From Tetramitus jugosus (lineage: Eukaryota; Protista; Heterolobosea): a DNA stretch of 64,000 nucleotides. Numbering within the stretch: position 1 is the stretch's first letter; every line of letters starts with the position of its first letter. Below, one piece after another: positions 1 to 64,000 of the stretch. Location: contig OW569381.1 of the NCBI GenBank assembly GCA_937625935.1, positions 310,001-374,000 of the forward strand, read 5' to 3'. The position numbers and the translations under genes were made by a program. The notes beneath the pieces are model-generated. The model was not told the origin of the DNA, ran no database searches, and saw only the letters and a program-made list of their open reading frames with translations.

Positions 1-603
1 AACAATCGGGTGTACTGTAATTATACCCAGATTTGCACAATGATGTGGAACGACCAAAGATTTCTCGGTTACTGTTTGTGTTGTTTCTCTCTCCACGGAG
101 ACCGGCCTCTTTCTTGTTCTCTTGTATTCTACTTGTTCAATGTTGAATCCACTCTTTAAAGTAGCAGTGTTGTGCAAGTGTGTGATCAAGACTGTTAATG
201 AATGAATTACTACCAGTTTCATTGCAACGTTTGTCATACTTTCAACCATTTGAGAGAACCGAATGTCATATTCTTCATTTCAATCCTGTTTCTCCAGGGT
301 GCCAAATGGTTCAACCGGAAGTTCTTGTATCTCTTTTTGTCAAATCCCATCTCATAGATAGTGATGACAGAGTACTCGCTCATTCTGATACCATATCCTG
401 AACAAATTCAGTGGTGTGGTGGAATGTGTCATTGAGTATCCTTGCGGACATGATCTTTCTGGACAGCAACAGTTCTGAATCGGTTGTATTTTGCTTTTCA
501 CTTTTAAGGAAGAAAGAATAGAACCATCAATCGACCATTTCCAGATTCCTTTCGGCCCCGATATTTAACCCCGCTATCTCATTGTAACAACGCATTAAAA
601 AAG

Positions 604-2088
604 ATGTTACGTCGAGCTTTCACAAGAAGCTCCTACTTTCGCCCTACCAAACGTTTCCAATCATCATCCTTTCCCAAGGAACCCACTAAATTGTCTTATA
701 ACTCATCTATTTTATCTGCATCACCTTTGTTGGTCGAAGAATTGCGAAATCGTCTTGCTGATAATTTCTTTACAAGCTATCTTCTCAGTGAAACATTTGT
801 TAGCAAAAGCCACATACAGATGTATGAAACCATCTTGAGTACTTGTGTTGCACTTTCAAGAGACAAATTCAAGGACGTTGTTGGAACATCATCACTTACA
901 TTGATTGGTCCAAGAGGAATAGGAAAAACCACCACATTGAAGAATATGGTCCATCCAATCAGTATCTTATTTCCACAGATCATTCCAATTTATGTGAATT
1001 ATGTTGATATCTTAGCGAACAGGTACACACAGAGAACGCCCATACTCCAAATTGTTGCGGATCAACTAACTATACATGGTATCAAGGTCGAGGAAAATCA
1101 AGACGACACCTTTTATCCTCTACGTGAAGCGCTGCGGGAGTCTGGAAAGTATGTTTTGTTGATTGTAGACGAAATGGACAAACTCTATGAGGTACAACCA
1201 AAATATGACTGGTCAGAAAACTTGGCAGCAACACTGGGACAGCTAGCAAAGTTGGGTGACGACGACTCTGGACGTTTTGCAGTCACGCTTTGTGGTTCTT
1301 CTTCGAGACTCATGTCTCTTGTTACTGCTAATGGAAAGAGAGAACCGGAATGTGTTGAACAGTTCCCATTTGTGATCGACGCACCAAATTTGAATGGTAA
1401 CAAATACAGAGAGTACCAAATAAATGCAGCACCTCCAACGGACTTAACAACAGTAGCACAGCTCATTTATGGCAAGAAGGTAGATAGTAGCATTATTCGT
1501 GAGGTACGTGCTGTTGCCTTCGTTACAGGAGCAGTTGCCCGTGAAGTTTCGAGAATTAAGACATCACCAAGTTTTAATGAAGAACTCTTCGCACAATTTG
1601 AAGTGGAGTCAAGTGAAGCTGCTGCTCATACATTATCTAAAGCGGGTCCAATTTGGAGAGAGCTGCTTGATCTCTTGTACAAGAAGAATGCCAGTCTCAT
1701 GGGAGACTTGTTAAACCCAGATGGTTCTGTGAATTTCGAAACAGTTATGACAATTGATTGGGAGCAGAAGTTCGAGGCACTAGACTTGGCGGAGTTAAGT
1801 TCTTCTTGGAAGAAGAAAGATCCTGAAGAGACAAATCTTGAGCATTGGATATATTATCTTTATGATCGTAACTATATAACAATATCTGGAGTGTCAAATG
1901 GTAGACCCGACAAGTTGTATCCGTACTCATTGTTCATGTTAGCGAGACACAAGATGGATGAAGAGGTCAAAGCCAAAACCAGAGCATCCATGACCAAGCA
2001 TTTCTCATCTTCAATTTTTAGGGAGTATGTCAAACCTGTTATTGTTGGCACACCCAATTATCAAGCAACTATTCCTCTTGATGAATAA
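604..2088 (+). CDS. P-loop NTPase (AAA+/STAND/Crinkler-NTPase-like) with a predicted mitochondrial presequence
   Basis: 494-aa ORF; Walker A GPRGIGKTT, Walker B LLIVDEMD, sensor-like TLCGSS; N-terminus MLRRAFTRSSYFRPTKRFQSS is Arg/Ser-rich with no acidic residues. Confidence 0.7.
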   Translation: MLRRAFTRSSYFRPTKRFQSSSFPKEPTKLSYNSSILSASPLLVEELRNRLADNFFTSYLLSETFVSKSHIQMYETILSTCVALSRDKFKDVVGTSSLTLIGPRGIGKTTTLKNMVHPISILFPQIIPIYVNYVDILANRYTQRTPILQIVADQLTIHGIKVEENQDDTFYPLREALRESGKYVLLIVDEMDKLYEVQPKYDWSENLAATLGQLAKLGDDDSGRFAVTLCGSSSRLMSLVTANGKREPECVEQFPFVIDAPNLNGNKYREYQINAAPPTDLTTVAQLIYGKKVDSSIIREVRAVAFVTGAVAREVSRIKTSPSFNEELFAQFEVESSEAAAHTLSKAGPIWRELLDLLYKKNASLMGDLLNPDGSVNFETVMTIDWEQKFEALDLAELSSSWKKKDPEETNLEHWIYYLYDRNYITISGVSNGRPDKLYPYSLFMLARHKMDEEVKAKTRASMTKHFSSSIFREYVKPVIVGTPNYQATIPLDE

Positions 2089-2392
2089 TATTGAATGAGA
2101 TCCTAATAATGGTTGAGCAATACTACGTGCGTTAAAAATCATTCACCACTGCAATGGTTGTGTCAGATTAACCTTGGTTGCTCGCAGCTGTTTTCAATGG
2201 CCACCGACAGCTTCCAAGAATGCCTTGATCAGGTGCAACTGTCTTTGTCAATTCTTCTTGTCAGCTCAATGATTGGTTTAGAACGAACTATTCGTTATTC
2301 ATTATTAAATGAGTTGTGTTTTTTCAAAGCTTTTTGTGGGTGAGCTAACGGAAAGGGAGCAACATTATCTCAGCCATAATTATAGTGGGCTT

Positions 2393-4091
2393 TTATTCGT
2401 CAGAGTCAGCTGACTCCTCTGCTTCTCCATCCTCTTCTTCAGATGAAGTTTCGTCATCTTCGATTGTTCTTCGTTTCTTGTTGTTAGATGTGGCTTTCGT
2501 GCTACGACTCGTCGATTTAGCAACAGGAGAAGAAGGAGTACGCTTCCTCGTTTTGTTTGCTTCAGAGGATTTGGAGCGTTTTGGTGCCTTGATTGCCTTC
2601 TCGTTTTTGACGTAGAGGCGCTCAGTGTATCGTTTCATATCTCTGTCACGCACCGGTATCGTAGGCAAAGAGTATTCTTTGTCATTATGAGTTTGCTCAG
2701 GTGTTAAACCGACGACATCAACAATAAACTCCTCAGATCTCTCTTGTTCCTTGATTAGTTGCATTTCTCGCTTGGCTGATGGAGGGGCATCGAGCTCTGG
2801 TTCATCGAACTCATCCTCCCGCTCAATATACATTTCGTTATCTTCAATCTCTGAAAACATGGGAGCAAACGAGCTCCAATTCTCTGTGACAATCTTTCCC
2901 CAGATGTGAATGGTACCACTGTTTGTTGAGTATGCAATCACAGGTCTTATTGGATGCCATTTCATGTACAAGATGAGTTCTTTCACACCTTCGATCATCT
3001 TGGCAATGTTTCCTCCCTCTCTCTCCCAAATATATATCTTGTCCTTTGTTGTCGCTACGACAAACTCAGAGTCGAACCCTAGTCCATTAATTCCACTGAA
3101 ACCACATGTCACATAGGGCTGACCAGTGACAGGATCTCTAAACTCCCTAGAGAAATAATACTGAGTTTGATTCTCTGAAATATCCTGATAGAGCCGTATT
3201 ACATTCTCACAATTCACCAACATATACTTTCCTGTCCGAGAGAAGACAATTTGCTTAATACCATAATCTCCCTTCTTTAACTTTGCAGGTAGTTCGTCAA
3301 CGTCATTAATATTCGATGCAATATCTTTTGTCGATTCACTAATCGAAAACAATTCGGTAGATATGTGAAATTGCGCGAGAAGTTTCAAATCTGACACTCG
3401 CAACACTACCATTTGGCCAATCGAATTCCCCACATATAAATACTTTCCTGATACATCAAAATTTGCACAATTATAATCCACACGCTTCTTCGTCTTGTGA
3501 ACAAATGGTTGAATCGATATTTTCTTCTCTCGTTCAGTCTTTAAGTCAATTAAAAGTGGTGGACCAGCCAACATGGACAACACCATTACATTTCTTGAAA
3601 ATAAACAAATACGAAAATCAACAGCACAAGCAAAGAGAAGATGATCGTGTGAATATAGCAAAGCTCTCACACACATACACAGGAACAAAGAATGATATCA
3701 TATCACAAAAAGAAAATACTTACTCATCACAAGGACAAATATAGGCCTGCCACACGGGATGATAAAACGACTTGATCATCTTTTCTCGCTTTATATCCCA
3801 AACGACAACAGAATGATTGTAGTACACAACAATGAGGTACTGCCCATGATTGAACCAAGTCAATCCAACGACTACAGTCTTCTCTGGTCCCTTGAGTACC
3901 TTGTACATGGCTTTCGTATGAAAATCATAAATGATCACTCTTCCATCATCGCATCCAACAGCCATGAACGAACCACTCTTGTTGAATTCGATGATCGTGC
4001 TCACTATGGTATCACCCAATCGCAATGTTCTCTCCAGATTGTCAGGAAACACTCCAACAAACTCTTTTGGATTCAATAGCAGTGAATTCAT
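2393..4091 (-). CDS. RBBP5: RBBP5/Swd1 WD40 subunit of the COMPASS H3K4 methyltransferase; 2 exons (4091-3724, 3593-2393)
   Basis: MNSLLLNP start; FNKSGSFMAVGCDDGRVIIYDF; WHPIRPVI; ENWSSFAPMFSEIEDNEMYIEREDEFD signature; intron 3723-3594 (GTAAGT...TTCAAG) joins the two ORFs in frame. Confidence 0.93.
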
Positions 4092-4794
4092 TTTCTGTGC
4101 TTTTTGCGCGCGTTTTTTTGAAGGAGAATTTGGAGTCGGAGTGATCAAAAAAAGTTCAAGCAAAAAAAACGAGTGATTTGGTCCAAGAAGAAATGACGTT
4201 GATCTCTTTTCACGAAATACATACAGAACTGGACAAGAGGATTACTCAATCTCTCAATGCAGATAGACGCTTGTTATCCTCGTCATTTTCTGAGCAAATG
4301 TTGTATTTATTTAATTTGGCAACAAACAAATTTGCCAATTCATTCCGCATGACCACACTCGTGGTTCTTCTGTCCTTGGTTGGCGTCAAAGTTAAGTCAA
4401 GGTGAAATTGATAAAGAGCAGCACTGTAAATAAAGGTTCCATTTCCTGATTCTTTCTCCCGCCAACCGGAGTTTCCAACTCGCTGAAGATATCAACGTGA
4501 AGACTGAACATGAGGTTCACTACATTGTGTCAAACTCACAAGCAATTATAATTTGACCGAATTATTCAATTATGATTGAATAAATGACTGTTCTTTTTGC
4601 CTGACCCGCCGTTCGACTGAACTTTTGGCATTGTTCGGCGTCTGTTCTGTAATTCCGCTTCTCAGCGTCAATCACCTGTGCTGACACCTCTCTCCAAGGT
4701 TTCCTGTCATAAGCTTTGTTGGCATGTGTGTGATGATCACAAACCAACACAAACAAACAACAAACAAAAGTCGAGGGGCCTACAATATATCAAC

Positions 4795-6855
4795 ATGACA
4801 CTCACAGTTTTCGACATCTCAGCTACACTACCAGATGACATTATTGGCCGAATCAGTTCTTTTCTCTCCACCCGTGACCAACTCTGTGCTTCCCAAGTGA
4901 GTTCTCACTGGAGAACATCGATTGTTCAATCCTTGACACCCAACTATGACTTTATTCATTCATTGTCCCCTTTTTATCAACATCACAACGGTCCAAACAA
5001 TACCAATAACAATAACAATAACAACAACATCAATAGCATAGAGCAAGAGCTAAATGAACTGAAATCGAATTCCTCTCCTGCTACTGCTTGCTTCTTCCAA
5101 CAAGAACAAGAACAAGAACAAGATCAAACATGGATTCAGTGTCAATATCATGCCATGCACGAGTTCATGACGGAAACCAAGTTGTTGAACAACAATATAG
5201 GCCTGGCTTCTTCTTCTTCTTCTTCCACCTCCAACAATCATCATGATCATATGAATGATGCACAAGCATCATCTACATCATTGACAAACACTGCACAATT
5301 AACAATGCACGAAACAGTATATCAACAAATTCGAAATGTTCAATTAATGAAGAAGAAGAACCAGCAAGAAGAGGTGAATGATAGTAGTGGTAGTAGCTCC
5401 ACTGAAGAAGGAAATGATAGTGTGAGTGATCAAGTGTGGATCGACGATACGAAAATGATACTTGCAACGGATATGAGATCATTGATCGAGTTGTTGGCAG
5501 CTCGAATGATGCGACAGTGGAGAAGAAGACAGGATTGGAGTGGTATGATTGTGAAGCAGGATGGTGCAGTGTCGATTGATCATGAAGTACCGACATCGGA
5601 TCCCTTTTTCGTGAACATGTGGTTCCAGACGTATCAATCCAAGCAGGATCTCACACCAAGAGTCATGCTGTTCACGTTGATTGACTATTTTAATCAAACA
5701 ATGCAACTTTTGGGGCAGAATAGTGATTGTAAGCGCCATTGTGTGTACCAGCATCGATTGTTGGGTCTGATTGGTGTCATGCAATGTTGGGCAACGCATT
5801 TAGTCAGTCAAGAATGTTGCTTTTATTTTGATCGGTTGAGTGATGACGAAAGAATGGAAACGAGTCGTACGATTGGTTATTTGTTGCTATTCCTTGACTC
5901 ATGTGTCATATTGCCTGTGCAACAAGTGGTTCAGAGTGAATTAGATACGCATCAAGTGATGCTTTACTTGTTTGCGATTGGACTCAAGAATCAATTGGAT
6001 ATTTCTCTAAAGACTGCACTACGCAGAAGAGAATGTTTGCGATTCGAGACTATGAAAGAAGTTTCCTATGACATTGATAGCACGGATCTAACTACGATAC
6101 CTCCAGCTCTATTGGCTGAGCAACTCACTGTCTATCAGTATGAATTGTTTCGATCGATTAGAAACTATGAGTTGTGCGGTGTGAAATGGAGAAAAGATAA
6201 GACCGCTTGTAGTAATGTAATCAATGTTTTGACACAGTTTGGAAGGCTTGCGGAATGGGTGGCAATGAAAATTGTTGAGCCTGAGACACCAGAGGAGAGA
6301 GTGAGTGTCATGAGACGGTTTATTAATCTGTGCAGACATCTGAACGAGTACAGAAACTTTCAGAGTACGTTTGCTGTTGTCGGAGGTATTATGTCTGCAT
6401 CAGTTTATCGTTTGAGGCAAACAAAAGGAATGTTGACTGAGCAAGAAGTGGAAGAGCTTGAAGATTTGAGAGCTCTTGTTTCACTGAGACATGATTTTGG
6501 ACAACTAAGGGCGAGGTTGAACAGTTGTGACACTATTCCAGCAATTCCATATGTTGGATATCTTCTGGGTCAGCTGAAATCTGTGTCCGACTACAAGATG
6601 TCTCTGTTGGATACTACTGCCAAGGAGTTGGAGGCAAGCAATATTGCGTTCATCAATCTACATAACTTAACAGAAGAGTACAAAATTTTGCGGCTGATGG
6701 AGCAATGGATGTACCAGTTCACTTACTATGAGATGGAAGGCTTGAAAAAGTATGAACCTATTCAAGACACGATACATTTTGTTCTTGAATCATCCAATAT
6801 TCTACAACAACAGGATTTGTTCAGACTAAGTCTGCTTCGAGAACCCAGACAATAA
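4795..6855 (+). CDS. F-box + RasGEF (REM/CDC25) protein
   Basis: F-box LPDDIIGRISSFLSTRDQLCASQVSSHWR; CDC25 motifs LAEQLTVYQYELFRSI, RNFQSTFAVVGGIMSASVYRLRQT, PAIPYVG; first ATG at 4795. Confidence 0.85.
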   Translation: MTLTVFDISATLPDDIIGRISSFLSTRDQLCASQVSSHWRTSIVQSLTPNYDFIHSLSPFYQHHNGPNNTNNNNNNNNINSIEQELNELKSNSSPATACFFQQEQEQEQDQTWIQCQYHAMHEFMTETKLLNNNIGLASSSSSSTSNNHHDHMNDAQASSTSLTNTAQLTMHETVYQQIRNVQLMKKKNQQEEVNDSSGSSSTEEGNDSVSDQVWIDDTKMILATDMRSLIELLAARMMRQWRRRQDWSGMIVKQDGAVSIDHEVPTSDPFFVNMWFQTYQSKQDLTPRVMLFTLIDYFNQTMQLLGQNSDCKRHCVYQHRLLGLIGVMQCWATHLVSQECCFYFDRLSDDERMETSRTIGYLLLFLDSCVILPVQQVVQSELDTHQVMLYLFAIGLKNQLDISLKTALRRRECLRFETMKEVSYDIDSTDLTTIPPALLAEQLTVYQYELFRSIRNYELCGVKWRKDKTACSNVINVLTQFGRLAEWVAMKIVEPETPEERVSVMRRFINLCRHLNEYRNFQSTFAVVGGIMSASVYRLRQTKGMLTEQEVEELEDLRALVSLRHDFGQLRARLNSCDTIPAIPYVGYLLGQLKSVSDYKMSLLDTTAKELEASNIAFINLHNLTEEYKILRLMEQWMYQFTYYEMEGLKKYEPIQDTIHFVLESSNILQQQDLFRLSLLREPRQ

Positions 6856-7140
6856 ATTATGTTACCTCTACTGTTCTGCGCAATCATTGACCGATGAAGC
6901 TTATCAGCCAGATTATAATGAGGTTGGTAAGGTGGATGGATATCTGGGCACAATTGCTAAAAAGATCCTTAACTGTGTATCTTTCTCTTGAAGTGATGTG
7001 CTCATCATATCGATCCCACCTTAACAATATGCAAGATACAACACAGCAGCATATTGTTGTGGGAAAAGATTTCAATAATTTATTACAAGCTCGGTGATGG
7101 CCCAGCATTGTTTCTGATACTGTTGGCAGCAACAGTTATA

Positions 7141-8163
7141 TCACATATCCTCGGTAGACCATTTATGGGCAACCTCAGCTCTTGCTTGAGCCTGATTCAT
7201 GGATGATAAAAGGCGTACTTCAAACCCATTGGTTCTGTTCACACTGTCCCACAAATGACCAGGTCGAATATTGTAACGATTGGGTGGATATCTGCCTTCA
7301 TAAACCTTCTTCTTTTGGAGCAAAGCACCTTTCGCCCCAGTCTCTTCCTCACTCGAAGGAGACACTGGCTCACCGCGCTCCTTTCGCTTTCGTCTCTCCT
7401 TCTCTCGTTTTTTCCTCTTCTTCTCCTCTTTTTTGAGTCTCTTCTTCTCCAAGTAAGCTGCCATTGGATCCTCTTCTCTTGCTTCATTCATGCGCATTGA
7501 TTCGAGCTCTCGATCATTCTCATACCTTGAGAATGGCTTTGTTGACTCCTCATTGATCCTACGCTGCAATTCATGGGATTCTCTTTGTTGAACCATACCG
7601 CTTGACCATGGTAGCTCTTCTTGACGAGTTTTCGTGTACTCTTGCTCGTCTTCCTTGCCTTGCTTTTTCTTCTTGTGTTTTTGACTCTCCAGATATTGCT
7701 CCCTTGTAATCTTCTTGCCTTCATGGTCTCTGTAGACTGTGGATGCATGTTTACCTGTGAGATCTTGATTCATTCGATCAAACATTTCCTTTTCACTCTG
7801 TTTCTTTCTCTCCAGTTCATTCTTTAGCTCTATTCCATGTTTGAGACCTCCTATTGTTGGCTTTGGCGGTGGTGGTGTTGACGTTGAGCTTGGATTGCTT
7901 GTGCGTCTAACAGGGCTTAGATCACCATCAGAATCTTCTGTAAATAACCGTGAGGAGGACGGCACTGCTTCAACTTTTGTGGTAGTTTGCTTTGACATGA
8001 CGAAAGCTCTTGTTGTGTCATTTTGGCTTGTTCGAACAGGAGATAGATCAGAGTCTGATGAGGAATCATGCCGCCTCATTTTATTGTTTGAAGATCGAGT
8101 GGATGAGGCATTGTGATCATTGTCAGACTCATCAGAAGAGGAATCATGTCGTTGTCTCTTCAT
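7141..8163 (-). CDS. BUD13: BUD13/Cwc26 pre-mRNA splicing factor (RES complex)
   Basis: RHDSS and DSDLSPVR repeats; TVYRD; C-terminal PPNRYNIRPGHLWDSVNRTNGFE...KWSTEDM. Confidence 0.93.
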   Translation of the reverse strand: MKRQRHDSSSDESDNDHNASSTRSSNNKMRRHDSSSDSDLSPVRTSQNDTTRAFVMSKQTTTKVEAVPSSSRLFTEDSDGDLSPVRRTSNPSSTSTPPPPKPTIGGLKHGIELKNELERKKQSEKEMFDRMNQDLTGKHASTVYRDHEGKKITREQYLESQKHKKKKQGKEDEQEYTKTRQEELPWSSGMVQQRESHELQRRINEESTKPFSRYENDRELESMRMNEAREEDPMAAYLEKKRLKKEEKKRKKREKERRKRKERGEPVSPSSEEETGAKGALLQKKKVYEGRYPPNRYNIRPGHLWDSVNRTNGFEVRLLSSMNQAQARAEVAHKWSTEDM

Positions 8164-8254
8164 TGTTTCCAGTTTTGCGCGCTTTTTTTAGCAACAAACG
8201 CTTTTTGGCGGGAAGCGAACAAGAATCATATTTACATGGTCTTTATTGTATCAA

Positions 8255-8563
8255 TCAACTGAACCATCCAGAACTCTTCTTTTTCTTCTCTTTTGGAATG
8301 TTATATTTTTCCCTCAAATTCTCTGTGTGCTCCTTGTGCTTTTGCTTATCCTTCTCATATTGCTTCTTCCTCCTATTTTCTTTCCAGTTCTTTGGTGCTT
8401 CAATCACTGTATCCACTCCCTTTTGAACATGATCGATAATATTGTCTTGACGCTCCAGTTGATCATCTTCTGTTAAATGAGTCTTTGCTTCTTCGACAGA
8501 ATTATTCACAGTGGAGGAAACTCTCCATTTGAATAGGGAGAAACCTAGGCCACAACAATCCAT
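8255..8563 (-). CDS. Small complexin/synaphin-like helical protein (102 aa)
   Basis: ATG-initiated ORF filling the spacer; RKKQYEKDKQKHKEHTENLREKYNIPK aligns without gaps to the complexin central helix [27 protein letters not shown]; N-terminal di-Cys. Confidence 0.55.
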   Translation of the reverse strand: MDCCGLGFSLFKWRVSSTVNNSVEEAKTHLTEDDQLERQDNIIDHVQKGVDTVIEAPKNWKENRRKKQYEKDKQKHKEHTENLREKYNIPKEKKKKSSGWFS

Positions 8564-8657
8564 TTTGTTTTGTTGATATTTGAACTGAAGAAGCTTAGCT
8601 GAGTTGAGTTGTTTTTTTGTGGACGAACTTCAAATATTGCATTCAACAAAACTTTTT

Positions 8658-10892
8658 TTATGCTGCGAAATTGAGATCAACACTGATAATCTGGATTTCA
8701 TTCAGTGGGACGTTACCACGGTTCACATGCACACGTTCAATGGTTTGAACAACATCTTGTCCTCTGATAACTTCACCAAACAGAGTATGCTTGTTATCTA
8801 ACCATGGTGTTGCAGCAGTTGTAATAAAGAATTGACTGCCGTTTGTATTCGGTCCAGCATTTGCCATGCTGACCTTGAAGGGAGTATCGTGGTGCAAAGA
8901 AGGGTGGAACTCATCTTCAAAGTCTCTGCCCCAACAACTTCTTCCTCCAGTACCGTCTCCTTCTGGATCACCAGTTTGAATCATGAAGCCCTTGATGACA
9001 CGATGGAAGATTACACCATTGTAATAACCATCTTGCGATAGACGAGTAAAATTCTCCACTGTCTTGGGACACTTGCTCTTGAATAGTTGAACAAAGATGT
9101 CTCCATATGTGGTGTGTATGATGGCTGTGTCTGCGAGCTTACTCTTCAGTGCCATGTTTGTCGGTATATTTAATGCTGCAACTTCCATGTCTTCCTTGGA
9201 TGGTCTCTCATTGAAAATATCTCGACTCATGCTCGTATCATCACTTGATGGCTCCCTCCTAGAGAAGGAGAAGAATCGGTTCTTCTTGAATGCACAGCAG
9301 AATATAGTAGGATCAATGTTCTCCACTTTCGCGTTCGGTCCCAGTTTCGCTAACTCAACACGGCTAATTTTCAAAGCACCCTGAAAGAGTGAAAGACCTA
9401 AAAATCGCTCAGTCAACTCCACCTTACCCAGCAGTCTCTCAATCTTGCTTGTTTCGATATTGACAACTTTAATACCGAGCATCGTTGGATAAATGACGAA
9501 ACTGCCACTGTCATCGAATAGTACATTAGAACAAGGAGCGACCAACTTATGGTTGACATTATCAAATATTACGTCAAGTTGCTTTTCCATTTCCTTTTCA
9601 ATTGCCATTCTTCTTCCAAAATCAATATTCTCCAAAACGAATTCAGAATTTTGAGATTGCTGCACTTTGGACAATTGAGTTAATGACTCATCGATAACAA
9701 GAATTTGTTTTCCTGTTTCGTAGTCAAACACGCGAACAAACCGATCTCTACCCATGATAGCAAACTTTGTTCCATCTTTGCTTATTGAAAGCGAAATTGG
9801 GTATGTCTTGTTTTTCATGAGTTCGTACAGATCAGTTTCAGTCTTGTATTTAAATTGCACATTGGATGGTATCTTGCCTGTTAACAGATCCCAATATTCA
9901 ATATTACCTTTCCGATCAATTGATATCACTGCATCCTTCTCCTCATTGTACTTGATGTGCAATATTCGATTATTATTGAACGTAGAGTGAATTGATTTGA
10001 AGCAACAAAGTGGTGAATCAATGTCCAAATCTCTGTCAATCAGATCATAGATTCTAATCTCATTCAACGTGATATCACACACTGCAAGCAACGGCTTTCT
10101 TGCACTGCCTTGTTTCTGAACCAAGAACTCGACCAAATAGGGTCTGAATGGCGAGCTGCCATCATCATTCTTAAACTTGAAAACATTGATCATATCGAAC
10201 GACACAACATCAAACAACTTGATTGTGAAATCAAATGGACTACAACTACACATGAGTTTACCATCCAACGAACAAGCAATCGAATAAATTGGCTCCGTAT
10301 GTGCCTTGAACTCCTTCACAAACTGTATTTGATGCTGCGTTGTCTTTTTCCAAAATTTAATTTCACCATCCTTGGACGCAGTAATCACAAAATGAGTGTG
10401 TGGTGTGACCATTGTGTGCGTCACGTGATCCTTGTGCATAAAACTCCACTCGTACATGTGAGCACTCGGTAAATGATCCAAATAGAGTTGATTCATATCA
10501 ACACTGATCGATTCCACAGGTTTTACATGTTCTTTCTCCACTTTCAATTTCTCTTTTGTTTCCTCTGTTGTTGTTCCTGATTCTTCCTTGTTTTGATGAT
10601 GATCATGCTTTGCTTCTTCGACTACTGCTACTGAATTAGGTCTAGGAGGACCATATGCCTCATCATCACTCTCATCATCATCGTCATCTTCACTATCACT
10701 CTCATGTGGTGCAGCACCACTCACACTCTTACTATTGTTGTTGTTGTCGTCGTTTTGGATTGGTGGTGATGAAGTAGTGGTTGCAGTGGGTTGAGGAGGT
10801 CGAGGTGGTCCATAAGAATCATCATCTGATGAATCACTACTGTCATCCTCATTGTGAGCAGGGGGCCTACTTTGTTCATGTGATCGCTTCAT
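8658..10892 (-). CDS. PPWD1: WD40 + cyclophilin peptidyl-prolyl isomerase (PPWD1/CYP71)
   Basis: [17 protein letters not shown]; [12 protein letters not shown]; cyclophilin [22 protein letters not shown] and [18 protein letters not shown]; likely ATG at 10892 (MKRSHEQ). Confidence 0.95.
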
Positions 10893-10989
10893 TTTTTCGT
10901 TCGTACTTTTGATCTCGAGTTCAATGAAACGGTGGAACGATACTCGTTTTCTTCTCAACCAAACCAACGAGCAACAACGAACAAAGAAA

Positions 10990-11907
10990 ATGCTGTCACA
11001 GAGAAAGGAGCAACACAAACTTGAAACGGCCAACGTTCAGTGTCAAAAATGTTTGCAACTTGGTCATTGGACCTACGAGTGCAAAAATGCACCAGTGTTC
11101 GTCAGTCGGCCCAGCCGAACAAAGCAAATGTCTCATCGAAGCAGCAACAAGCGTTATGACAGTGATGATGAAAGAGACAAGAAACGAAAGAGTCGACAAA
11201 AGAGACGGAGGAGATATAAACGAAGAAAGTATGATTCCAGTAGCAGTAGCAGTAGTAGTGAAGACAGTGATTCATCATCATCTTCATCTTCGTCTTCTTC
11301 GTCATCGTCCTCTTACTCTAGTGATTCATCAGAAGAGGACAGAAGACGAAAAAGGAGACAAAAGAGAAGAAAGGCAAGGCAAGATGATTTGAAAACTCAA
11401 AGCAGAAAGAGAAGAGCGCGTGATTCCTCTAGCAGCAGTAGTGACTCTGATAAGAGTGACAGTGGTGGTAAAGAAAAGAAGGATCACAAAGAACATCCTC
11501 CTAGAAGAGAACAAAAAATGGATATGGATATGGAAAGAAGAAGCATATCGCCAGAGCACGAGTTACCAAGACATCTTTCAGCAGAGCTTCAAGATCGAGA
11601 CTATAGAGAACACGATTTATCGCGGTACAGACGATCAACGAGACCGTCTCCATCTCTCGAGAGAAATGAATCTTTTCGATCTCATGGCCACAGGAATAGG
11701 TCACGTTCTCCTGTGTCCTCTTCAAGAAGTGGAAAAGAGCGAGCAAAGCAATTGGACGACGATTTAGACGCATACATGCAACAAAGAAAAGACACTTCAA
11801 CTGTGGTTGACGAGCAAAATCCGCCTCAAGAGCAAACACAGCAACAGCAGTCAGAAGTACCGCCTGAACGCGAAGGTGAACAAAATGAGGAAGAGATTGA
11901 TATTTGA
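10990..11907 (+). CDS. Zinc-knuckle (zf-CCHC_6; ZCCHC10/SREK1IP1-like) RS/Ser-rich protein with a C-terminal FoP/UAP56-binding-like motif
   Basis: [16 protein letters not shown]...FVSRPSRT; poly-Ser and Arg tracts; [15 protein letters not shown]; AATAAA immediately after the stop. Confidence 0.8.
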
Positions 11908-12017
11908 ATAAACCCGATAAAAGGTTTACAACTTCTGCGAACCAAATTTTTGGCTGCGAACCAATTTTTTTGGTGGAAGAACAAACTAGAACCGTAAATT
12001 ACATATCTAGCTGAGAC

Positions 12018-14057
12018 ATGAACAAAGATTGCGAAACTGGAATGTTGAAACTACATATTGAGCTTGAATCTGCTGAACCAATACTGACTCCTTGTTCTCC
12101 AAGAGGTGTCGGCGCAACTACCCAACACCAGAACCATGTATTGAGATTGTCTTTCGAAGAATTGATCAGAAGGTCAGAGAAAATACTTGTAGGTAAGATC
12201 AAGTTCCCTTGTGCCCTCAACAAGGACCAGATGATGCACAAGCCAGTGTACCTGATCGAAGATGAATCGGTGCTGTATGAAGAAGAAACTCTCAAACAAT
12301 GGCTATCACAAAATGATACCAATCCCCTATCAGGCAAAAAGTTGAAGAGCAAAGATGTGAAAGTAAATACCTATGTCCTTCAACAGATAGAGAAGTATAA
12401 AAAGAAGATATGCCACAAGTGTATGGACATTGTGGAACAATTATATTCTCAAGGGAAAGCACTAGACACTTGTGTTAGTTTGCTAGAGAAAAGTTTGACT
12501 CTCACCACTGATGAAGATGAGGAGTCCACGCATATGAGAGTATGGATCTTGGAGAGTTTGATCACTCTCCTTTGTAGAATTAGTTGCTCAGACGAAGACA
12601 GCAACGCAAAACAACTAGCACACCGATTGGAGCTGTTCTCGATTTATGCACAGCACCAGATGTTTACTCCCTTGACTGAATTAGCAGAGGAAACATTATT
12701 TATGGATCACTTGTACATTAAAGTTGAGACAACGAATGGTAGCGTCATTCTTCAAGCTAAAGGATCAATCATTGAAATGTTGATCCAGGTTTACCACCAC
12801 ATTCAAGATTTTACAAAGTGGTTCTCTTGGCTCGAACACTATACCGAAGCTAAAGATATTGTCAAACATGAGACTTTCGTCGATCTCCAAACGAAAAGAC
12901 TAGCAGAGTTAGCAAAGGCTGGACAAATTCCACCAAAAAATCTCGTCTTCTCCTTGTTTTACGAGTACCCACTACTACCTAGCCTCAGTGATCTCACTCA
13001 TATTATTGTATACTCGCACCATTCTATTCTCAATGCTGAACAGTACCATGTGTTGGAGTTCTGTTTCAAGCGATTAATTAAGGAAAATCTAGCTCGAAGA
13101 ACAACCTTGGGCGATAGTAAGAAAATCTGTAATATTATCAATGATTACGTGGACCTAAAGCTCAAATTCAGCTCGATATCAGGATTTGACTTGAAGGAAA
13201 CCTTTGAAACACTTCGACAAGCATTAGATATAGATCCCAAAAACAGACGAACCCTTGAGAACATTTGGAAGTTGGTTCCTCAGGATAATGATATGACTCC
13301 CATCTTTGAATTCTTTTGGGATAAAACCAAGCGGTTGATGAACGAAGAAGAACTCGCTCAAAGAGAGCTAGTGCGTTTAACAAAGGAGAGCGAGGACAGA
13401 GCAATTCAGATTCAAAAGTTGGAACGACTTCGAACTGAACACTCCAAGAAAATTGCTGAACTTGAAACAGAAGTGGTGGAATACAAGAAATGCATAAAAA
13501 CGACATTGGAGAATCAATTTGAGAGTATTATTAATCAACATCGAGATAAGGAATGCAAGGTGAAGATATCAATCCCTGATCTAGTAGAAAAACTGGAGAA
13601 AGATGATGAATACACTTCAGATGTTATTTTATTGAGTGATCATCAGTGGAGACTCAAGTTTCTGGTTGGAGAAACCAATGGAGAAACCACATGGGTTGAC
13701 ACATTCCTAATTCTTATGAACGATTCTGCACCAAAGGAGAATCTGTTGTATTCTCTGACTGCCAAGTGCAAGATTGATTTTCTATCCAACAAACGAGTGG
13801 TGAACAGATTTTGTAGCTGGAAATCTCCTGAACTGTGTTTCGATATGAACAAGATGGGATATGGAACAGACAGACTGATATCTCTCAACGATCTTCAAAA
13901 GATCCAGACACCAGAGAAGCAAACTGTGGTCCAACTGAGATGCACTATCCATGACGGATGCTGGTTCCTGAGTGAGCAACAACAACAGGACTATTCCTCC
14001 TCAAAGTGGGCTGACTTGGGCACTCATCACCCCACTGTAAAGCAGTTCATCTTGTGA
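12018..14057 (+). CDS. U-box + helical/TPR-like + coiled-coil + MATH(TRAF)-like protein, putative E3 ligase
   Basis: U-box FPCALNKDQMMHKPV...YEEETLKQWLSQNDTNPLSGKKL; QALDIDPKN TPR-like turn; coiled coil; MATH-like YTSDVILLSDHQWRLKF...WVDTFLIL...GYGTDRLISLNDL. Confidence 0.7.
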   Translation: MNKDCETGMLKLHIELESAEPILTPCSPRGVGATTQHQNHVLRLSFEELIRRSEKILVGKIKFPCALNKDQMMHKPVYLIEDESVLYEEETLKQWLSQNDTNPLSGKKLKSKDVKVNTYVLQQIEKYKKKICHKCMDIVEQLYSQGKALDTCVSLLEKSLTLTTDEDEESTHMRVWILESLITLLCRISCSDEDSNAKQLAHRLELFSIYAQHQMFTPLTELAEETLFMDHLYIKVETTNGSVILQAKGSIIEMLIQVYHHIQDFTKWFSWLEHYTEAKDIVKHETFVDLQTKRLAELAKAGQIPPKNLVFSLFYEYPLLPSLSDLTHIIVYSHHSILNAEQYHVLEFCFKRLIKENLARRTTLGDSKKICNIINDYVDLKLKFSSISGFDLKETFETLRQALDIDPKNRRTLENIWKLVPQDNDMTPIFEFFWDKTKRLMNEEELAQRELVRLTKESEDRAIQIQKLERLRTEHSKKIAELETEVVEYKKCIKTTLENQFESIINQHRDKECKVKISIPDLVEKLEKDDEYTSDVILLSDHQWRLKFLVGETNGETTWVDTFLILMNDSAPKENLLYSLTAKCKIDFLSNKRVVNRFCSWKSPELCFDMNKMGYGTDRLISLNDLQKIQTPEKQTVVQLRCTIHDGCWFLSEQQQQDYSSSKWADLGTHHPTVKQFIL

Positions 14058-14407
14058 ACACGGAGAATTGGAATATGAACATTCAACAAAACTGTCAATC
14101 ACATCAACGTCAACTTGACAAAAAACCGTTTTTTTGTGCGAATTTTTTAGGAGTTGTTGTCTCACATCAAAGTAATCACTGTCACACACCACAACTCTTG
14201 TCCGACCTCCAACAAACATCACAAACAACTCAACTCTTCTTCATCATCCATCCATCAAAAAGCAAGAGTCACCCACCTTCAAATAGTTCTTTTCTGATCT
14301 GCGACAACGAGACGAAACCGCGGCTACAGTCTCACATCCCTATTGTCCCTAACAAACCTCCTGCTTCTGACATCATTCAATAATTATCATCATATAGATA
14401 TAGAAAA

Positions 14408-17176
14408 ATGACAATACCCAATCGATTTGGTTACAATGTATCTCTCAGCGCACAACAAAAGAGAGAACAAAACATGGGCAGTGGTGGCAGTGTGAACACG
14501 AACAGTACCAGCAGTGGCAGCAGCAGCAGCAATATGATTGCGCCACCACCTCCACCTCCATCATCCATTCAACAATCCTATCACGGTGCTAGTAGTAGTG
14601 GTGGCAACAACAGCAATTACTCTTCTCCGCATGCACACCATCATCATCCATCTCACCATGCTCATCATCCACAACAACAACATCATCATGCAACACCACC
14701 GCCACCACCTTCATCCATCACACCATATCCTCAACAACAATCATCATCATCATCTTCCTCATCGCATCATGGTATGATTGCTGCTGGAAATGTCAGTGGC
14801 GGAGTGAGTCCAAACACACCTGGCAACAGCAATGAATCATTTGCTTACAATCATCATGCTCATCACTCGCAAGCACCACAACAACAACAGCATCACATGT
14901 CATCACAACAACAGCAATCACCACCTCTTGGTTACAATACTGCTGCTGCTGCACATCACACTAACACCAATAGTTATCATCATGCATCGTATCATGCATC
15001 ATCGAATGAAGCGTCACCAATGATGAATGCGCATCATGCATCAACCACTCCTGGTCCTCCTTCTGTTGGTGTAGCTGCTGTTGGCACTTATCATCCAACA
15101 AACAATAGTAACAACAACATGTACAGTGACAATGTACATCATCATCACAATGCTCATCATCCGCACATGTCATCTCAACAACAAGCACTTGCACCACCTC
15201 CACAACAACAACAACATGCACCTTCTCATCACATGCAACATCACAATGCACAACAACATCAACAACAATCAGTGCAACAACAATCACCAATGACACCTCG
15301 CTCGGGCAGTAATAGCAAATCCAATGGTAACCGAAACAATGCAAATGGCGGTGGTGGTGGTAGCAGCAGCAGTGGTGGTAACAACAGTAATCGAAAAAAG
15401 AAGGCAAACAAGGATCAACAAGCAACAGCTGCTGCCATCACTGCACACAAGAACAAACTGAAAGAGGACATGACTCACTTCTTGAACCGATACGACAAGA
15501 TTTTCTCCGACGTTAAATCTCAATCACAGAATTGTCACTGTGCTAGGAAGAGAAAGTGGGATGAGATGGCATCGATCAAGACAGAAGCATCAACATTAGC
15601 AACAGTGTCAGTGGATGAAAATGGAAATGCAGTCACAACTACTGCTGCAAGCAATACTGGTGCTACGGATGATGAGAATAAGATGAGAAAGGACGAGGAG
15701 GAGAGACTAATGTTGTCCGATGGACAAATTGTACCATTTAAGAAACGTAGAGTTCAAACAACGTTGGGCACCGAACAGAGAGAGTTGAGTTTGACGGTCG
15801 ATGCCGAGCAAGTCATGAATTGGATGGTACAGAGCATTCGCAACTTTTTCCAATATTCTCCAGCTGTACAGCAGGAGACTCAAGGCAGTGATGAACAAAA
15901 ATTGATGCAAATCATTGTTCAGTTCATGCAGTCGCATCAAGATCAATTCTTGACTCAAATCACAGAGAATGAGAACAGCAAGAGTAACAGCAGTGAAAGC
16001 AATCAATCGATTGATTATTCACAGTTGAGAGACAGTGTGTCGCATGCTGCCTGTTTCCCAATGCTATTCTCACTGGCAAAACAATTGGTGGATCAATTTA
16101 TTGCACTGTACGCTTCCAATAATGAAAATATTGCACTATTGTCGTCTGCCAATGGTGAAATGTTTATTGATAGTACGTTGCCTCATGTACAACAGAGTCA
16201 AAACAACCCGGCACTCATCGATATGACCGTTGACAGTATTCTTGTCACATTTGTCGGCAAGGACTCTCAATCGGAGAAGCAGGAAGAAGTCAGCATCTTT
16301 GTGGAACGATTCTTGGGCTTGCAACAACAGTATAGGGAAGAGTTGCATTATATCAACGAAGGACAAGCAAGTTGGCTCCATAGGTACTCTGAAGTGCTCA
16401 ACGAACAATCCAAGTTGCGCTATGTGTCTCCATTGGAGCGCACTCTGACTCTGCGAAAGGTTCGCGAAAAGTTCGGCAACATTATCAGCATGCTGCGTGA
16501 AAAGTACATGTCCAAGGTGTTTAGCTTACAGGAGAATGTATTGTTGCGGTCAAAGAAGAGAGGTAACCTGCCAAAGCACGCAACCAACATACTCAAGACT
16601 TGGCTCTTCTCCAACTTTTTGCATCCATATCCATCAGAAACTGAAAAGTTGGAACTGTCTCAACAGACGCAACTCACTCTGATTCAAATCAACAATTGGT
16701 TTATTAATGCACGTGTGAGAACATGGAGACCAATGTTGGAGAGCATGCTTCAAGGCGAGAAAGCAAAGGCAACCAAGAATAATCCACAGATGCAACACTT
16801 GCACAATTTGACTCCAGGACAGATTACTGCTGCATTGAACAACAATGGCCAAGGTCCTCCACCAATGCAAATGCCTCCACCGTCCAATCAGAGATCAATG
16901 ATGCAACCTCCTCCCATGCAAGGTCATATGCCAATGACACAGCACATGCAGCCACACATGCAAGCTGGTTTCATGCCATCTGGTCAACCCGGTTATCCAT
17001 CGATGCGGCACGAGATGGATCAAGGAAATCCTTACATGTGGTCACATCAACACGAAGCAGAACATCCACACCCACATCCAATGATGCAAGGTGGAATGCC
17101 AGGTCAATTTGGTTTCCCTGCACCTCACGGTGGCTGGCATGAACCTCATCACGAAGATGATCATTTCCCACATTAA
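14408..17176 (+). CDS. TALE-class homeodomain transcription factor with PBC/MEINOX-like domains
   Basis: KKRGNLPKHATNILKTWLFSNFLHPYPSETEK...QINNWFINARVRTWRPM (PYP loop); H/Q/N-rich N-terminus; P/M/Q-rich tail; alternative start at 14474. Confidence 0.92.
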   Translation: MTIPNRFGYNVSLSAQQKREQNMGSGGSVNTNSTSSGSSSSNMIAPPPPPPSSIQQSYHGASSSGGNNSNYSSPHAHHHHPSHHAHHPQQQHHHATPPPPPSSITPYPQQQSSSSSSSSHHGMIAAGNVSGGVSPNTPGNSNESFAYNHHAHHSQAPQQQQHHMSSQQQQSPPLGYNTAAAAHHTNTNSYHHASYHASSNEASPMMNAHHASTTPGPPSVGVAAVGTYHPTNNSNNNMYSDNVHHHHNAHHPHMSSQQQALAPPPQQQQHAPSHHMQHHNAQQHQQQSVQQQSPMTPRSGSNSKSNGNRNNANGGGGGSSSSGGNNSNRKKKANKDQQATAAAITAHKNKLKEDMTHFLNRYDKIFSDVKSQSQNCHCARKRKWDEMASIKTEASTLATVSVDENGNAVTTTAASNTGATDDENKMRKDEEERLMLSDGQIVPFKKRRVQTTLGTEQRELSLTVDAEQVMNWMVQSIRNFFQYSPAVQQETQGSDEQKLMQIIVQFMQSHQDQFLTQITENENSKSNSSESNQSIDYSQLRDSVSHAACFPMLFSLAKQLVDQFIALYASNNENIALLSSANGEMFIDSTLPHVQQSQNNPALIDMTVDSILVTFVGKDSQSEKQEEVSIFVERFLGLQQQYREELHYINEGQASWLHRYSEVLNEQSKLRYVSPLERTLTLRKVREKFGNIISMLREKYMSKVFSLQENVLLRSKKRGNLPKHATNILKTWLFSNFLHPYPSETEKLELSQQTQLTLIQINNWFINARVRTWRPMLESMLQGEKAKATKNNPQMQHLHNLTPGQITAALNNNGQGPPPMQMPPPSNQRSMMQPPPMQGHMPMTQHMQPHMQAGFMPSGQPGYPSMRHEMDQGNPYMWSHQHEAEHPHPHPMMQGGMPGQFGFPAPHGGWHEPHHEDDHFPH

Positions 17177-17309
17177 ACAAACTAACATTATTTCTTTTTG
17201 AACACTCGAACAAAAACAAAAACACACGAAAATGAATGGCACGCATCATTATCTGACGACAGAAAAGGAAACTTTTTTGACACAAGATCACATGATGACA
17301 TGATTGTTA

Positions 17310-18656
17310 TTATTTTTTCGGGGTGGGAACATAGGCAAAACTCTTTCTGTTCTTTCCGTTGATGGCATAGGATTCTCCATTCTCTGCAAATGAATTGACT
17401 CGTCTCACACCAGTACCTGATAGTGCCGCCACATTAATCATTGACGATGGTGGTGATGTTGATGTCGATCGATTTTCACCTGAACTCGTTCTCACATTGG
17501 TCGTTGCTGCTGCTGCTGTTGTTATTGTCTTTCGATGATTCGATGACTGCGCTCTCGATGCATACTCAGATGAGAGTGCCGCCGAGACATTTGATAGAGA
17601 GGAAGAAGAAGCATTGCTTGATGGTGTTAATGATGATGCGGATGATAATGCACCAAACAGTTTCTTCGTGTACCGATTCAATTTCCTCCTGTTGCTCAAT
17701 GATTGTTGTTTCTTGGCTACTTTGGCCATTGATGAATCTGGTGCTGCTGTTGAAGTTTGATCACTTGTTTGAGTGGTGACCAATGTTGTTTTTCGAGTCG
17801 TGGCCAATGATGTGAGCTTGCGTTGTTGAGATGGTGTTGTTGTCGTTGCCACAACTGACGTCATTGGAGTGATGACTGAAGTTTCTATGGTTGGTGATGT
17901 CGTCGTAGTATTGATGATCCCATGATGAGTATTGTTGATGAGAGATGAAAATTGATTGTTGTGTTGTACCGTGATCGAATGATGTTGCTGTTGTTGATCA
18001 TGTGGATGATTGTTGAGTGACGTGTTTGACAAGTCGTTTAGATGATGAGGATGATGATGATTGCTATGGTTGCTATGGTTGGCCGTTGTTTTTGTTGTTA
18101 CTGGAATATTGTATTGTGGAGTCTCTATTGTTGTGACATTGTTAGCAATGATGTGATGATTCATTTGGTTCAAATTGTTGGTGGAGGGATAAAACATGGG
18201 AGGTGGTATGGACACAATACCAGAGTAATTGAAGCTATTGACTGCTTCGAATGCAGTCGGTCCATGTGTCGGTTCAAAATAACTACAACACAACTCATTG
18301 CTGTTCATGGTGAGTTGTGTTGATCCCAACAACAGCAATTGCTCATCCATGTTCTTTGATGACGCTGCAAAAAAGGGTTGTTGCTGTTGTTGACTACGAT
18401 TCATATGATTATTATTATGATTATTGATATGGTTGCTTAGGTTGTTATTGTTGGGCGTAGTGGGAGCGGGAGGAGAGGTAATCGTCCAACTTGGATGATT
18501 GTGAGACATTGTTGACTGTTGTTGTTGTTGTTCACGTGAAATGTCAGCTCCTCTGCTCAGAGTGTGATGAATGACATGTTTGGGTGGCCTAAGACCAACA
18601 AGCTCTCGTTGTAAATCAGCAACATCCAACGCAAGACCCGAGTGAAAACCTTGCAT
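17310..18656 (-). CDS. Low-complexity N/Q/H/T/S-rich hypothetical protein
   Basis: 448-aa ATG-initiated ORF with the same low-complexity style as neighbouring real genes; no domain recognised. Confidence 0.5.
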   Translation of the reverse strand: MQGFHSGLALDVADLQRELVGLRPPKHVIHHTLSRGADISREQQQQQSTMSHNHPSWTITSPPAPTTPNNNNLSNHINNHNNNHMNRSQQQQQPFFAASSKNMDEQLLLLGSTQLTMNSNELCCSYFEPTHGPTAFEAVNSFNYSGIVSIPPPMFYPSTNNLNQMNHHIIANNVTTIETPQYNIPVTTKTTANHSNHSNHHHPHHLNDLSNTSLNNHPHDQQQQHHSITVQHNNQFSSLINNTHHGIINTTTTSPTIETSVITPMTSVVATTTTPSQQRKLTSLATTRKTTLVTTQTSDQTSTAAPDSSMAKVAKKQQSLSNRRKLNRYTKKLFGALSSASSLTPSSNASSSSLSNVSAALSSEYASRAQSSNHRKTITTAAAATTNVRTSSGENRSTSTSPPSSMINVAALSGTGVRRVNSFAENGESYAINGKNRKSFAYVPTPKK

Positions 18657-19032
18657 TTATGATAGGAATCGAATGAATAGCAGTTGTTGTGATTGTTGTA
18701 GAACAGAGAGGGAGATAGAGGGGTTGTTGGGGGTGTTTTTTAGAGCTTTGGCTGTTTTCGCTGCAACGGAGATCCCTTCTCAACATCAAACAATGACCTC
18801 TTCGCTTCTTTTGAGGACATGCGGAATTATGACTAGCGGAACGGCGGAAGTTCCACTCACTCCACAAAAGGACTTGGCGAGACAGAAGAAGGTTGTCTGC
18901 AGGAAACACGTGATACAGTTGGGAAGGTATTAATTGAAAGAATTTCGTTTATGTCTTAGTCTTCATTGATTTGTAGGTCAAATAACTTAGATATTCATTT
19001 GTTCTCTGAGCTCTACATCCGTGGCAACCTTG

Positions 19033-22000
19033 TCAAAAAAGGTCTTCATGTTTGCTTTCATTTCTGTTTGTTTCTTCTTTTCCTGTTGGAATCCAGAGTA
19101 GCACAGTACCGAGAGAAGCTGAAAGGCCAATCATTGCAGCCTTGTATCTGTCACTGATACTGTTGCGAATAATATTGTTGTTGTCTCCTGGAACATAAAC
19201 AGTATCATTGCATGAAGAGTATTGACATCCAATCCACACTCTATCGACATAGACTAGGAGTTCTTGTTGTTGGCTGGCTGGATTAGAATCTAACAAGCTT
19301 TGACCCAGTAATATTGAGCTACCAAGCATGAGAGAGCTCATGTTAGCTACTGGAATATCTGGAGTAAAGCTGACATGACAAAGGACAGAAGCATGACTCT
19401 TCAATTGAACGTCAATTCTCCAAGGTTGAGTGTATTCAACTATTGATTGAACCGTTGTTGGCTTGACTGCTTCTGATTCGTCATTGTTGTTCAAGCTTTC
19501 CATCTCGGGTCTCACCAATTTCACAATCATGTTGTATGCAAAGCCAGTTTCGAAAGAACAATCAGATTGAACTGACATTTCCTTTTGATTCTCTCCCAAT
19601 TTGTAAACCAAGTTGAGAGATTTTTTACCATCCATACCATTGGTAATAGCACCAAATATATGCGCTTGAGTTTCAAAGTTGGACATCCAAACTTCTAACA
19701 AATTACCAACACCATAACCAACCACAAGCTCTACATTGACTTGTCTATCCTTTCCAGTTAGTACAGCATTGTTGACCATTACTGCACTTCTGGTTAGATC
19801 ATTATTCGGCAAGACGGATGTTAAATTGACCAAAGATCGTCCTGTTCTTTCATCGTACTGAACCCACTCAATGTTTTGTGGAAGTCCAAATGATGATCGA
19901 TTCACTGAAAGGAGATCACTTACAGAATCATCAAAAGTATCATAGAACGTCTGCGATCGGGCATCCACAAAATACAAGAAGGCTTGTTCTTGTTGAGAAG
20001 TGAATTCCTCTCCCTCTACAATAGTGGAAACCAATACAACAGAGTCTTGTTGAATCTTGTCAAACTTGGGCATTGGACAGTCAATGTGATTAGAGCCAAT
20101 GTAGGTCGATGAGATTTGAATTTCTTGTTGTGTTCCGGTCTCATTCAATTGCTTAAATACACAAACAATTGTACTGGTGGGATTATAGTAAGGAGCCATA
20201 ATCTTGACAGTGTCTCCTTGGTAGGCGGTTGTTGGATAGATTCTGCTTATCTCAGTTCTGTAGACGACAATAGAAATTCCAGCAAGCATTCCAAATGCGG
20301 TAGATGTTGGTCCACCAGCCACATTGATCTTTACCTGGAACTCCGCATAACCGATATTGTCGGGAAGTGTGACAAGAGGCACGAAGCATGCGTCGCCAGA
20401 TGTTTCCATTTCGACACAATTGACCAAGTTCTGTTCGACAGTGATATCATACTCTTTGCTGTATAACACAACAGTAGATACTCCATTGAACATCAAATAT
20501 TGTCCCTGGAGTCCGATGGTGGTTTCTTGCTTGTGAATTGACAAATAAGAGGGCGAGACTGTTTGAATAGTTGGCGTCCAAGATCCTAACAGAGTAATAG
20601 ACCTTCCTTTCAGATCTCTTGGATATGGAATGTAGACGGGAGTTAATACTTCAACTGTTCTACTGATAACCATCAAGTGTTGCATGTGAGGATCATCCAG
20701 ATAGATAAACATGTCAGATTCTATCTTTGAGAAGCCAAAGAAGCCTCCAAATATTTCCACGGAGGAAACAAGAGCACCAGAGCTTCTTACTCTATAGATC
20801 ATAGATCGAGAATTGACAAAGAGCCTACCATTAGCGTACATGAGACCTTGCAAGTCGGTAATCAATGGGAACTGATTAAAGGTCGCGAAACTGGAGAAGA
20901 TACCATCTAGATTAATCATCACAATACATGTTTGACCTTCCCCATTCGTTGCGAGCACATAAATGTTGTTGTTCTCATCTCTTGTTACATAGCGAGTGTC
21001 ATTGGCTCCAGGAATAATAGAGAAATCGCCAGTAGAATGCAAGGTTTCATTTCTGTGCAGTAGGTCTAAGATATGAACCTTAATCTGAACCGAGAGAGAA
21101 ACGATTGTGATTTGCGTGGCACTATCTACAAAGACTGTGGTCGAATCAGCCACTTCAATTTCGAATGATTGGATGAATTGAGGAATAATGGATGATCCTG
21201 AATGTTCGATCTTGTAGATACCTCCATTCATAAAGAGCATAAAAACATTGGAGTATTGGTTATACACGACCTTGGAGGCTGTAGGAATAACATATGAAGA
21301 GACAATCTTTCCGCAAGAATTGTCAGCTATGGCAATAATTTGATCACCACCTTCATCAAAGGTCGAAACCATGATGTATGTTTCCGCACAGATATCATCT
21401 TGAGCTTCACAATCAGCACCAGTATATCCAGATTGGCAGACGCAAGTGTCTGGTTGAACACAAGTACCATTTCCAGAGCAAGAAGAACTATTTGATGCAG
21501 GAATTGAATAACAAGTTGGAATCTCACAATTTGATCCAGTCCAACCAGGAGCACAACCAGTACAAGCATTTGGTTCTGAACACTCACCCCGTCCACTACA
21601 CACTGTAGGATCAACTGCACTAATACCATCACAGGTTGGATGTTGACACTTATCGCCCGAGTATCCATTTAGGCAGCTGCATCTGTCAGGACCGATACAG
21701 CTTCCGTGGTCAGAGCATGCTCCACCAGTTTCTTCGATACCGAAGCATACATTCACATCACAATTTCCACCTGTTTTGCCATAGGTACAATTACAAACAT
21801 CTGGGGCTGTACAAGTTCCTTCATTTGAGCAAACTTGTGGATAAATGGCTTCTGTTGAGTAACATATTGGAACAGCACAATCAAATCCAGAGTATCCTTC
21901 AGTACAATTACATCTATTTGGTCCATAGCACGTACCATGACCATTACAGACATCGTTGTCAGTTTGATTGAGGCCGAAACATACATTCTCCTCGCAATTA

Positions 22001-25000
22001 ATTCCAGTTCTGCCGACGAAGCAGTCACATGTATCAGGTAAAACACAGAAACCATTTCCAGAACAGACATTTCGTTTGGTTGATCTAACTCCAAAACAAG
22101 TTGGGATGCTACAGTCCATGCCTTCATACTTGGATGTACAGTTACACTTGTTAGGCTCATAGCAGTCACCATTTCCAGAACAAACTTCTAATTCTGTAGA
22201 ATTGACCTCGAAACAACTAGGATAGAAACATTCTAATCCAGAGTATCCGTACTTACAATCGCAGTCATTTGGTGATAGACAAGTGCCGTGACCTGAACAC
22301 ACATGAGTGGTATCATTTGAGAGTTTTCCGTAGCATATCGACAACTGACATTGAGCGCCAGCGTATCCGTCATCACACGTGCAGGAATTAGGTCCCGAAC
22401 ACATACCATGACCAGAACACACAGTAGGATCATTGTCTAGTTTTCCATAACAATTACTATATTCGCAATCGGTACCATTGTAACCCGGTGAACAGGTACA
22501 TTGATCCGGCAAATCACATCTTCCTCTTCCATGGCATATCTGTGTGGAATTGTACTCGAGAACACCATTACAAATATTTTGTTCGCACTCCAAGCCTCCA
22601 TAGCCCTTTTGACAAGCACATAAATCAACATTTAGACAATTTCCACGTCCCCTATCTGCATTACAAGCTGGAGGATCAGTCGTCGAGTTCTTTCCAAAAC
22701 AAACCAGTGGAACACACTCGCCATTTTCGAAATGTGTCATACAAGTACAATTGTTGTAGTCAATACAAGAACCATTTCTTCCATAGTTACAAACGGCTGG
22801 ATCAATGGCTGTCCTATTGAAACAGATTGGCGTAGAACAATATTGATCAGTGAAACCAGTCTTACATGAACATTTGTTCGGACTTGTACACGAGCCGTGA
22901 CCTGAACAAGCTAATCTAGAATCAACAGTTAAATTATTTGTTGCTTGAGGAAGTTGGAGAATGGATTCAATACCTGTTACTCTATCGACAAACCGAGAGT
23001 AACAGACAGGAGCACTGCAATTTCCTCCTGTGTAACCAGGTTGAGGAGTATTGAAACATAGACAATTATCCGGAGTGAAGCAGAATCCTTTTCCACTGCA
23101 AACCAATGGATCAGAAGTATTACGACCATAGCAAACAGTATGTTCACAGTTTGATCCGACATATCCTGGATCACATGTACAGTTTCCTGGAGCAACACAA
23201 CGACCATGACCTGAACAGACTTTAGAATCCACCGAAGCAACACCAAAACAGGCGTCATATTGACACACATCTCCTAAGTATTGTCCTCCAGTACAAACAC
23301 AAGTATCCAAGTACTTGCATTCACCGTGACCACTGCAAACAGTTGGATCAGTAGCATTGACTCCATTACAGGATGTAAACTCACAATTCAAACCAGAGAA
23401 GCCATTCTTACAAACACAAGTATCCCAACCCACACATGTTCCATTTCCTGAGCACACGTCTGAGTCGTCTTGAAGTACGTTGAAACAAGTTGTTCCATTG
23501 AACAATGTCAAAGAATGGAAGCGACCCGCCGCCACAAATTGACTGGATCTACGAGTATAGTTTCCGACTTGAACAGGCACTGAATGAGAATAAGTATTAT
23601 TGACTCCTAACTGTCCATTGATGTTATAGCCCCAACCAAATAGTAATCCATCATCGGATAGAGCTAGCATGAATCCGGAACTTCCACCAGTTAACTTCAC
23701 AATAGTGTGGTTCACGACCGCTCCAACCACCTGCTTTGGTGTTGGACTATCAATGTATGTTCCGGAACCCAATTGACCCACGTCATTGGCACCCCAACAA
23801 AACACTTTACCATACTTTGTGAGAGCACAAGAGAAGAATTCTCCTCCGGAAACTTCGACAATAAGTTGATCTTCGAGACCTAGCACCTTCTGGGGAATTA
23901 AACTGAAGGTTGAGGAGGTTGTTCCATCACCCAGCTGTCCTCTTGAATTATCTCCCCATCCATAAACTATTCCATCAATCGAAAGGGCAAGAGAGTGGTA
24001 TGCTCCGGCAAAAGAAGTTGCCGCCTTCTTTATCGAGAAGATGCTCATGACTCGAATTGGTCGATACTTGGACTTTGAGGTACTAGTTGTTCCATCTCCC
24101 AATTGCGCATGCTCGTTTCCTCCCCAAGCATAGATTTCTCCAATTGAAGTGACAGCGAGGCAGTGACCAAGACCACAGGAAACTTGGATAACTTGAAGAT
24201 TCGCTAATCCTGTAATGACAGTAGGGGTGGTTCTTTGTCCTCCCGAATTGCCTAATCCCAACTGACCATAAACGTTACTGCCCCACGAGTAAGTAGAGTA
24301 GTTGCTGTCGATAGCCACAGCAAATGAATAACCCGCAGTGATGGTAGAGATATTTCCAGACACTTTGTTCAGGACAGGAATACGAGCATTGTTGGTCGTT
24401 CCATCTCCCAGTTGCCCTTGATCATTGATACCAAAGGCATACACATCGTTAGTAGTAGAAATAGCGAATGAGAAGGATAGACCAGATGCTAGATATCTCA
24501 TTGGCTTGCGATCAATTGTAGAAGCTCGTCCCTTAATCAGTACACGACTATCCACAATACCACCATCACCTAACTGAGACACTTGATCCTGACCTGTACC
24601 GTACATGTAACCAAATGATTGATCCTCGCAATCAACTCCTCTCCATTGAGGATAACACACACATGTATTGTTTGGCAAGCACTGTCCGTGACCACTACAG
24701 ATCATCGGATCTGTGCTATTTCTTCCATTACAGGCAACAACACTGCAATCACGGTATTGGAAGCTAGGAGCACATTGGCATACGTCATTGGCGATACAAA
24801 CACCTCTTGAAGAGCAAACATTCTCATCATCGGAAAGGAATCCAAAGCAAGCTGTTGCATTGTACAAAAAGGCTGTATGGGTTCTTCCAGGAGCAATCGA
24901 TATAATATATCTGTCACGATAAGTATTCAGTACTTTGACTGCAGAGTTTCTTTGACTGAACGAGTTATCTCCCAATTGACCATAAGTATTACTACCCCAT

Positions 25001-28000
25001 GAATGGGCTGCTCCCTCTCTGCTCAATACAAATGCACTATCACGTCCTCCATAAACAGTTCTCGGATTGGTAATGTTTGTGACAACTCTTTGGGGAGTTG
25101 GTTTGTACTGAACAAGAGTTGAATTGTCACCTAGTTGTCCAAAGAACGCCCCTCCCCACGCATAGACTCCATTGTCTAGCGACACCATGTAGGTATTGTC
25201 CGATGAGCCGACAGCAGAGATGGCAATCTTGCCTCTAATGGCAGGAGGTGAGACCTCTGTTGGAGAATACTTGTTAAATGTTGAGCCATCTCCCAATTGA
25301 CCATAAGAATTACTACCCCATGCATACAATACTCCAAAAGGACCAATAGCAAGAGAATGCCTGTATCCGGCAGAAATAAAAGCGATAGGAATGTTGTCAA
25401 TGAGTCCATCTCCTACACGCACAGGCAAGACTTGAATTCTATTGGAGCCATCTCCCAACTGACCATCTACATTGTTACCCCAGCCATAGATTGTACCAGT
25501 TTCACTCAGAGCGAGCGTGTGGAATGCACCACATGCAACATTGATGATGGTTTCGTTGGCAATGACGCCTAGAACTCGGGTTGGCAGAGGAACATTTTGG
25601 AACGAATAATCTCCATTGCCTACTTGGCCATAATAGTTACTGCCCCAAGCGTAAACCTGTCCATGTTCGTCAACTGCCGCTCCGTGACTATTACCGGCAC
25701 AAACAGCGACAATCTTGGTCTGTATTCCGACTACAGCAACAGGAGTCGATCGATCAATCGTAGAATTATCACCCAATTGAGATGCATCATTCACTCCCCA
25801 ACCGTACATTTGACCTGTGGTCGATACAGCAATAGAAAAGTCTATTCCTGATGCAATACCAGACATTGCCTTACCAGTTATCAAACCTCCGACAGATGTT
25901 GGAAGAGTCTGAGTGAAGGTATAGCCATCTCCAAGCTGAGATTTACTGTCATCACCGAGAGAATACACGTATCCGGACACGACAGTTTCACATTGATCAC
26001 CACGATATCCAGGCTTACAGATACATGCGTCAGCGGCGATGCAAAATCCTCTACCTGAGCACACTAGTGGATCTGTTCCATTGCGACCAAAACAATTGTA
26101 GCTGCTGCAATCATCTGCATTATAGAATGGGAAACATTGACAAGTGTCTTGTGCAATACATTGTCCTTTGGAGGAACACACTGAGGGATCTTCGACAAAC
26201 TTTCCGAAACAGGTTGTTCCATTAAGGAGGAACAAAGAGAAAGTATTACCAGCAGCTACATCAACTGCATAGGTCAGAGTATAAGGATTGACAACAGTCA
26301 CAGGCTTTGATACCGAGGTGATATTGTAACTGCCATTACCGAGCTCGCCGTAATAGTTGTCTCCCCAAGAGTATGTAGTAGTGTTTTCGCTCAATGCCAA
26401 AACAAAGTTTCCTCCGGCACTTAATGTACTGATTCTATTGTTGGCAGGAAGTCCAAGCACTGCTACAGGATTCAGTTTGTCTACTAAAGTTCCGTCTCCC
26501 AATTGACCATTGCTATTTGCTCCCCAGGAGAAAACAGCACCATCAGCAGTCAAACAGGTCGAAAAGTACATTCCTGCTGCCACAGATTTGACAGTTCTTC
26601 CAAACAACAGTCCGGCAACTTGAACAGGCAAAATTTTCATTGTTGTGGTTGTATCTCCCAATTGGCCTCGGTTGTTCATACCCCAATTGTACACTGTTCC
26701 GTCACTTCCGAGAGCAATGGAATGATAGGCACCCGAAGAAATTGACACAATTTTCTTGTCAGAAAGAAGACCTCCGACTGTTACCGGCAGGAGTCTATTC
26801 GTTTGGCTATTGTCTCCTAGTTCTCCATCTAAATTGTATCCCCAGGTGTATATTACTCCTGTATCAGCGAGAGCGAGCGAGTGATAGTATCCGCAAGAAA
26901 TTGCCACAATGGTGTGTCCTGAAAGTGCAGAAACTTGAACTGGAGTCCAAGAAGAGGATGTACTATTGATTCCCAATTGACCATATCGATTGTCTCCCCA
27001 ACTGTACACATTACCCGAAATGTCGAGTGCCATAGCATGAGAGAAACCGCCACACAAGCCTACTATGTTTTTAGCTTTTAGAGATGGAATCTGAACAGGT
27101 AAACTGCGGTTTTGATTCGTTCCATCACCCAACTGTCCATATTGGTTGTTACCAACTCCGTAAACAGTTCCATCAACCGATCGAAGCAGAGTGTACTTGT
27201 AAGCTCCCACAACCAAGTGCATTGGGATTCCCATAAAGAGACGAGCTTGAACTACAGTTGGCTGAATACCAATATTTCTACTACCCAATTGAGAGTCGGA
27301 ATCATCACCAGATGTGAAGACAAAGCCATAGTTGGATACTTGACAGTTGTTCCCACTGTATCCTTGTCTGCAAACGCAGGTATCCAAGGAAATGCAACGA
27401 CCATGACCTGAACATACATTTGGATCTGTGCCATTCTTTCCATAGCAAATGGAAACACTGCAGTCAGGTCCAGTATAGTTGGGTTGGCACGAACAGGTGT
27501 CAGTTGCAGTACAGTTGCCATGCCACGAGCAAACTGTAGGATCATCATATAGAATTCCAAAACAGGCCGTACCGGCATACAAATAAAGAGAATGAGTTTT
27601 TCCGGCAGATACAGACGTAATGTATCTCTGCGGTTTGGTGTTCGTGACGGCGACTGGAGTCTTTCGGGGATCAATAAATGTTCCATCTCCCAATTGACCT
27701 TTTACGTTCTCTCCCCAAGCAAACGCCGTTCCGTTCGTATTGAAGGCTACGGCAAAGTTACCTGCGGTACCAGCTACGAGGTTTGTCATGTTCACGATAG
27801 GATTCAAAGTTGGAAGTGGCTTGTTCACAATAGTGTTGTCACCAATATTACCCTTGCTGTTTAATCCCCACGAGTAAATGCTACCATCATTTGCCATTGC
27901 ATAGGTAGTGGAAGCTCCAGAGGAAATTGAGCGAATGCTCTTTCCAGCAACGATACCCAATACTGGGTAAGGCCTCACTCTACCGAGTATTTTGCCATCA

Positions 28001-31000
28001 CCTAATTGTCCTACTGAATTGTCACCCCAACTGAACATTGAGCCATCCTCGGCAAGAGCAACAGAATGAATACTACCTGCAGCAATATCAATGATTCTTT
28101 TGATGTTCAGTAATTGTTGGACTCTGTAAGCAGTGTTCCTTGATCCGGTTTTGGTTCCATCTCCCAGCTGTCCATTTGTGTTCAATCCCCACGTGTACAC
28201 ACGTCCGTCATCGGTAAGGGCCATCGAGTGAGATGAGCCACAGGCAATAGAGACGACAGTTTGGTTTACCAGACCCTTAACAGCAGTTGGTAAATAGTAG
28301 GAAACGAGATCTCCTGTACCTAGTTGTCCATAGGTATTCATACCCCAGGAGAACACTGCGCCTGAAGTATCGAGAGCCAGAGCATGAGTACTACAAGCTA
28401 CAATACGAGAAATGAACTTATCAGCAAGAATTTTTGCAGGGTAGTATCTGTTGACAGTTGTTCCATCTCCAAGTTGACCCTGACCGTTATAACCAAGGGC
28501 GAATACACCATCATTGAAGTTGACAGCAAAAGAGAAGCCATCTCCTGCGGCTGCAAAGTGGAACAATTGTCTGGAGAAGATACTCGATTGGCGAGGATAA
28601 TTCTGAGTCGAGAAAAAGCCATCACCCAGCTGCGAATACGTATCATCACCCGAGGCAAACAAGAACCTCTGATCGGCTGATTCACATTCAAGTCCAGAGT
28701 AGCCTGGTGAGCAAACACAGTTGTCCTTGTAGACACATCTTCCGTTACCGGAGCAAACTGATGGATCATCACCAGTAACATTAAAGCAGATTGCGATAGA
28801 ACAGTTTTGACCAGTGTAACCAGAGTCACAAATACATATATCGGGGCCCACACAGTCTCCTCTGAATGAACAAACACTTGGGTCATCGTCTGGAATGAAT
28901 GAACAGTATGTTGTGTTGTAAAGGAACACAGAGTGGGTGGATGCACCCGATACCGCGACAGCTACTCTGTTTGAAAACTTTCTAATGACTGGAGTTGGGC
29001 TATTCTTGAGAACGACAGTGTTATCTCCAATTTGCCCGTTTGTATTCTCTCCCCATCCAAAGGTAGTACCATTGGAAGAAGTTGCAAGGACATAATCGGA
29101 CCATGTTCCAGCAGAGAGAGATGTAATGTTATTCAATGTTGAGATTAGGACTGGAAAACGTTGCTGAGCAGTAGATCCAATACCAAGTTGACCTGTTATT
29201 TAATGTCAATAGATTGTTAGTTTAGAAATGAAAAATCACTCGGAGAAACGCTCCTTACAAAAAAAGTTAGACAAATTGTCCTTACCCTTGGTATTGTCAC
29301 CCCATACGTAAACTCTTCCGTCAGTCGTCACTGCATATGACGAGACGCGTCCCGCAGCGATTTTCGCTACCGATTGTCCAAAGAGAGCACCATTCACTCT
29401 TCGAGGATTTCTTTTGTTTACCAGTGTGGCGTCACCGAGTTGGCCAACGTTGTTATATCCCCATGAGTATACTTCTCCGTTTTCTCCAAGAGCCAACGAG
29501 TGGGAATCTCCAGCTGCAATAGAAACAATGTTCACATTTCCGAGCATTCCTCCAATGGAAGAATCGGAACCTACAGAAACTGCAGTGTACTGATACGATG
29601 TGGCTGTACCGTCTCCCAGCTGGCTTTGTGCATTATACCCCCACGAGAAGACAGTTCCGTTGGCAGTCAGAGCCAGGGAATGATATGAACCACAGGCAAC
29701 TTGGATAACTGGTTGATTGGCAGGAATGCCAACCACAAGTCGAGGAGTGTATGAGAAGTAGTAACTGGAACCTAAACCAAGTTGACCTGTTATTGTAGGA
29801 TAGTAACCAGAGGGACAACTGCAGGACGTTTCCGAACAAGCATATCCATAGTAGGAACATACTGTTGTAAATGAGAGAGTATTTACTCCCCAAGCCCAAA
29901 CTCTTCCATTCGAGTCAGCAGCTAGAGTATGTCCTGTACTGGAGCAAACACTGACAATCTTAGTTCCTGGAAGAATTCTAATTGGGCGATTTTGATTTGA
30001 TGTTGTTCCATCACCCAAAATGCCATAAATATTTTTTCCCCATGAATACAACTCATTGTCAGTTGTAATTGCGAACGATGCATCAACACCAGAGCTAATT
30101 AGTTTGGTATATTTCATGTATGTCAATGGATAGGCAGTCTGGACTGGGAGCCTTTGTGCATCATAGTAATCATCGCCCAATTGACCATACGAATTATCAC
30201 CGAGAGTAAAGGTTAAACCAAAGATTGGTTGCTCACAATTTGGACCAGTGTATTCACTGCTGCAAGAGCAAGAATCTACAGCAACACATGTTCCATGAGA
30301 GGAACAAACTTCAGAATCTGTTGAATTGAATCCAAAGCAACTATTGATGCTACAATCATCTCCATAGTAGCCAGGTTGACAATCACATGTATCTGTGTCT
30401 GTACAAACACCATGCCATGAACAAACATTAGGATCATCAGATAGAATTCCATAGCAAAAAGTGCCATTATACAGGAACATGGAATGAGTTGATCCTCCAG
30501 AAGCAGCAATAATCCTGCGAGAAGGATAAGTATTGACGACTGGCACAGGAGATGTTCTCTGGGTGGTAGTACCATCTCCCAGCTGACCATAAGAATTTAC
30601 TCCCCATCCATAGGCTGTTCCATTTGCACTGACAGCTAACGTGAAGGCACTCTCCTTACTCGTGGTGACGGATATGATTTGAACACCAACCAAACCCTTG
30701 ACCAAAGTTGGAACAATTCTTTGTGTAGTTGTACCATCTCCCAGCTGACCATTGGAATTCAGACCCCAGGAGTAAACAAGCCCATCACTTGTGACAGCAA
30801 AAGAACTCGTTACTCCAGCTGCAATATCTACCACAACTTTTCCAGCAAGAGCTCCTAATACCAGCATTGGAGTTCGTTTATCTGTCGTAGTGCTGTCACC
30901 TAGTTGACCATTGCCGTTAATTCCCCAGGCATACACTTCTCCATTAATTCCAAGAGCCAATGTATGATAGTTTCCTGACGAAATCTTGATAATGTTGACA

Positions 31001-34000
31001 CCGTTAATGATACCCAAAACTTGAGTAGGATTATAAATGTAAGAGTAGGTGCCATAGGAACCGATACCCACCTCTCCATCACGATTAAAACCAAAGGACC
31101 AAACTGTACCATTTGCTGTCATAACTGTTGTATGACCACGACCACAAGCAACATTGATAGGAAGCTGTGAGGCGGCGATACCAGACACAGCGACGGGAAC
31201 AGCGGAATATCGAGAGGAGGAACCACCGAGAGGTCCAAGATTTCCGTAATTACATCCACCGACAGGACAACCTGAAGACATATCTCCAAAGAAGGAACTA
31301 CCCCATCCTAGAATCACTCCTCGGTCACTGACTGCAAAGGAATGGAAACTTCCAGCACAGATATCTACAATGTTGTTTGTAGGAGGACGGAGTGAACTAA
31401 CAAGATATGGCTTTTGACGATCTGTTGTAGTGCCATCTCCAATAGTGGTTGCATAATTTCGTCCGTTGGTCATAACTGAACCATCAGTTGTTAGAACAAC
31501 TGAAAAATCACCTCCAGCCTGAACGTTTGAGACGAATCTTCGAGTCAATTGACCAGTCATCAACACAGGAGAGACAGTGTTGACCATATCATCATCTGCT
31601 AATTGGAAAACATTATTTTGACCAAGAGCATATGCCAAGCCGAACATTTCTAGTTCACAACTGGCTCCTGTGAAACCTTTTCTACATATGCAAGTATCCA
31701 AGGCGACACAACTTCCTCGAGATGAACAGACAGACTCAGATGTTGATGAGATATTGAAGCAGGTGAATGTGCTGCAATCTGGTCCAAAATATCCATCTTG
31801 GCAACTACAAGTGTCCATCAAGGTGCAGTTTCCATGATAGGAACATACACTAGGGTCGTCAGATGGGATTCCAAAGCAAGAATCTGTAATGTTGTAAAGA
31901 ATGAGAGAGTGTCCGTAACCTGTGGAAACAGCTACGGCTCTTCTGTTGGGATAATAAAGACTGTAGCTCTTTGGACTATTGGTTTGAGTGATAGTACCAT
32001 CTCCCAATTGCCCAAGACTGTTACTACCAAACACAAACGTGGTTGCATTAGCAGTTAAAACCATTACGTGAGTAGTCACATAAGAAGGATGGATCACGGC
32101 TCCGCTAACTCTTACAACTTGCTCATTGGCCAACAATCCTACCACTTTGGTAGGAGCAGATCTCTGAGTAACACTACCATCTCCCAGCTGCCCATATCCG
32201 TTATACCCCCATGAGTAAAGAACTCCGTCAGAAGTGACCGCGTAGGAGGATGCTTGACCTGCTGAAAGTGTGACTACCTTTTTTCCTGATAGCAAACCAG
32301 TAACTTGATAGGGTAGAAGCGAATTGGTGGCTGTTCCATCACCTATCTGATTGTATCCGTTATATCCAAATGAGTACACTGTTCCATCTGCAACTAAGGC
32401 CAATGTGTGATGTCCTCCAAGAGATATAACTGAAATTCGTTTTTTGTAAAGAACACCCGCTATGTACACCTGAGTAGGTGTCAGCTTGTTTGTGGTAGTA
32501 CTGTCTCCCAATTGCCCGTATGCGTTATAACCCCAGGTAAACATGGTACCATTGGCAATCAACGCAGCAGAGTGGTAATTACCACAACTGACTGCTACGA
32601 CTGTTTGATTGGCCAATAGACCTTGAACCATGAGAGGGACAGCTGAAAAGGAAGGACTTCCTGAGCCTTGACCCAATTGACCATAGGAGTTGTCTCCAAA
32701 GGCATACACTGTTCCATTTTTGTCCAAAGCAAGAGAGTGCAAATATCCAGCACATGAACCAACAATGTTGTTTGAAGGTAAAACTGGATAAGGTACTGAT
32801 CTTGCATTCCTGGTTCCATCACCCAAATTACCTTGGCTGTTAAAACCAAAAGAATACAATGTACCATTGGGAAGATTCACCAGAGAGAAGGATACTCCAG
32901 CAGCGATACGAGCGATAGGGACTCCTCTGAAAGCTGTGGCAAGGATCGGAACATATTGCGCCAGGGAAGTTCCTGTATTTAGGTCTCCCAATTGCCCATA
33001 GGTGTCATCACCGCTCGCATGTAAATATCCAACTATTGAATTTTGACACTGATCTCCATTGTATCCATCATAACAGATACAAGTTTCATTAGTCATACAC
33101 TGACCGTTACCTGAGCAAACTGTTGGATTTGAAGCATTCAATCCATAGCAAATGGGAATACTGCAATCAAATTCGGAGAATCCAGGATTACAAACGCAAG
33201 TGTCGGTGGCGACACAAGCTCCGTGAGCGGAACATACGTTGGCATCTTCTGCAAAAACAGAGTAACATGTTGTACCATTCACCATGAATAGAGCATGAGA
33301 CTCACCTGCAGATATAGTAGTAAATGTACTAGATGGGAATGGAGTACTTGTCTTGACAAGAGCTGCATTCGTCGTGACTGTAGTGCCAGCACCAAACATG
33401 CCATAAGTATTTTCTCCCAGAGCATAAACGGAAGAAGTATTAGTGATCATATAGACAGAGCTGGATGTGCAACCAGCATAGATCGTTGAGACAAACTTGA
33501 CTGCTGCAGGATAGATAACTTGAACAGGAGTACTCTTCATAACTACTGTACCATCTCCCAGCTGTCCATTAGAGTTCGATCCCCACGAGAAGAGAAGTCC
33601 GTCAATCGTAAGGGCATAAGAAGCCAAATTGTTTGCCGCAATAGAGACTGCGTACTTTCCTGTAAGCAATCCTTCAACCAGCATAGGAGCGGTGACCAAA
33701 TGTACACCGCTGTTACCATCTCCCAGCTGTCCAATGGTCGACGAACCCCATGCATAGACCGTTCCATCATTTGCAAGAGCCACAGTATGTAACTGTCCGC
33801 AAGCGAGAGAAACAATTGTGGTGTACATGATACTTAGAGTGACTCGTCTTGGAGTTTCTCTATTGATAGTGGTACTATCACCAATCTGACCACCTTGATT
33901 AGATCCCCAGGCATAGACTGCACCAGTGGAAGTCAATGCCATGGAGTGAACTTTTCCACAGTAGACTCCAACAGCGTTCGTTGGAATGGTACCAGCGGCA

Positions 34001-34901
34001 ACTGCTTTGGGGAGATAGGAACTTGTTTTGTCACCAACACCATAACCTAGCCAACCCCAATCGAGAGTTCCTTGAGTATTGGTTCCCCAAGTGTATACCG
34101 TACCGTTGGAATCGAGAGCAACGGAATGGTATGTGCAAGCAGCAATTGAAATAATTCTCTTGCCAGCCAACGCGCCACCAATTTGGGTGGGAAGATATTG
34201 GGTAGTCGTATCACCAGTACCAAGTTGACCTGTTATTTAACGTCAATAGATTGTTAGTTTCGATCGTTGGAAGTATGAAAAATACACAAAAAAAAACGAG
34301 ATACAAAAAATTTTCACTTACCATAACCGTTGTAGCCCCATGCATAGACGACTCCACTGTCAGTTAATGCGAGAGAGTATCTTGAACCTGCTGAAACTGC
34401 ATTAATTCCAAGAAGACCAAACCAAGAAGAAACACGAAAGAGTGAACTCTTCCATGTAGTAAAGCCATCTCCAAGTTGACCTGTCGTTTCATGTCAAAAC
34501 ATTGTTAGTTGCGAACTTGTCAGAAAATGAAATGAAAAAATTTTTCAGACATAAACTCACCATAATTGTTGAGACCACTCGAATACGAGTAGCCAATGTT
34601 CTGTAATTCACAATTGGAACCAGAATGACCTGCGAAGCAAGTGCACACATCATTTGCAATACAAAAACCATTGTTACTGCAAACACCAGCAGTTGTTGAA
34701 TCGATGCCAAAGCACGTGGTTGCTGCTGATGTGCTACCAACTACACGATCGTTTTTAATGAGTGAAGAAATGAGCGTTGGTTAGTATTCATTCAACTAAA
34801 ACATAAAGGCGAGTCCATGGAAAAGTTTCACACATACTGAGAGACACTATCAGAGCAACACTGACAATAATACAACACAGAAATAAATTATTCAATTTCA
34901 T
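19033..34901 (-). CDS. Giant (~5,170 aa) predicted type I membrane protein: signal peptide, EGF, 8 RCC1/BLIP-II propellers separated by EGF pairs, 17-EGF stalk, IPT/TIG-like region, TM. Exons 34901-34838, 34740-34561, 34480-34322, 34229-29286, 29192-19033
   Basis: Signal peptide MKLNNLFLCCIIVSVALIVSL; four phase-1 GT-AG introns, each with ACTAAC, join all exons in frame (15,507 nt); dozens of WGxNxxGQLGDGT repeats; CFG..VCSGxGxC..C.C..GYxGxxC EGFs; hydrophobic AAMIGLSASLGTVLLWIP near the end. Confidence 0.9.
29193..29285 (-). repeat. Intron 4 of the giant gene; its 3' end is a near-identical copy of intron 3
   Basis: 3'-terminal 31 nt AAACTAACAATCTATTGAC(A/G)TTAAATAACAG match 34230-34260 at 30/31, plus 12 identical exon nt. 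Confidence 0.85.
34230..34560 (-). repeat. Introns 3 (34321-34230) and 2 (34560-34481), homologous to intron 4, flanking a 159-nt exon that encodes one RCC1 repeat
   Basis: Same G|GT CAA CTT GG insertion point; intron 2 matches intron 4 at 25/30 nt at the 3' end. Confidence 0.85.
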
Positions 34902-35149
34902 TCTTCTGTGTGAGTATGAGTGAGTGTCAAATAGAGAAAGATGTGCACTTGATTATAATTATAAGAATTAGAGAGTGTGTGTTGTGGTAGCTGCCGTTGC
35001 TTATGTTGTTTTAGGTGAAGGGGAAGCCACACACGTAGCCCAAAAGTCCAGCAGCACCCAAGGTCAATGGCCTGTCGAAAGATAATGCCCGCACATAGGG
35101 TTTTCTGACAAGTGCGATTTGTCAAATGTCAGTAATCTTAGCTCGTCCG

Positions 35150-35878
35150 GGCAATATCTCGCGGTATCACGAAAAGCATTAGGGATTGGAAAGGTTTGGG
35201 GATTGATACCACTCGATGGAGTTGACCTCAGAAGCCGTTGCCGACGCTCAATGCATCAAACCTCGCGTTTCCTCGCATTTCTCATCCGCGGAAATTTCTT
35301 GTATTTGATGATGAGCATGATGGAATCCGAGGTCAAGCACCACCAAATAAGCTCACCTTTCAAATATGGTTCACTCGAGGTGTCTGAACTATTTTGCGAT
35401 GATAGACCGAACCATTATGCGTCGCTCTAATCGAGAAGCGGTTGATATAGCGCGTGTCAAGGTAGAAGTCTCTCGACACAAAGGAATGGAGTGGCTCACA
35501 TGAGAGCTTCACAACATGAAGCGCTAATTGTGGCACGACCTGTTCTCCGGATAGGTCTTGAACACAATCAATGACTTGAATTATTTGTTGTTTGATGCCA
35601 TCTCCAGTATGTGACAATGAGCAATATCTCTACTTGTGGGCATGTATCCATATGAAGAGGTTTGGGAATGGATCACTCGACGGACTGCTGCCGAATGCAT
35701 CAAACCTCGGGTTCGGTATACCATGCTGAACGTTTCGGTTGAGTGCCGTCGGTGTTTTGTCTCTTTTTGGATAAACAGTGTTGCGCTTGAAGTAAATCGC
35801 CCGAAGCGAATAGAGAAACATTCATCCTGTCGAGACCCGACGACGTCAATAAGCTGTCCCAGACCCATAAAACTCTAA
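35150..35878 (+). pseudogene. Degenerate duplicated element, probably a decayed coding remnant, in a long divergent intergenic region
   Basis: Blocks GCAATATCTC, AGGTTTGGG, CACTCGA.GGA and ATGCATCAAACCTCG recur about 450-470 bp apart; the frame from 35399 reads protein-like but has 5 in-frame stops. Confidence 0.35.
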
Positions 35879-36132
35879 CATAAGGAACACTAGGTAATAC
35901 AGGGTCGAGGTGATCGTTAGATTCAACTGCACTCCATCATCTTGTTCTTGTGGTGTTTTGTGGCCAATTGTTTCACATGCCGAAAAGAACAAAAGAAACC
36001 ATGTCGGTGAATATCAATTCGATTGTTGTAAACTTTCTGAAAGCCCGAGGTTCAACATAAAAAACCCCTCATCTTTTCGCTTTCTTTCACAACATTGAAA
36101 CAAACCCTCGTACAGAATACTCAAGAAGAACA

Positions 36133-38148
36133 ATGGAAGGCGATCCTCACCAACTCCATCATTCATTTGGTGCCCCACCACCAACGAATTACACCTCCAA
36201 TGAAGCACCTCCACAGCAATATTATCATCCTCCAGCACCACACGACCACCATCAACATCACATAGGACATCAAGAACAATATTACCATCATCAGCATCAT
36301 GATAATCAAGAAAATCATCATTATCACCACAACAATTATCACTATTCCCACGACAATCACAATGGTCATCATCATCACTACGAACTTGACCAAGTAGAGC
36401 ACTATGAAGAAAGAGAAGGAGATGCAGCAGTCGAACAAGAGAACAATGATGGTCCATACCATCCCACAGTCAACATTAGACAATATTTGCAAACTTTCAA
36501 CAATGAAGATGAAGTGTCAAGGCATACATACAGTACGGACCGGTTTGCAGTGATGAACCCAGAGGATCAATCCGTGTTTGTTGCTTATATCTTGATTAGC
36601 ACGAGTCGTTTGAAGAGAATTTTGAGAAATTTACAAAATGTGACTCAATCTGTCGCGATTGCAGTTCTTCAAGCGGCGGAAATGGAAGAAATAGATTTCC
36701 AGGCTTTTGTGCCATTGTTTACCGAGTGGAAAGTTCTCTCTGAGGCCCAACAATTGAGAGATGTATTCCTTAAGGATCCATCACATCAAATGACAGCAGG
36801 AACAATGGATCACATGATGAATCAAGGTGAGAATCATGGTGGTGATTCAATGATGGATGATCGACGATCATCAGAAGATGGTCCTCCATCAAAGAGAAGA
36901 AGGTTGTTGCTCAAGGAACCTGGAGAGAAAACAAAGATGACTGATGATATCGATATGGAGAGAAACTCGATTCGAATTATTGTTAATGACTACTTGCATT
37001 ATATCGATACACAGGGACCAACTTCATTTGATGATATGCGCGACGGTGTTGTCGAAAGTTTCCAATACCATCCTGCAGCATCCATGAAGCTTTTTAATAG
37101 AGCGTTGGCCAAGAATCGATTTTCGTTCTGTACCTATGTTCACACGATGGAGCCATATAGACAAACTGGACAAAAGTTGGACTGTGTAAAATCCTTGAGA
37201 TATGGTAATTATTTGAGTGAATATGAGGCTGAACAAGTGGAGCAAGAGATTGAAGAACACATTAGGAAAATGGGCATACACTATGGTAAGGACCTGAATG
37301 AAGAGAGTCCAGAAGTGCAGAGTAACACCCTGTACAAGTTATTGAAGAGAAATTGGAGAGAACACAGAGCAAATCATTACATTTATGAGGGATTGATTCA
37401 TTTCTTCTCAGATGGTTCTGTTGACGAAATGATACAGTCGTTCGCAACTTCTCTTGAATATGACAACGAAAGCATCTATGGATATTGTAATTTGGGTGTG
37501 TTGAGAGGTTTCAATATTGATGGCTCTCCTGAGATTTGTCAAGAGGGTATTAGGCTTTTAGAACGTGGTGTTGCGCTGTGCACTATTAGGGATGAGAAGA
37601 CGATAAAGAGTTTCCTGCATCACACCATTGCTCAAATCTATATGAGATTGACTGATATGGATACAGCTTTGACTTACACAATCTATTCATTAGAAGCAAA
37701 CCCATTAATGAATTTGGCTTATCTTGATAGAAATTCCATATTCAAGGCATTAGGTCGATGGGATGAAGCTTTAGCAGACAATGACATTCTCGTTCAGATG
37801 GAGCCTGAAACTGATTTTGAAAAATCCAATGTTTTTTGCAATAGAGCAATTCTTCTTCAAAGATTGAATCGTGGAGAGGACATGAGAGAGGCTCTAATTC
37901 GATCATTAGAAATTGACTCCAGCAATTCGTTCGCCTACTCTATGCTATCAAGGCTTTATGTAGCAAGTAATGATCAAGAAATGTTTGAGCTTCTAAAGGA
38001 CAGGGTCACCCCAAAGGAACATCTACATATTAGGCAATACCTTCAACATGTGTCCACATCATACACCAATTTTGGACAGACTGCAGAAGCCCAACAATAT
38101 GCAGATGTACTGGCAAAGTATGATCAAACTCACTTCAGAGTCGAGTGA
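36133..38148 (+). CDS. TPR-repeat protein with His-rich N-terminus and NLS
   Basis: TPR-like AYLDRNSIFKALGRWDEALADND and VFCNRAILLQRLNRGEDMREALIRSLEIDSSN; PPSKRRRL. Confidence 0.75.
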   Translation: MEGDPHQLHHSFGAPPPTNYTSNEAPPQQYYHPPAPHDHHQHHIGHQEQYYHHQHHDNQENHHYHHNNYHYSHDNHNGHHHHYELDQVEHYEEREGDAAVEQENNDGPYHPTVNIRQYLQTFNNEDEVSRHTYSTDRFAVMNPEDQSVFVAYILISTSRLKRILRNLQNVTQSVAIAVLQAAEMEEIDFQAFVPLFTEWKVLSEAQQLRDVFLKDPSHQMTAGTMDHMMNQGENHGGDSMMDDRRSSEDGPPSKRRRLLLKEPGEKTKMTDDIDMERNSIRIIVNDYLHYIDTQGPTSFDDMRDGVVESFQYHPAASMKLFNRALAKNRFSFCTYVHTMEPYRQTGQKLDCVKSLRYGNYLSEYEAEQVEQEIEEHIRKMGIHYGKDLNEESPEVQSNTLYKLLKRNWREHRANHYIYEGLIHFFSDGSVDEMIQSFATSLEYDNESIYGYCNLGVLRGFNIDGSPEICQEGIRLLERGVALCTIRDEKTIKSFLHHTIAQIYMRLTDMDTALTYTIYSLEANPLMNLAYLDRNSIFKALGRWDEALADNDILVQMEPETDFEKSNVFCNRAILLQRLNRGEDMREALIRSLEIDSSNSFAYSMLSRLYVASNDQEMFELLKDRVTPKEHLHIRQYLQHVSTSYTNFGQTAEAQQYADVLAKYDQTHFRVE

Positions 38149-38191
38149 TGGATGTCATTGGCCATAACTTTGACCTAATTTGTATTAGGCA

Positions 38192-38818
38192 CTAATTTCT
38201 GGCTGTCTGATAAACGACCCCTTGGGCCTTCTTGCATATAAAAACATAATGATAACTAACATCATCATCCAGAGGTACATTGAGTAGGCCAGGCTTGGAT
38301 ATTGCTTCCACAGCTACGCTCCACTCATATTCTATCCTCTCCAACAAACGTAATTTGGTTTCTGAGTGATTTGTTGCAATCAAAAGGAAAACACCACCAG
38401 GCCTGAGTGTTTTATAGATTTGAGCAATTGCCCTCTCTCCATGCTTTTGAGATTCATCGGAGCACATTATCGAGTCGAGACATGCTTTGTCTATTATTGC
38501 ATCAAATGAACCCGTAGCAAATGACATGTCCTCAACATTCATCTCCATATAGTTAATTCCAAATCTGTTCGAATGTTTCTCTTTCAGAACAGATATGAGA
38601 GAAGCTGAAAAATCAATGTTCGTTATATCGCTCCAGCCTTCGTTGTTCATTTGAACAGCAAGTTCAGAGCTTCCACAACCAACATGCAATACCTTTGCGT
38701 GTTTTGGAATATTACTCGATATAAAACCCTTAATATCATCATAGGACTGAAACCATTCAAAGGAGTCACTACTTTTTTGATATCTTTCGTCCCAATATTC
38801 CTTTTGAGAGTACTGCAT
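38192..38818 (-). CDS. Class I SAM-dependent methyltransferase (EEF1AKMT4/METTL13 N-terminal-like)
   Basis: YSQKEYWDERY...FEWFQSY; VLHVGCGSSEL; ITNIDFS; FDAIIDKACLDSI; LRPGGVF. Confidence 0.88.
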   Translation of the reverse strand: MQYSQKEYWDERYQKSSDSFEWFQSYDDIKGFISSNIPKHAKVLHVGCGSSELAVQMNNEGWSDITNIDFSASLISVLKEKHSNRFGINYMEMNVEDMSFATGSFDAIIDKACLDSIMCSDESQKHGERAIAQIYKTLRPGGVFLLIATNHSETKLRLLERIEYEWSVAVEAISKPGLLNVPLDDDVSYHYVFICKKAQGVVYQTARN

Positions 38819-38937
38819 GCCGGTTGATAATCTGGTTCGTTTTTCCGTAATCCAATGTTTGGCGCCATCAAATGAAACAGCAAATTACGGGATCATCTTC
38901 AATTGAAAAATATTGAAAGATTGAAGAAGTTTTAGCT

Positions 38938-40522
38938 ATGGTAGGTATTGATTCTCTAATGAAAAAATCGAAGGATGAGAACTAACAATGAGTTGGTGAC
39001 CTAGTCTCACTTTGAAAGAACTATTCAAAAGAGAAGAGAACAAGAATACGCTGTTCAATCCATAAAAAAGGACTTGAATCAGAGGGTATTGAATCAAAGC
39101 TATGTAAACAGTGAAGATAAGGTTCACCGAATGAGAATTAAAAAGCGAATTGATGATTACCATAAAACTTTGGCTGAGGAAGAAGAATGGGAGAAAACTA
39201 AGAGAGAAAGGGAACTGAGAGAAAAACTCCTGATTCAGGAAGAGAAAATTGCAAACGAACTTGAGAGAAGAAAGAATGAGAAAGTTAGAAGAGAGAAGAT
39301 GATCCAAAGGGTAAGAGAGGAGAGTGAAGAATTGAGAGAGCTTGAGGCGAAACTCAAGAATGCTTACGTAAACTTGGAGAGAGAACACCAACTGGAGGAG
39401 AAAAAGAGAATCGAGGAAAGGGAAAGACAGTACGAAGAAACGATGGTTGAAGAAATGGAAAGAGAGAGAAGATCTATAATTGAGAAATTGAAAATAATGG
39501 AAGAAGAAAAACGAGTGAAGTCAATGAATGCAAAACAAGTATTGCAAGAACAAATTGACCAGAGAGAGAAAGATAAAGAACTGGCATACGAACAATTCTT
39601 ACGCGAAAAGATGTTGGTGGATGACTTAGTAAGGCAAGAAGCAGAAAAAGAAGAACTGTATGTATACACTAGTTAGCTTCTATGTAGAGCTTAAGTAATT
39701 CAGATCTAATCAACAAAATACAGAGAGCAACAAGAACTTCAGAGAAAGAGGGATGATGAGAAGCGATTTGTTGAACAGTATCTTTATGATAGAGAAGAAT
39801 GGAAGAGAAGAGAGCGACTACAACTTGAAGAGGAGGACCAGATGATTAGAAACTATAAGAAGGAAGTCAACAATCGTCTGGAAGAGGAAAGGTTGAGACG
39901 TCAAGAGAGACTCGATCAGAGAAACAAAATTTTGGAAGACCAGAGCAAAGAACTAGCTCAAAGGAGATTAGAGGAAGAACAATTAGAGGAAATGTTAAAT
40001 GAATTGTATAAAGAAGAGCAAGAAGAGAGGGCAAGGATGAGGGAGCTCGCTGAAAAGGAGAAACAACTTCGTCAGAGAGAAGAGATGATCCAAGCGAATG
40101 AATATCAGAAACAATTGAAAATGCAATTACTTGAGCAAGAGAAGAGAGAAGAGGAATTATTCAGGCAAATGATGATGGAGAAGTTTGAAGATGATGAGAG
40201 AATAGCTCAATTAGGAGCGCAGCGGAGACATCAAAAGATGATTGAATTTAGAAGGGATGTTGAAAACTTGATGACAGAAAGAAGAAGAATGAGAGAGCTA
40301 GAGAGGGAGAACGAGATGGCAGAGTATGAACAAGAACAGAGAGAAAAGGCAAAGAAGAAAGCAATTATCGAACAAGAAAGAAAACGGTTGATACAAGAAC
40401 ATGTGACAAAGATTATGAAGTATCTTCCGAAAGGAGTCCTCTCAAAAAAGGATTTGGATTTGTTGCCCGATGACGTGAAGGAACAATTCTTGAAATCATT
40501 CAACGATCCATTTGGCTACTAG
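38938..40522 (+). CDS. MNS1: Meiosis-specific nuclear structural protein 1 (ciliary microtubule inner protein); exons 38938-38940, 39005-39657, 39724-40522
   Basis: VREESEELRELEAKLKNAY; AYEQFLREKMLVD; KFEDDERIAQLGAQRR; IIEQERKRLIQEH...YLPKGVL; introns 38941-39004 and 39658-39723 restore the frame. Confidence 0.9.
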
Positions 40523-40568
40523 CAAAACTTAACAATGTGATACAAGAAGATTAAAACAATGTACTTTA

Positions 40569-41444
40569 TTACAGGAATCCACCCTTCCTTTGATGAGCAT
40601 TCTTCTCCTGTGATTCCAACAAAATATTGAGTCTTTCCAATAGAGACATACCAATTTTCCTGGCAACTTGCAACATCTTGTTCAGTTCACTAGGATTGAT
40701 ACCTGATGCAGCACCACCACCCTTCTGTATAGAACAAATATTGCCCTTGGAATTGATGGCAATGGTAATCCTGGACTCCATGCACAATTCTTCTTGGAAC
40801 GATGGATCCACAATATACTTTGTTCCCACTTTGGCCATTGTTATACTGATAGGTACGTTGGATGTGTTCAACTTTGAGAAATCAGAAGGATCATCACTCA
40901 CTTCAATCTCCGTCATTCCATTCTCCAACTCGATCACTTCAATTTTGGGTACTTTTGTGTTGAATAACGCAGATTTGACAGCAATCGCAAGTGCATCCAA
41001 CAAATTACCACTCGAATCCAACACCAAACAATCGACATAAACGATCCAACACTGTCTTCCAGGTGTTATGCACAGAGACTTCCAATCAATAGCAAACGAA
41101 TTCTTAATCAAATTACTCAACGTAGCAGCCAACGTTGCATTCAACTCCTCTGCACCTCTGCCTTCAAACTCTGGACTCGCACTGGGCAAGCACTCCACAT
41201 GCACTTGTAAAATGCCTTGATCAGGAAAATCAGAATTGACTTCTCCGACTTCGACCTTGATACCGACGAGAACATCAGTGTGTTGACCGAGTTTGACACG
41301 AGCAGAACCATTGGTCTGTGATTGAACACTTGTTTCAACGTTGAATTGTCTATAGTCCAAGCGAGATCTTCCATCGTTTCTCATGTTTTGTTCGATTCCA
41401 CTAATGACGAACCGTTGTTCAGACTGGGAGATTTTGGATGCCAT
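40569..41444 (-). CDS. EXOSC7: Exosome core subunit RRP42 (RNase PH family)
   Basis: ISQSEQRFVISGIEQNMRNDGRSRLDYR; TNGSARVKLG; LCITPGRQCWIVYVDCLVL; ATG at 41444. Confidence 0.92.
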   Translation of the reverse strand: MASKISQSEQRFVISGIEQNMRNDGRSRLDYRQFNVETSVQSQTNGSARVKLGQHTDVLVGIKVEVGEVNSDFPDQGILQVHVECLPSASPEFEGRGAEELNATLAATLSNLIKNSFAIDWKSLCITPGRQCWIVYVDCLVLDSSGNLLDALAIAVKSALFNTKVPKIEVIELENGMTEIEVSDDPSDFSKLNTSNVPISITMAKVGTKYIVDPSFQEELCMESRITIAINSKGNICSIQKGGGAASGINPSELNKMLQVARKIGMSLLERLNILLESQEKNAHQRKGGFL

Positions 41445-41582
41445 GTTGTGTCGTCTTCTCTCTCTTCTCTTATTGTTGTTACTTGTTGTTGCTTGTGCTT
41501 TTTTCTGGGTGAGCGTGTTCAATGAAAAACGTGAACAAAAAAAAAACACCACATAGCATTTTCCACTGAAAATCCACACAGC

Positions 41583-42455
41583 ATGAGTAGCAGCCACAAG
41601 AGACCATCAATCAGAGAACAGTCACTGTCGACGGGAAACGATCTCAAGAACAACAACAACAGTGGAAGCACCCATCATCATGATGATCTGAATTGCGAAC
41701 AACTACTGACTACATTTGTCAATGAAGCTCTGCTGGTTCAATTGAAAAAATGGAGTGATCAGTGGACACAAGTGTGCATCGAGGGCAACGAACTCTTGTC
41801 CAGCATGTGTTCACTCGTTATTGAATCACAGTATTGTGAGAGTCCGTACTGGGGTGTGTTGACTCATCAGAAACCGATGCGAACTCTGTTGTCGCGAAAG
41901 CTCTTTCAACAAAAATCATCGGGCATGACCGATTTGAATCAAATGGTGCACCTCACGTTGAAAACCATGTTGAATCAACTGACAGATTGTATTCACCAGT
42001 GTGAACAAAATAGAGTGAAATGGATACAGAGCTTTATGAACAAGGAACTACTGAAGAACAAGACAAGGATGCAAGAGCTAACAGAGTTGTCTTCATCGTG
42101 TGAGTCCATGATTCGTCAAATGAAGGCCATTCGAAGTACGTTTGAGAATGATTGGAACATGAAGGCAATGATTGTATCAGAGGTAAAGCTTTTGGTCACT
42201 CGGGGTCACAATTGTATTGATAATGAAGAGCCATCAACAAAGAATGTGGACAACAAGGATATTGCAATATCTGGATCAGGTATGACAAGTAGTGATAGTG
42301 GTGTGCTTGTGAGCAATAGTGGTGAAGAGGATGATGATCTTCCTCCACTCTCTCAACAGAGATTGATTTTCTTTGTTCAATCATGGAAGCTGCAGCCATA
42401 CATTTCTCAAGAATTATCTCACTGTATGAGCGAGCTGAAAAAATTGATACTGTAA
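41583..42455 (+). CDS. Helical protein, CINP/C1orf109(AIRIM)-like
   Basis: W..VCIEGNELLSSMCSL; RKLFQQ; FENDWNMKAMIVSEV; FFVQSWKLQPYI resembles the CINP C-terminal SMWLHQPYV motif (by eye). Confidence 0.5.
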   Translation: MSSSHKRPSIREQSLSTGNDLKNNNNSGSTHHHDDLNCEQLLTTFVNEALLVQLKKWSDQWTQVCIEGNELLSSMCSLVIESQYCESPYWGVLTHQKPMRTLLSRKLFQQKSSGMTDLNQMVHLTLKTMLNQLTDCIHQCEQNRVKWIQSFMNKELLKNKTRMQELTELSSSCESMIRQMKAIRSTFENDWNMKAMIVSEVKLLVTRGHNCIDNEEPSTKNVDNKDIAISGSGMTSSDSGVLVSNSGEEDDDLPPLSQQRLIFFVQSWKLQPYISQELSHCMSELKKLIL

Positions 42456-42519
42456 GTGCGCGAGGTTTCCCGCTCATCTTAAACAAAAAAGTGACTACGG
42501 ACACAAAGACGCTGCAAGA

Positions 42520-43215
42520 ATGAGCTCTGTCAAATTGCCCCCTCTCCATTCGAGATCACTCCCACCACTGTCCTCATCCTCGACTACACATGCTTCTCCA
42601 TCGACTAGTAATATCAATAATGTGTCAACTTCATCAAAGTTAAACTCATCTGATCAAGGATTTAGAATGTAAGTGTGCATTTTGTCTCTTTCCAAATGGC
42701 ACAATCAAAAGATCACTATGAATATTAACATTCCCTCACTCTCTAGCAATTGGATGAATATGAGTTCAGGAGGAAAGGAAATATGGAAAGAAAACTTCTC
42801 ACACCTCGATATATTTGATAACGAGAGAGTGATCGATATTCATGTTCCAAAGGAGATTCTCTCGTGCAAACAAGTTGCTCGTGAAATTAACTTCTCTTCT
42901 CAAAATATGATCAAGCAACTGCGTCTTGTACAACACATCAAACTTCATGGAAATACAAGTAAGTGCTTCGCTTTTAAACTCTTGAAATAGACTAAGAAAA
43001 CAATGTATCTAACTATGATATGGATAGTTGAACACTGGATATTTGAATTTGGCTTTGTGATTCCAAATAGTACCAACACTTGGCAGAACATTGTGGACGC
43101 GGGTACGTCTGTTCTTCCGAGCAATATTCTTTCTGGCAATGTGATCATCGAGACAAGTTTCTTTGATGGAAGTGAATTCATTGGACAATGTAATGTACGA
43201 GTGTATTATGTATAG
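42520..43215 (+). CDS. PDE6D: PDE6 delta prenyl-binding protein; exons 42520-42668, 42747-42958, 43028-43215
   Basis: GFRI|NWMNM; VPKEILSCKQVAREINFSS; EHWIFEFGFVIPNSTNTWQ; two GTAAGT...TAG introns restore the frame. Confidence 0.92.
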
Positions 43216-43373
43216 TGAAAAACATAAACTGTTTATGGATTGGCCCTTGACAAAGATCTTAGCCAAGGTTACCAAATTGTATTCATATCTGTAAGTCAGT
43301 TCAAAATAAAGGAGCCAAGATACATTGAATGTGTGATATGGACTTTGTACCATGAGCTTTGCTTTAGATCATT

Positions 43374-44889
<1,516 letters not shown>

Positions 44890-45315
44890 TTTGATGTTGT
44901 TGGTGTTGTTGTGTATTTAGTATTGGGTGAGCTTAGATTTGTGTGTATGGGTTGTTTGATATGGAGAATAATAATCGCTGAACCCAAAATTGTTGATTGT
45001 TTTTTTTTGATTCTGTGTGGACAGAAATGCGCGCTCTTCCACCATCTACTGTCCCTTCAATGAATCCATTGAACTTGAGAAACAAGATACAAAAGAAGAG
45101 GAACTCCACAGATCCAAGCTCTTCTGTTCGTACTACCATTCTTGTTGTGTTCAACTGCAAATGCAATGTTTTTGATCACAACTCCGCACACTTCAACAAA
45201 TCTGGCTTCTTGTTGAAGGAAAAATTCCGAACATCCGCTTCGATCCAAGAGCTTCCTGGTGGTTCAGAAAAAAACCCACTCAACAACATTATCACAACAA
45301 CACACAATACACACA

Positions 45316-45927
45316 ATGGATTTCGAGAGAATTGGAAAGGCATTTGCTGAGCACTACTACAACGTCTTTGATCAAAACAGACAAAACTTGGCCCCACTCT
45401 ATGTAACGTATCTCATTTCCACAGCTACACACCCGGATGTGACTGTTTTTTAAAGATTCTATCCACAATTGTGTCTCTGAGTTGATTTTGTACCTCAGTT
45501 GAGTTGATAGACTGACACCACTTTTTTTCTCTTTTCGGATGATGCTCTATATGACTAACTACATACGCACATGTCATGTGTGCAACATGAACGAATACAT
45601 ACCATCGATTTGGACATGACCTCCGACACAAACATATATTAATCAACAAAACAGCAAGAGCAAAGCTTGATGACATGGCAAGGTGAAAAGATTCAAGGAA
45701 GAGTCAACATTTTGAAGAAGCTCGCTGAACTTCCATTCAGAACTGTCAAGCACGACATCCTTGATATTGACTCTCATCCATCTGTCAGTGAAGGTGTCAT
45801 TGTTTTCGTCAATGGATTCATTAAGACTGATGACGATCCAGAACACAGATTCAGTGAAGTTTTCCACTTGGTTGCCGCCAACAACTCATTCTTTGTGACC
45901 AACCACATGTTCAGACTTCAAGTCTAA
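45316..45927 (+). CDS. NUTF2: Nuclear transport factor 2; exons 45316-45402, 45655-45927
   Basis: MDFERIGKAFAEHYYNVFDQNRQNLAPLY|QEQSLMTWQGEKIQG...FSEVFHL...FFVTNHMFRL. Confidence 0.93.
45458..45520 (+). ncRNA. Candidate intronic H/ACA-type hairpin RNA
   Basis: Lower stem TCTATC/GATAGA, internal pocket, upper stem CTGAG/CTCAG, ACA 16 nt after the upper stem; lies in an unusually long (252-nt) intron. Confidence 0.3.
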
Positions 45928-46173
45928 GTATCTTGATCATGTCGAATAAACACCCAAAAACTGAATATCCCGAATGTGCTTACGGAGTTATTGCTTTTGA
46001 GCGGCATAGAAACGAACTACAGTTTTTTTTGGGAGGGAACAAGAACAATTGAACTGCAGAACAACGGTGAGAGTGCTGAATCGATTCTGAATTACAAACA
46101 TCTCACACAAACGCGTTTTTCGCACGACCACCGATAGCACCTGTTGTAAAAGTTTTGTCGCACTATTGTCATC

Positions 46174-49100
46174 ATGTCAACATCAAACGGAGTTGTCTCC
46201 AACACACATCCGTTGGTCGAACTATCCTCTGGACATGATACTGCGACATCAAGGGTATCAAACTCCTCTCCACTTGAGAATAATCTTATCAATCACAGCA
46301 ACAGCAACAACAACAATCCACAATCTGTTGTCGAATTTGGTGATCCTACGAACAGCAACAGCAGCACTAGTAATAACAGCAGAAGAAAAACAGTCTTACT
46401 CTCATCACCTTCTTCTTCGCCCTTATTAGTTCCACCACTTTCACCAAAAAGCACATCCGCAGCAACATCCACATCGAATTACTCATCTGGTGCGAGACGT
46501 TTATTGCTTGTTCCCAATACAAAACCGCGTATTGCTGAAGTTACACTATCCAATTATCAAAACTATTCATTTTTACCGTTTCATTTCACAAACAGCAACA
46601 GCAACAACAGTAGTAAATCAACTCTTGTGAATCAGAATTATTGTGAAAGTCACCTTATTGAACTATTGACCAATCAACTGCTACAAATTTATTCATTGGA
46701 GGAACAACCACCACAACCGCACGAGAACACTACAACAACTATAACAACAATAATCGATTCACAATCATTATTTGAATCAGAGCAACAACAAGTAACATCT
46801 TTAGAAAAAATAACAACAATGGAATCTCATCAAATTGACTACAATCATCCAGTCGTAAAAACATTCCTAGACAACATTAACAACACATTGCAGTGTGCAT
46901 CTACGAGTGGCACTGATGCAAAGACATATGATACCATATGGCTTCAAATGGGTAACAAGGATCTTGCTACTGTATTTCTCACTGTTCTCATGGGAAAACT
47001 ATTGTTGACTGAACAGAGAGCCATACAGTACAGACAAAAGAGAAGGGAAATGGAACCATCAACGATCAATGATGGTGGTGATGTTTCGAACAGCAACAAC
47101 ACCAATGATGATTTCAATGAACTCAACAACAACAATAATAATACAAACAATAATAATAATAACAGTGGCAATGGACTTGGTGCTATTGCCAACAGCGCAA
47201 ATAACAACAGTGGACTCAATTTAAATGCAAGCAACAACAATGATCAAGACGATTTTTCTGTTCAAGAGGTATGAAGAGAGATGGAGTGAATAGGCATGCT
47301 TATGTTCATGCTTGTGTGTGTGTGTTTGTGTGTTTTGATATAGTTTCTGTGTTGACCATTTGTGCTCACACCATGGTCCAAACATTGCATATGAATGCAA
47401 ATACAATACACGTGTGTATATCATATAGGTTGTTGATTTGTTGCAATTGGGAACACACAAGTTTGATCCTCAACATCCATTGTTGATCAAGAGAAAGGAA
47501 TCAATCAAAAAGAGGTACTTTTATCATTGTGCAATTGCTTTTTCACTGTTTGTTGTCACTCACCCAATCACTCATTCACTCACTCAATCACTTTTCATAT
47601 TATTGATGACTATAATAACTTAGACGTGCAAGAAGTTTGGTGATACAGACAGAGGAGACACTGTCAAAGGAGGATGTGGAGCGTGCAGTGAGTGCCAATC
47701 AAGAAGCCATGTTGGGTAGTGGTGGTGATGATTCATCAGATGGCCCCAATGTTGTTTCCTATGGAGATTTCTCTGCGACACGTGATGACAGTATTGACGA
47801 ACGCATCAACTTCCATTTCAACACAAGTCTCCAGAACGATAGAGGACTCTTTTCAGAGAAACAGTTCAGAGAGAGAACTGCAATCATGAACTCTATTCTC
47901 TATGTTTCACTGTTTTATCGATTTGACCACTTGAATCCATCGCTGTTGGATGTCATGGACAAGTGGAGACAAACTAGAACACAACAAGTTCAACAAAACA
48001 CACAAATCGTGTCTGACAATGTGTCTGATGAGATGAGAGATGTTTTGTGTCCTCCAATCGAGGCACTGTACAAGTATTTGCAATTGTGTGCTGATTATGA
48101 TGTTGTGAGTGATATGGATGTGACATTGAGGCCTCAATTGAGCACAAGCGATCCATTGGCTACGATTGGTAGCTACGTGTACACTAGATTGCAGACCATT
48201 TGTCGGATTCCAAGGTACACTGAGAACGTGTTGGGTGATTTGATCATTTTGCTGAGATCTTGCTCCACCAATCAAGCCTACCTGTCTGACCATTATGACC
48301 CTATTGCACTCAAGAACTCACTGAATTTGACAAAGCTCATTCTGTCTCAATTGTACATTGAACGAGAGTCGCCAAAGTTGGCTGAACTGTCTGGTGTTTT
48401 GAAGGCCTATTTCCTTGAGCCACTACCAATTGGAGCGATGGTACATGATGTTTTGCGCATGTGTCAACAATTACAAAAGGATCCTGGTTGTCTTATGAGA
48501 GAGCGATTTGAGAGGTCGATTAGACAGTGCAAGGACCCAAAGAATGGTATTGATAAGATTGACAGACCTCGCAAAGTTTATGTCTTTTACAATCCATTGT
48601 CAAAGAAGGCTCATCACCTGCTCGATCGTATTGATATTTATCCTGATGGAACAGCTCATTTTGACATTGTTGCTACAAAGGCCAATCTCGTATTGAACGT
48701 CTTTTCTCAATCAGGCAACAATGATCTTGTGGCTGCAAGTCATGAGTTGTATCAAAAAGTGCTTCCTGAGACTCTGGCCCAACAGTATGCCAAAGCCACA
48801 AAGAACAGTCTGAATCCAGCTGAACTCAAATTCCTAAAGGACGAGCTTCTCAAGCACCCAGCACAGACAACACCACCAACATACAAGAGATGTGAGTCAC
48901 CAAAGATGCCAGAGGCAGAGTTTGAATACATTGCACTTCCAGAGGAGAGAAATCTTGCCGAATTGGAGAGAGAAGCCAAAATCTTCCCTCGATGTGGATT
49001 CTACAGCAAATTGCTTAATGTACTAGACAGAGCAAGAAACGAGTCTGGATTACCAAGTGACTCTGACGAAACTCTAATGGTAGATGTTGCTATTGCTGGA

Positions 49101-50174
49101 GGCAGTGGTACTCTTCAATACTTTGTTCATTCACTGTTTTTGGCTAATCGCTTAAAGGTATTGACTGAGAAGAGACCACAGATTGACTTCAAAGTGTTCC
49201 TGATACCATTAGGAGAGAACAATTATTTGTCCAATTGGCTGGAGAAGTATGATGGATGGTTCTCGCGACACGTTCATCAGCCAATACAGTCCTCACTGCC
49301 ACTTCTCCCCTATTTGAGAACATCTAATGCCAACAGAGCAATCATTGCTCGATCGAATATGAAACTGGCACGAGAGTCGACGATCAAGAGAAGCAACACA
49401 GTTATTATGACGAGTGGAAAGAGATATGCGCCTCTTGATGCTGCAATAATCACACAATACAAGCCTCCAAAGAAGTTCTTGACTCCTCACAGATTCATGG
49501 AGAGTATGTTGAGTGATTTTGTGACTGATGCCAGCACCTCATATCCAGTTCACATTTATAACGCACAATTCCTATGTAATGAAGTGGTGACGATCACTGA
49601 TCCAAGTGGAGGCAACAAGACCAGTCAGCAAAAGTCGAGAAAAGTGAAGGAATATATTTCACTGTCCTTCTGTCAGAGAATCGACATTGGTATTGTCGCG
49701 GATGCCTATCAATTTGCCAAGGACGAAAGAATCGAGGGCACACCATTGGAGGAATTGTTGTGTCACAGAAATTTCAGGTATCAAGCTCCACCATTGTCTG
49801 TCAGCTATGTTCCAATGGATCCAACAGGTGAAATCAATCGATCCTCTGAGATTAACGAACAATCCAAGGTTTATCAGAACATCTCCATCATATCATGCAG
49901 TTCGTTTGGAGATCGAGGCAGTTTGGTCAGCCCAAGTCAACCTTGGCTCGAAGTGTTCGCTGAGAACATAACAACAAAGAAGAAATCCAAACTAAGAGAC
50001 TGTGACCTCGGTACTAATTATCATGTTGGTAGCATTAGTATCGAAAGTACAACTCATCAACAATTCAGTGTACTATTGGATGGAGAGCTGTATGGACCAT
50101 TCCACAAGATGATCATCAATGCATCCACCCAAACATTCAACCTACAGACATTCTCCAATATCGACGTGTACTAA
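46174..50174 (+). CDS. PI3K class IB regulatory subunit p101/p87-like protein (PACS-type C-terminal fold); exons 46174 (or 46819)-47268, 47462-47514, 47624-50174
   Basis: A 53-nt middle exon reconciles the frames; YFLEPLPIGAMVHDVL...KDPGCLMRERF...VYVFYNP; VDVAIAGG; FKVFLIPLGENNYLSNWLEKYDGWFSRHV; FSVLLDGE. Confidence 0.62.
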
Positions 50175-50283
50175 ATCAAACTCACCAGAGTAAACTAATT
50201 TCTCCTCCTATGCCGAATTTTTACTGCTTCTTTCTACAGTTTTTTTTGAATCAGCATGATAAAAAGAACAAGAAAAAAAAGAT

Positions 50284-51028
50284 ATGACCACTGTATCTCC
50301 ATCTCTCTCAATAGGAACTCCAAGGAGGACCCTATCTCCTATTCATACGAGCTTGTCACCTCTCCGATTGAGCACTCCACGGAGTGCCTCTTCTCCGAGC
50401 AGATCGAATGGAACTCCAATGAAGTCATTCCATCATCATGTTGCATCATCTACTTCTGTCAGTAGACTAACAAACTCTTCTCAAGATATATTCTCTAGAC
50501 ATGACTTATTGATCAAGCAGGTATGCAGCACTTTGAGTTCTTTATTTCCAAAACCTCACATTCTCATACCCCCTTCAATTCTTCCTCTCATAGATGGATC
50601 GCCAAAGAGCTGAGGTGTTCCAAAGAATTCAAGAACGAGTACAAAGAGCAAAGAATGTGACTCAACAGTGTTCTGACCAGATTCACTTACTCACTTCACA
50701 AATCGCTCAAATGGAAGATAAGATTGCAGAAACAAGAGAGTTTCACTTCAAGAATGTACTTTTAGGATCAATGACTCTTAGTGGGAATGGCACGGAGTCA
50801 TTTGATGACGACCTGGAAGGAGATGAAGAGTTTAATGATGTATCCTTCAAAGCCTCTCCAATGAAGGCAACCACCAACTCAATGCACACTCACCATGACA
50901 CTGTGTCTAATCTGTCCGATGAAAGCATGGAAAACTTTGATCAAGAAGTGAGAGATGCTGAAGAACTCTTCGAGGAGGAACCCTTGGCAGACATTGGAAA
51001 GGAATTGAACAACTCCGAACATGTCTAG
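50284..51028 (+). CDS. Hypothetical S/P-rich + coiled-coil protein; exons 50284-50520, 50594-51028
   Basis: Phase-0 intron GTATGC...CATAG joins two ORFs; AATAAA downstream. Confidence 0.65.
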
Positions 51029-51376
51029 CGGACGTTGATCACCCAATAAAGTGAATCACCGACTCCAAAAATCTTCATTTCCCCCAACAAGAAATCTTCA
51101 GACATTGTCATTCAGGGGACTGTGGGAGGATCAAATTCAAAACGCAGCCGAATAGCAACCCCTCCGTAATCAGATATCAAGCTAAAGCAGGCGAGATTCA
51201 CCAGCTGGAAGGTGGTGGAAAAACAAACTAAAAACCTGGTGTTGGGAATGGTGTGTGCTGCTCTGAAAGAAAAAAGTTCACACGCAAGATAGAGCCGCCA
51301 GCACAGAGAATCACACAAACAACAAACAAACAAACAACACAAACAAAAAAGTCACATTGCACTTTTGACACACAAA

Positions 51377-53254
51377 ATGACAATCAACAACAATGATGAA
51401 GAAATGAATGGTAGTGATTCAAGTACCACCACGACTACTACCACACCAACAACAACAACAACAATAACACCAACAACAATAACAACAACCGCAGTCAAGA
51501 AGAGAAAGTATAATGAAGCATGTACAGAATGCAGAAGATCACACAAGGCTTGTTCAGGTGCCAGACCATGTGAACGGTGCATCAAGATGAACATGGCTGA
51601 CAAGTGTAAATCAATGGAGAGAAAACAGAGAATCATGTCCAGCAAGAGATGGTACAATTATCAAGTGAATCAACAAGACGATGGTAGTGTATCCATTCAG
51701 AATAGATACACGAGAGAAGATGTTCCCATTACTCCTGATGATTATGATGATCATGATGATGATACTCCTACTAGTAGTACGACTTCTGCTGCTGCTGCTA
51801 CTGCTGCAACTGGTAGTGATACTAGTACTACTAGTACTAGTACAAAGAGTGATAATAGCAATAGTAGTCATCCAACATTCACACACTATTTGGACAGAGG
51901 AGGTGGACGACATGGATCATCATCATTTGGTGACTCGTGTCTAGGACTAGGTGGTGGTGGTGGTGGTGTTACTAGTTGTCCAGTGGCTCATCATTCATCA
52001 TCAAGCACAAGTGCTGCAATGATGCACCATCGTTACTCTCATGATCGCTCAACACCATCATCATCATCATCGAATGCCATTGGTTATGCACCTCATATGA
52101 TGAGTCACAATAGTAGTAGTAGTAGTCATAGTAGTGCTGCTCCTCCTACTCATTCTCCTCATCGTTCCTATCACTACAATTACAGTACAGCTGCTGCAGC
52201 TGCTGCTCTTCAAAAGAATAGACATCATCCCTACCAATATCATCCTTCTTCACACTATCATCCATCACTATCATCATCATCATCACCATTGCCATTGCCA
52301 TCACCCTCATTGCAACCACATCAGTATCCACACTTGTCATCATCATATGATCGGTATGGACCACCACCACCTTCACCTTCACCGTATCATCGATACACCA
52401 GTCATCATCAACACCATTACCCTCATCCATATGATGCTGATGGTGATCATCGAATGTCATCAACACCATCTACACCGACGACACCTCTATCAGCAACATC
52501 ATCAATTGCAACAACACCAACAACACCAATTGCATCACAGTGTCCTCACTATTATGATCAATGTTTTGGTAGTCACAGTCATCCTCATCCTCATTCTCAA
52601 CAACATTCTCAACATTATGCCCACAATCATTATTCCATGATGGACAGACACTATCACCATCATCATCAACAGCAACAACAGCAACAACAACAACATTTGT
52701 CATATAGAGATCGATACTATCGCGCATCTCCTGCTGCTCCTCATCATAGACACTATCAGTATCATCCATCATCTTCATCATCGTCCTATTCTCTACCACC
52801 ATCATCACTGGCATCCTATTGCCCTCATCTCAACTTGTCTGTGCCTACACCATCCATTGCTCATCATCATAACAGTAGCCATAACAATAGTAGAACAGTA
52901 CAATCAAGTACACCAGCTTATCGTACTACATCATGTGCTGCTTCTTTGAATCCTAGTGATGATACTGATAAATCATCAATCGCAACATCTGATGATAAGA
53001 TGGATAATCATAAGCACAAGGTGCCATCACCCATTGCATCACTATCATCACTATCATCATCATCATCGCCAACAACAACATGCAGTATGATGAATGATGT
53101 TTCTTTGAACACAACAAATACGACTGTGAAGAATACGGCACCATCGCCATTATCATCACCTCGACTACCGAGTATACATGAGATGATGAGTTTGCAACCA
53201 TCATCTGCTTCTTCTGCTTCTTCCACTACTACTACAACGACATCATCCCTATAA
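51377..53254 (+). CDS. Zn(II)2Cys6 binuclear-cluster transcription factor
   Basis: ACTECRRSHKACSGARPCERCIKMNMADKC preceded by KKRK; long H/S/P/Y low-complexity tail. Confidence 0.88.
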   Translation: MTINNNDEEMNGSDSSTTTTTTTPTTTTTITPTTITTTAVKKRKYNEACTECRRSHKACSGARPCERCIKMNMADKCKSMERKQRIMSSKRWYNYQVNQQDDGSVSIQNRYTREDVPITPDDYDDHDDDTPTSSTTSAAAATAATGSDTSTTSTSTKSDNSNSSHPTFTHYLDRGGGRHGSSSFGDSCLGLGGGGGGVTSCPVAHHSSSSTSAAMMHHRYSHDRSTPSSSSSNAIGYAPHMMSHNSSSSSHSSAAPPTHSPHRSYHYNYSTAAAAAALQKNRHHPYQYHPSSHYHPSLSSSSSPLPLPSPSLQPHQYPHLSSSYDRYGPPPPSPSPYHRYTSHHQHHYPHPYDADGDHRMSSTPSTPTTPLSATSSIATTPTTPIASQCPHYYDQCFGSHSHPHPHSQQHSQHYAHNHYSMMDRHYHHHHQQQQQQQQQHLSYRDRYYRASPAAPHHRHYQYHPSSSSSSYSLPPSSLASYCPHLNLSVPTPSIAHHHNSSHNNSRTVQSSTPAYRTTSCAASLNPSDDTDKSSIATSDDKMDNHKHKVPSPIASLSSLSSSSSPTTTCSMMNDVSLNTTNTTVKNTAPSPLSSPRLPSIHEMMSLQPSSASSASSTTTTTTSSL

Positions 53255-53621
53255 ACTTATTTTTTAGTTCGTGTTTGTTGTTGTTGTGTTCGTCATCAGA
53301 TTCGAAATACAATCTCAGGTCCAGTTCTCTGACTGGGGGAAATCCATCATGCGCATGCGGACCATTCCCCACCAAGAAAACAACCAATCAGAACCGACAG
53401 TTCGTGTTTGCCAATTTTTTCACATGTTGTTCCACACACGTGAATGACCAAAAAACAATAACAACAATAACAACATTTATCCTTCACACAATCAATATTT
53501 ATTTTTGAAGAAAACAGAGACAGACATTGTGACCGTCAACTCCACATCCATTCCAACCAAACTCTCACCACACACACACATGAGACACACATAATTTGAT
53601 GAACACGTACACAAAAAAATA

Positions 53622-56600
53622 ATGAGAAACAATCAACGCTTTCAACAACAACAGAAATCAAAGAAAACAGCCAAACACTATCTCATTTATGTGAGAAATG
53701 TAATTCTTCAGATTGCAGTCTTTCTCATCAATCTTCTCGACTTTGTATTGTATTACGCAATTGCTTGTATACGGTTGTTGAACCAGTTGCGCATTCGAAT
53801 CCTACTATTTGTTCATTCCATTACGACACTCTATGACAACAATCATAACAATCATGTTCATACTATGAATGATCAGACAAATGATATGAATGATAGTAGT
53901 AGCCGCAACAACAAGTGGAGTGATATGAATTGTTATCCCTATGTTTTGAACAAGGTACTATCATCACCATCCTTTGCATCATCACCACCACCTATATTAT
54001 CATCATCATCATCATCATCAACAACAGCACCCAATTCATCATCATCCATCATTAGTGATCTCCAGGGCATATTCAATGATCGATTATTGTATTCTGACAT
54101 TTATGTTGATTCCATGACCAAAACACCACCACATCATCACAATCATCATCACAATCAACAGGAGAAGAGTACTGTTATTCTATCACAGAGTTCTCTCTTG
54201 TCATCACATTCATCATCCAATGGTTCATCACAATCACAATCACCACCACCTACACAATTGAAGGCATTGAAACCATTGACAATGAATCATAGGACAATTG
54301 AAACACTGGATCAATTGTTTGATGCATGTGTAGAGAGATTTAGTCATCGATTGTGTCTCGGTGTTCGATCATCTCACTCTCCTCAATATCATTATTACAC
54401 CTATGGACAAATCAATCAACAATTGCAGTGTTTGATACAATCGATTCAACGACATGTCATTATTCCATCTTCATCATCATCATCGCCATCATCATCACCA
54501 TCATCATCAACTCATTATCACCCATATCCACATCAGTATCAACATTATCAGATGCCATCTGCTTCTTCTTCACCTTTATCATCATCATCATTATTCACTT
54601 CTCCAATGTCATCATCACCATCATCATCATCATTCACATCCAATGCATCATCACCACAGTTGTTGTTTGGCATGTTTGAAGAAACAAGATTAGAATCACT
54701 CTTGTTCCTCCAAATGTGCTTCCATTGCAACATACCTGTCGTCACAGTGTATGCCAATCTAGGTGATGAGGCATTGATTAGTGCCATTCATGAAACCAAA
54801 GTATCACTCATATTGATCAATGAACAGCAATTGTCAAAGTATGAACAATTGATTCTCAACAGATCATGTCACTCTATTCGAACCATTATTCTCATTAGAC
54901 AACAAGAATCACAATCATCATCAACTACCATGTATTCACATTCTGATAGTGATTATGACAATGATGATCATCAAATGACGAACGGTACGAGTAGTGGTAG
55001 TGGTGGACAACAACGACAAATGAGTGACATGATACACTCACTCAACAATCATCAGATTTCAGTGTATTACTATGATCAATTGATACTTGAACAACAACAA
55101 CAACAACTGCATGCAACAAGTATTGTGCGGTCAAAGCCCCATGATACAGCACTCATCATGTACACGAGTGGTACAGTAGATGTCCCGCGAGGTGTCATGT
55201 TATCACATGAGAATTTGTTGACATCTGTATTGTCTGTCGATATAGGACTGTATGCTCATGACCCATCTCACATTCATCACCATTTGCATTCTCTCCTCAA
55301 GAATCATCATGGTGGAGATTATGATGTGGATCACGATGTGGATGATGTGGATGATGATAGTAGTAGTAGTAGTCATAGTAGTAGTAATACTAGTAGTCGG
55401 AGTAGTCATACGAATAGTAGTGTGGATGAAGATGAAGGGAATCAGAGTGTCTATTGTGCGTTCTTGCCCTTGTCTCACATTTTAGAAGTTGTTGCAGAGC
55501 ATGTCATACTGTACAGAGGTGGACGAATCGGTTACTCGTCTCCCAAGACACTACTCCCCAGAACCATTTCTCTCAATCATCCTCATCATCAACTTTATTC
55601 AACTACTGCCGGTAATGGTAAGAATAATACGAATACAACCATTACAACAACAACAACAATAGGTGATTTACAATTGATACGACCAACATTGTTAATTGCA
55701 GTTCCACGTGTCTATGAAGGCATCAGAAGAAACATATTGGACCATATTCAACAACATAGGAATCAATTGTTTCAACTCTTGTTCCACCATGCCTACCAGA
55801 GCAAGCGCAGAGCACTGCTGTTGCAGCACAGGGATACTCCACTGTGGAATTTTTTGATTTTCAATCGTTTAAAGAATGATGCCAAAATGGCCAGCCACTC
55901 CATTCGATTGTTCCTCTCTGGTGGAGCACCACTGAGCAAGGAGACACAAGAGTTTATGAGAATATGCTTCAGTTGTCCCGTGTTGCAAGGTTATGGATTG
56001 ACAGAGACGAGTGCATCGTGCATGGTACAGAATGTCTATCATCCTTTTCAATCGCAGAGTGTAGGTTGTCCGATGGCTGGTGCTCAAATTCGTCTCGTGC
56101 CCGTACCAGACATGAACTACCACGTCTCAGCCACTCCACTCCAGTCATCATCATTGAGTCACAGTAGTGGTGGAATTGCTCATTACTTGTACTCATCACA
56201 CAGTCAATCAAAGGGATTTTATCGATTTCGTCGATTCCCCATTGGCAATCGTGGTCATCATCACCATCAGTCACAGTATGACACCGCAGGTAGAGATTCC
56301 AACTTTGACTATGATCCTCATCACGGTTCCTCTTCGTGCGGTGAGATACAAGTCAAAGGCCCCACACTCTTCCAAGGCTATTTCCAGAGACCTGATCAAA
56401 CAGAGCAGGCATTTACATGGGATGGCTGGTTCTGTACCGGTGATATTGGTCAACTAAATTCCAATGGTACATTCTCCATCATTGACCGGAAGAAGAATCT
56501 GGTCAAGTTGTCACACGGAGAGTACATTGCACTGGAGAGACTGGAGAATATCTATGCACATTCACCGTTTGTTTCACCTCAGGGCATTTGTGTCTATGGT

Positions 56601-57008
56601 GACAGTTACAGAGATTATCCCGTGGCCATCATTCTTCCACAGCGCACATATCTGATTGCATGGGCACAACAGAACAATATTGATTTTAATCACATTGAAG
56701 AACTGTGCACGAACAAGAGAGTGTTGAAGGCTGTGCTCGAAGATTTGCGCTTATGTGGTCAGAGAGCTGGATTAAAGCGGTTCGAGATTGTGCGCAATGT
56801 ACGATTGCTAATGGATGAGTGGACCGTGGACAATGGATTGTTGACTGGTACAATGAAGATGAAGCGAAATGTCTTGGTGAAGCACTACAAGACGCACATT
56901 GATGCCATGTATGGTCGAGTGCCCAACTCAAACATGCAACCATCGAGATCGCTGCCCTCCTCATCTCCTTCGTCTCTCGCAAGGAAGATGGGCTGTCATC
57001 ATCAATAA
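53622..57008 (+). CDS. Long-chain fatty acyl-CoA synthetase with many low-complexity insertions
   Basis: IMYTSGTVDVPRGVMLSHENL; FLPLSHILE; LSGGAPLS; QGYGLTET; GWFCTGDIG; IIDRKKNLVKLSHGEYIALERLE; N-terminal hydrophobic anchor. Confidence 0.93.
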   Translation: MRNNQRFQQQQKSKKTAKHYLIYVRNVILQIAVFLINLLDFVLYYAIACIRLLNQLRIRILLFVHSITTLYDNNHNNHVHTMNDQTNDMNDSSSRNNKWSDMNCYPYVLNKVLSSPSFASSPPPILSSSSSSSTTAPNSSSSIISDLQGIFNDRLLYSDIYVDSMTKTPPHHHNHHHNQQEKSTVILSQSSLLSSHSSSNGSSQSQSPPPTQLKALKPLTMNHRTIETLDQLFDACVERFSHRLCLGVRSSHSPQYHYYTYGQINQQLQCLIQSIQRHVIIPSSSSSSPSSSPSSSTHYHPYPHQYQHYQMPSASSSPLSSSSLFTSPMSSSPSSSSFTSNASSPQLLFGMFEETRLESLLFLQMCFHCNIPVVTVYANLGDEALISAIHETKVSLILINEQQLSKYEQLILNRSCHSIRTIILIRQQESQSSSTTMYSHSDSDYDNDDHQMTNGTSSGSGGQQRQMSDMIHSLNNHQISVYYYDQLILEQQQQQLHATSIVRSKPHDTALIMYTSGTVDVPRGVMLSHENLLTSVLSVDIGLYAHDPSHIHHHLHSLLKNHHGGDYDVDHDVDDVDDDSSSSSHSSSNTSSRSSHTNSSVDEDEGNQSVYCAFLPLSHILEVVAEHVILYRGGRIGYSSPKTLLPRTISLNHPHHQLYSTTAGNGKNNTNTTITTTTTIGDLQLIRPTLLIAVPRVYEGIRRNILDHIQQHRNQLFQLLFHHAYQSKRRALLLQHRDTPLWNFLIFNRLKNDAKMASHSIRLFLSGGAPLSKETQEFMRICFSCPVLQGYGLTETSASCMVQNVYHPFQSQSVGCPMAGAQIRLVPVPDMNYHVSATPLQSSSLSHSSGGIAHYLYSSHSQSKGFYRFRRFPIGNRGHHHHQSQYDTAGRDSNFDYDPHHGSSSCGEIQVKGPTLFQGYFQRPDQTEQAFTWDGWFCTGDIGQLNSNGTFSIIDRKKNLVKLSHGEYIALERLENIYAHSPFVSPQGICVYGDSYRDYPVAIILPQRTYLIAWAQQNNIDFNHIEELCTNKRVLKAVLEDLRLCGQRAGLKRFEIVRNVRLLMDEWTVDNGLLTGTMKMKRNVLVKHYKTHIDAMYGRVPNSNMQPSRSLPSSSPSSLARKMGCHHQ

Positions 57009-57339
57009 ACATCATGTAAGAGACGTTTTACAATTTTTGTGATCAGCACATCCTCCACACATGTCCATTTCCTTCCAACTGTTGACTGTCCTATATTTAT
57101 CGGACGGTTGACTTTGAAAAATAATTGGCTTGATCTTTGCCGTTTTCTCCTTATCCAAAGATTCGAGTATCACAAGCATGTGTAAAATTGCAACCAACAA
57201 CTGCATTAATTATACACTCAATTGATCATTACAAGGTACATACTGATTGAATTCACAAACTTGAGGAATACAACACAACAACAATTCAATTCATTAGATT
57301 TTGAGCAAAATTCGAGATCTTCATTCCCTTGCTAGAAAC

Positions 57340-59628
57340 ATGGTCAAGCATTATCATTGGCACAGACGTAATTCTGTTGTTCGTTATTCTTCCTTGAAAG
57401 AATCCTCATCATCTTCCTCGTCATCATCAGATGATGAAACAGTGGACAGCACATGGAACAAGAGAAGAGCGAGTACTGGCAGCATCAAAGGTGGTCATAG
57501 TGGCAATTTTAGCAGCAGCAACGACAGTAACAATCATTCACAAACAGATGAACAGGAGCAAAAATCATCTCGTCAGTTCATCAATGAACTATCACTGTTC
57601 CTTCGTCAAAGAGGCAAAGTGTTAAAAATTCCGACACTGGGTCACAAGGAACTCAATCTGGAACAATTGTACAGGGAAGTGACAAAGAGGGGAGGAATAC
57701 AATCAGTATGTGTTGTTCCGTTTATTATCATTTGTATTGTATTCAAACGATCAGCGTCAGATCTGAACCATATGTTTACCAACTGAATTTTCCAATAGGT
57801 CATTACCAACAAGTGGTGGCACAACATTGTGAGAGCATTGAAATTGCCTGCAACTTGCACCAACGCAGCATACGCACTCAGAGTTCACTACTTGAAGTTG
57901 TTGAAGGAGTATGAAGAGGAACATTTTGTAAAGGAGGATTATCATGAGCATCATCATGAGAGTGATGCAGAGTCTGACAATGAGAGCGATTTTGAAGGAG
58001 TTGATATGGTGGATGGTGATGCAGACCGTCCAATATTGGAGGGAAAGAGCAAAGCATTCTCCACCCTCTCTGTTCATGCAGAAGAGGATGACTCACCATC
58101 TAAAAATACTCCATACCCACCAGAACAGAGCAACAACATGAAAAGAGACAAGTGTCAAAAAAACAGCAAGAATCAGCAAAGAAAACAACCATACCAAGCA
58201 GCAGAAGAATTATCGACATCATCATCAGAACAAGAAGAAGAGGAAGGACAGGAAGAAGAAGAGCAACAAATATCACAACAACTGCCAGTTGAAGAAGACT
58301 CTGATATGGCTGCTGCAATTGAATACACAAAGTCACGATCATCTTCATCGAATACAAAAAATGAAAAGAAGAGAAGAAGAAGAAGCGTTGTCACCAAAGA
58401 CGTAAGCACCAATACTTCTACTACTACTACTACTGGTAGAAGAGGATCATCATCATCATCTCAAAGAACCAATGTACATAACAAGTCATCGTCGATGATG
58501 AATACAAGAGCAGTAGTAGAAGATGATAGTATCAAGAAGAAGAGGAAGAAGAGATCAACAACAACAACAACAGCAGCATCAGTGATCCCACCATCGCAAT
58601 ATCACGTGTCCTATCAACCCAATGGCATCCTATCTGTGACACTCAAACAACATCAGCATCACCAACAGAAGAAGAAACGACGATTCACAAAGGAGAAGAA
58701 TCATCAACATGCGAGGAATACTGCTTATGATGAGGATGATGAGGATGATGAAATGATGATGATGAGTCGTACTGATGAGGATGATGAGGATGATTTTGAG
58801 TTTGATGATGTTGTTATTCTTCCTCCATCATCATCATCATCACCAACATCTCTGTTCAGTAGTAGTAGTAGTAGCAATGGTAGCAATAGTAGTAGTAGTA
58901 GTAGTAGTAGGAGTGGGATGACTACTACTAGTAAGCATCAGGTGAGTGGTGGTAGTGGTAGTGGTGGTGATGGTGGTGGTGGATTGACAGTTGTTGTGGT
59001 TGTTGCTGATCATCATTATCATCATCATCATAAGAATCAAAAGAAGAAGGCAATCATTGCAGGTGCATATGCTGAATTGATGAATGGCTATGATGAAGAT
59101 TTCTATCTCACTAATAGTACTAATACTAATAACAATAGTAATAATAAGAATGATAACGACAGTGATGAATATGATGATGAATATGATGAAGATGACAGTG
59201 ATATGATTGATGATGAACAAGTGATGATCATGGGAGAGAATCATGATCACTACCATCATCATCAACATGAAGACGACATGAGGACAATGTGGTGGAATTC
59301 AACCAAGAGCACGAGTACGATTCTGCCCAGTGTTCTTCTTCATGATGATGATGATGCACATGTGAATACAATGAAGATACAACAACAGAAAGAGGATCCA
59401 CACATGATAACGACAACACAACGAATGATGGATGGCAACAACAGCAATTATGAACAACAATTGTTGCAATTGTCAGATAATGATTTGAAACGGATACGTC
59501 GCTATTTCAACATCAACACGGTCACCAACTACAGCAGCAAGGAAGATTTGAGCAGAGCCATTTTGGATTTCACACAGGACAATGCGTCACTGCTGCGTGA
59601 GCTGTGCTCGTGCATTTCTTCCCTCTGA
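57340..59628 (+). CDS. ARID/BRIGHT DNA-binding protein with a C-terminal SAP30 Sin3-binding-like domain; exons 57340-57705, 57799-59628
   Basis: FINELSLFLRQRG..LKIPTLGHKELNLEQLYREVTKRGG|VITNKWWHNIVRALKLPATCTNAAYALRVHYLKLLKEYE across a phase-0 intron. Confidence 0.88.
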
Positions 59629-60008
59629 GCTCACAACAACAAAAAATAAAGTTTTGTTTGTCAGTGCTTCTTTAGTCATTTGGCCTCCTCACGTTTTATC
59701 GGATTAGCCGTGAAAATGATTTGATCATCATGCGTAATCCTGTTTATTCTTTTTCTCTCGCTTTGAGCTGTGCAACTGTAGCGAAAAAAATTTCATGTGG
59801 GTTCGAATCAGATCGAACGAACCAATTCGCGACAGGAAGAGTTTTATTGTCTGAAAACAATAGAGCCCACTTTCATTTCTGAAGTAGTTGTAGCAGACCA
59901 GGTAATCACAATGTGCTTCGTTCAGAATTGAGTCCATCGTGGTCTTCTCACATACATGAAAATAATATCGCAGGCACTAAGATCCAGACTTCCTGTCACT
60001 GACTTTCC

Positions 60009-60048
60009 AACTATATTGGAGTTGCTCATCGCCAACTCCAATATAGTT
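60009..60048. repeat. Perfect 16-bp inverted repeat with an 8-nt loop
   Basis: AACTATATTGGAGTTG-ctcatcgc-CAACTCCAATATAGTT. Confidence 0.85.
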
Positions 60049-60570
60049 AGCAACTAATGGATATCCTACTGTAATGACTTCGCTAGATCCCATGAGATGT
60101 ACGACAGATGATCCAGGGGATCCAAGAGAAACTACGATGAATCAGCAATGGCCGCAAGGGTGGCTATATTCCATGCCGAATTGACTAAAACTGGTCAAAC
60201 TAAACAATATCTTAATTGGCTCACGAGTTCCTGGATGGACAGATTGGAGAGAATAATTATGTGTGGTGTGACTTGGGTGTTATTTACAGTCTATCATTTA
60301 CTGAATTGCGAAGGTTTTGTAATTATTTTAAAATAAACAGTTTTGAATATTATTTAACATAATATTAAAAGAATGTTTATTGTGTTTGCTTATCTCGATC
60401 ATAAATTGTTGGTTGGGTCTATTAATTCCCTGGAAAATTAACCCTTGACTGTTTAAGTAGAACCCCGGTTTTGTTGTGGCACAACCGCCTGTCTAAGGCA
60501 CAAAACTTGTGGTTGTTGTTTTTGGTGCTGTCAGTGAACGAACAACAACTCCCGAACAAGAAAACAGAAA

Positions 60571-62022
60571 ATGACATTACGACAAGATCGTAAAATAATC
60601 AGAGAGTTGAATGTCTATGGTGCTGGACGCTCTCATTGTCATCAAACAGGGTTCAATCACTCGTACTATGAACAAATGGGCACTAAGGGTGATTTTCTGA
60701 GGAGCCCGTCAGGAACCGGGTCGCCTGATACTGCTGTCCATACATTGGCGCGTGTAGTGCAATACGGTTCGATTGGGAAAGAATTTACTTGCGAGCAGGA
60801 ACTGATGCAACATGGCGAATTCATTGTCAATGTGGCCTGTGGTGAACGTCATTCACTGTTTGTGACAAATCTGAGGCGTGTTTTTTGTTGTGGTGATAAC
60901 TCGCATGGGAGTTGTGCCAAGTCTAAAGCGATACATCTTGTCAATCAAGTGACATTGATACCAGAGCTGTCCCATTGTAATATTGTTGAAGCAAAGTGTG
61001 GCACTCTCCATTCCATGTTCATTAGCGACGGGTATGCATGTGTGTATGGCTCAGGACACAATCCACATGGTGAGTGTGGACTGCCTTCTGGATCAAGAAA
61101 TATTTTTGGTGCTGCAAAGATGGAGCACATTGAAGGCAAAAGGTTGAAATGTGTTGCACTTGGTGCATATCACACAGTGTTTGTCACGGTTGATAACTGT
61201 GTTTATACTTCAGGTTACTGTGCGTTTGGATCCTTGGGCCAGGGATGTAGGAACCACCATTGTCCTCTTCCAGTCAAAGTGGATAATCCTGATCTGGCCA
61301 ATGGATTGAAGACAATCAAGACTGTTGTGTGTGGCCAGTGGCATACCATTGTGATCACAGAGCATGGATCGGCTTACTCTTGGGGCTATGATCATCATGG
61401 TCAATGCGGTTTAAACTCTTCTGCGCCCAGTACCGTGTTCAGTCCTGTCTTGGTGACTGGTATTCCTTCGTTTGAGAAACTGATTGACGCAAGATGTGGA
61501 AATTCATTCACAATATTTCGTACAGAGTCAAACAAATTTTATGGTTGTGGAGACAATTCTCATGGTGCTCTGGGGCTTCCTGCTGTCAGTCAGGTATCAA
61601 TCATGGCTGAGATTCCACTTTCAATGGGAACTGTGATCGACTACAGCTGCGGGGCAAACTTTACAGTGTTCACAACCAAAGATGGAGGCGCCTACACGTG
61701 CGGTTTTAGAAAGTTTGTATATTTGATCATGTGATATGTTCTCTTTGATTCACTAACCCCTTATCTTGTTCTATCTCTGCTCCAAAGTTCAAGCAGACTC
61801 AGAGGAATCTTTCAATTTACAGGTGACAATCTGTTTACTGGAGTCCATTTGCCGAGTGTTTCCCGAGATGATAAGTACCAAGAACTACGAGTGGCATACG
61901 GCCAAACATGTTCTAACATCATGTTGTATACCGTGCCAAAAATTCATTTCAACTTCCCAAACAAATTACTCGCTGTTCAACAGAAGGGATTTCTGTGTGA
62001 TACCACAGTCCTATTCGAGTAA
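60571..62022 (+). CDS. Intracellular RCC1-repeat protein; probable exons 60571-61712, 61788-62022
   Basis: VACGERHSLF, CGTLHSMF, CGQWHTIV, WGYDHHGQCG; putative intron GTTTGT...CACTAAC...CAAAG adds ...FPNKLLAVQQKGFLCDTTVLFE; the unspliced ORF ends at 61734. Confidence 0.8.
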
Positions 62023-63337
62023 TACACCAAATATTACTTCATTCCTCTTCACAACAGAATTGATTAATATCTTGTGTAAGGCCTTGATTCGGACCCTTTT
62101 AGTTGAGTACCCTTCTCGTCCAGAGCAAGTTTGCTTCGTCCATCGCACCGTCGCTTCAGTTGTTCACTTTATTGTCTGTTGTTTTCATCAGCCATCGCTC
62201 CCAGAAAGTCATTGCTATCTCACTTTCTTTGTCGTGAATAGGTGGAGGATAGTCGTGAGGCACGTCAGTTTCACACTATTTACATATGTTGCACCCTTCA
62301 CAGCGACTTAGGGCTAACTAACTACCCTAAAAAGGAATTCTTTGTTCCATCCATGATAAAGCTTGTCTCGAGTTCCCTCCGATCATCATCTGCGAACAGT
62401 CTCTGTTAATCTTTCATAATTACCATAGGATACTTCTAAACGTGTTGGTTGTGTCATAGTATTGGTCCATTCGATAGTGAAAGGTCCAGCAAAGGCTCCT
62501 CCAACGGACACAACATCTAAACACTGACCGTTTATCAATGTCAAAGAAGAATGGGTCCACGAAAGATCCAGAAGGCCCCGGTGCTACTTGTGAATCCCCT
62601 AAGTAAGTAAATACAAAGAACCCGTTCAAGGCACACTTCAGAATTGAATCTAAACACTGATCATAGTACTTGGAGATAGCTTTAGTGTATTGCAATCTGA
62701 CAGTGTGTCCTCCTCAATCGAGGACCTTTTTACTCATGTGAACGCAATAATAATGGATTTTTCTCCTATGAAGGAGGATCGGGGGTTTAGAATCTCCATA
62801 AAGAAGCAATCGAATCATACGATTGTTTCAGCTTTTCTTGGATGTTCGATGGAGACCCATTTGGGTGTCCGAGATGTAACCTTCTGTTTTCATTGCTCCG
62901 GAAACAGAAACGGGTGCAATGAAAATTTTTGAGAGGTCCTGGATCCCTATTTCGATCGTTACCCATTATTCTTGTTTTTTCGCTTGTTTCTTTTCGTATG
63001 GGTTGAGCTTTTATTTAAGGACCTCTCTCGACATCAACAACAAAAATGAGAGGCGAAATCAATCGTAGTGTTTTGGTCTAACAATGTGGTGCATCAAGAA
63101 CTGTAACTCGGATGGTCTCCAACAAATAGATCAAGTCTGGTGAATATCAATAAGGTGTAGTTGAGGTTCCATGATAGGGTTAAAAAAACGAAACTAACAA
63201 CTGCTAATCCTGGTTCAATGGAATACCATTGGCTCTATGTCACCTAAATTAAGTTCGACCTCCTGCGACTGGAGCCCTCATTACCAGCACCGTTGATTAT
63301 TTAGTCTACTAGATAGATATCAACAACCAAACAACAT

Positions 63338-64000
63338 ATGAATACTTGTAAGATCATTGCGGCGCTATTGTTAAGTGTAATTCTCAATGAAGTCTGTATG
63401 GCTCAAGGAGGAGCCCAACCACATCTAGAACATACCAAGAGAGGTTTATTCCGTGTATCAAGTCTCTCTCAAATTCAAGCGACCACCACTGTGCTCAGCG
63501 CAACTCCAACATCACCATCTAGCAGATTCAACTGTTTCCCATTCTTTGCTGGTACTCAGGTAATTGTTGGTCGTCCAGACACTTGGTTGCCATACTTCTT
63601 TGGAATTTATAAAAACTTACCAGCTGCAGAAATTCAGGTAGGAGATAAGATTGTATTCGATATGACCTTCATCAATGAAGTAGTACAATCATTTGATATT
63701 GCTTTAGCCCACACAGCAACAAATGGAGGAACTACGCCTGATACCAATGGATTCACAGTTATAGCACCAAACAAGAGTCCCCCTGTTCCTGGAGATTTCA
63801 TTCTTGATAATTATGAACTGTCATTCGATGTTACCACACCATTCTCTTTTGCTGGAGGAGGGTTAATGATCCGTTTCTCAGTTGCTACACCATCTGCATT
63901 TGCTTCTGACGGTCTTTGTCAAAATGGTTTCAATGGTGCTTCGGCCTCTGATACTTCGAATCTGTTTGTTCGAAGAGTGTATGCTGGAGATGCCAATGGA
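63338..64000 (+). CDS. Secreted beta-rich protein, 5' part only (runs off the window)
   Basis: Open frame of 221 codons from ATG 63338 to the window edge; signal peptide MNTCKIIAALLLSVILNEVCMA; absent from the ORF track because it has no stop. Confidence 0.75.
   Translation, partial: MNTCKIIAALLLSVILNEVCMAQGGAQPHLEHTKRGLFRVSSLSQIQATTTVLSATPTSPSSRFNCFPFFAGTQVIVGRPDTWLPYFFGIYKNLPAAEIQVGDKIVFDMTFINEVVQSFDIALAHTATNGGTTPDTNGFTVIAPNKSPPVPGDFILDNYELSFDVTTPFSFAGGGLMIRFSVATPSAFASDGLCQNGFNGASASDTSNLFVRRVYAGDANG

What the first reader, a model, noticed from the sequence alone, without database searches (positions are those of the whole stretch)
19033..34901. Giant beads-on-a-string surface receptor: 8 extracellular RCC1/BLIP-II propellers on EGF spacers and a 17-EGF stalk
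Seen: signal peptide, one EGF, eight propellers separated by seven EGF pairs, 17 tandem EGFs, membrane-proximal beta domains and a TM (~5,170 aa), with many N-x-S/T sequons and two RGD tripeptides. Known: eukaryotic RCC1 propellers are normally intracellular, whereas secreted WGxNxxGQLGDGT repeats are typical of bacterial BLIP-II-like surface proteins. Inference: an undescribed multivalent adhesin, prey-recognition or self-recognition receptor built by grafting bacterial-type propellers onto a eukaryotic EGF scaffold.
Basis: partly seen in the sequence, partly recalled or inferred. Interest (0 to 1): 0.8.

Follow-up and report, generated by a model that had tools for sequence, protein, structure and literature searches.

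The report
Giant propeller-studded amoeba surface protein
This is a real, expressed amoeba gene for a roughly 5,170-residue cell-surface protein that carries eight different RCC1-type propellers on a chain of 32 EGF modules; it belongs to a gene family I found no description of and probably binds outside surfaces at many points, but the sequenced copy has lost half of its membrane anchor.

Summary
A five-exon gene on the minus strand (34901 to 19033) encodes 5,168 aa. The layout is signal peptide, one EGF, eight RCC1-like propellers separated by seven EGF pairs, a 17-EGF stalk, then a 790-aa module that no Pfam family matches. I resolve that module as a small six-bladed propeller, two apparent Ig-like sandwiches and a ConA-like lectin fold.

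Spliced contigs from three independent soil metatranscriptome studies confirm introns 2-4, so the two large ORFs form one transcript. Exon 1 has no RNA cover, but five paralogs keep the same signal exon and intron phase. Strain differences are mostly synonymous (pN/pS about 0.09).

The membrane helix is only half present. The assembly lacks 56 bp, which shifts the frame, relative to a 99%-identical metagenome contig that encodes a full helix and a 40-aa tail.

The gene is one of at least nine giant paralogs in this 26-Mb genome. The scan had already reported a 16-propeller paralog on other DNA. The same propeller-EGF ectodomain also sits on receptor kinases here.

A bacterial origin of the propellers is unresolved, and BLIP-II is a poor match. 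The RGD count is at chance. Function is inferred as multivalent adhesion or particle recognition. Self-recognition looks unlikely.

The parts
34838..34901 (-). Exon 1: start codon and signal peptide (21 codons plus 1 nt, phase 1, GTATGT donor)
   Evidence: highest hydrophobicity of the protein. Five paralogs have an equivalent short signal exon ending in a phase-1 GTATGT donor. No RNA contig covers it.
34741..34837 (-). Intron 1 (97 nt, GTATGT...CTAAC...TAG), predicted only
   Evidence: No spliced contig reaches it.
34561..34740 (-). Exon 2: first EGF (aa 42-65, window 34610-34681) and the start of propeller 1
   Evidence: RNA contigs cover it (records 14 and 19).
34481..34560 (-). Intron 2 (80 nt), cutting the YG|QLG point of an RCC1 blade
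   Evidence: Spliced joint 34478/34559 in X8 and X11.
34322..34480 (-). Exon 3 (53 codons, part of propeller 1)
34230..34321 (-). Intron 3 (92 nt), at the same blade position
   Evidence: Spliced joint 34227/34320 in X8, X9 and X11.
29286..34229 (-). Exon 4 (1,648 codons): rest of propeller 1, propellers 2 and 3, most of propeller 4, and three EGF pairs (33046-33234, 31657-31845, 30235-30423)
   Evidence: Pfam (protein 2). Domain map. RNA cover. pN/pS about 0.09.
29193..29285 (-). Intron 4 (93 nt), joining the two large ORFs
   Evidence: Spliced joint 29190/29284 in X8, X9 and X11. X8 record 15 continues about 2.5 kb into exon 5.
23455..29192 (-). Exon 5, first part: end of propeller 4, propellers 5-8 (27532-28683, 26179-27342, 24817-25989, 23455-24627) and four EGF pairs
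   Evidence: Pfam (protein 1).. PDB sequence search with propeller 5. Position-by-position orthology with paralog C43.
21409..23454 (-). 17-EGF stalk (teneurin/tenascin-type EGFs, 102 Cys)
   Evidence: PF25024 at 275 bits and PF23106 at 259 bits. Cys count. Map.
20614..21387 (-). Small six-bladed beta-propeller, first domain of the family-specific C-terminal module
   Evidence: AF2 model with pLDDT 88 and pTM 0.87. VIA Z 11-14 to Kelch, YWTD and NHL six-bladed propellers. No Pfam match.
19969..20601 (-). Two apparent Ig-like beta-sandwich domains (predicted, no domain-level fold search)
   Evidence: The AF2 model shows strands only and pLDDT mostly 75-92. Foldseek gives generic propeller-plus-Ig-legs matches to plexin, ROS1 and integrin alpha. 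The Atlas IPT/TIG lead at 0.77 is weak.
19204..19959 (-). ConA-like (legume-lectin / GH16-like) jelly-roll domain next to the membrane
   Evidence: VIA Z 15-17, rmsd 3.1-3.7, 187-215 residues aligned to 5ly8, 5zbt, GH16 enzymes and ERGIC-53/VIP36. I saw no GH16 ExDxxE motif in alignment A1.
19036..19140 (-). Truncated membrane helix (17 hydrophobic residues, 19090-19140) and 18 frameshifted residues before the stop. The 56-bp deletion point is at about 19090
   Evidence: Alignment with paralogs. Metagenome contig L010 carries 56 extra bases that restore a 30-residue helix and a 40-residue tail. The own genome has only the deleted form.

Best explanation
The locus is one real gene for a giant type I surface glycoprotein of a free-living amoeba. 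It belongs to a lineage-restricted family built from a repeated cassette of a seven-bladed RCC1-like propeller plus two EGFs.

Shown: the gene structure, its transcription and splicing in natural soil populations, purifying selection, the domain order, and the family context.

Inferred mechanism: the 32 EGF modules form a long, disulfide-stiffened filament, of the order of 100 nm if extended, held in the plasma membrane by a single helix. Because the two ends of an RCC1 propeller lie side by side, the eight propellers would hang off the filament like beads. They are only 31-47% identical to one another, yet each is conserved position by position in the closest paralog. That pattern suggests eight distinct binding faces.

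Together with a membrane-proximal six-bladed propeller and a lectin-fold domain, the protein would bind extracellular ligands at many weak points, so that avidity holds the cell to them. Likely ligands are glycans or proteins on bacteria, other particles or the substratum. A short basic tail would link it to the cell cortex.

In the sequenced strain, a 56-bp frameshifting deletion removes half of the helix and the tail. This particular allele is therefore probably poorly anchored or non-functional.
For: Gene model and open frame.
Splicing of introns 2-4, and E4 joined to E5, in three metatranscriptome studies.
Signal exon conserved in five paralogs.
Pfam RLD and EGF scores far above cut-off.
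Eight propellers 31-47% identical to each other, but 43-57% to the same-position propeller of paralog C43 against 30-43% off the diagonal.
pN/pS about 0.09 in exon 4 (31 synonymous, 9 non-synonymous) and 8 synonymous to 3 non-synonymous in the C-terminal module.
Lectin-fold and six-bladed propeller domains.
Intact helix plus tail in an environmental allele.
The same RLD-EGF ectodomain sits on type I receptor kinases (signal peptide, 2 RLDs, EGFs, membrane helix, kinase) and on a REJ-domain receptor in the same genome. This argues that the extracellular RLD is a ligand-sensing module.
Against: No ligand, localisation or phenotype is known. Binding is inferred from architecture and fold alone. 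The ConA-like and propeller folds show no function by themselves (tool notes). Exon 1 is not covered by RNA. The assembled allele lacks a proper anchor, so in this strain the protein may be secreted, retained or degraded. The RNA evidence comes from environmental strains 95-99% identical to the window, not from the sequenced strain.
Confidence: 0.55

Rival explanations
1. Structural cell-coat (glycocalyx) protein. The EGF filament with bulky glycosylated propellers serves as a spacer or protective brush, for example against desiccation, enzymes or unwanted contact. It would have no specific ligand recognition.
For: Huge size, 32 EGFs and a mild excess of N-glycosylation sequons (77 against 61 +/- 7). 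Many paralogs of different length, with 6 to 16 propellers, would fit a layered coat. The tail of this subfamily is short.
Against: Each propeller position is conserved as a distinct sequence across paralogs and is under strong purifying selection. That is more than a spacer would need. RLD-EGF ectodomains also sit on receptor kinases, which need a ligand. Six paralogs keep a conserved cytoplasmic motif of about 35 residues, which suggests coupling to an intracellular partner.
Confidence: 0.2
2. Self/non-self, kin or mating recognition receptor, analogous in role to the Dictyostelium TgrB1/TgrC1 pair. Recognition would rely on allele-specific propeller surfaces.
For: A large paralogous family of surface proteins with many distinct propellers. 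The membrane-proximal domains look Ig-like.
Against: Strain differences over 5.8 kb and 1.3 kb are about 1% and mostly synonymous (31:9 and 8:3). Known allorecognition genes show the opposite pattern, as far as I know. One caveat applies: alleles more than 5% different would not have been laid at the setting used.
Confidence: 0.07
3. Decaying gene. The copy in this genome is a pseudogene in the making, and the architecture is a relic.
For: A 56-bp frameshifting deletion removes half of the helix and the tail. The genome holds no intact second copy. Eight other giant paralogs could cover the function.
Against: The 15.5-kb frame is otherwise intact. The gene is transcribed and correctly spliced in three soil studies. 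pN/pS is about 0.09. An environmental allele has the full helix and tail.
Confidence: 0.12
4. Origin claim of the first reader. The ancestral extracellular propeller was acquired from bacteria, where giant secreted multi-RLD proteins are common, and then fused to eukaryotic EGFs.
For: Bacterial giant proteins with up to 13 RLDs are the best non-EGF matches (28-42% identity). Tree path lengths to the nearest bacterial RLDs (1.9-2.3) are a little shorter than to this genome's own four small-ORF RLDs, which carry no EGF (2.4-2.9). The strict WGxNxxGQLG[DN]G[TS] motif is about as frequent as in bacterial RLDs (1.25 against 0.92 per domain) and rarer in the own small-ORF set (0.25, n=4). One bacterial RLD (P0087) falls inside the clade.
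Against: The bacterial set was picked from billions of proteins for likeness to the query, while only four comparison RLDs without EGF, from this genome's own small ORFs, were available. The tree is unrooted. Among solved structures, eukaryotic UVR8 and HERC2 score about 200 bits and bacterial BLIP-II scores 36. Transfer in the other direction is equally possible.
Confidence: 0.3

Closest known systems
Giant RLD-EGF paralogs of the same genome (contigs C43, C24, C22, C51 three times, C40, C28), including the 16-propeller protein this scan reported earlier (s1-553195)
   Same: Same signal exon, N-terminal single EGF, propeller/EGF-pair cassette, long EGF stalk, C-terminal module with 36 invariant columns, and membrane helix. 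C43 has the same eight-propeller layout with position-by-position orthology.
   Different: Only 28-33% identity to those paralogs in the C-terminal module (20% to the small member L008). This gene has four introns, while the others I read show one long ORF after the signal exon. Its cytoplasmic tail is short and lacks most of the conserved motif. The assembled allele has a 56-bp deletion in the helix.
Bacterial giant secreted multi-RLD proteins (for example the Verrucomicrobia/Prosthecobacter 'choice-of-anchor D domain-containing protein' P0004, 5,671 aa)
   Same: Many RCC1-like propellers in tandem in a very large extracytoplasmic protein, at 28-42% identity.
   Different: No EGF spacers. They use bacterial spacer and anchor domains (Ig-like, cadherin-like, FN3, PhoD-like, T9SS tail). 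There is no eukaryotic signal exon or introns, and their function is equally unknown.
LDL-receptor family (LRP1, LRP2/megalin, LRP4-6)
   Same: Type I receptors in which beta-propellers alternate with EGF modules along a long ectodomain and act as multi-ligand binders (my own knowledge). YWTD propellers of LDLR, LRP4 and LRP6 appear among fold matches of the small C-terminal propeller.
   Different: Six-bladed YWTD propellers rather than seven-bladed RLDs. No LDL-A or Ldl_recept_b Pfam hits here. The tail shows no NPxY motif. The layout is a convergent design, not homology.
Eukaryotic intracellular RLDs (UVR8, HERC2, HERC1, RPGR, RCC1)
   Same: Same sequence family and the best solved-structure matches (204 to 141 bits).
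   Different: Those are cytosolic or nuclear, usually with one to three RLDs per protein. Here eight RLDs follow a signal peptide and alternate with disulfide-rich EGFs.
Plant CRINKLY4/ACR4 receptor kinases
   Same: A known case of an extracellular propeller distantly related to RCC1 and BLIP-II on a eukaryotic surface receptor (PMC4617170). This amoeba also has receptor kinases with RLD-EGF ectodomains.
   Different: Crinkly repeats are about 39 aa and only distantly RCC1-like. CRINKLY4 has one propeller, TNFR-like repeats and a kinase. This gene has no kinase and carries typical 51-68-aa RCC1 repeats.
Teneurins and tenascins
   Same: The EGF subtype (PF25024 EGF_TEN at 275 bits, PF23106 at 259 bits).
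   Different: No YD shell, no toxin-like domain, and the opposite membrane orientation.

Membership tests
RCC1-like domain (Pfam PF25390 WD40_RLD, PF00415 RCC1) | Profile match above the curated cut-off over nearly the whole 363-position domain | tested here: met
   1027 and 887 bits against a cut-off of 150. Best stretches span 2-362 and 4-363 of 363. Matches on the window's contig are also listed.
RCC1-like domain (Pfam PF25390 WD40_RLD, PF00415 RCC1) | Seven repeats of about 51-68 aa per domain, each with the GQLG-type hairpin | tested here: met
   Eight EGF-delimited intervals of 384-423 aa. 45 PF00415 and 38 PF13540 stretches. 59 blade-motif hits, a few of them overlapping. No 3D model of a propeller was made.
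RCC1-like domain (Pfam PF25390 WD40_RLD, PF00415 RCC1) | Guanine-nucleotide exchange or other known intracellular partner binding | not testable with these tools
   The signal peptide and EGF context make an intracellular role unlikely.
BLIP-II-like secreted propellers | Close sequence similarity to Streptomyces BLIP-II | tested here: not met
   36 bits (E 2.7e-8) to 1jtd_B, against 204 bits to UVR8. The two share only the superfamily.
Teneurin | EGF_TEN repeats | tested here: met
   PF25024 at 275.5 bits and PF23106 at 259 bits.
Teneurin | YD-repeat shell, NHL domain, C-terminal toxin-like domain, type II orientation | tested here: not met
   No such Pfam hits at E <= 0.01 or in the C-terminal module at E <= 10. 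The N-terminal signal and C-terminal helix give a type I orientation.
LDL-receptor family | LDL-A modules and YWTD (Ldl_recept_b) propellers | tested here: not met
   Absent from the Pfam results. Only the alternating propeller/EGF layout is shared.
Amoebal giant RLD-EGF surface family (undescribed; defined in this scan) | Short signal exon with phase-1 GTATGT donor, then a single EGF | tested here: met
   for this gene. Five paralogs show the same.
Amoebal giant RLD-EGF surface family (undescribed; defined in this scan) | Repeated cassette of RLD propeller plus EGF pair, then a long EGF stalk | tested here: met
   Eight propellers, seven pairs and 17 EGFs here. Paralogs have 6-16 propellers.
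Amoebal giant RLD-EGF surface family (undescribed; defined in this scan) | Conserved C-terminal module of about 790 aa (six-bladed propeller, Ig-like domains, ConA-like domain) ending in the DRVW-x-x-C motif | tested here: met
   E 1e-122 to 3e-36 to eight places in the genome. 36 invariant columns. Profile search.
Amoebal giant RLD-EGF surface family (undescribed; defined in this scan) | Membrane helix of about 30 residues followed by a basic stop-transfer and a cytoplasmic tail | tested here: not met
   In the assembly only 17 hydrophobic residues remain. The feature is met in the environmental allele L010.

The most novel reading that the evidence does not exclude
Extracellular RCC1 propellers are the general ligand-recognition unit of this amoeba lineage. 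On this reading they play the part that LRR or Ig domains play elsewhere. They would be deployed on giant multi-propeller capture filaments such as this one, on receptor kinases, and on REJ/GPS-type receptors. Each conserved propeller position would recognise a different microbial or substrate ligand, making the family a pattern-recognition and phagocytic receptor system of an independent design.
Probability: 0.3. Interest if true: 0.8.

Novelty: new variant of a known kind. Interest (0 to 1): 0.6.

Why it matters
How free-living amoebae recognise and hold prey and surfaces is poorly understood at the receptor level. This gene family offers concrete, testable candidates. It is a very large, expressed and selectively constrained set of surface proteins whose binding units are RCC1 propellers, a fold known in eukaryotes almost only from intracellular regulators.

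The design of propellers alternating with EGFs on a single-pass receptor parallels the animal LDL-receptor family and appears to have arisen independently. The same ectodomain on receptor kinases suggests a whole sensing toolkit.

The 56-bp lesion in the sequenced strain is a practical warning. Work on this gene should start from an intact allele or from a paralog.

Tried and rejected
Word-index protein searches with the C-terminal module found nothing. This held both when it was searched as a region of exon 5 and as an alignment. Only the exhaustive profile search found relatives.

The single-protein run returned one contig.

The listing of cluster members gave no organism names for any relative, so the taxonomic range of the family stays unknown.

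The Atlas feature search gave only weak leads of 0.77 or less (IPT/TIG, NHL).

Foldseek on the whole 791-aa model gave only generic propeller-plus-Ig matches, with TM 0.25 or lower.

A literature hit on coccolith proteins was spurious, because 'RCC1...' there is a culture-collection prefix. The Toxoplasma CRMP and Tetrahymena papers hold 'RCC1' and 'EGF' only a few times each; I did not open them.

I rejected three readings. RGD is not a meaningful motif here (2 against 0.9 expected). BLIP-II is not the closest relative. The 56 extra bases of L010 are not an intron, because they have no GT..AG ends and the window itself is genomic DNA.

The 1-nt insertion of L010 at about 19627 lies in an A-run, and I set it aside as a probable homopolymer error.

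No search or fold was run on the joined five-exon protein. All searches used exon pieces by reference. The exons were joined only inside local scripts, for coordinates and counts.
Full report
**Gene structure.** The minus strand between 19033 and 34901 holds two very long ORFs of 3,367 and 1,644 codons. Upstream of them lie three short exons. Splice-site mapping gives five exons: 34901-34838, 34740-34561, 34480-34322, 34229-29286 and 29192-19033. Together they make 15,507 nt and 5,168 aa with no internal stop. All four introns are phase 1 and carry a CTAAC branch site. Introns 2-4 cut an RCC1 blade at the same YG|QLG point and share nearly identical 3' ends.

**Method note.** The joined protein was used only in local scripts, for coordinates and counts. 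Every database search and fold used exon pieces by reference. The read-laying run used 5,851 letters.

**Transcription.** The stretch 29100-34950 occurs in soil, groundwater and sediment data sets. I laid contigs from three soil metatranscriptome studies (X8, X9, X11) on it. They show exact GT..AG joints that skip 93 nt (29193-29285), 92 nt (34230-34321) and 80 nt (34481-34560). X8, X9 and X11 all show the first two joints, and X8 and X11 show the third. The likely source DNA run X1 reads straight through intron 3 and shows none of the three joints. One X8 contig of 3,355 nt crosses intron 4 and continues about 2.5 kb into exon 5.

No contig reaches exon 1, so the signal exon is not shown in RNA. 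Five paralogs have an equivalent short Met-plus-hydrophobic exon that ends in a phase-1 GTATGT donor just upstream of their first EGF. The N-terminus is also the most hydrophobic window of the protein.

**Selection.** Of the 40 best-supported strain differences listed for exon 4, 31 are synonymous and 9 are not. That gives pN/pS of about 0.09. In the C-terminal 1.3 kb, a 99%-identical metagenome contig differs at 8 synonymous and 3 non-synonymous sites. The gene is under purifying selection in nature.

**Domains.** Pfam scores the two large exons at 1027 and 887 bits for the RCC1-like domain (cut-off 150). It also finds many RCC1 repeat and teneurin-type EGF hits. The cysteine-pattern map gives the following order:
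- one EGF;
- eight intervals of 384-423 aa separated by seven EGF pairs;
- a stalk with 102 Cys, which equals 17 EGFs.

The last 791 aa match no Pfam family. An AlphaFold model built on nine family sequences (pLDDT 75) and a sub-model of residues 1-275 (pLDDT 88, pTM 0.87) resolve this region into three parts:
- a compact six-bladed propeller, with Z 11-14 to Kelch, YWTD and NHL propellers;
- two beta-sandwiches that look Ig-like, with only generic plexin, ROS1 and integrin matches and no domain-level search;
- a ConA-like lectin/GH16-like jelly roll, with Z 15-17 to a phage Dit carbohydrate-binding module, an Entamoeba legume-lectin-like domain, GH16 enzymes and ERGIC-53/VIP36. I saw no GH16 catalytic motif in the alignment.

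**The anchor is damaged in this assembly.** Paralogs have a helix of about 30 residues followed by a basic stop-transfer and a tail. Here only 17 hydrophobic residues remain, followed by 18 unrelated residues and a stop. Metagenome contig L010 (Ga0256771_1025697) is 99% identical over 1.3 kb and carries 56 extra bases at window position about 19090. With them, the reading frame gives a 30-residue helix and a 40-residue basic-then-acidic tail that resembles the start of the paralogs' tail. The 56 bases are not an intron. The own genome holds only the deleted form.

**Family context.** The C-terminal module occurs at eight places in the 26.35-Mb genome. Reading the giant ORFs gives the following members besides this gene:

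| Contig | ORF length (aa) | Propellers |
|---|---|---|
| C43 | 5,514 | 8 |
| C24 | 6,312 | at least 9 |
| C22 | 6,971 | 11 |
| C51 (first) | 6,882 | 11 |
| C51 (second) | 8,381 | 14 |
| C40 | 9,248 | 16 |
| C28 | about 4,720 | 6 |
| C51 (third) | about 4,713 | 6 |

The scan had already followed up the 16-propeller member (s1-553195).

Within this protein the propellers are 31-47% identical. Each is closest to the same-position propeller of C43, at 43-57% against 30-43% off the diagonal. The array is therefore old, and each position keeps its own identity.

The genome has at least 165 RLD matches. Among the smaller genes are type I receptor kinases with a signal peptide, two RLDs, EGFs, a membrane helix and a kinase (L038, L043). 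There is also an RLD-EGF-REJ receptor (L044). A RhoGEF-PH-RLD-FYVE protein (L040), which I take to be cytosolic, represents the ordinary intracellular use of the domain.

**Relatives elsewhere.** Two metagenome proteins, P0001 (5,571 aa, 52% identity) and P0002, and an unnamed NCBI assembly contig (P0066/L009) have the same propeller/EGF-pair build. An exhaustive profile search with the C-terminal module found only 100 matches among 1.84 billion representatives. Twenty-three of them had E <= 1e-30, and the weak ones hit only the region I read as Ig-like. Of the ten I looked up, none carries more than a generic label and all come from metagenomes or unnamed assemblies. Five literature searches found no description of extracellular RCC1-EGF proteins in protists. 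The one precedent for an extracellular RCC1-like propeller is plant CRINKLY4 (PMC4617170).

**Origin.** Bacterial giant proteins with up to 13 RLDs are the next-best matches. Among solved structures, however, the propeller is closest to eukaryotic UVR8, HERC2 and RCC1, and far from BLIP-II. In a tree of 123 RLDs, all 57 EGF-linked propellers form one group (SH-aLRT 96) with one bacterial row inside. Distances to bacterial RLDs are only slightly shorter than to this genome's own small-ORF RLDs, which carry no EGF. Motif counts are similar in bacteria and in the family. Sampling is biased and the tree is unrooted, so the graft from bacteria is neither shown nor excluded.

**Minor claims.** Two RGD tripeptides against 0.9 expected is chance. 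77 sequons against 61 +/- 7 is a mild excess.

**Reading.** The best-supported explanation is a long EGF filament, anchored by one helix, that displays eight distinct propellers plus a lectin-fold base for multivalent binding of external ligands. Most likely these are prey or substrate surfaces. This function is inferred, not shown. A passive coat role is the main rival. Self-recognition is disfavoured by the low, mostly synonymous variation. The assembled allele itself may be disabled.

Noticed in passing
window 29193-29285, 34230-34321, 34481-34560: Introns 2-4 sit at the same YG|QLG codon position of three different RCC1 blades. They are all phase 1 and share an almost identical 3' end (CTAACAAT...AACAG). 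All three are removed in environmental RNA. The closest paralogs I read show no introns inside their giant ORFs.
   Followed up: partly
window 29776-29874: A 99-nt Cys-rich in-frame insert in propeller 4, at the position where other blades have the intron. Metatranscriptome contigs X8 record 15 (29284-30019) and X9 record 21 (29765-30120) run through it without a joint, so it is kept in the mRNA.
   Followed up: partly
G000 loci L038:1673-5404:+, L043:207-3965:- (also L037 and L042, judged by their C-terminal sequence): Type I receptor kinases whose ectodomain is two RCC1-like propellers plus EGFs, with a signal peptide, a membrane helix at about residue 900 and a kinase at 960-1240. There are at least four genes. 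I found no description of such receptor kinases outside the distantly similar plant CRINKLY4.
   Followed up: partly
G000 locus L044:1585-6999:+: A protein of at least 1,805 aa with a signal peptide, RLD propellers, EGFs, a PKD-like domain and a REJ domain. This is another receptor type that uses the same ectodomain cassette.
   Followed up: no
alignment A1, columns about 905-950 (paralogs L002-L007): Six giant paralogs share a strongly conserved cytoplasmic motif of about 35 residues (KLDAWKFEF..LDKNVSSLED..F..ARRMYKV). It has no Pfam match and may be a docking site for an unknown intracellular partner. This gene's intact allele keeps only a degenerate first half of it.
   Followed up: no
L009 (NCBI assembly GCA_016850925.1, contig JAESGV010000163.1): A 54.5-kb contig in an unnamed public assembly (a GCA accession, organism not given) carries a long run of RLD-EGF gene fragments, called as many short genes as if split by introns. 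It is probably eukaryotic (amoebal) DNA.
   Followed up: no
L010 position about 770 (window about 19627): The metagenome contig that carries the intact helix has one extra A in an A6 run, which would shift its own frame. This is probably a homopolymer error, but a second damaged allele is not excluded.
   Followed up: partly

Follow-up and report, generated by a model that had tools for sequence, protein, structure and literature searches.

Probable copying of a spliceosomal intron between RCC1 repeats of one giant gene in Tetramitus jugosus

Introduction

The origin of new spliceosomal introns is still largely unsolved. Only about 14 unambiguous examples of intron transposition, and 3 of intron transfer, are counted in a 2012 review, and none has been demonstrated in vivo (PMC3443670). 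Intron transfer between paralogs by recombination is listed there for globin genes of Chironomus, for Aspergillus and for Mycosphaerella (PMC3443670).

Here we analyse a gene of Tetramitus jugosus located on the minus strand of the window, the whole stretch of 64,000 nucleotides under study. It codes for a giant surface protein with eight propellers made of RCC1 blades. A first-pass annotation of the letters noticed that three of its introns interrupt the same codon of different repeats. It proposed either that introns spread between repeats, by gene conversion or by an introner-like process, or that the gene produces combinatorial or chimeric propellers. We compare these introns with each other, with paralogs and relatives, with RNA contigs and with the rest of the genome.

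Results

Structure of the gene and its protein

The exons and introns are given in Table 1. The exon translations were searched against Pfam one by one, not as a joined coding sequence, and PF00415 was matched with E = 2.9e-49 and 1.6e-64, with PF25390 also above the cut-off. Exon 3 alone matches PF13540 (RCC1_2) with E = 9.5e-9. By these families the protein carries RCC1 repeats and an RCC1-like domain. Exons 3 and 4 have lengths that are multiples of 3 and are stop-free when read in phase 1; the 159 nt, 4,944 nt and phase 1-1 of the first reading were all recovered.

Nine paralogs start with the same signal-peptide exon, followed by intron 1. The rest of each is one giant ORF without interruption, and none of the blade junctions holds an intron.

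Table 1. Exons, introns and related sequence features of the gene, with positions in the window
Feature	Position	Strand	Description	Basis
Exon 1, coding part	34838..34901	-	64 nt; start codon and signal peptide; ends in phase 1	Sequence reading
Intron 1	34741..34837	-	97 nt; GTATGT...TACTAAC...TAG; outside the intron family	Sequence only
Exon 2	34561..34740	-	EGF-like module and first strand of propeller 1, ending ...S-G-L-N-N-Y-G	Translation
Intron 2	34481..34560	-	80 nt; phase 1; junction 1 of propeller 1	Removed exactly in X1 and X4 RNA contigs
Cassette copy, intron 2	34471..34509	-	More diverged: 24/29 in intron part, same 10 exon nt	
Exon 3	34322..34480	-	159 nt, one RCC1 blade; phase 1-1	Pfam RCC1_2; in RNA contigs
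Intron 3	34230..34321	-	92 nt; phase 1; junction 2 of propeller 1	Removed in X1, X2 and X4 RNA contigs
Cassette copy, intron 3	34218..34260	-	42/43 identical to the intron 4 copy	
Exon 4	29286..34229	-	4,944 nt; blades 2-7 of propeller 1, propellers 2 and 3, propeller 4 to junction 6, EGF pairs between	Translation; Pfam RCC1 and EGF
Cys-rich in-frame insert	29776..29874	-	Junction 3 of propeller 4; last 8 nt and GTCAACTTGGT match intron 3' ends	
Intron 4	29193..29285	-	93 nt; phase 1; junction 6 of propeller 4	Removed in X1, X2 and X4 RNA contigs
Cassette copy, intron 4	29181..29223	-	31 intron nt (branch point and acceptor) and 12 exon nt	
Exon 5	19033..29192	-	Rest of propeller 4, propellers 5-8, EGF stalk, C-terminal region, stop codon	ORF listing; translation

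Three introns of one family

As first claimed, introns 2, 3 and 4 (80, 92 and 93 nt) each lie in phase 1 within the Gly codon of N-x-x-G|Q-L-G. They are GT..AG introns with the donors GTGAGT, GTAAGT or GTAAGG, a CAG acceptor and an ACTAAC branch-point motif about 25 nt upstream of it. The first G of the Gly codon precedes each intron and the exon start GTCAACTTGG directly follows. Together with their exact removal in RNA, the GT..AG ends and the branch-point motif mark them as U2-type spliceosomal introns.

Introns 3 and 4 share a tract of 43 nt with one mismatch, which spans the intron 3' end and the exon start and which we call the cassette (Table 1). The expected number of matches in dinucleotide shuffles of the window is 0. 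The cassette is the longest non-simple repeat within the window, and among about 1,400 blade-junction pairs of the gene no other tract with one mismatch or none is as long; for exonic junction pairs, the longest such tract is 35 nt and the 95th percentile is 16. Intron 2 matches the cassette at 24/29 across its 3' part, where 25/30 had been claimed.

Strict local alignment scores are 30 for introns 3 and 4, and 21 for both intron 2 with 3 and intron 2 with 4, against a null of 8.9 +/- 1.3 (maximum 12) from 48 comparisons with unrelated introns. Introns 2, 3 and 4 form one sequence family. Furthermore, the 5' parts of introns 3 and 4 align at 43/48 with indels, with a score of 40 that none of 500 shuffles and none of 27 real-intron controls reached. 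Divergence between the two amounts to 1 mismatch in the 3' 31 nt, versus 5 in 48 plus several indels in the aligned 5' part. For the 5' part of intron 2, homology to introns 3 and 4 is indistinguishable from the null. Intron 1 was considered as a fourth member after a permissive global alignment hinted at some likeness, and was rejected with a strict local score of 9-12, within the null.

The near-identity of introns 3 and 4 (42/43) does stand amid diverged repeats, as first described, with flanks at 34-41%. The first 12 exon nt after these two introns are identical (12/12), the next 90 nt agree at 31 positions, and the last 90 nt upstream at 37. The copied segment begins exactly at the intron start, with no upstream exon identity carried along. 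Taking introns 2-4 together, the flanks are 34-48% identical at the nucleotide level and 12-34% at the protein level, and the blades on either side of the introns share 8 to 17 of 50 residues. The blades around introns 2 and 3 can be matched one to one with blades of the paralogs C24 and C43 and of L026, a contig of a related organism. Given that intron-less paralogs and the related organism have these blades too, the introns are younger than the exons that they separate.

The motif GGTCAACTTGG is found at just 2 of about 49 intron-less junctions. A Cys-rich in-frame insert in propeller 4 shares a 21-nt tract with intron 4. We considered it as an exonised intron and discarded the idea: it is kept in RNA contigs (X1 record 1, X4 record 12), and the protein is conserved there in L026 and P0243, which makes it coding sequence. 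The 8 intron-like nt before its GQLG may be due to chance or micro-conversion.

Paralogs, relatives and the direction of copying

The cassette is absent from all nine paralogs. The first-pass annotation had suggested checking intron presence among paralogs; with no junction intron and no cassette in any of them, the proposed chimeric propellers from recombination between paralogs are not supported.

Searches for homologues were dominated by bacterial RCC1 proteins, and only P0001, P0143 and P0243 were obtained as further relatives. Orthology comes from quick trees with SH-aLRT support only, which give (C43,(this gene,(P0001,P0243))) with values of 98/91/96. The two related organisms with the closest homologues are known from metagenome contigs only, and P0243 was seen as a protein.

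The L026 orthologue has an intron at exactly the codon and phase of intron 3, unrelated in sequence and without the cassette. Because of this shared position, intron 3 is considered the older one. As for the site of intron 4, it is read through in one frame on L026 and also read through in P0243; intron 4 is absent at the orthologous site in L026, P0243 and all nine paralogs. With this site empty in two relatives and nine paralogs, and the intron 3 site occupied, the best reading of intron 4 is a copy, made in this lineage, of the older intron 3, which is the probable donor copy. At the junction next to that of intron 3, intron 2 is a copy that is either older or partial. A less parsimonious alternative is that the ancestor shared by the relatives lost intron 4 and that the paralogs lost it as well.

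It is improbable, in our view, that introns were present anciently at many blade junctions and lost in all paralogs and, at junction 6 of propeller 4, in the relatives, with the three survivors kept alike by short-tract gene conversion. Blade junctions of relatives do carry introns: L027 has a phase 1 intron at N-S-Y-G|Q-F-G and a phase 0 intron after G-Q-L, and L026 has a phase 0 intron after G-Q-I. The sharp island of identity, including its 12 exon nt, resembles a conversion tract, and a second, exonic island of 35 nt lies between two other blades. However, the junction introns of the relatives are unrelated in sequence and some are 8 nt away in another phase, which points to independent gains rather than one old set. 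Such a history also needs losses in the ancestor of the relatives and in every paralog lineage, versus a single gain.

Constraint on the intron 3' end

Near-identity could also reflect purifying selection and not recency, if the 31 nt and the exon start were an element of splicing control, such as a stem at the acceptor or a site bound by some factor. The 3' part is indeed more conserved than the 5' part. In all three introns a TTGAC is complementary to the GTCAA of the exon start, and the minimum-energy folds contain this stem. However, dinucleotide shuffles fold just as stably (z from -1.2 to +2.2) and the three stems are identical, so that covariation is absent; we dropped the stem around the acceptor as evidence. 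Intron 2 is spliced despite differing at 5 of 29 positions, the orthologous L026 intron has nothing of the cassette, and no other intron of the genome contains it. A search of Rfam for an intron-hosted small RNA gave nothing at E <= 1, except one chance lncRNA match inside exon 4. Altogether we give a control function of this kind little credit.

Splicing in RNA

Removal of introns 2-4 is constitutive, with skips of exactly 80, 92 and 93 nt in contigs from up to three soil metatranscriptome studies (X1, X2 and X4), although a spliced contig cannot tell splicing from an intron-less strain. The intron 2 joint is found in RNA contigs of X1 and X4 (34478->34559). Exons 2, 3 and 4 are joined in two RNA contigs; X1 record 5 and X4 record 17 include exon 3 and cover exon 2 up to about 34729-34737, and the coverage by RNA contigs stops short of exon 1.

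We consider it very unlikely that the introns are a modular system in which any donor joins any downstream acceptor and propellers of varied composition result. With three phase 1 introns and the phase 1-1 exons 3 and 4, skipped forms would indeed stay in frame and in register. Nevertheless, no exon-skipping junction was seen in the assembled contigs of X1, X2 and X4, which drop rare variants, so that rare isoforms could escape detection. The three junctions that the first-pass annotation had named for a check of its proposal (34561->34229, 34561->29192 and 34322->29192) are not seen in these contigs, which carry only constitutive ones. From the blade map, a propeller of 7 blades would be cut to about 3 if exon 3 were joined to exon 5, and to about 2 if exon 2 were. 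The relatives have no intron 4, so the system would not be conserved.

Three odd joints (33165->33551, 33587->29050 and 32093->34260) have short sides and no GT..AG and lie within repeats. We took them as mapping noise.

The cassette outside the gene

The genome was searched with a pattern allowing 3 mismatches, with BLAST at E <= 10 and with a looser gapped pattern. The cassette has three copies in the 26.35-Mb genome, all of them in this one gene, and it is therefore neither a generic intron end, which the first-pass annotation had named as part of what would refute its proposal, nor a dispersed introner. The idea of intron propagation between repeats is supported, in that there is a gene-private family with a gained intron 4; an introner-like dispersed family is not, with three copies in one gene.

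In other organisms, a metagenome scan for the cassette gave two contigs with the same unrelated gene, which has no homologue in this genome. About 0.5 matches are expected by chance (a rough estimate), and the result was treated as such.

The least likely reading is that an introner-like mobile element landed three times in this gene by chance: near-identical introns at several sites are an introner hallmark (PMC3443670), but the three search modes give zero copies outside the gene, no terminal repeats or target-site duplications are visible at the introns, and the sole match of the metagenome scan is that unrelated gene.

Discussion

Overall, we consider it likely that introns 2-4 are ordinary, constitutive U2-type introns of a family private to this gene, intron 4 being a later copy of the older intron 3 and intron 2 an older or partial copy. 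These comparisons demonstrate that copying took place and, for intron 4, in which direction; for the mechanism, we infer the following. A copy of the whole length of intron 3 would have been placed at the equivalent G|GT-CAA-CTT-GG of another blade, 5 kb downstream. Afterwards, intron 4 would have gained several indels in its T-rich 5' half, with the 3' 31 nt barely changed. Since this 3' segment is less diverged than the 5' part, it is possible that it is under extra constraint or that a later short conversion took place there. Judged by the relatives, intron 4 would be the youngest of the three, and recently gained.

The route that we prefer is at the DNA level, through ectopic repair or short-tract gene conversion between blade junctions, that is, an 'intron transfer' between internal repeats. 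It would also have brought along the first 10-12 exon nt, and the 12 identical nt of downstream exon fit it better. Nearly as likely is that the excised intron was reverse-spliced into the transcript that it came from, before reverse transcription and recombination. This RNA route would better fit the exact 5' edge, without upstream co-conversion, than gene conversion does.

Copying into one and the same repeat codon accounts for the symmetrical phases, and these do not speak for a modular splicing system. As the locus shows, neither exon shuffling nor a splicing function is needed for symmetric phase 1-1 repeat exons to arise. The introns would be bystanders in an eight-propeller giant surface protein, not a device for variant propellers.

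A parallel event is seen in the related orthologue. On L026, a private intron lies in a Trp codon at junction 4 of propeller 1, and is absent from the T. jugosus gene. It is identical at 43 of 48 positions to intron 1 of its own gene, with a score of 58 versus a null of 16.7 +/- 4.2, and the sites of the two are non-homologous. With this independent case, intragenic intron copying looks recurrent in the clade. A bolder proposal, which we hold only tentatively and think rather doubtful, is that the clade has an active process that copies spliceosomal introns within the same gene or transcript, with two independent cases in orthologous giant genes. If true, and if acting in cis via reverse splicing, it would offer a natural system to catch spliceosomal intron transposition, a process proposed long ago, as it happens.

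The locus is a rare case of intron gain that is clean and well polarised: the orthologue has an intron at the site of the donor, and two relatives and nine paralogs lack the copy. To this are added the homology along the whole intron, the splicing of the copy in RNA and the parallel event in the related orthologue.

Among known systems, introners and introner-like elements (Micromonas, Aureococcus, fungi) are also families of spliceosomal introns with recognisable identity. They run to tens to thousands of copies over unrelated genes, whereas here there are three copies in one gene, with no dispersed copies and with neither terminal repeats or target-site duplications nor a stable fold. Tandem exon duplication, known from phase 1-1 extracellular modules in animals, is similar in that exon 3 is one repeat between homologous introns of the same phase. 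In contrast to it, the blades beside these introns are not recent duplicates of each other, which does not fit a tandem duplication of exon plus intron.

Intron transposition by reverse splicing is closer. As in that process, the new intron is homologous to a pre-existing intron of the same gene, its site is intron-less in relatives and paralogs, and from the start it has a functional donor, branch point and acceptor and an exact 5' edge. However, the first 12 exon nt are identical here as well, which precise insertion of RNA would not predict, and instead of an arbitrary site the intron has entered the homologous codon of another repeat.

Lastly, intron transfer in paralogs differs in that donor and recipient here are internal repeats of one gene, and in that the flanking homology is very low, at 34-41% of nucleotides. 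Downstream, 12/12 exon nt are identical, whereas the upstream exon shows no co-conversion. As in intron transfer, the intron has spread to the same position of a homologous sequence and some flanking exon would have been carried with it, and introns 2-4 share their position and phase 1 in the RCC1 blades.

Structure of the gene and its introns

The giant RCC1-EGF surface-protein gene lies on the minus strand and has five exons. Translated separately, these begin with a signal peptide (exon 1) and an EGF-like module (exon 2). Eight seven-bladed RCC1 propellers follow, with EGF pairs in between, and behind them come a long EGF stalk and the C-terminal region. Pfam backs the RCC1 and EGF assignments.

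Introns 2, 3 and 4 have GTGAGT, GTAAGT or GTAAGG as donors and an ACTAAC motif about 25 nt upstream of the CAG acceptor. They are followed directly by GTCAACTTGG. Each interrupts the Gly codon of N-x-x-G|Q-L-G behind its first base (phase 1), and a script found the phase 1 reading open in both exon 3 (159 nt) and exon 4 (4,944 nt). Reading and script thus agree with the first-pass annotation in every element of its description of these introns (sizes, phase, shared tract, exon lengths). On the blade map, intron 2 falls at junction 1 and intron 3 at junction 2 of propeller 1, and intron 4 at junction 6 of propeller 4. The sites are therefore equivalent per blade, not per propeller.

Introns sharing the cassette, in window coordinates
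Feature	Position	Strand	Length	Basis
Intron 2	34560..34481	-	80 nt	sequence reading and script check
Intron 3	34321..34230	-	92 nt	sequence reading and script check
Intron 4	29285..29193	-	93 nt	sequence reading and script check

A family of three introns

Introns 3 and 4 share a tract of 43 nt with 42 identities (34260..34218 against 29223..29181). Intron 2 matches this cassette of 3' intron tract and exon start at 24/29 positions in the intron part, plus 10 identical exon nucleotides. Shuffles of the window give an expectation of no such matches. The first global alignment of introns 3 and 4 suggested a sharp 44-nt island. Once gaps are admitted, their 5' parts align as well, at 43/48 identical positions and with several indels in T-rich stretches. 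This alignment scores 40, compared with 20.3 ± 4.6 for shuffles (0 of 500 reach 40) and with 19.5 ± 6.3 (at most 34.5) when unrelated real introns supply the 5' parts. Under strict local alignment, introns 3-4 score 30 and the pairs 2-3 and 2-4 score 21 each, against 8.9 ± 1.3 (maximum 12) in 48 comparisons with unrelated introns. Introns 2, 3 and 4 are therefore a sequence family of three members, in which introns 3 and 4 are homologous over their entire length. Intron 1, tried as a further member, scored within the unrelated-intron null.

The flanks are another matter. After 12 identical nucleotides, the exon starts behind introns 3 and 4 agree at only 31 of the following 90 nt, and the upstream exons at 37 of their last 90 nt; the protein flanks share 10/50 and 16/50 residues. 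The introns are far younger than the blades that they divide. Between introns 3 and 4, the 3' 31 nt hold 1 mismatch, compared with 5 in 48 plus indels in the 5' part. This difference is statistically not compelling, and may reflect splice-signal constraint, later conversion or faster slippage in the T-rich 5' half. One contig of X9, a run behaving like DNA, has small insertions (A; CC) at 34529 and 34547 in intron 2, which suggests strain or allele variation in its 5' half.

We searched the 26.35-Mb assembly (56 contigs) for the cassette with a pattern of the shared positions (up to 3 mismatches), with BLAST of intron 4 and its flanks (E <= 10) and with a looser gapped pattern (branch point, 8-40 nt, acceptor and exon start). 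All three agree that there is no copy in it beyond the three sites of this gene. Simple sequence aside, no repeat in the 64-kb window is longer than the cassette. The 3' ends of intron 1, in this gene and in the paralogs viewed, are quite unlike it. With three sites only and differing intron 1 ends, the cassette is not a generic intron 3' end found genome-wide. An introner-like process, in the sense of a dispersed mobile family, is likewise not supported, the three copies being confined to a single gene with no dispersal through the assembly.

An intron end in L024:149-184 and L025 (Ga0105054_10025565, Ga0209491_10030286) matches 18 nt of intron 2 (CTAACAATGTTTTGACAT). It belongs to an unrelated gene, of 1,516 codons, that another eukaryote carries. 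Since that gene has no homologue in the T. jugosus genome, we treat the match as chance, not as a cassette copy.

Splicing in metatranscriptomes

Contigs from three soil metatranscriptome studies (X1, X2 and X4), 95-100% identical to the window, omit exactly 93, 92 and 80 nt at introns 4, 3 and 2. Exons 2-3-4 are joined in X1 record 5 (2,237 nt) and X4 record 17 (605 nt), and exon 4 is joined to exon 5 in X1 record 1 and X2 record 6. In X9, intron 4 is spanned unspliced, with no differences.

It had also been proposed that exon skipping yields combinatorial propellers. The contigs of X1, X2 and X4 speak against this, with constitutive joins only and none of the junctions 34561->34229, 34561->29192 and 34322->29192. 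The RNA evidence consists of assembled contigs, which drop rare variants, so the data show dominance of the constitutive form, with room for rare isoforms, and not an absence of other forms. Going by the blade map, a transcript that ran from exon 2 or exon 3 straight into exon 5 would encode only two or three of a propeller's seven blades, an implausible product.

Paralogs, relatives and the origin of intron 4

Giant RCC1 ORFs form a family in this genome, the largest having 9,248 codons. We viewed nine paralogs, one each on contigs C22, C24, C28, C40 and C43 and four on C51. Eight consist of a signal-peptide exon, a single intron and an uninterrupted giant ORF, which reads through the equivalents of introns 2 and 3 and all later blade junctions. 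The C24 paralog (L014, C24:40566-45536) also reads through the intron-2 and intron-3 sites. Its one internal intron (phase 0, GTTAGT...CAATAG, oriented ~1430-1503) lies inside a propeller 1 blade, at a position intron-less in the other family members inspected. The C51 paralog starting at 249868 has a 1-nt frameshift in a W-G motif (...VYMGR*; L022:2885-2900, C51 ~255890), and is either a pseudogene or affected by an assembly error.

Two close homologues turned up in protein searches, both on JGI metagenome contigs. P0001, on L026 (Ga0606064_0553), is 50% identical to exon 4. P0243, a single 5,571-codon ORF, is 51% identical to the exon 5 start and 45% to P0001. A quick tree with paralogs gives (C43,(this gene,(P0001,P0243))), with SH-aLRT 98/91/96; a second one, equally quick, joins this gene to P0001 (SH-aLRT 99).

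At the intron-3 site, L026 has a 49-nt intron in the identical codon and phase (W-G-Y-N-N-Y-G|Q-L-G), unrelated in sequence. Near the intron-2 site, another unrelated intron lies 8 nt further downstream (after G-Q-I, phase 0). At the intron-4 site a single frame runs through on L026: the exon 4 end aligns to residues 39-98 of its translation and the exon 5 start to residues 100-125. The P0243 protein likewise reads through. L026 also has an in-frame TGA (L026:14006-14010) in the orthologous propeller 4, where the T. jugosus gene has Lys; sequencing error, pseudogene status or recoding of the stop could each account for it.

The pattern in paralogs and relatives is explained if intron 4 was gained once, on the branch leading to this genome. 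An ancestral intron 4 needs loss in the ancestor of P0001 and P0243 and more losses among paralogs. Because the orthologue has an intron there, the intron 3 position is older, which sets the direction from intron 3 to intron 4. Intron 4 is a spliced copy of intron 3, private to this lineage, and the idea that introns propagate between repeats is supported by the family alignments and by the intron-less site in relatives and paralogs.

Parallel copying in a relative

L026 has a further intron (L026:9999-10059) in a Trp codon at junction 4 of propeller 1, phase 2, absent from the T. jugosus gene and paralogs. Aligned to intron 1 of its own gene (L026:9189-9238), it agrees at 43/48 positions, with four indels. 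The pair scores 58, against 16.7 ± 4.2 for shuffles and 10-28 for other intron pairs of the gene. One site is the signal peptide/EGF module boundary and the other a blade junction, with homology no further than TG|G. This makes it an independent instance of copying within a gene, and two orthologous genes in two organisms thus each have a private intron copied from another of their own introns.

Furthermore, a different RCC1-EGF-GPS gene from a relative, on L027 (Ga0606088_0053), has junction introns of unrelated sequence, one in phase 0 after G-Q-L and one in phase 1 at N-S-Y-G|Q-F-G (L027:8990-9040 and 9995-10040). Introns therefore seem to land at blade junctions by preference. This gene has an apparent frameshift at ~9610.

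Mechanism of copying

For the copying of intron 3 to intron 4, a DNA route is slightly ahead of an RNA route at this locus, though the two are not separable. On the DNA route, one blade junction would have been changed by another through ectopic repair or short-tract conversion. In its favour, the first 12 exon nucleotides are identical, yet GGTCAACTTGG occurs at only 2 of ~49 intron-less junctions. Further short identity islands also exist between blades (35 nt, 25299 vs 24978). There, the later-propeller junctions 24962-25004 and 25283-25325 share a 35-nt tract with at most 1 mismatch (39/43 overall), an exonic tract that hints at short-tract conversion. Slightly behind comes reverse splicing into the gene's own transcript, followed by reverse transcription and recombination (as defined in PMC3443670). 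The exact 5' edge, the absence of upstream co-conversion and the linking of non-homologous sites on L026 favour it.

Speculatively, intron 2 might go back to an earlier copying event and have taken the place of an ancestral junction-1 intron like that on L026, or have arisen next to it. Lastly, propeller 4 has a 30-residue Cys-rich insert in its junction-3 loop (29776-29874, minus strand). Both relatives conserve it at the protein level, so it is a real mini-module. The 8 nt at its end (AATAACAG) match intron 3' ends, which may be micro-conversion or chance.

Comparison with known systems

The T. jugosus case does not match introners, having three copies in one gene. Nor does it match tandem exon duplication, because the flanks are old. 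Coghlan and Wolfe (2004) reportedly found a few cases in Caenorhabditis where a newly gained intron resembles another intron of its gene. The case fits "intron transposition" and "intron transfer" as used in PMC3443670, which counts 14 unambiguous events of the former and 3 of the latter, none demonstrated in vivo. What is unusual here is that the copy landed at the same codon of a different internal repeat.
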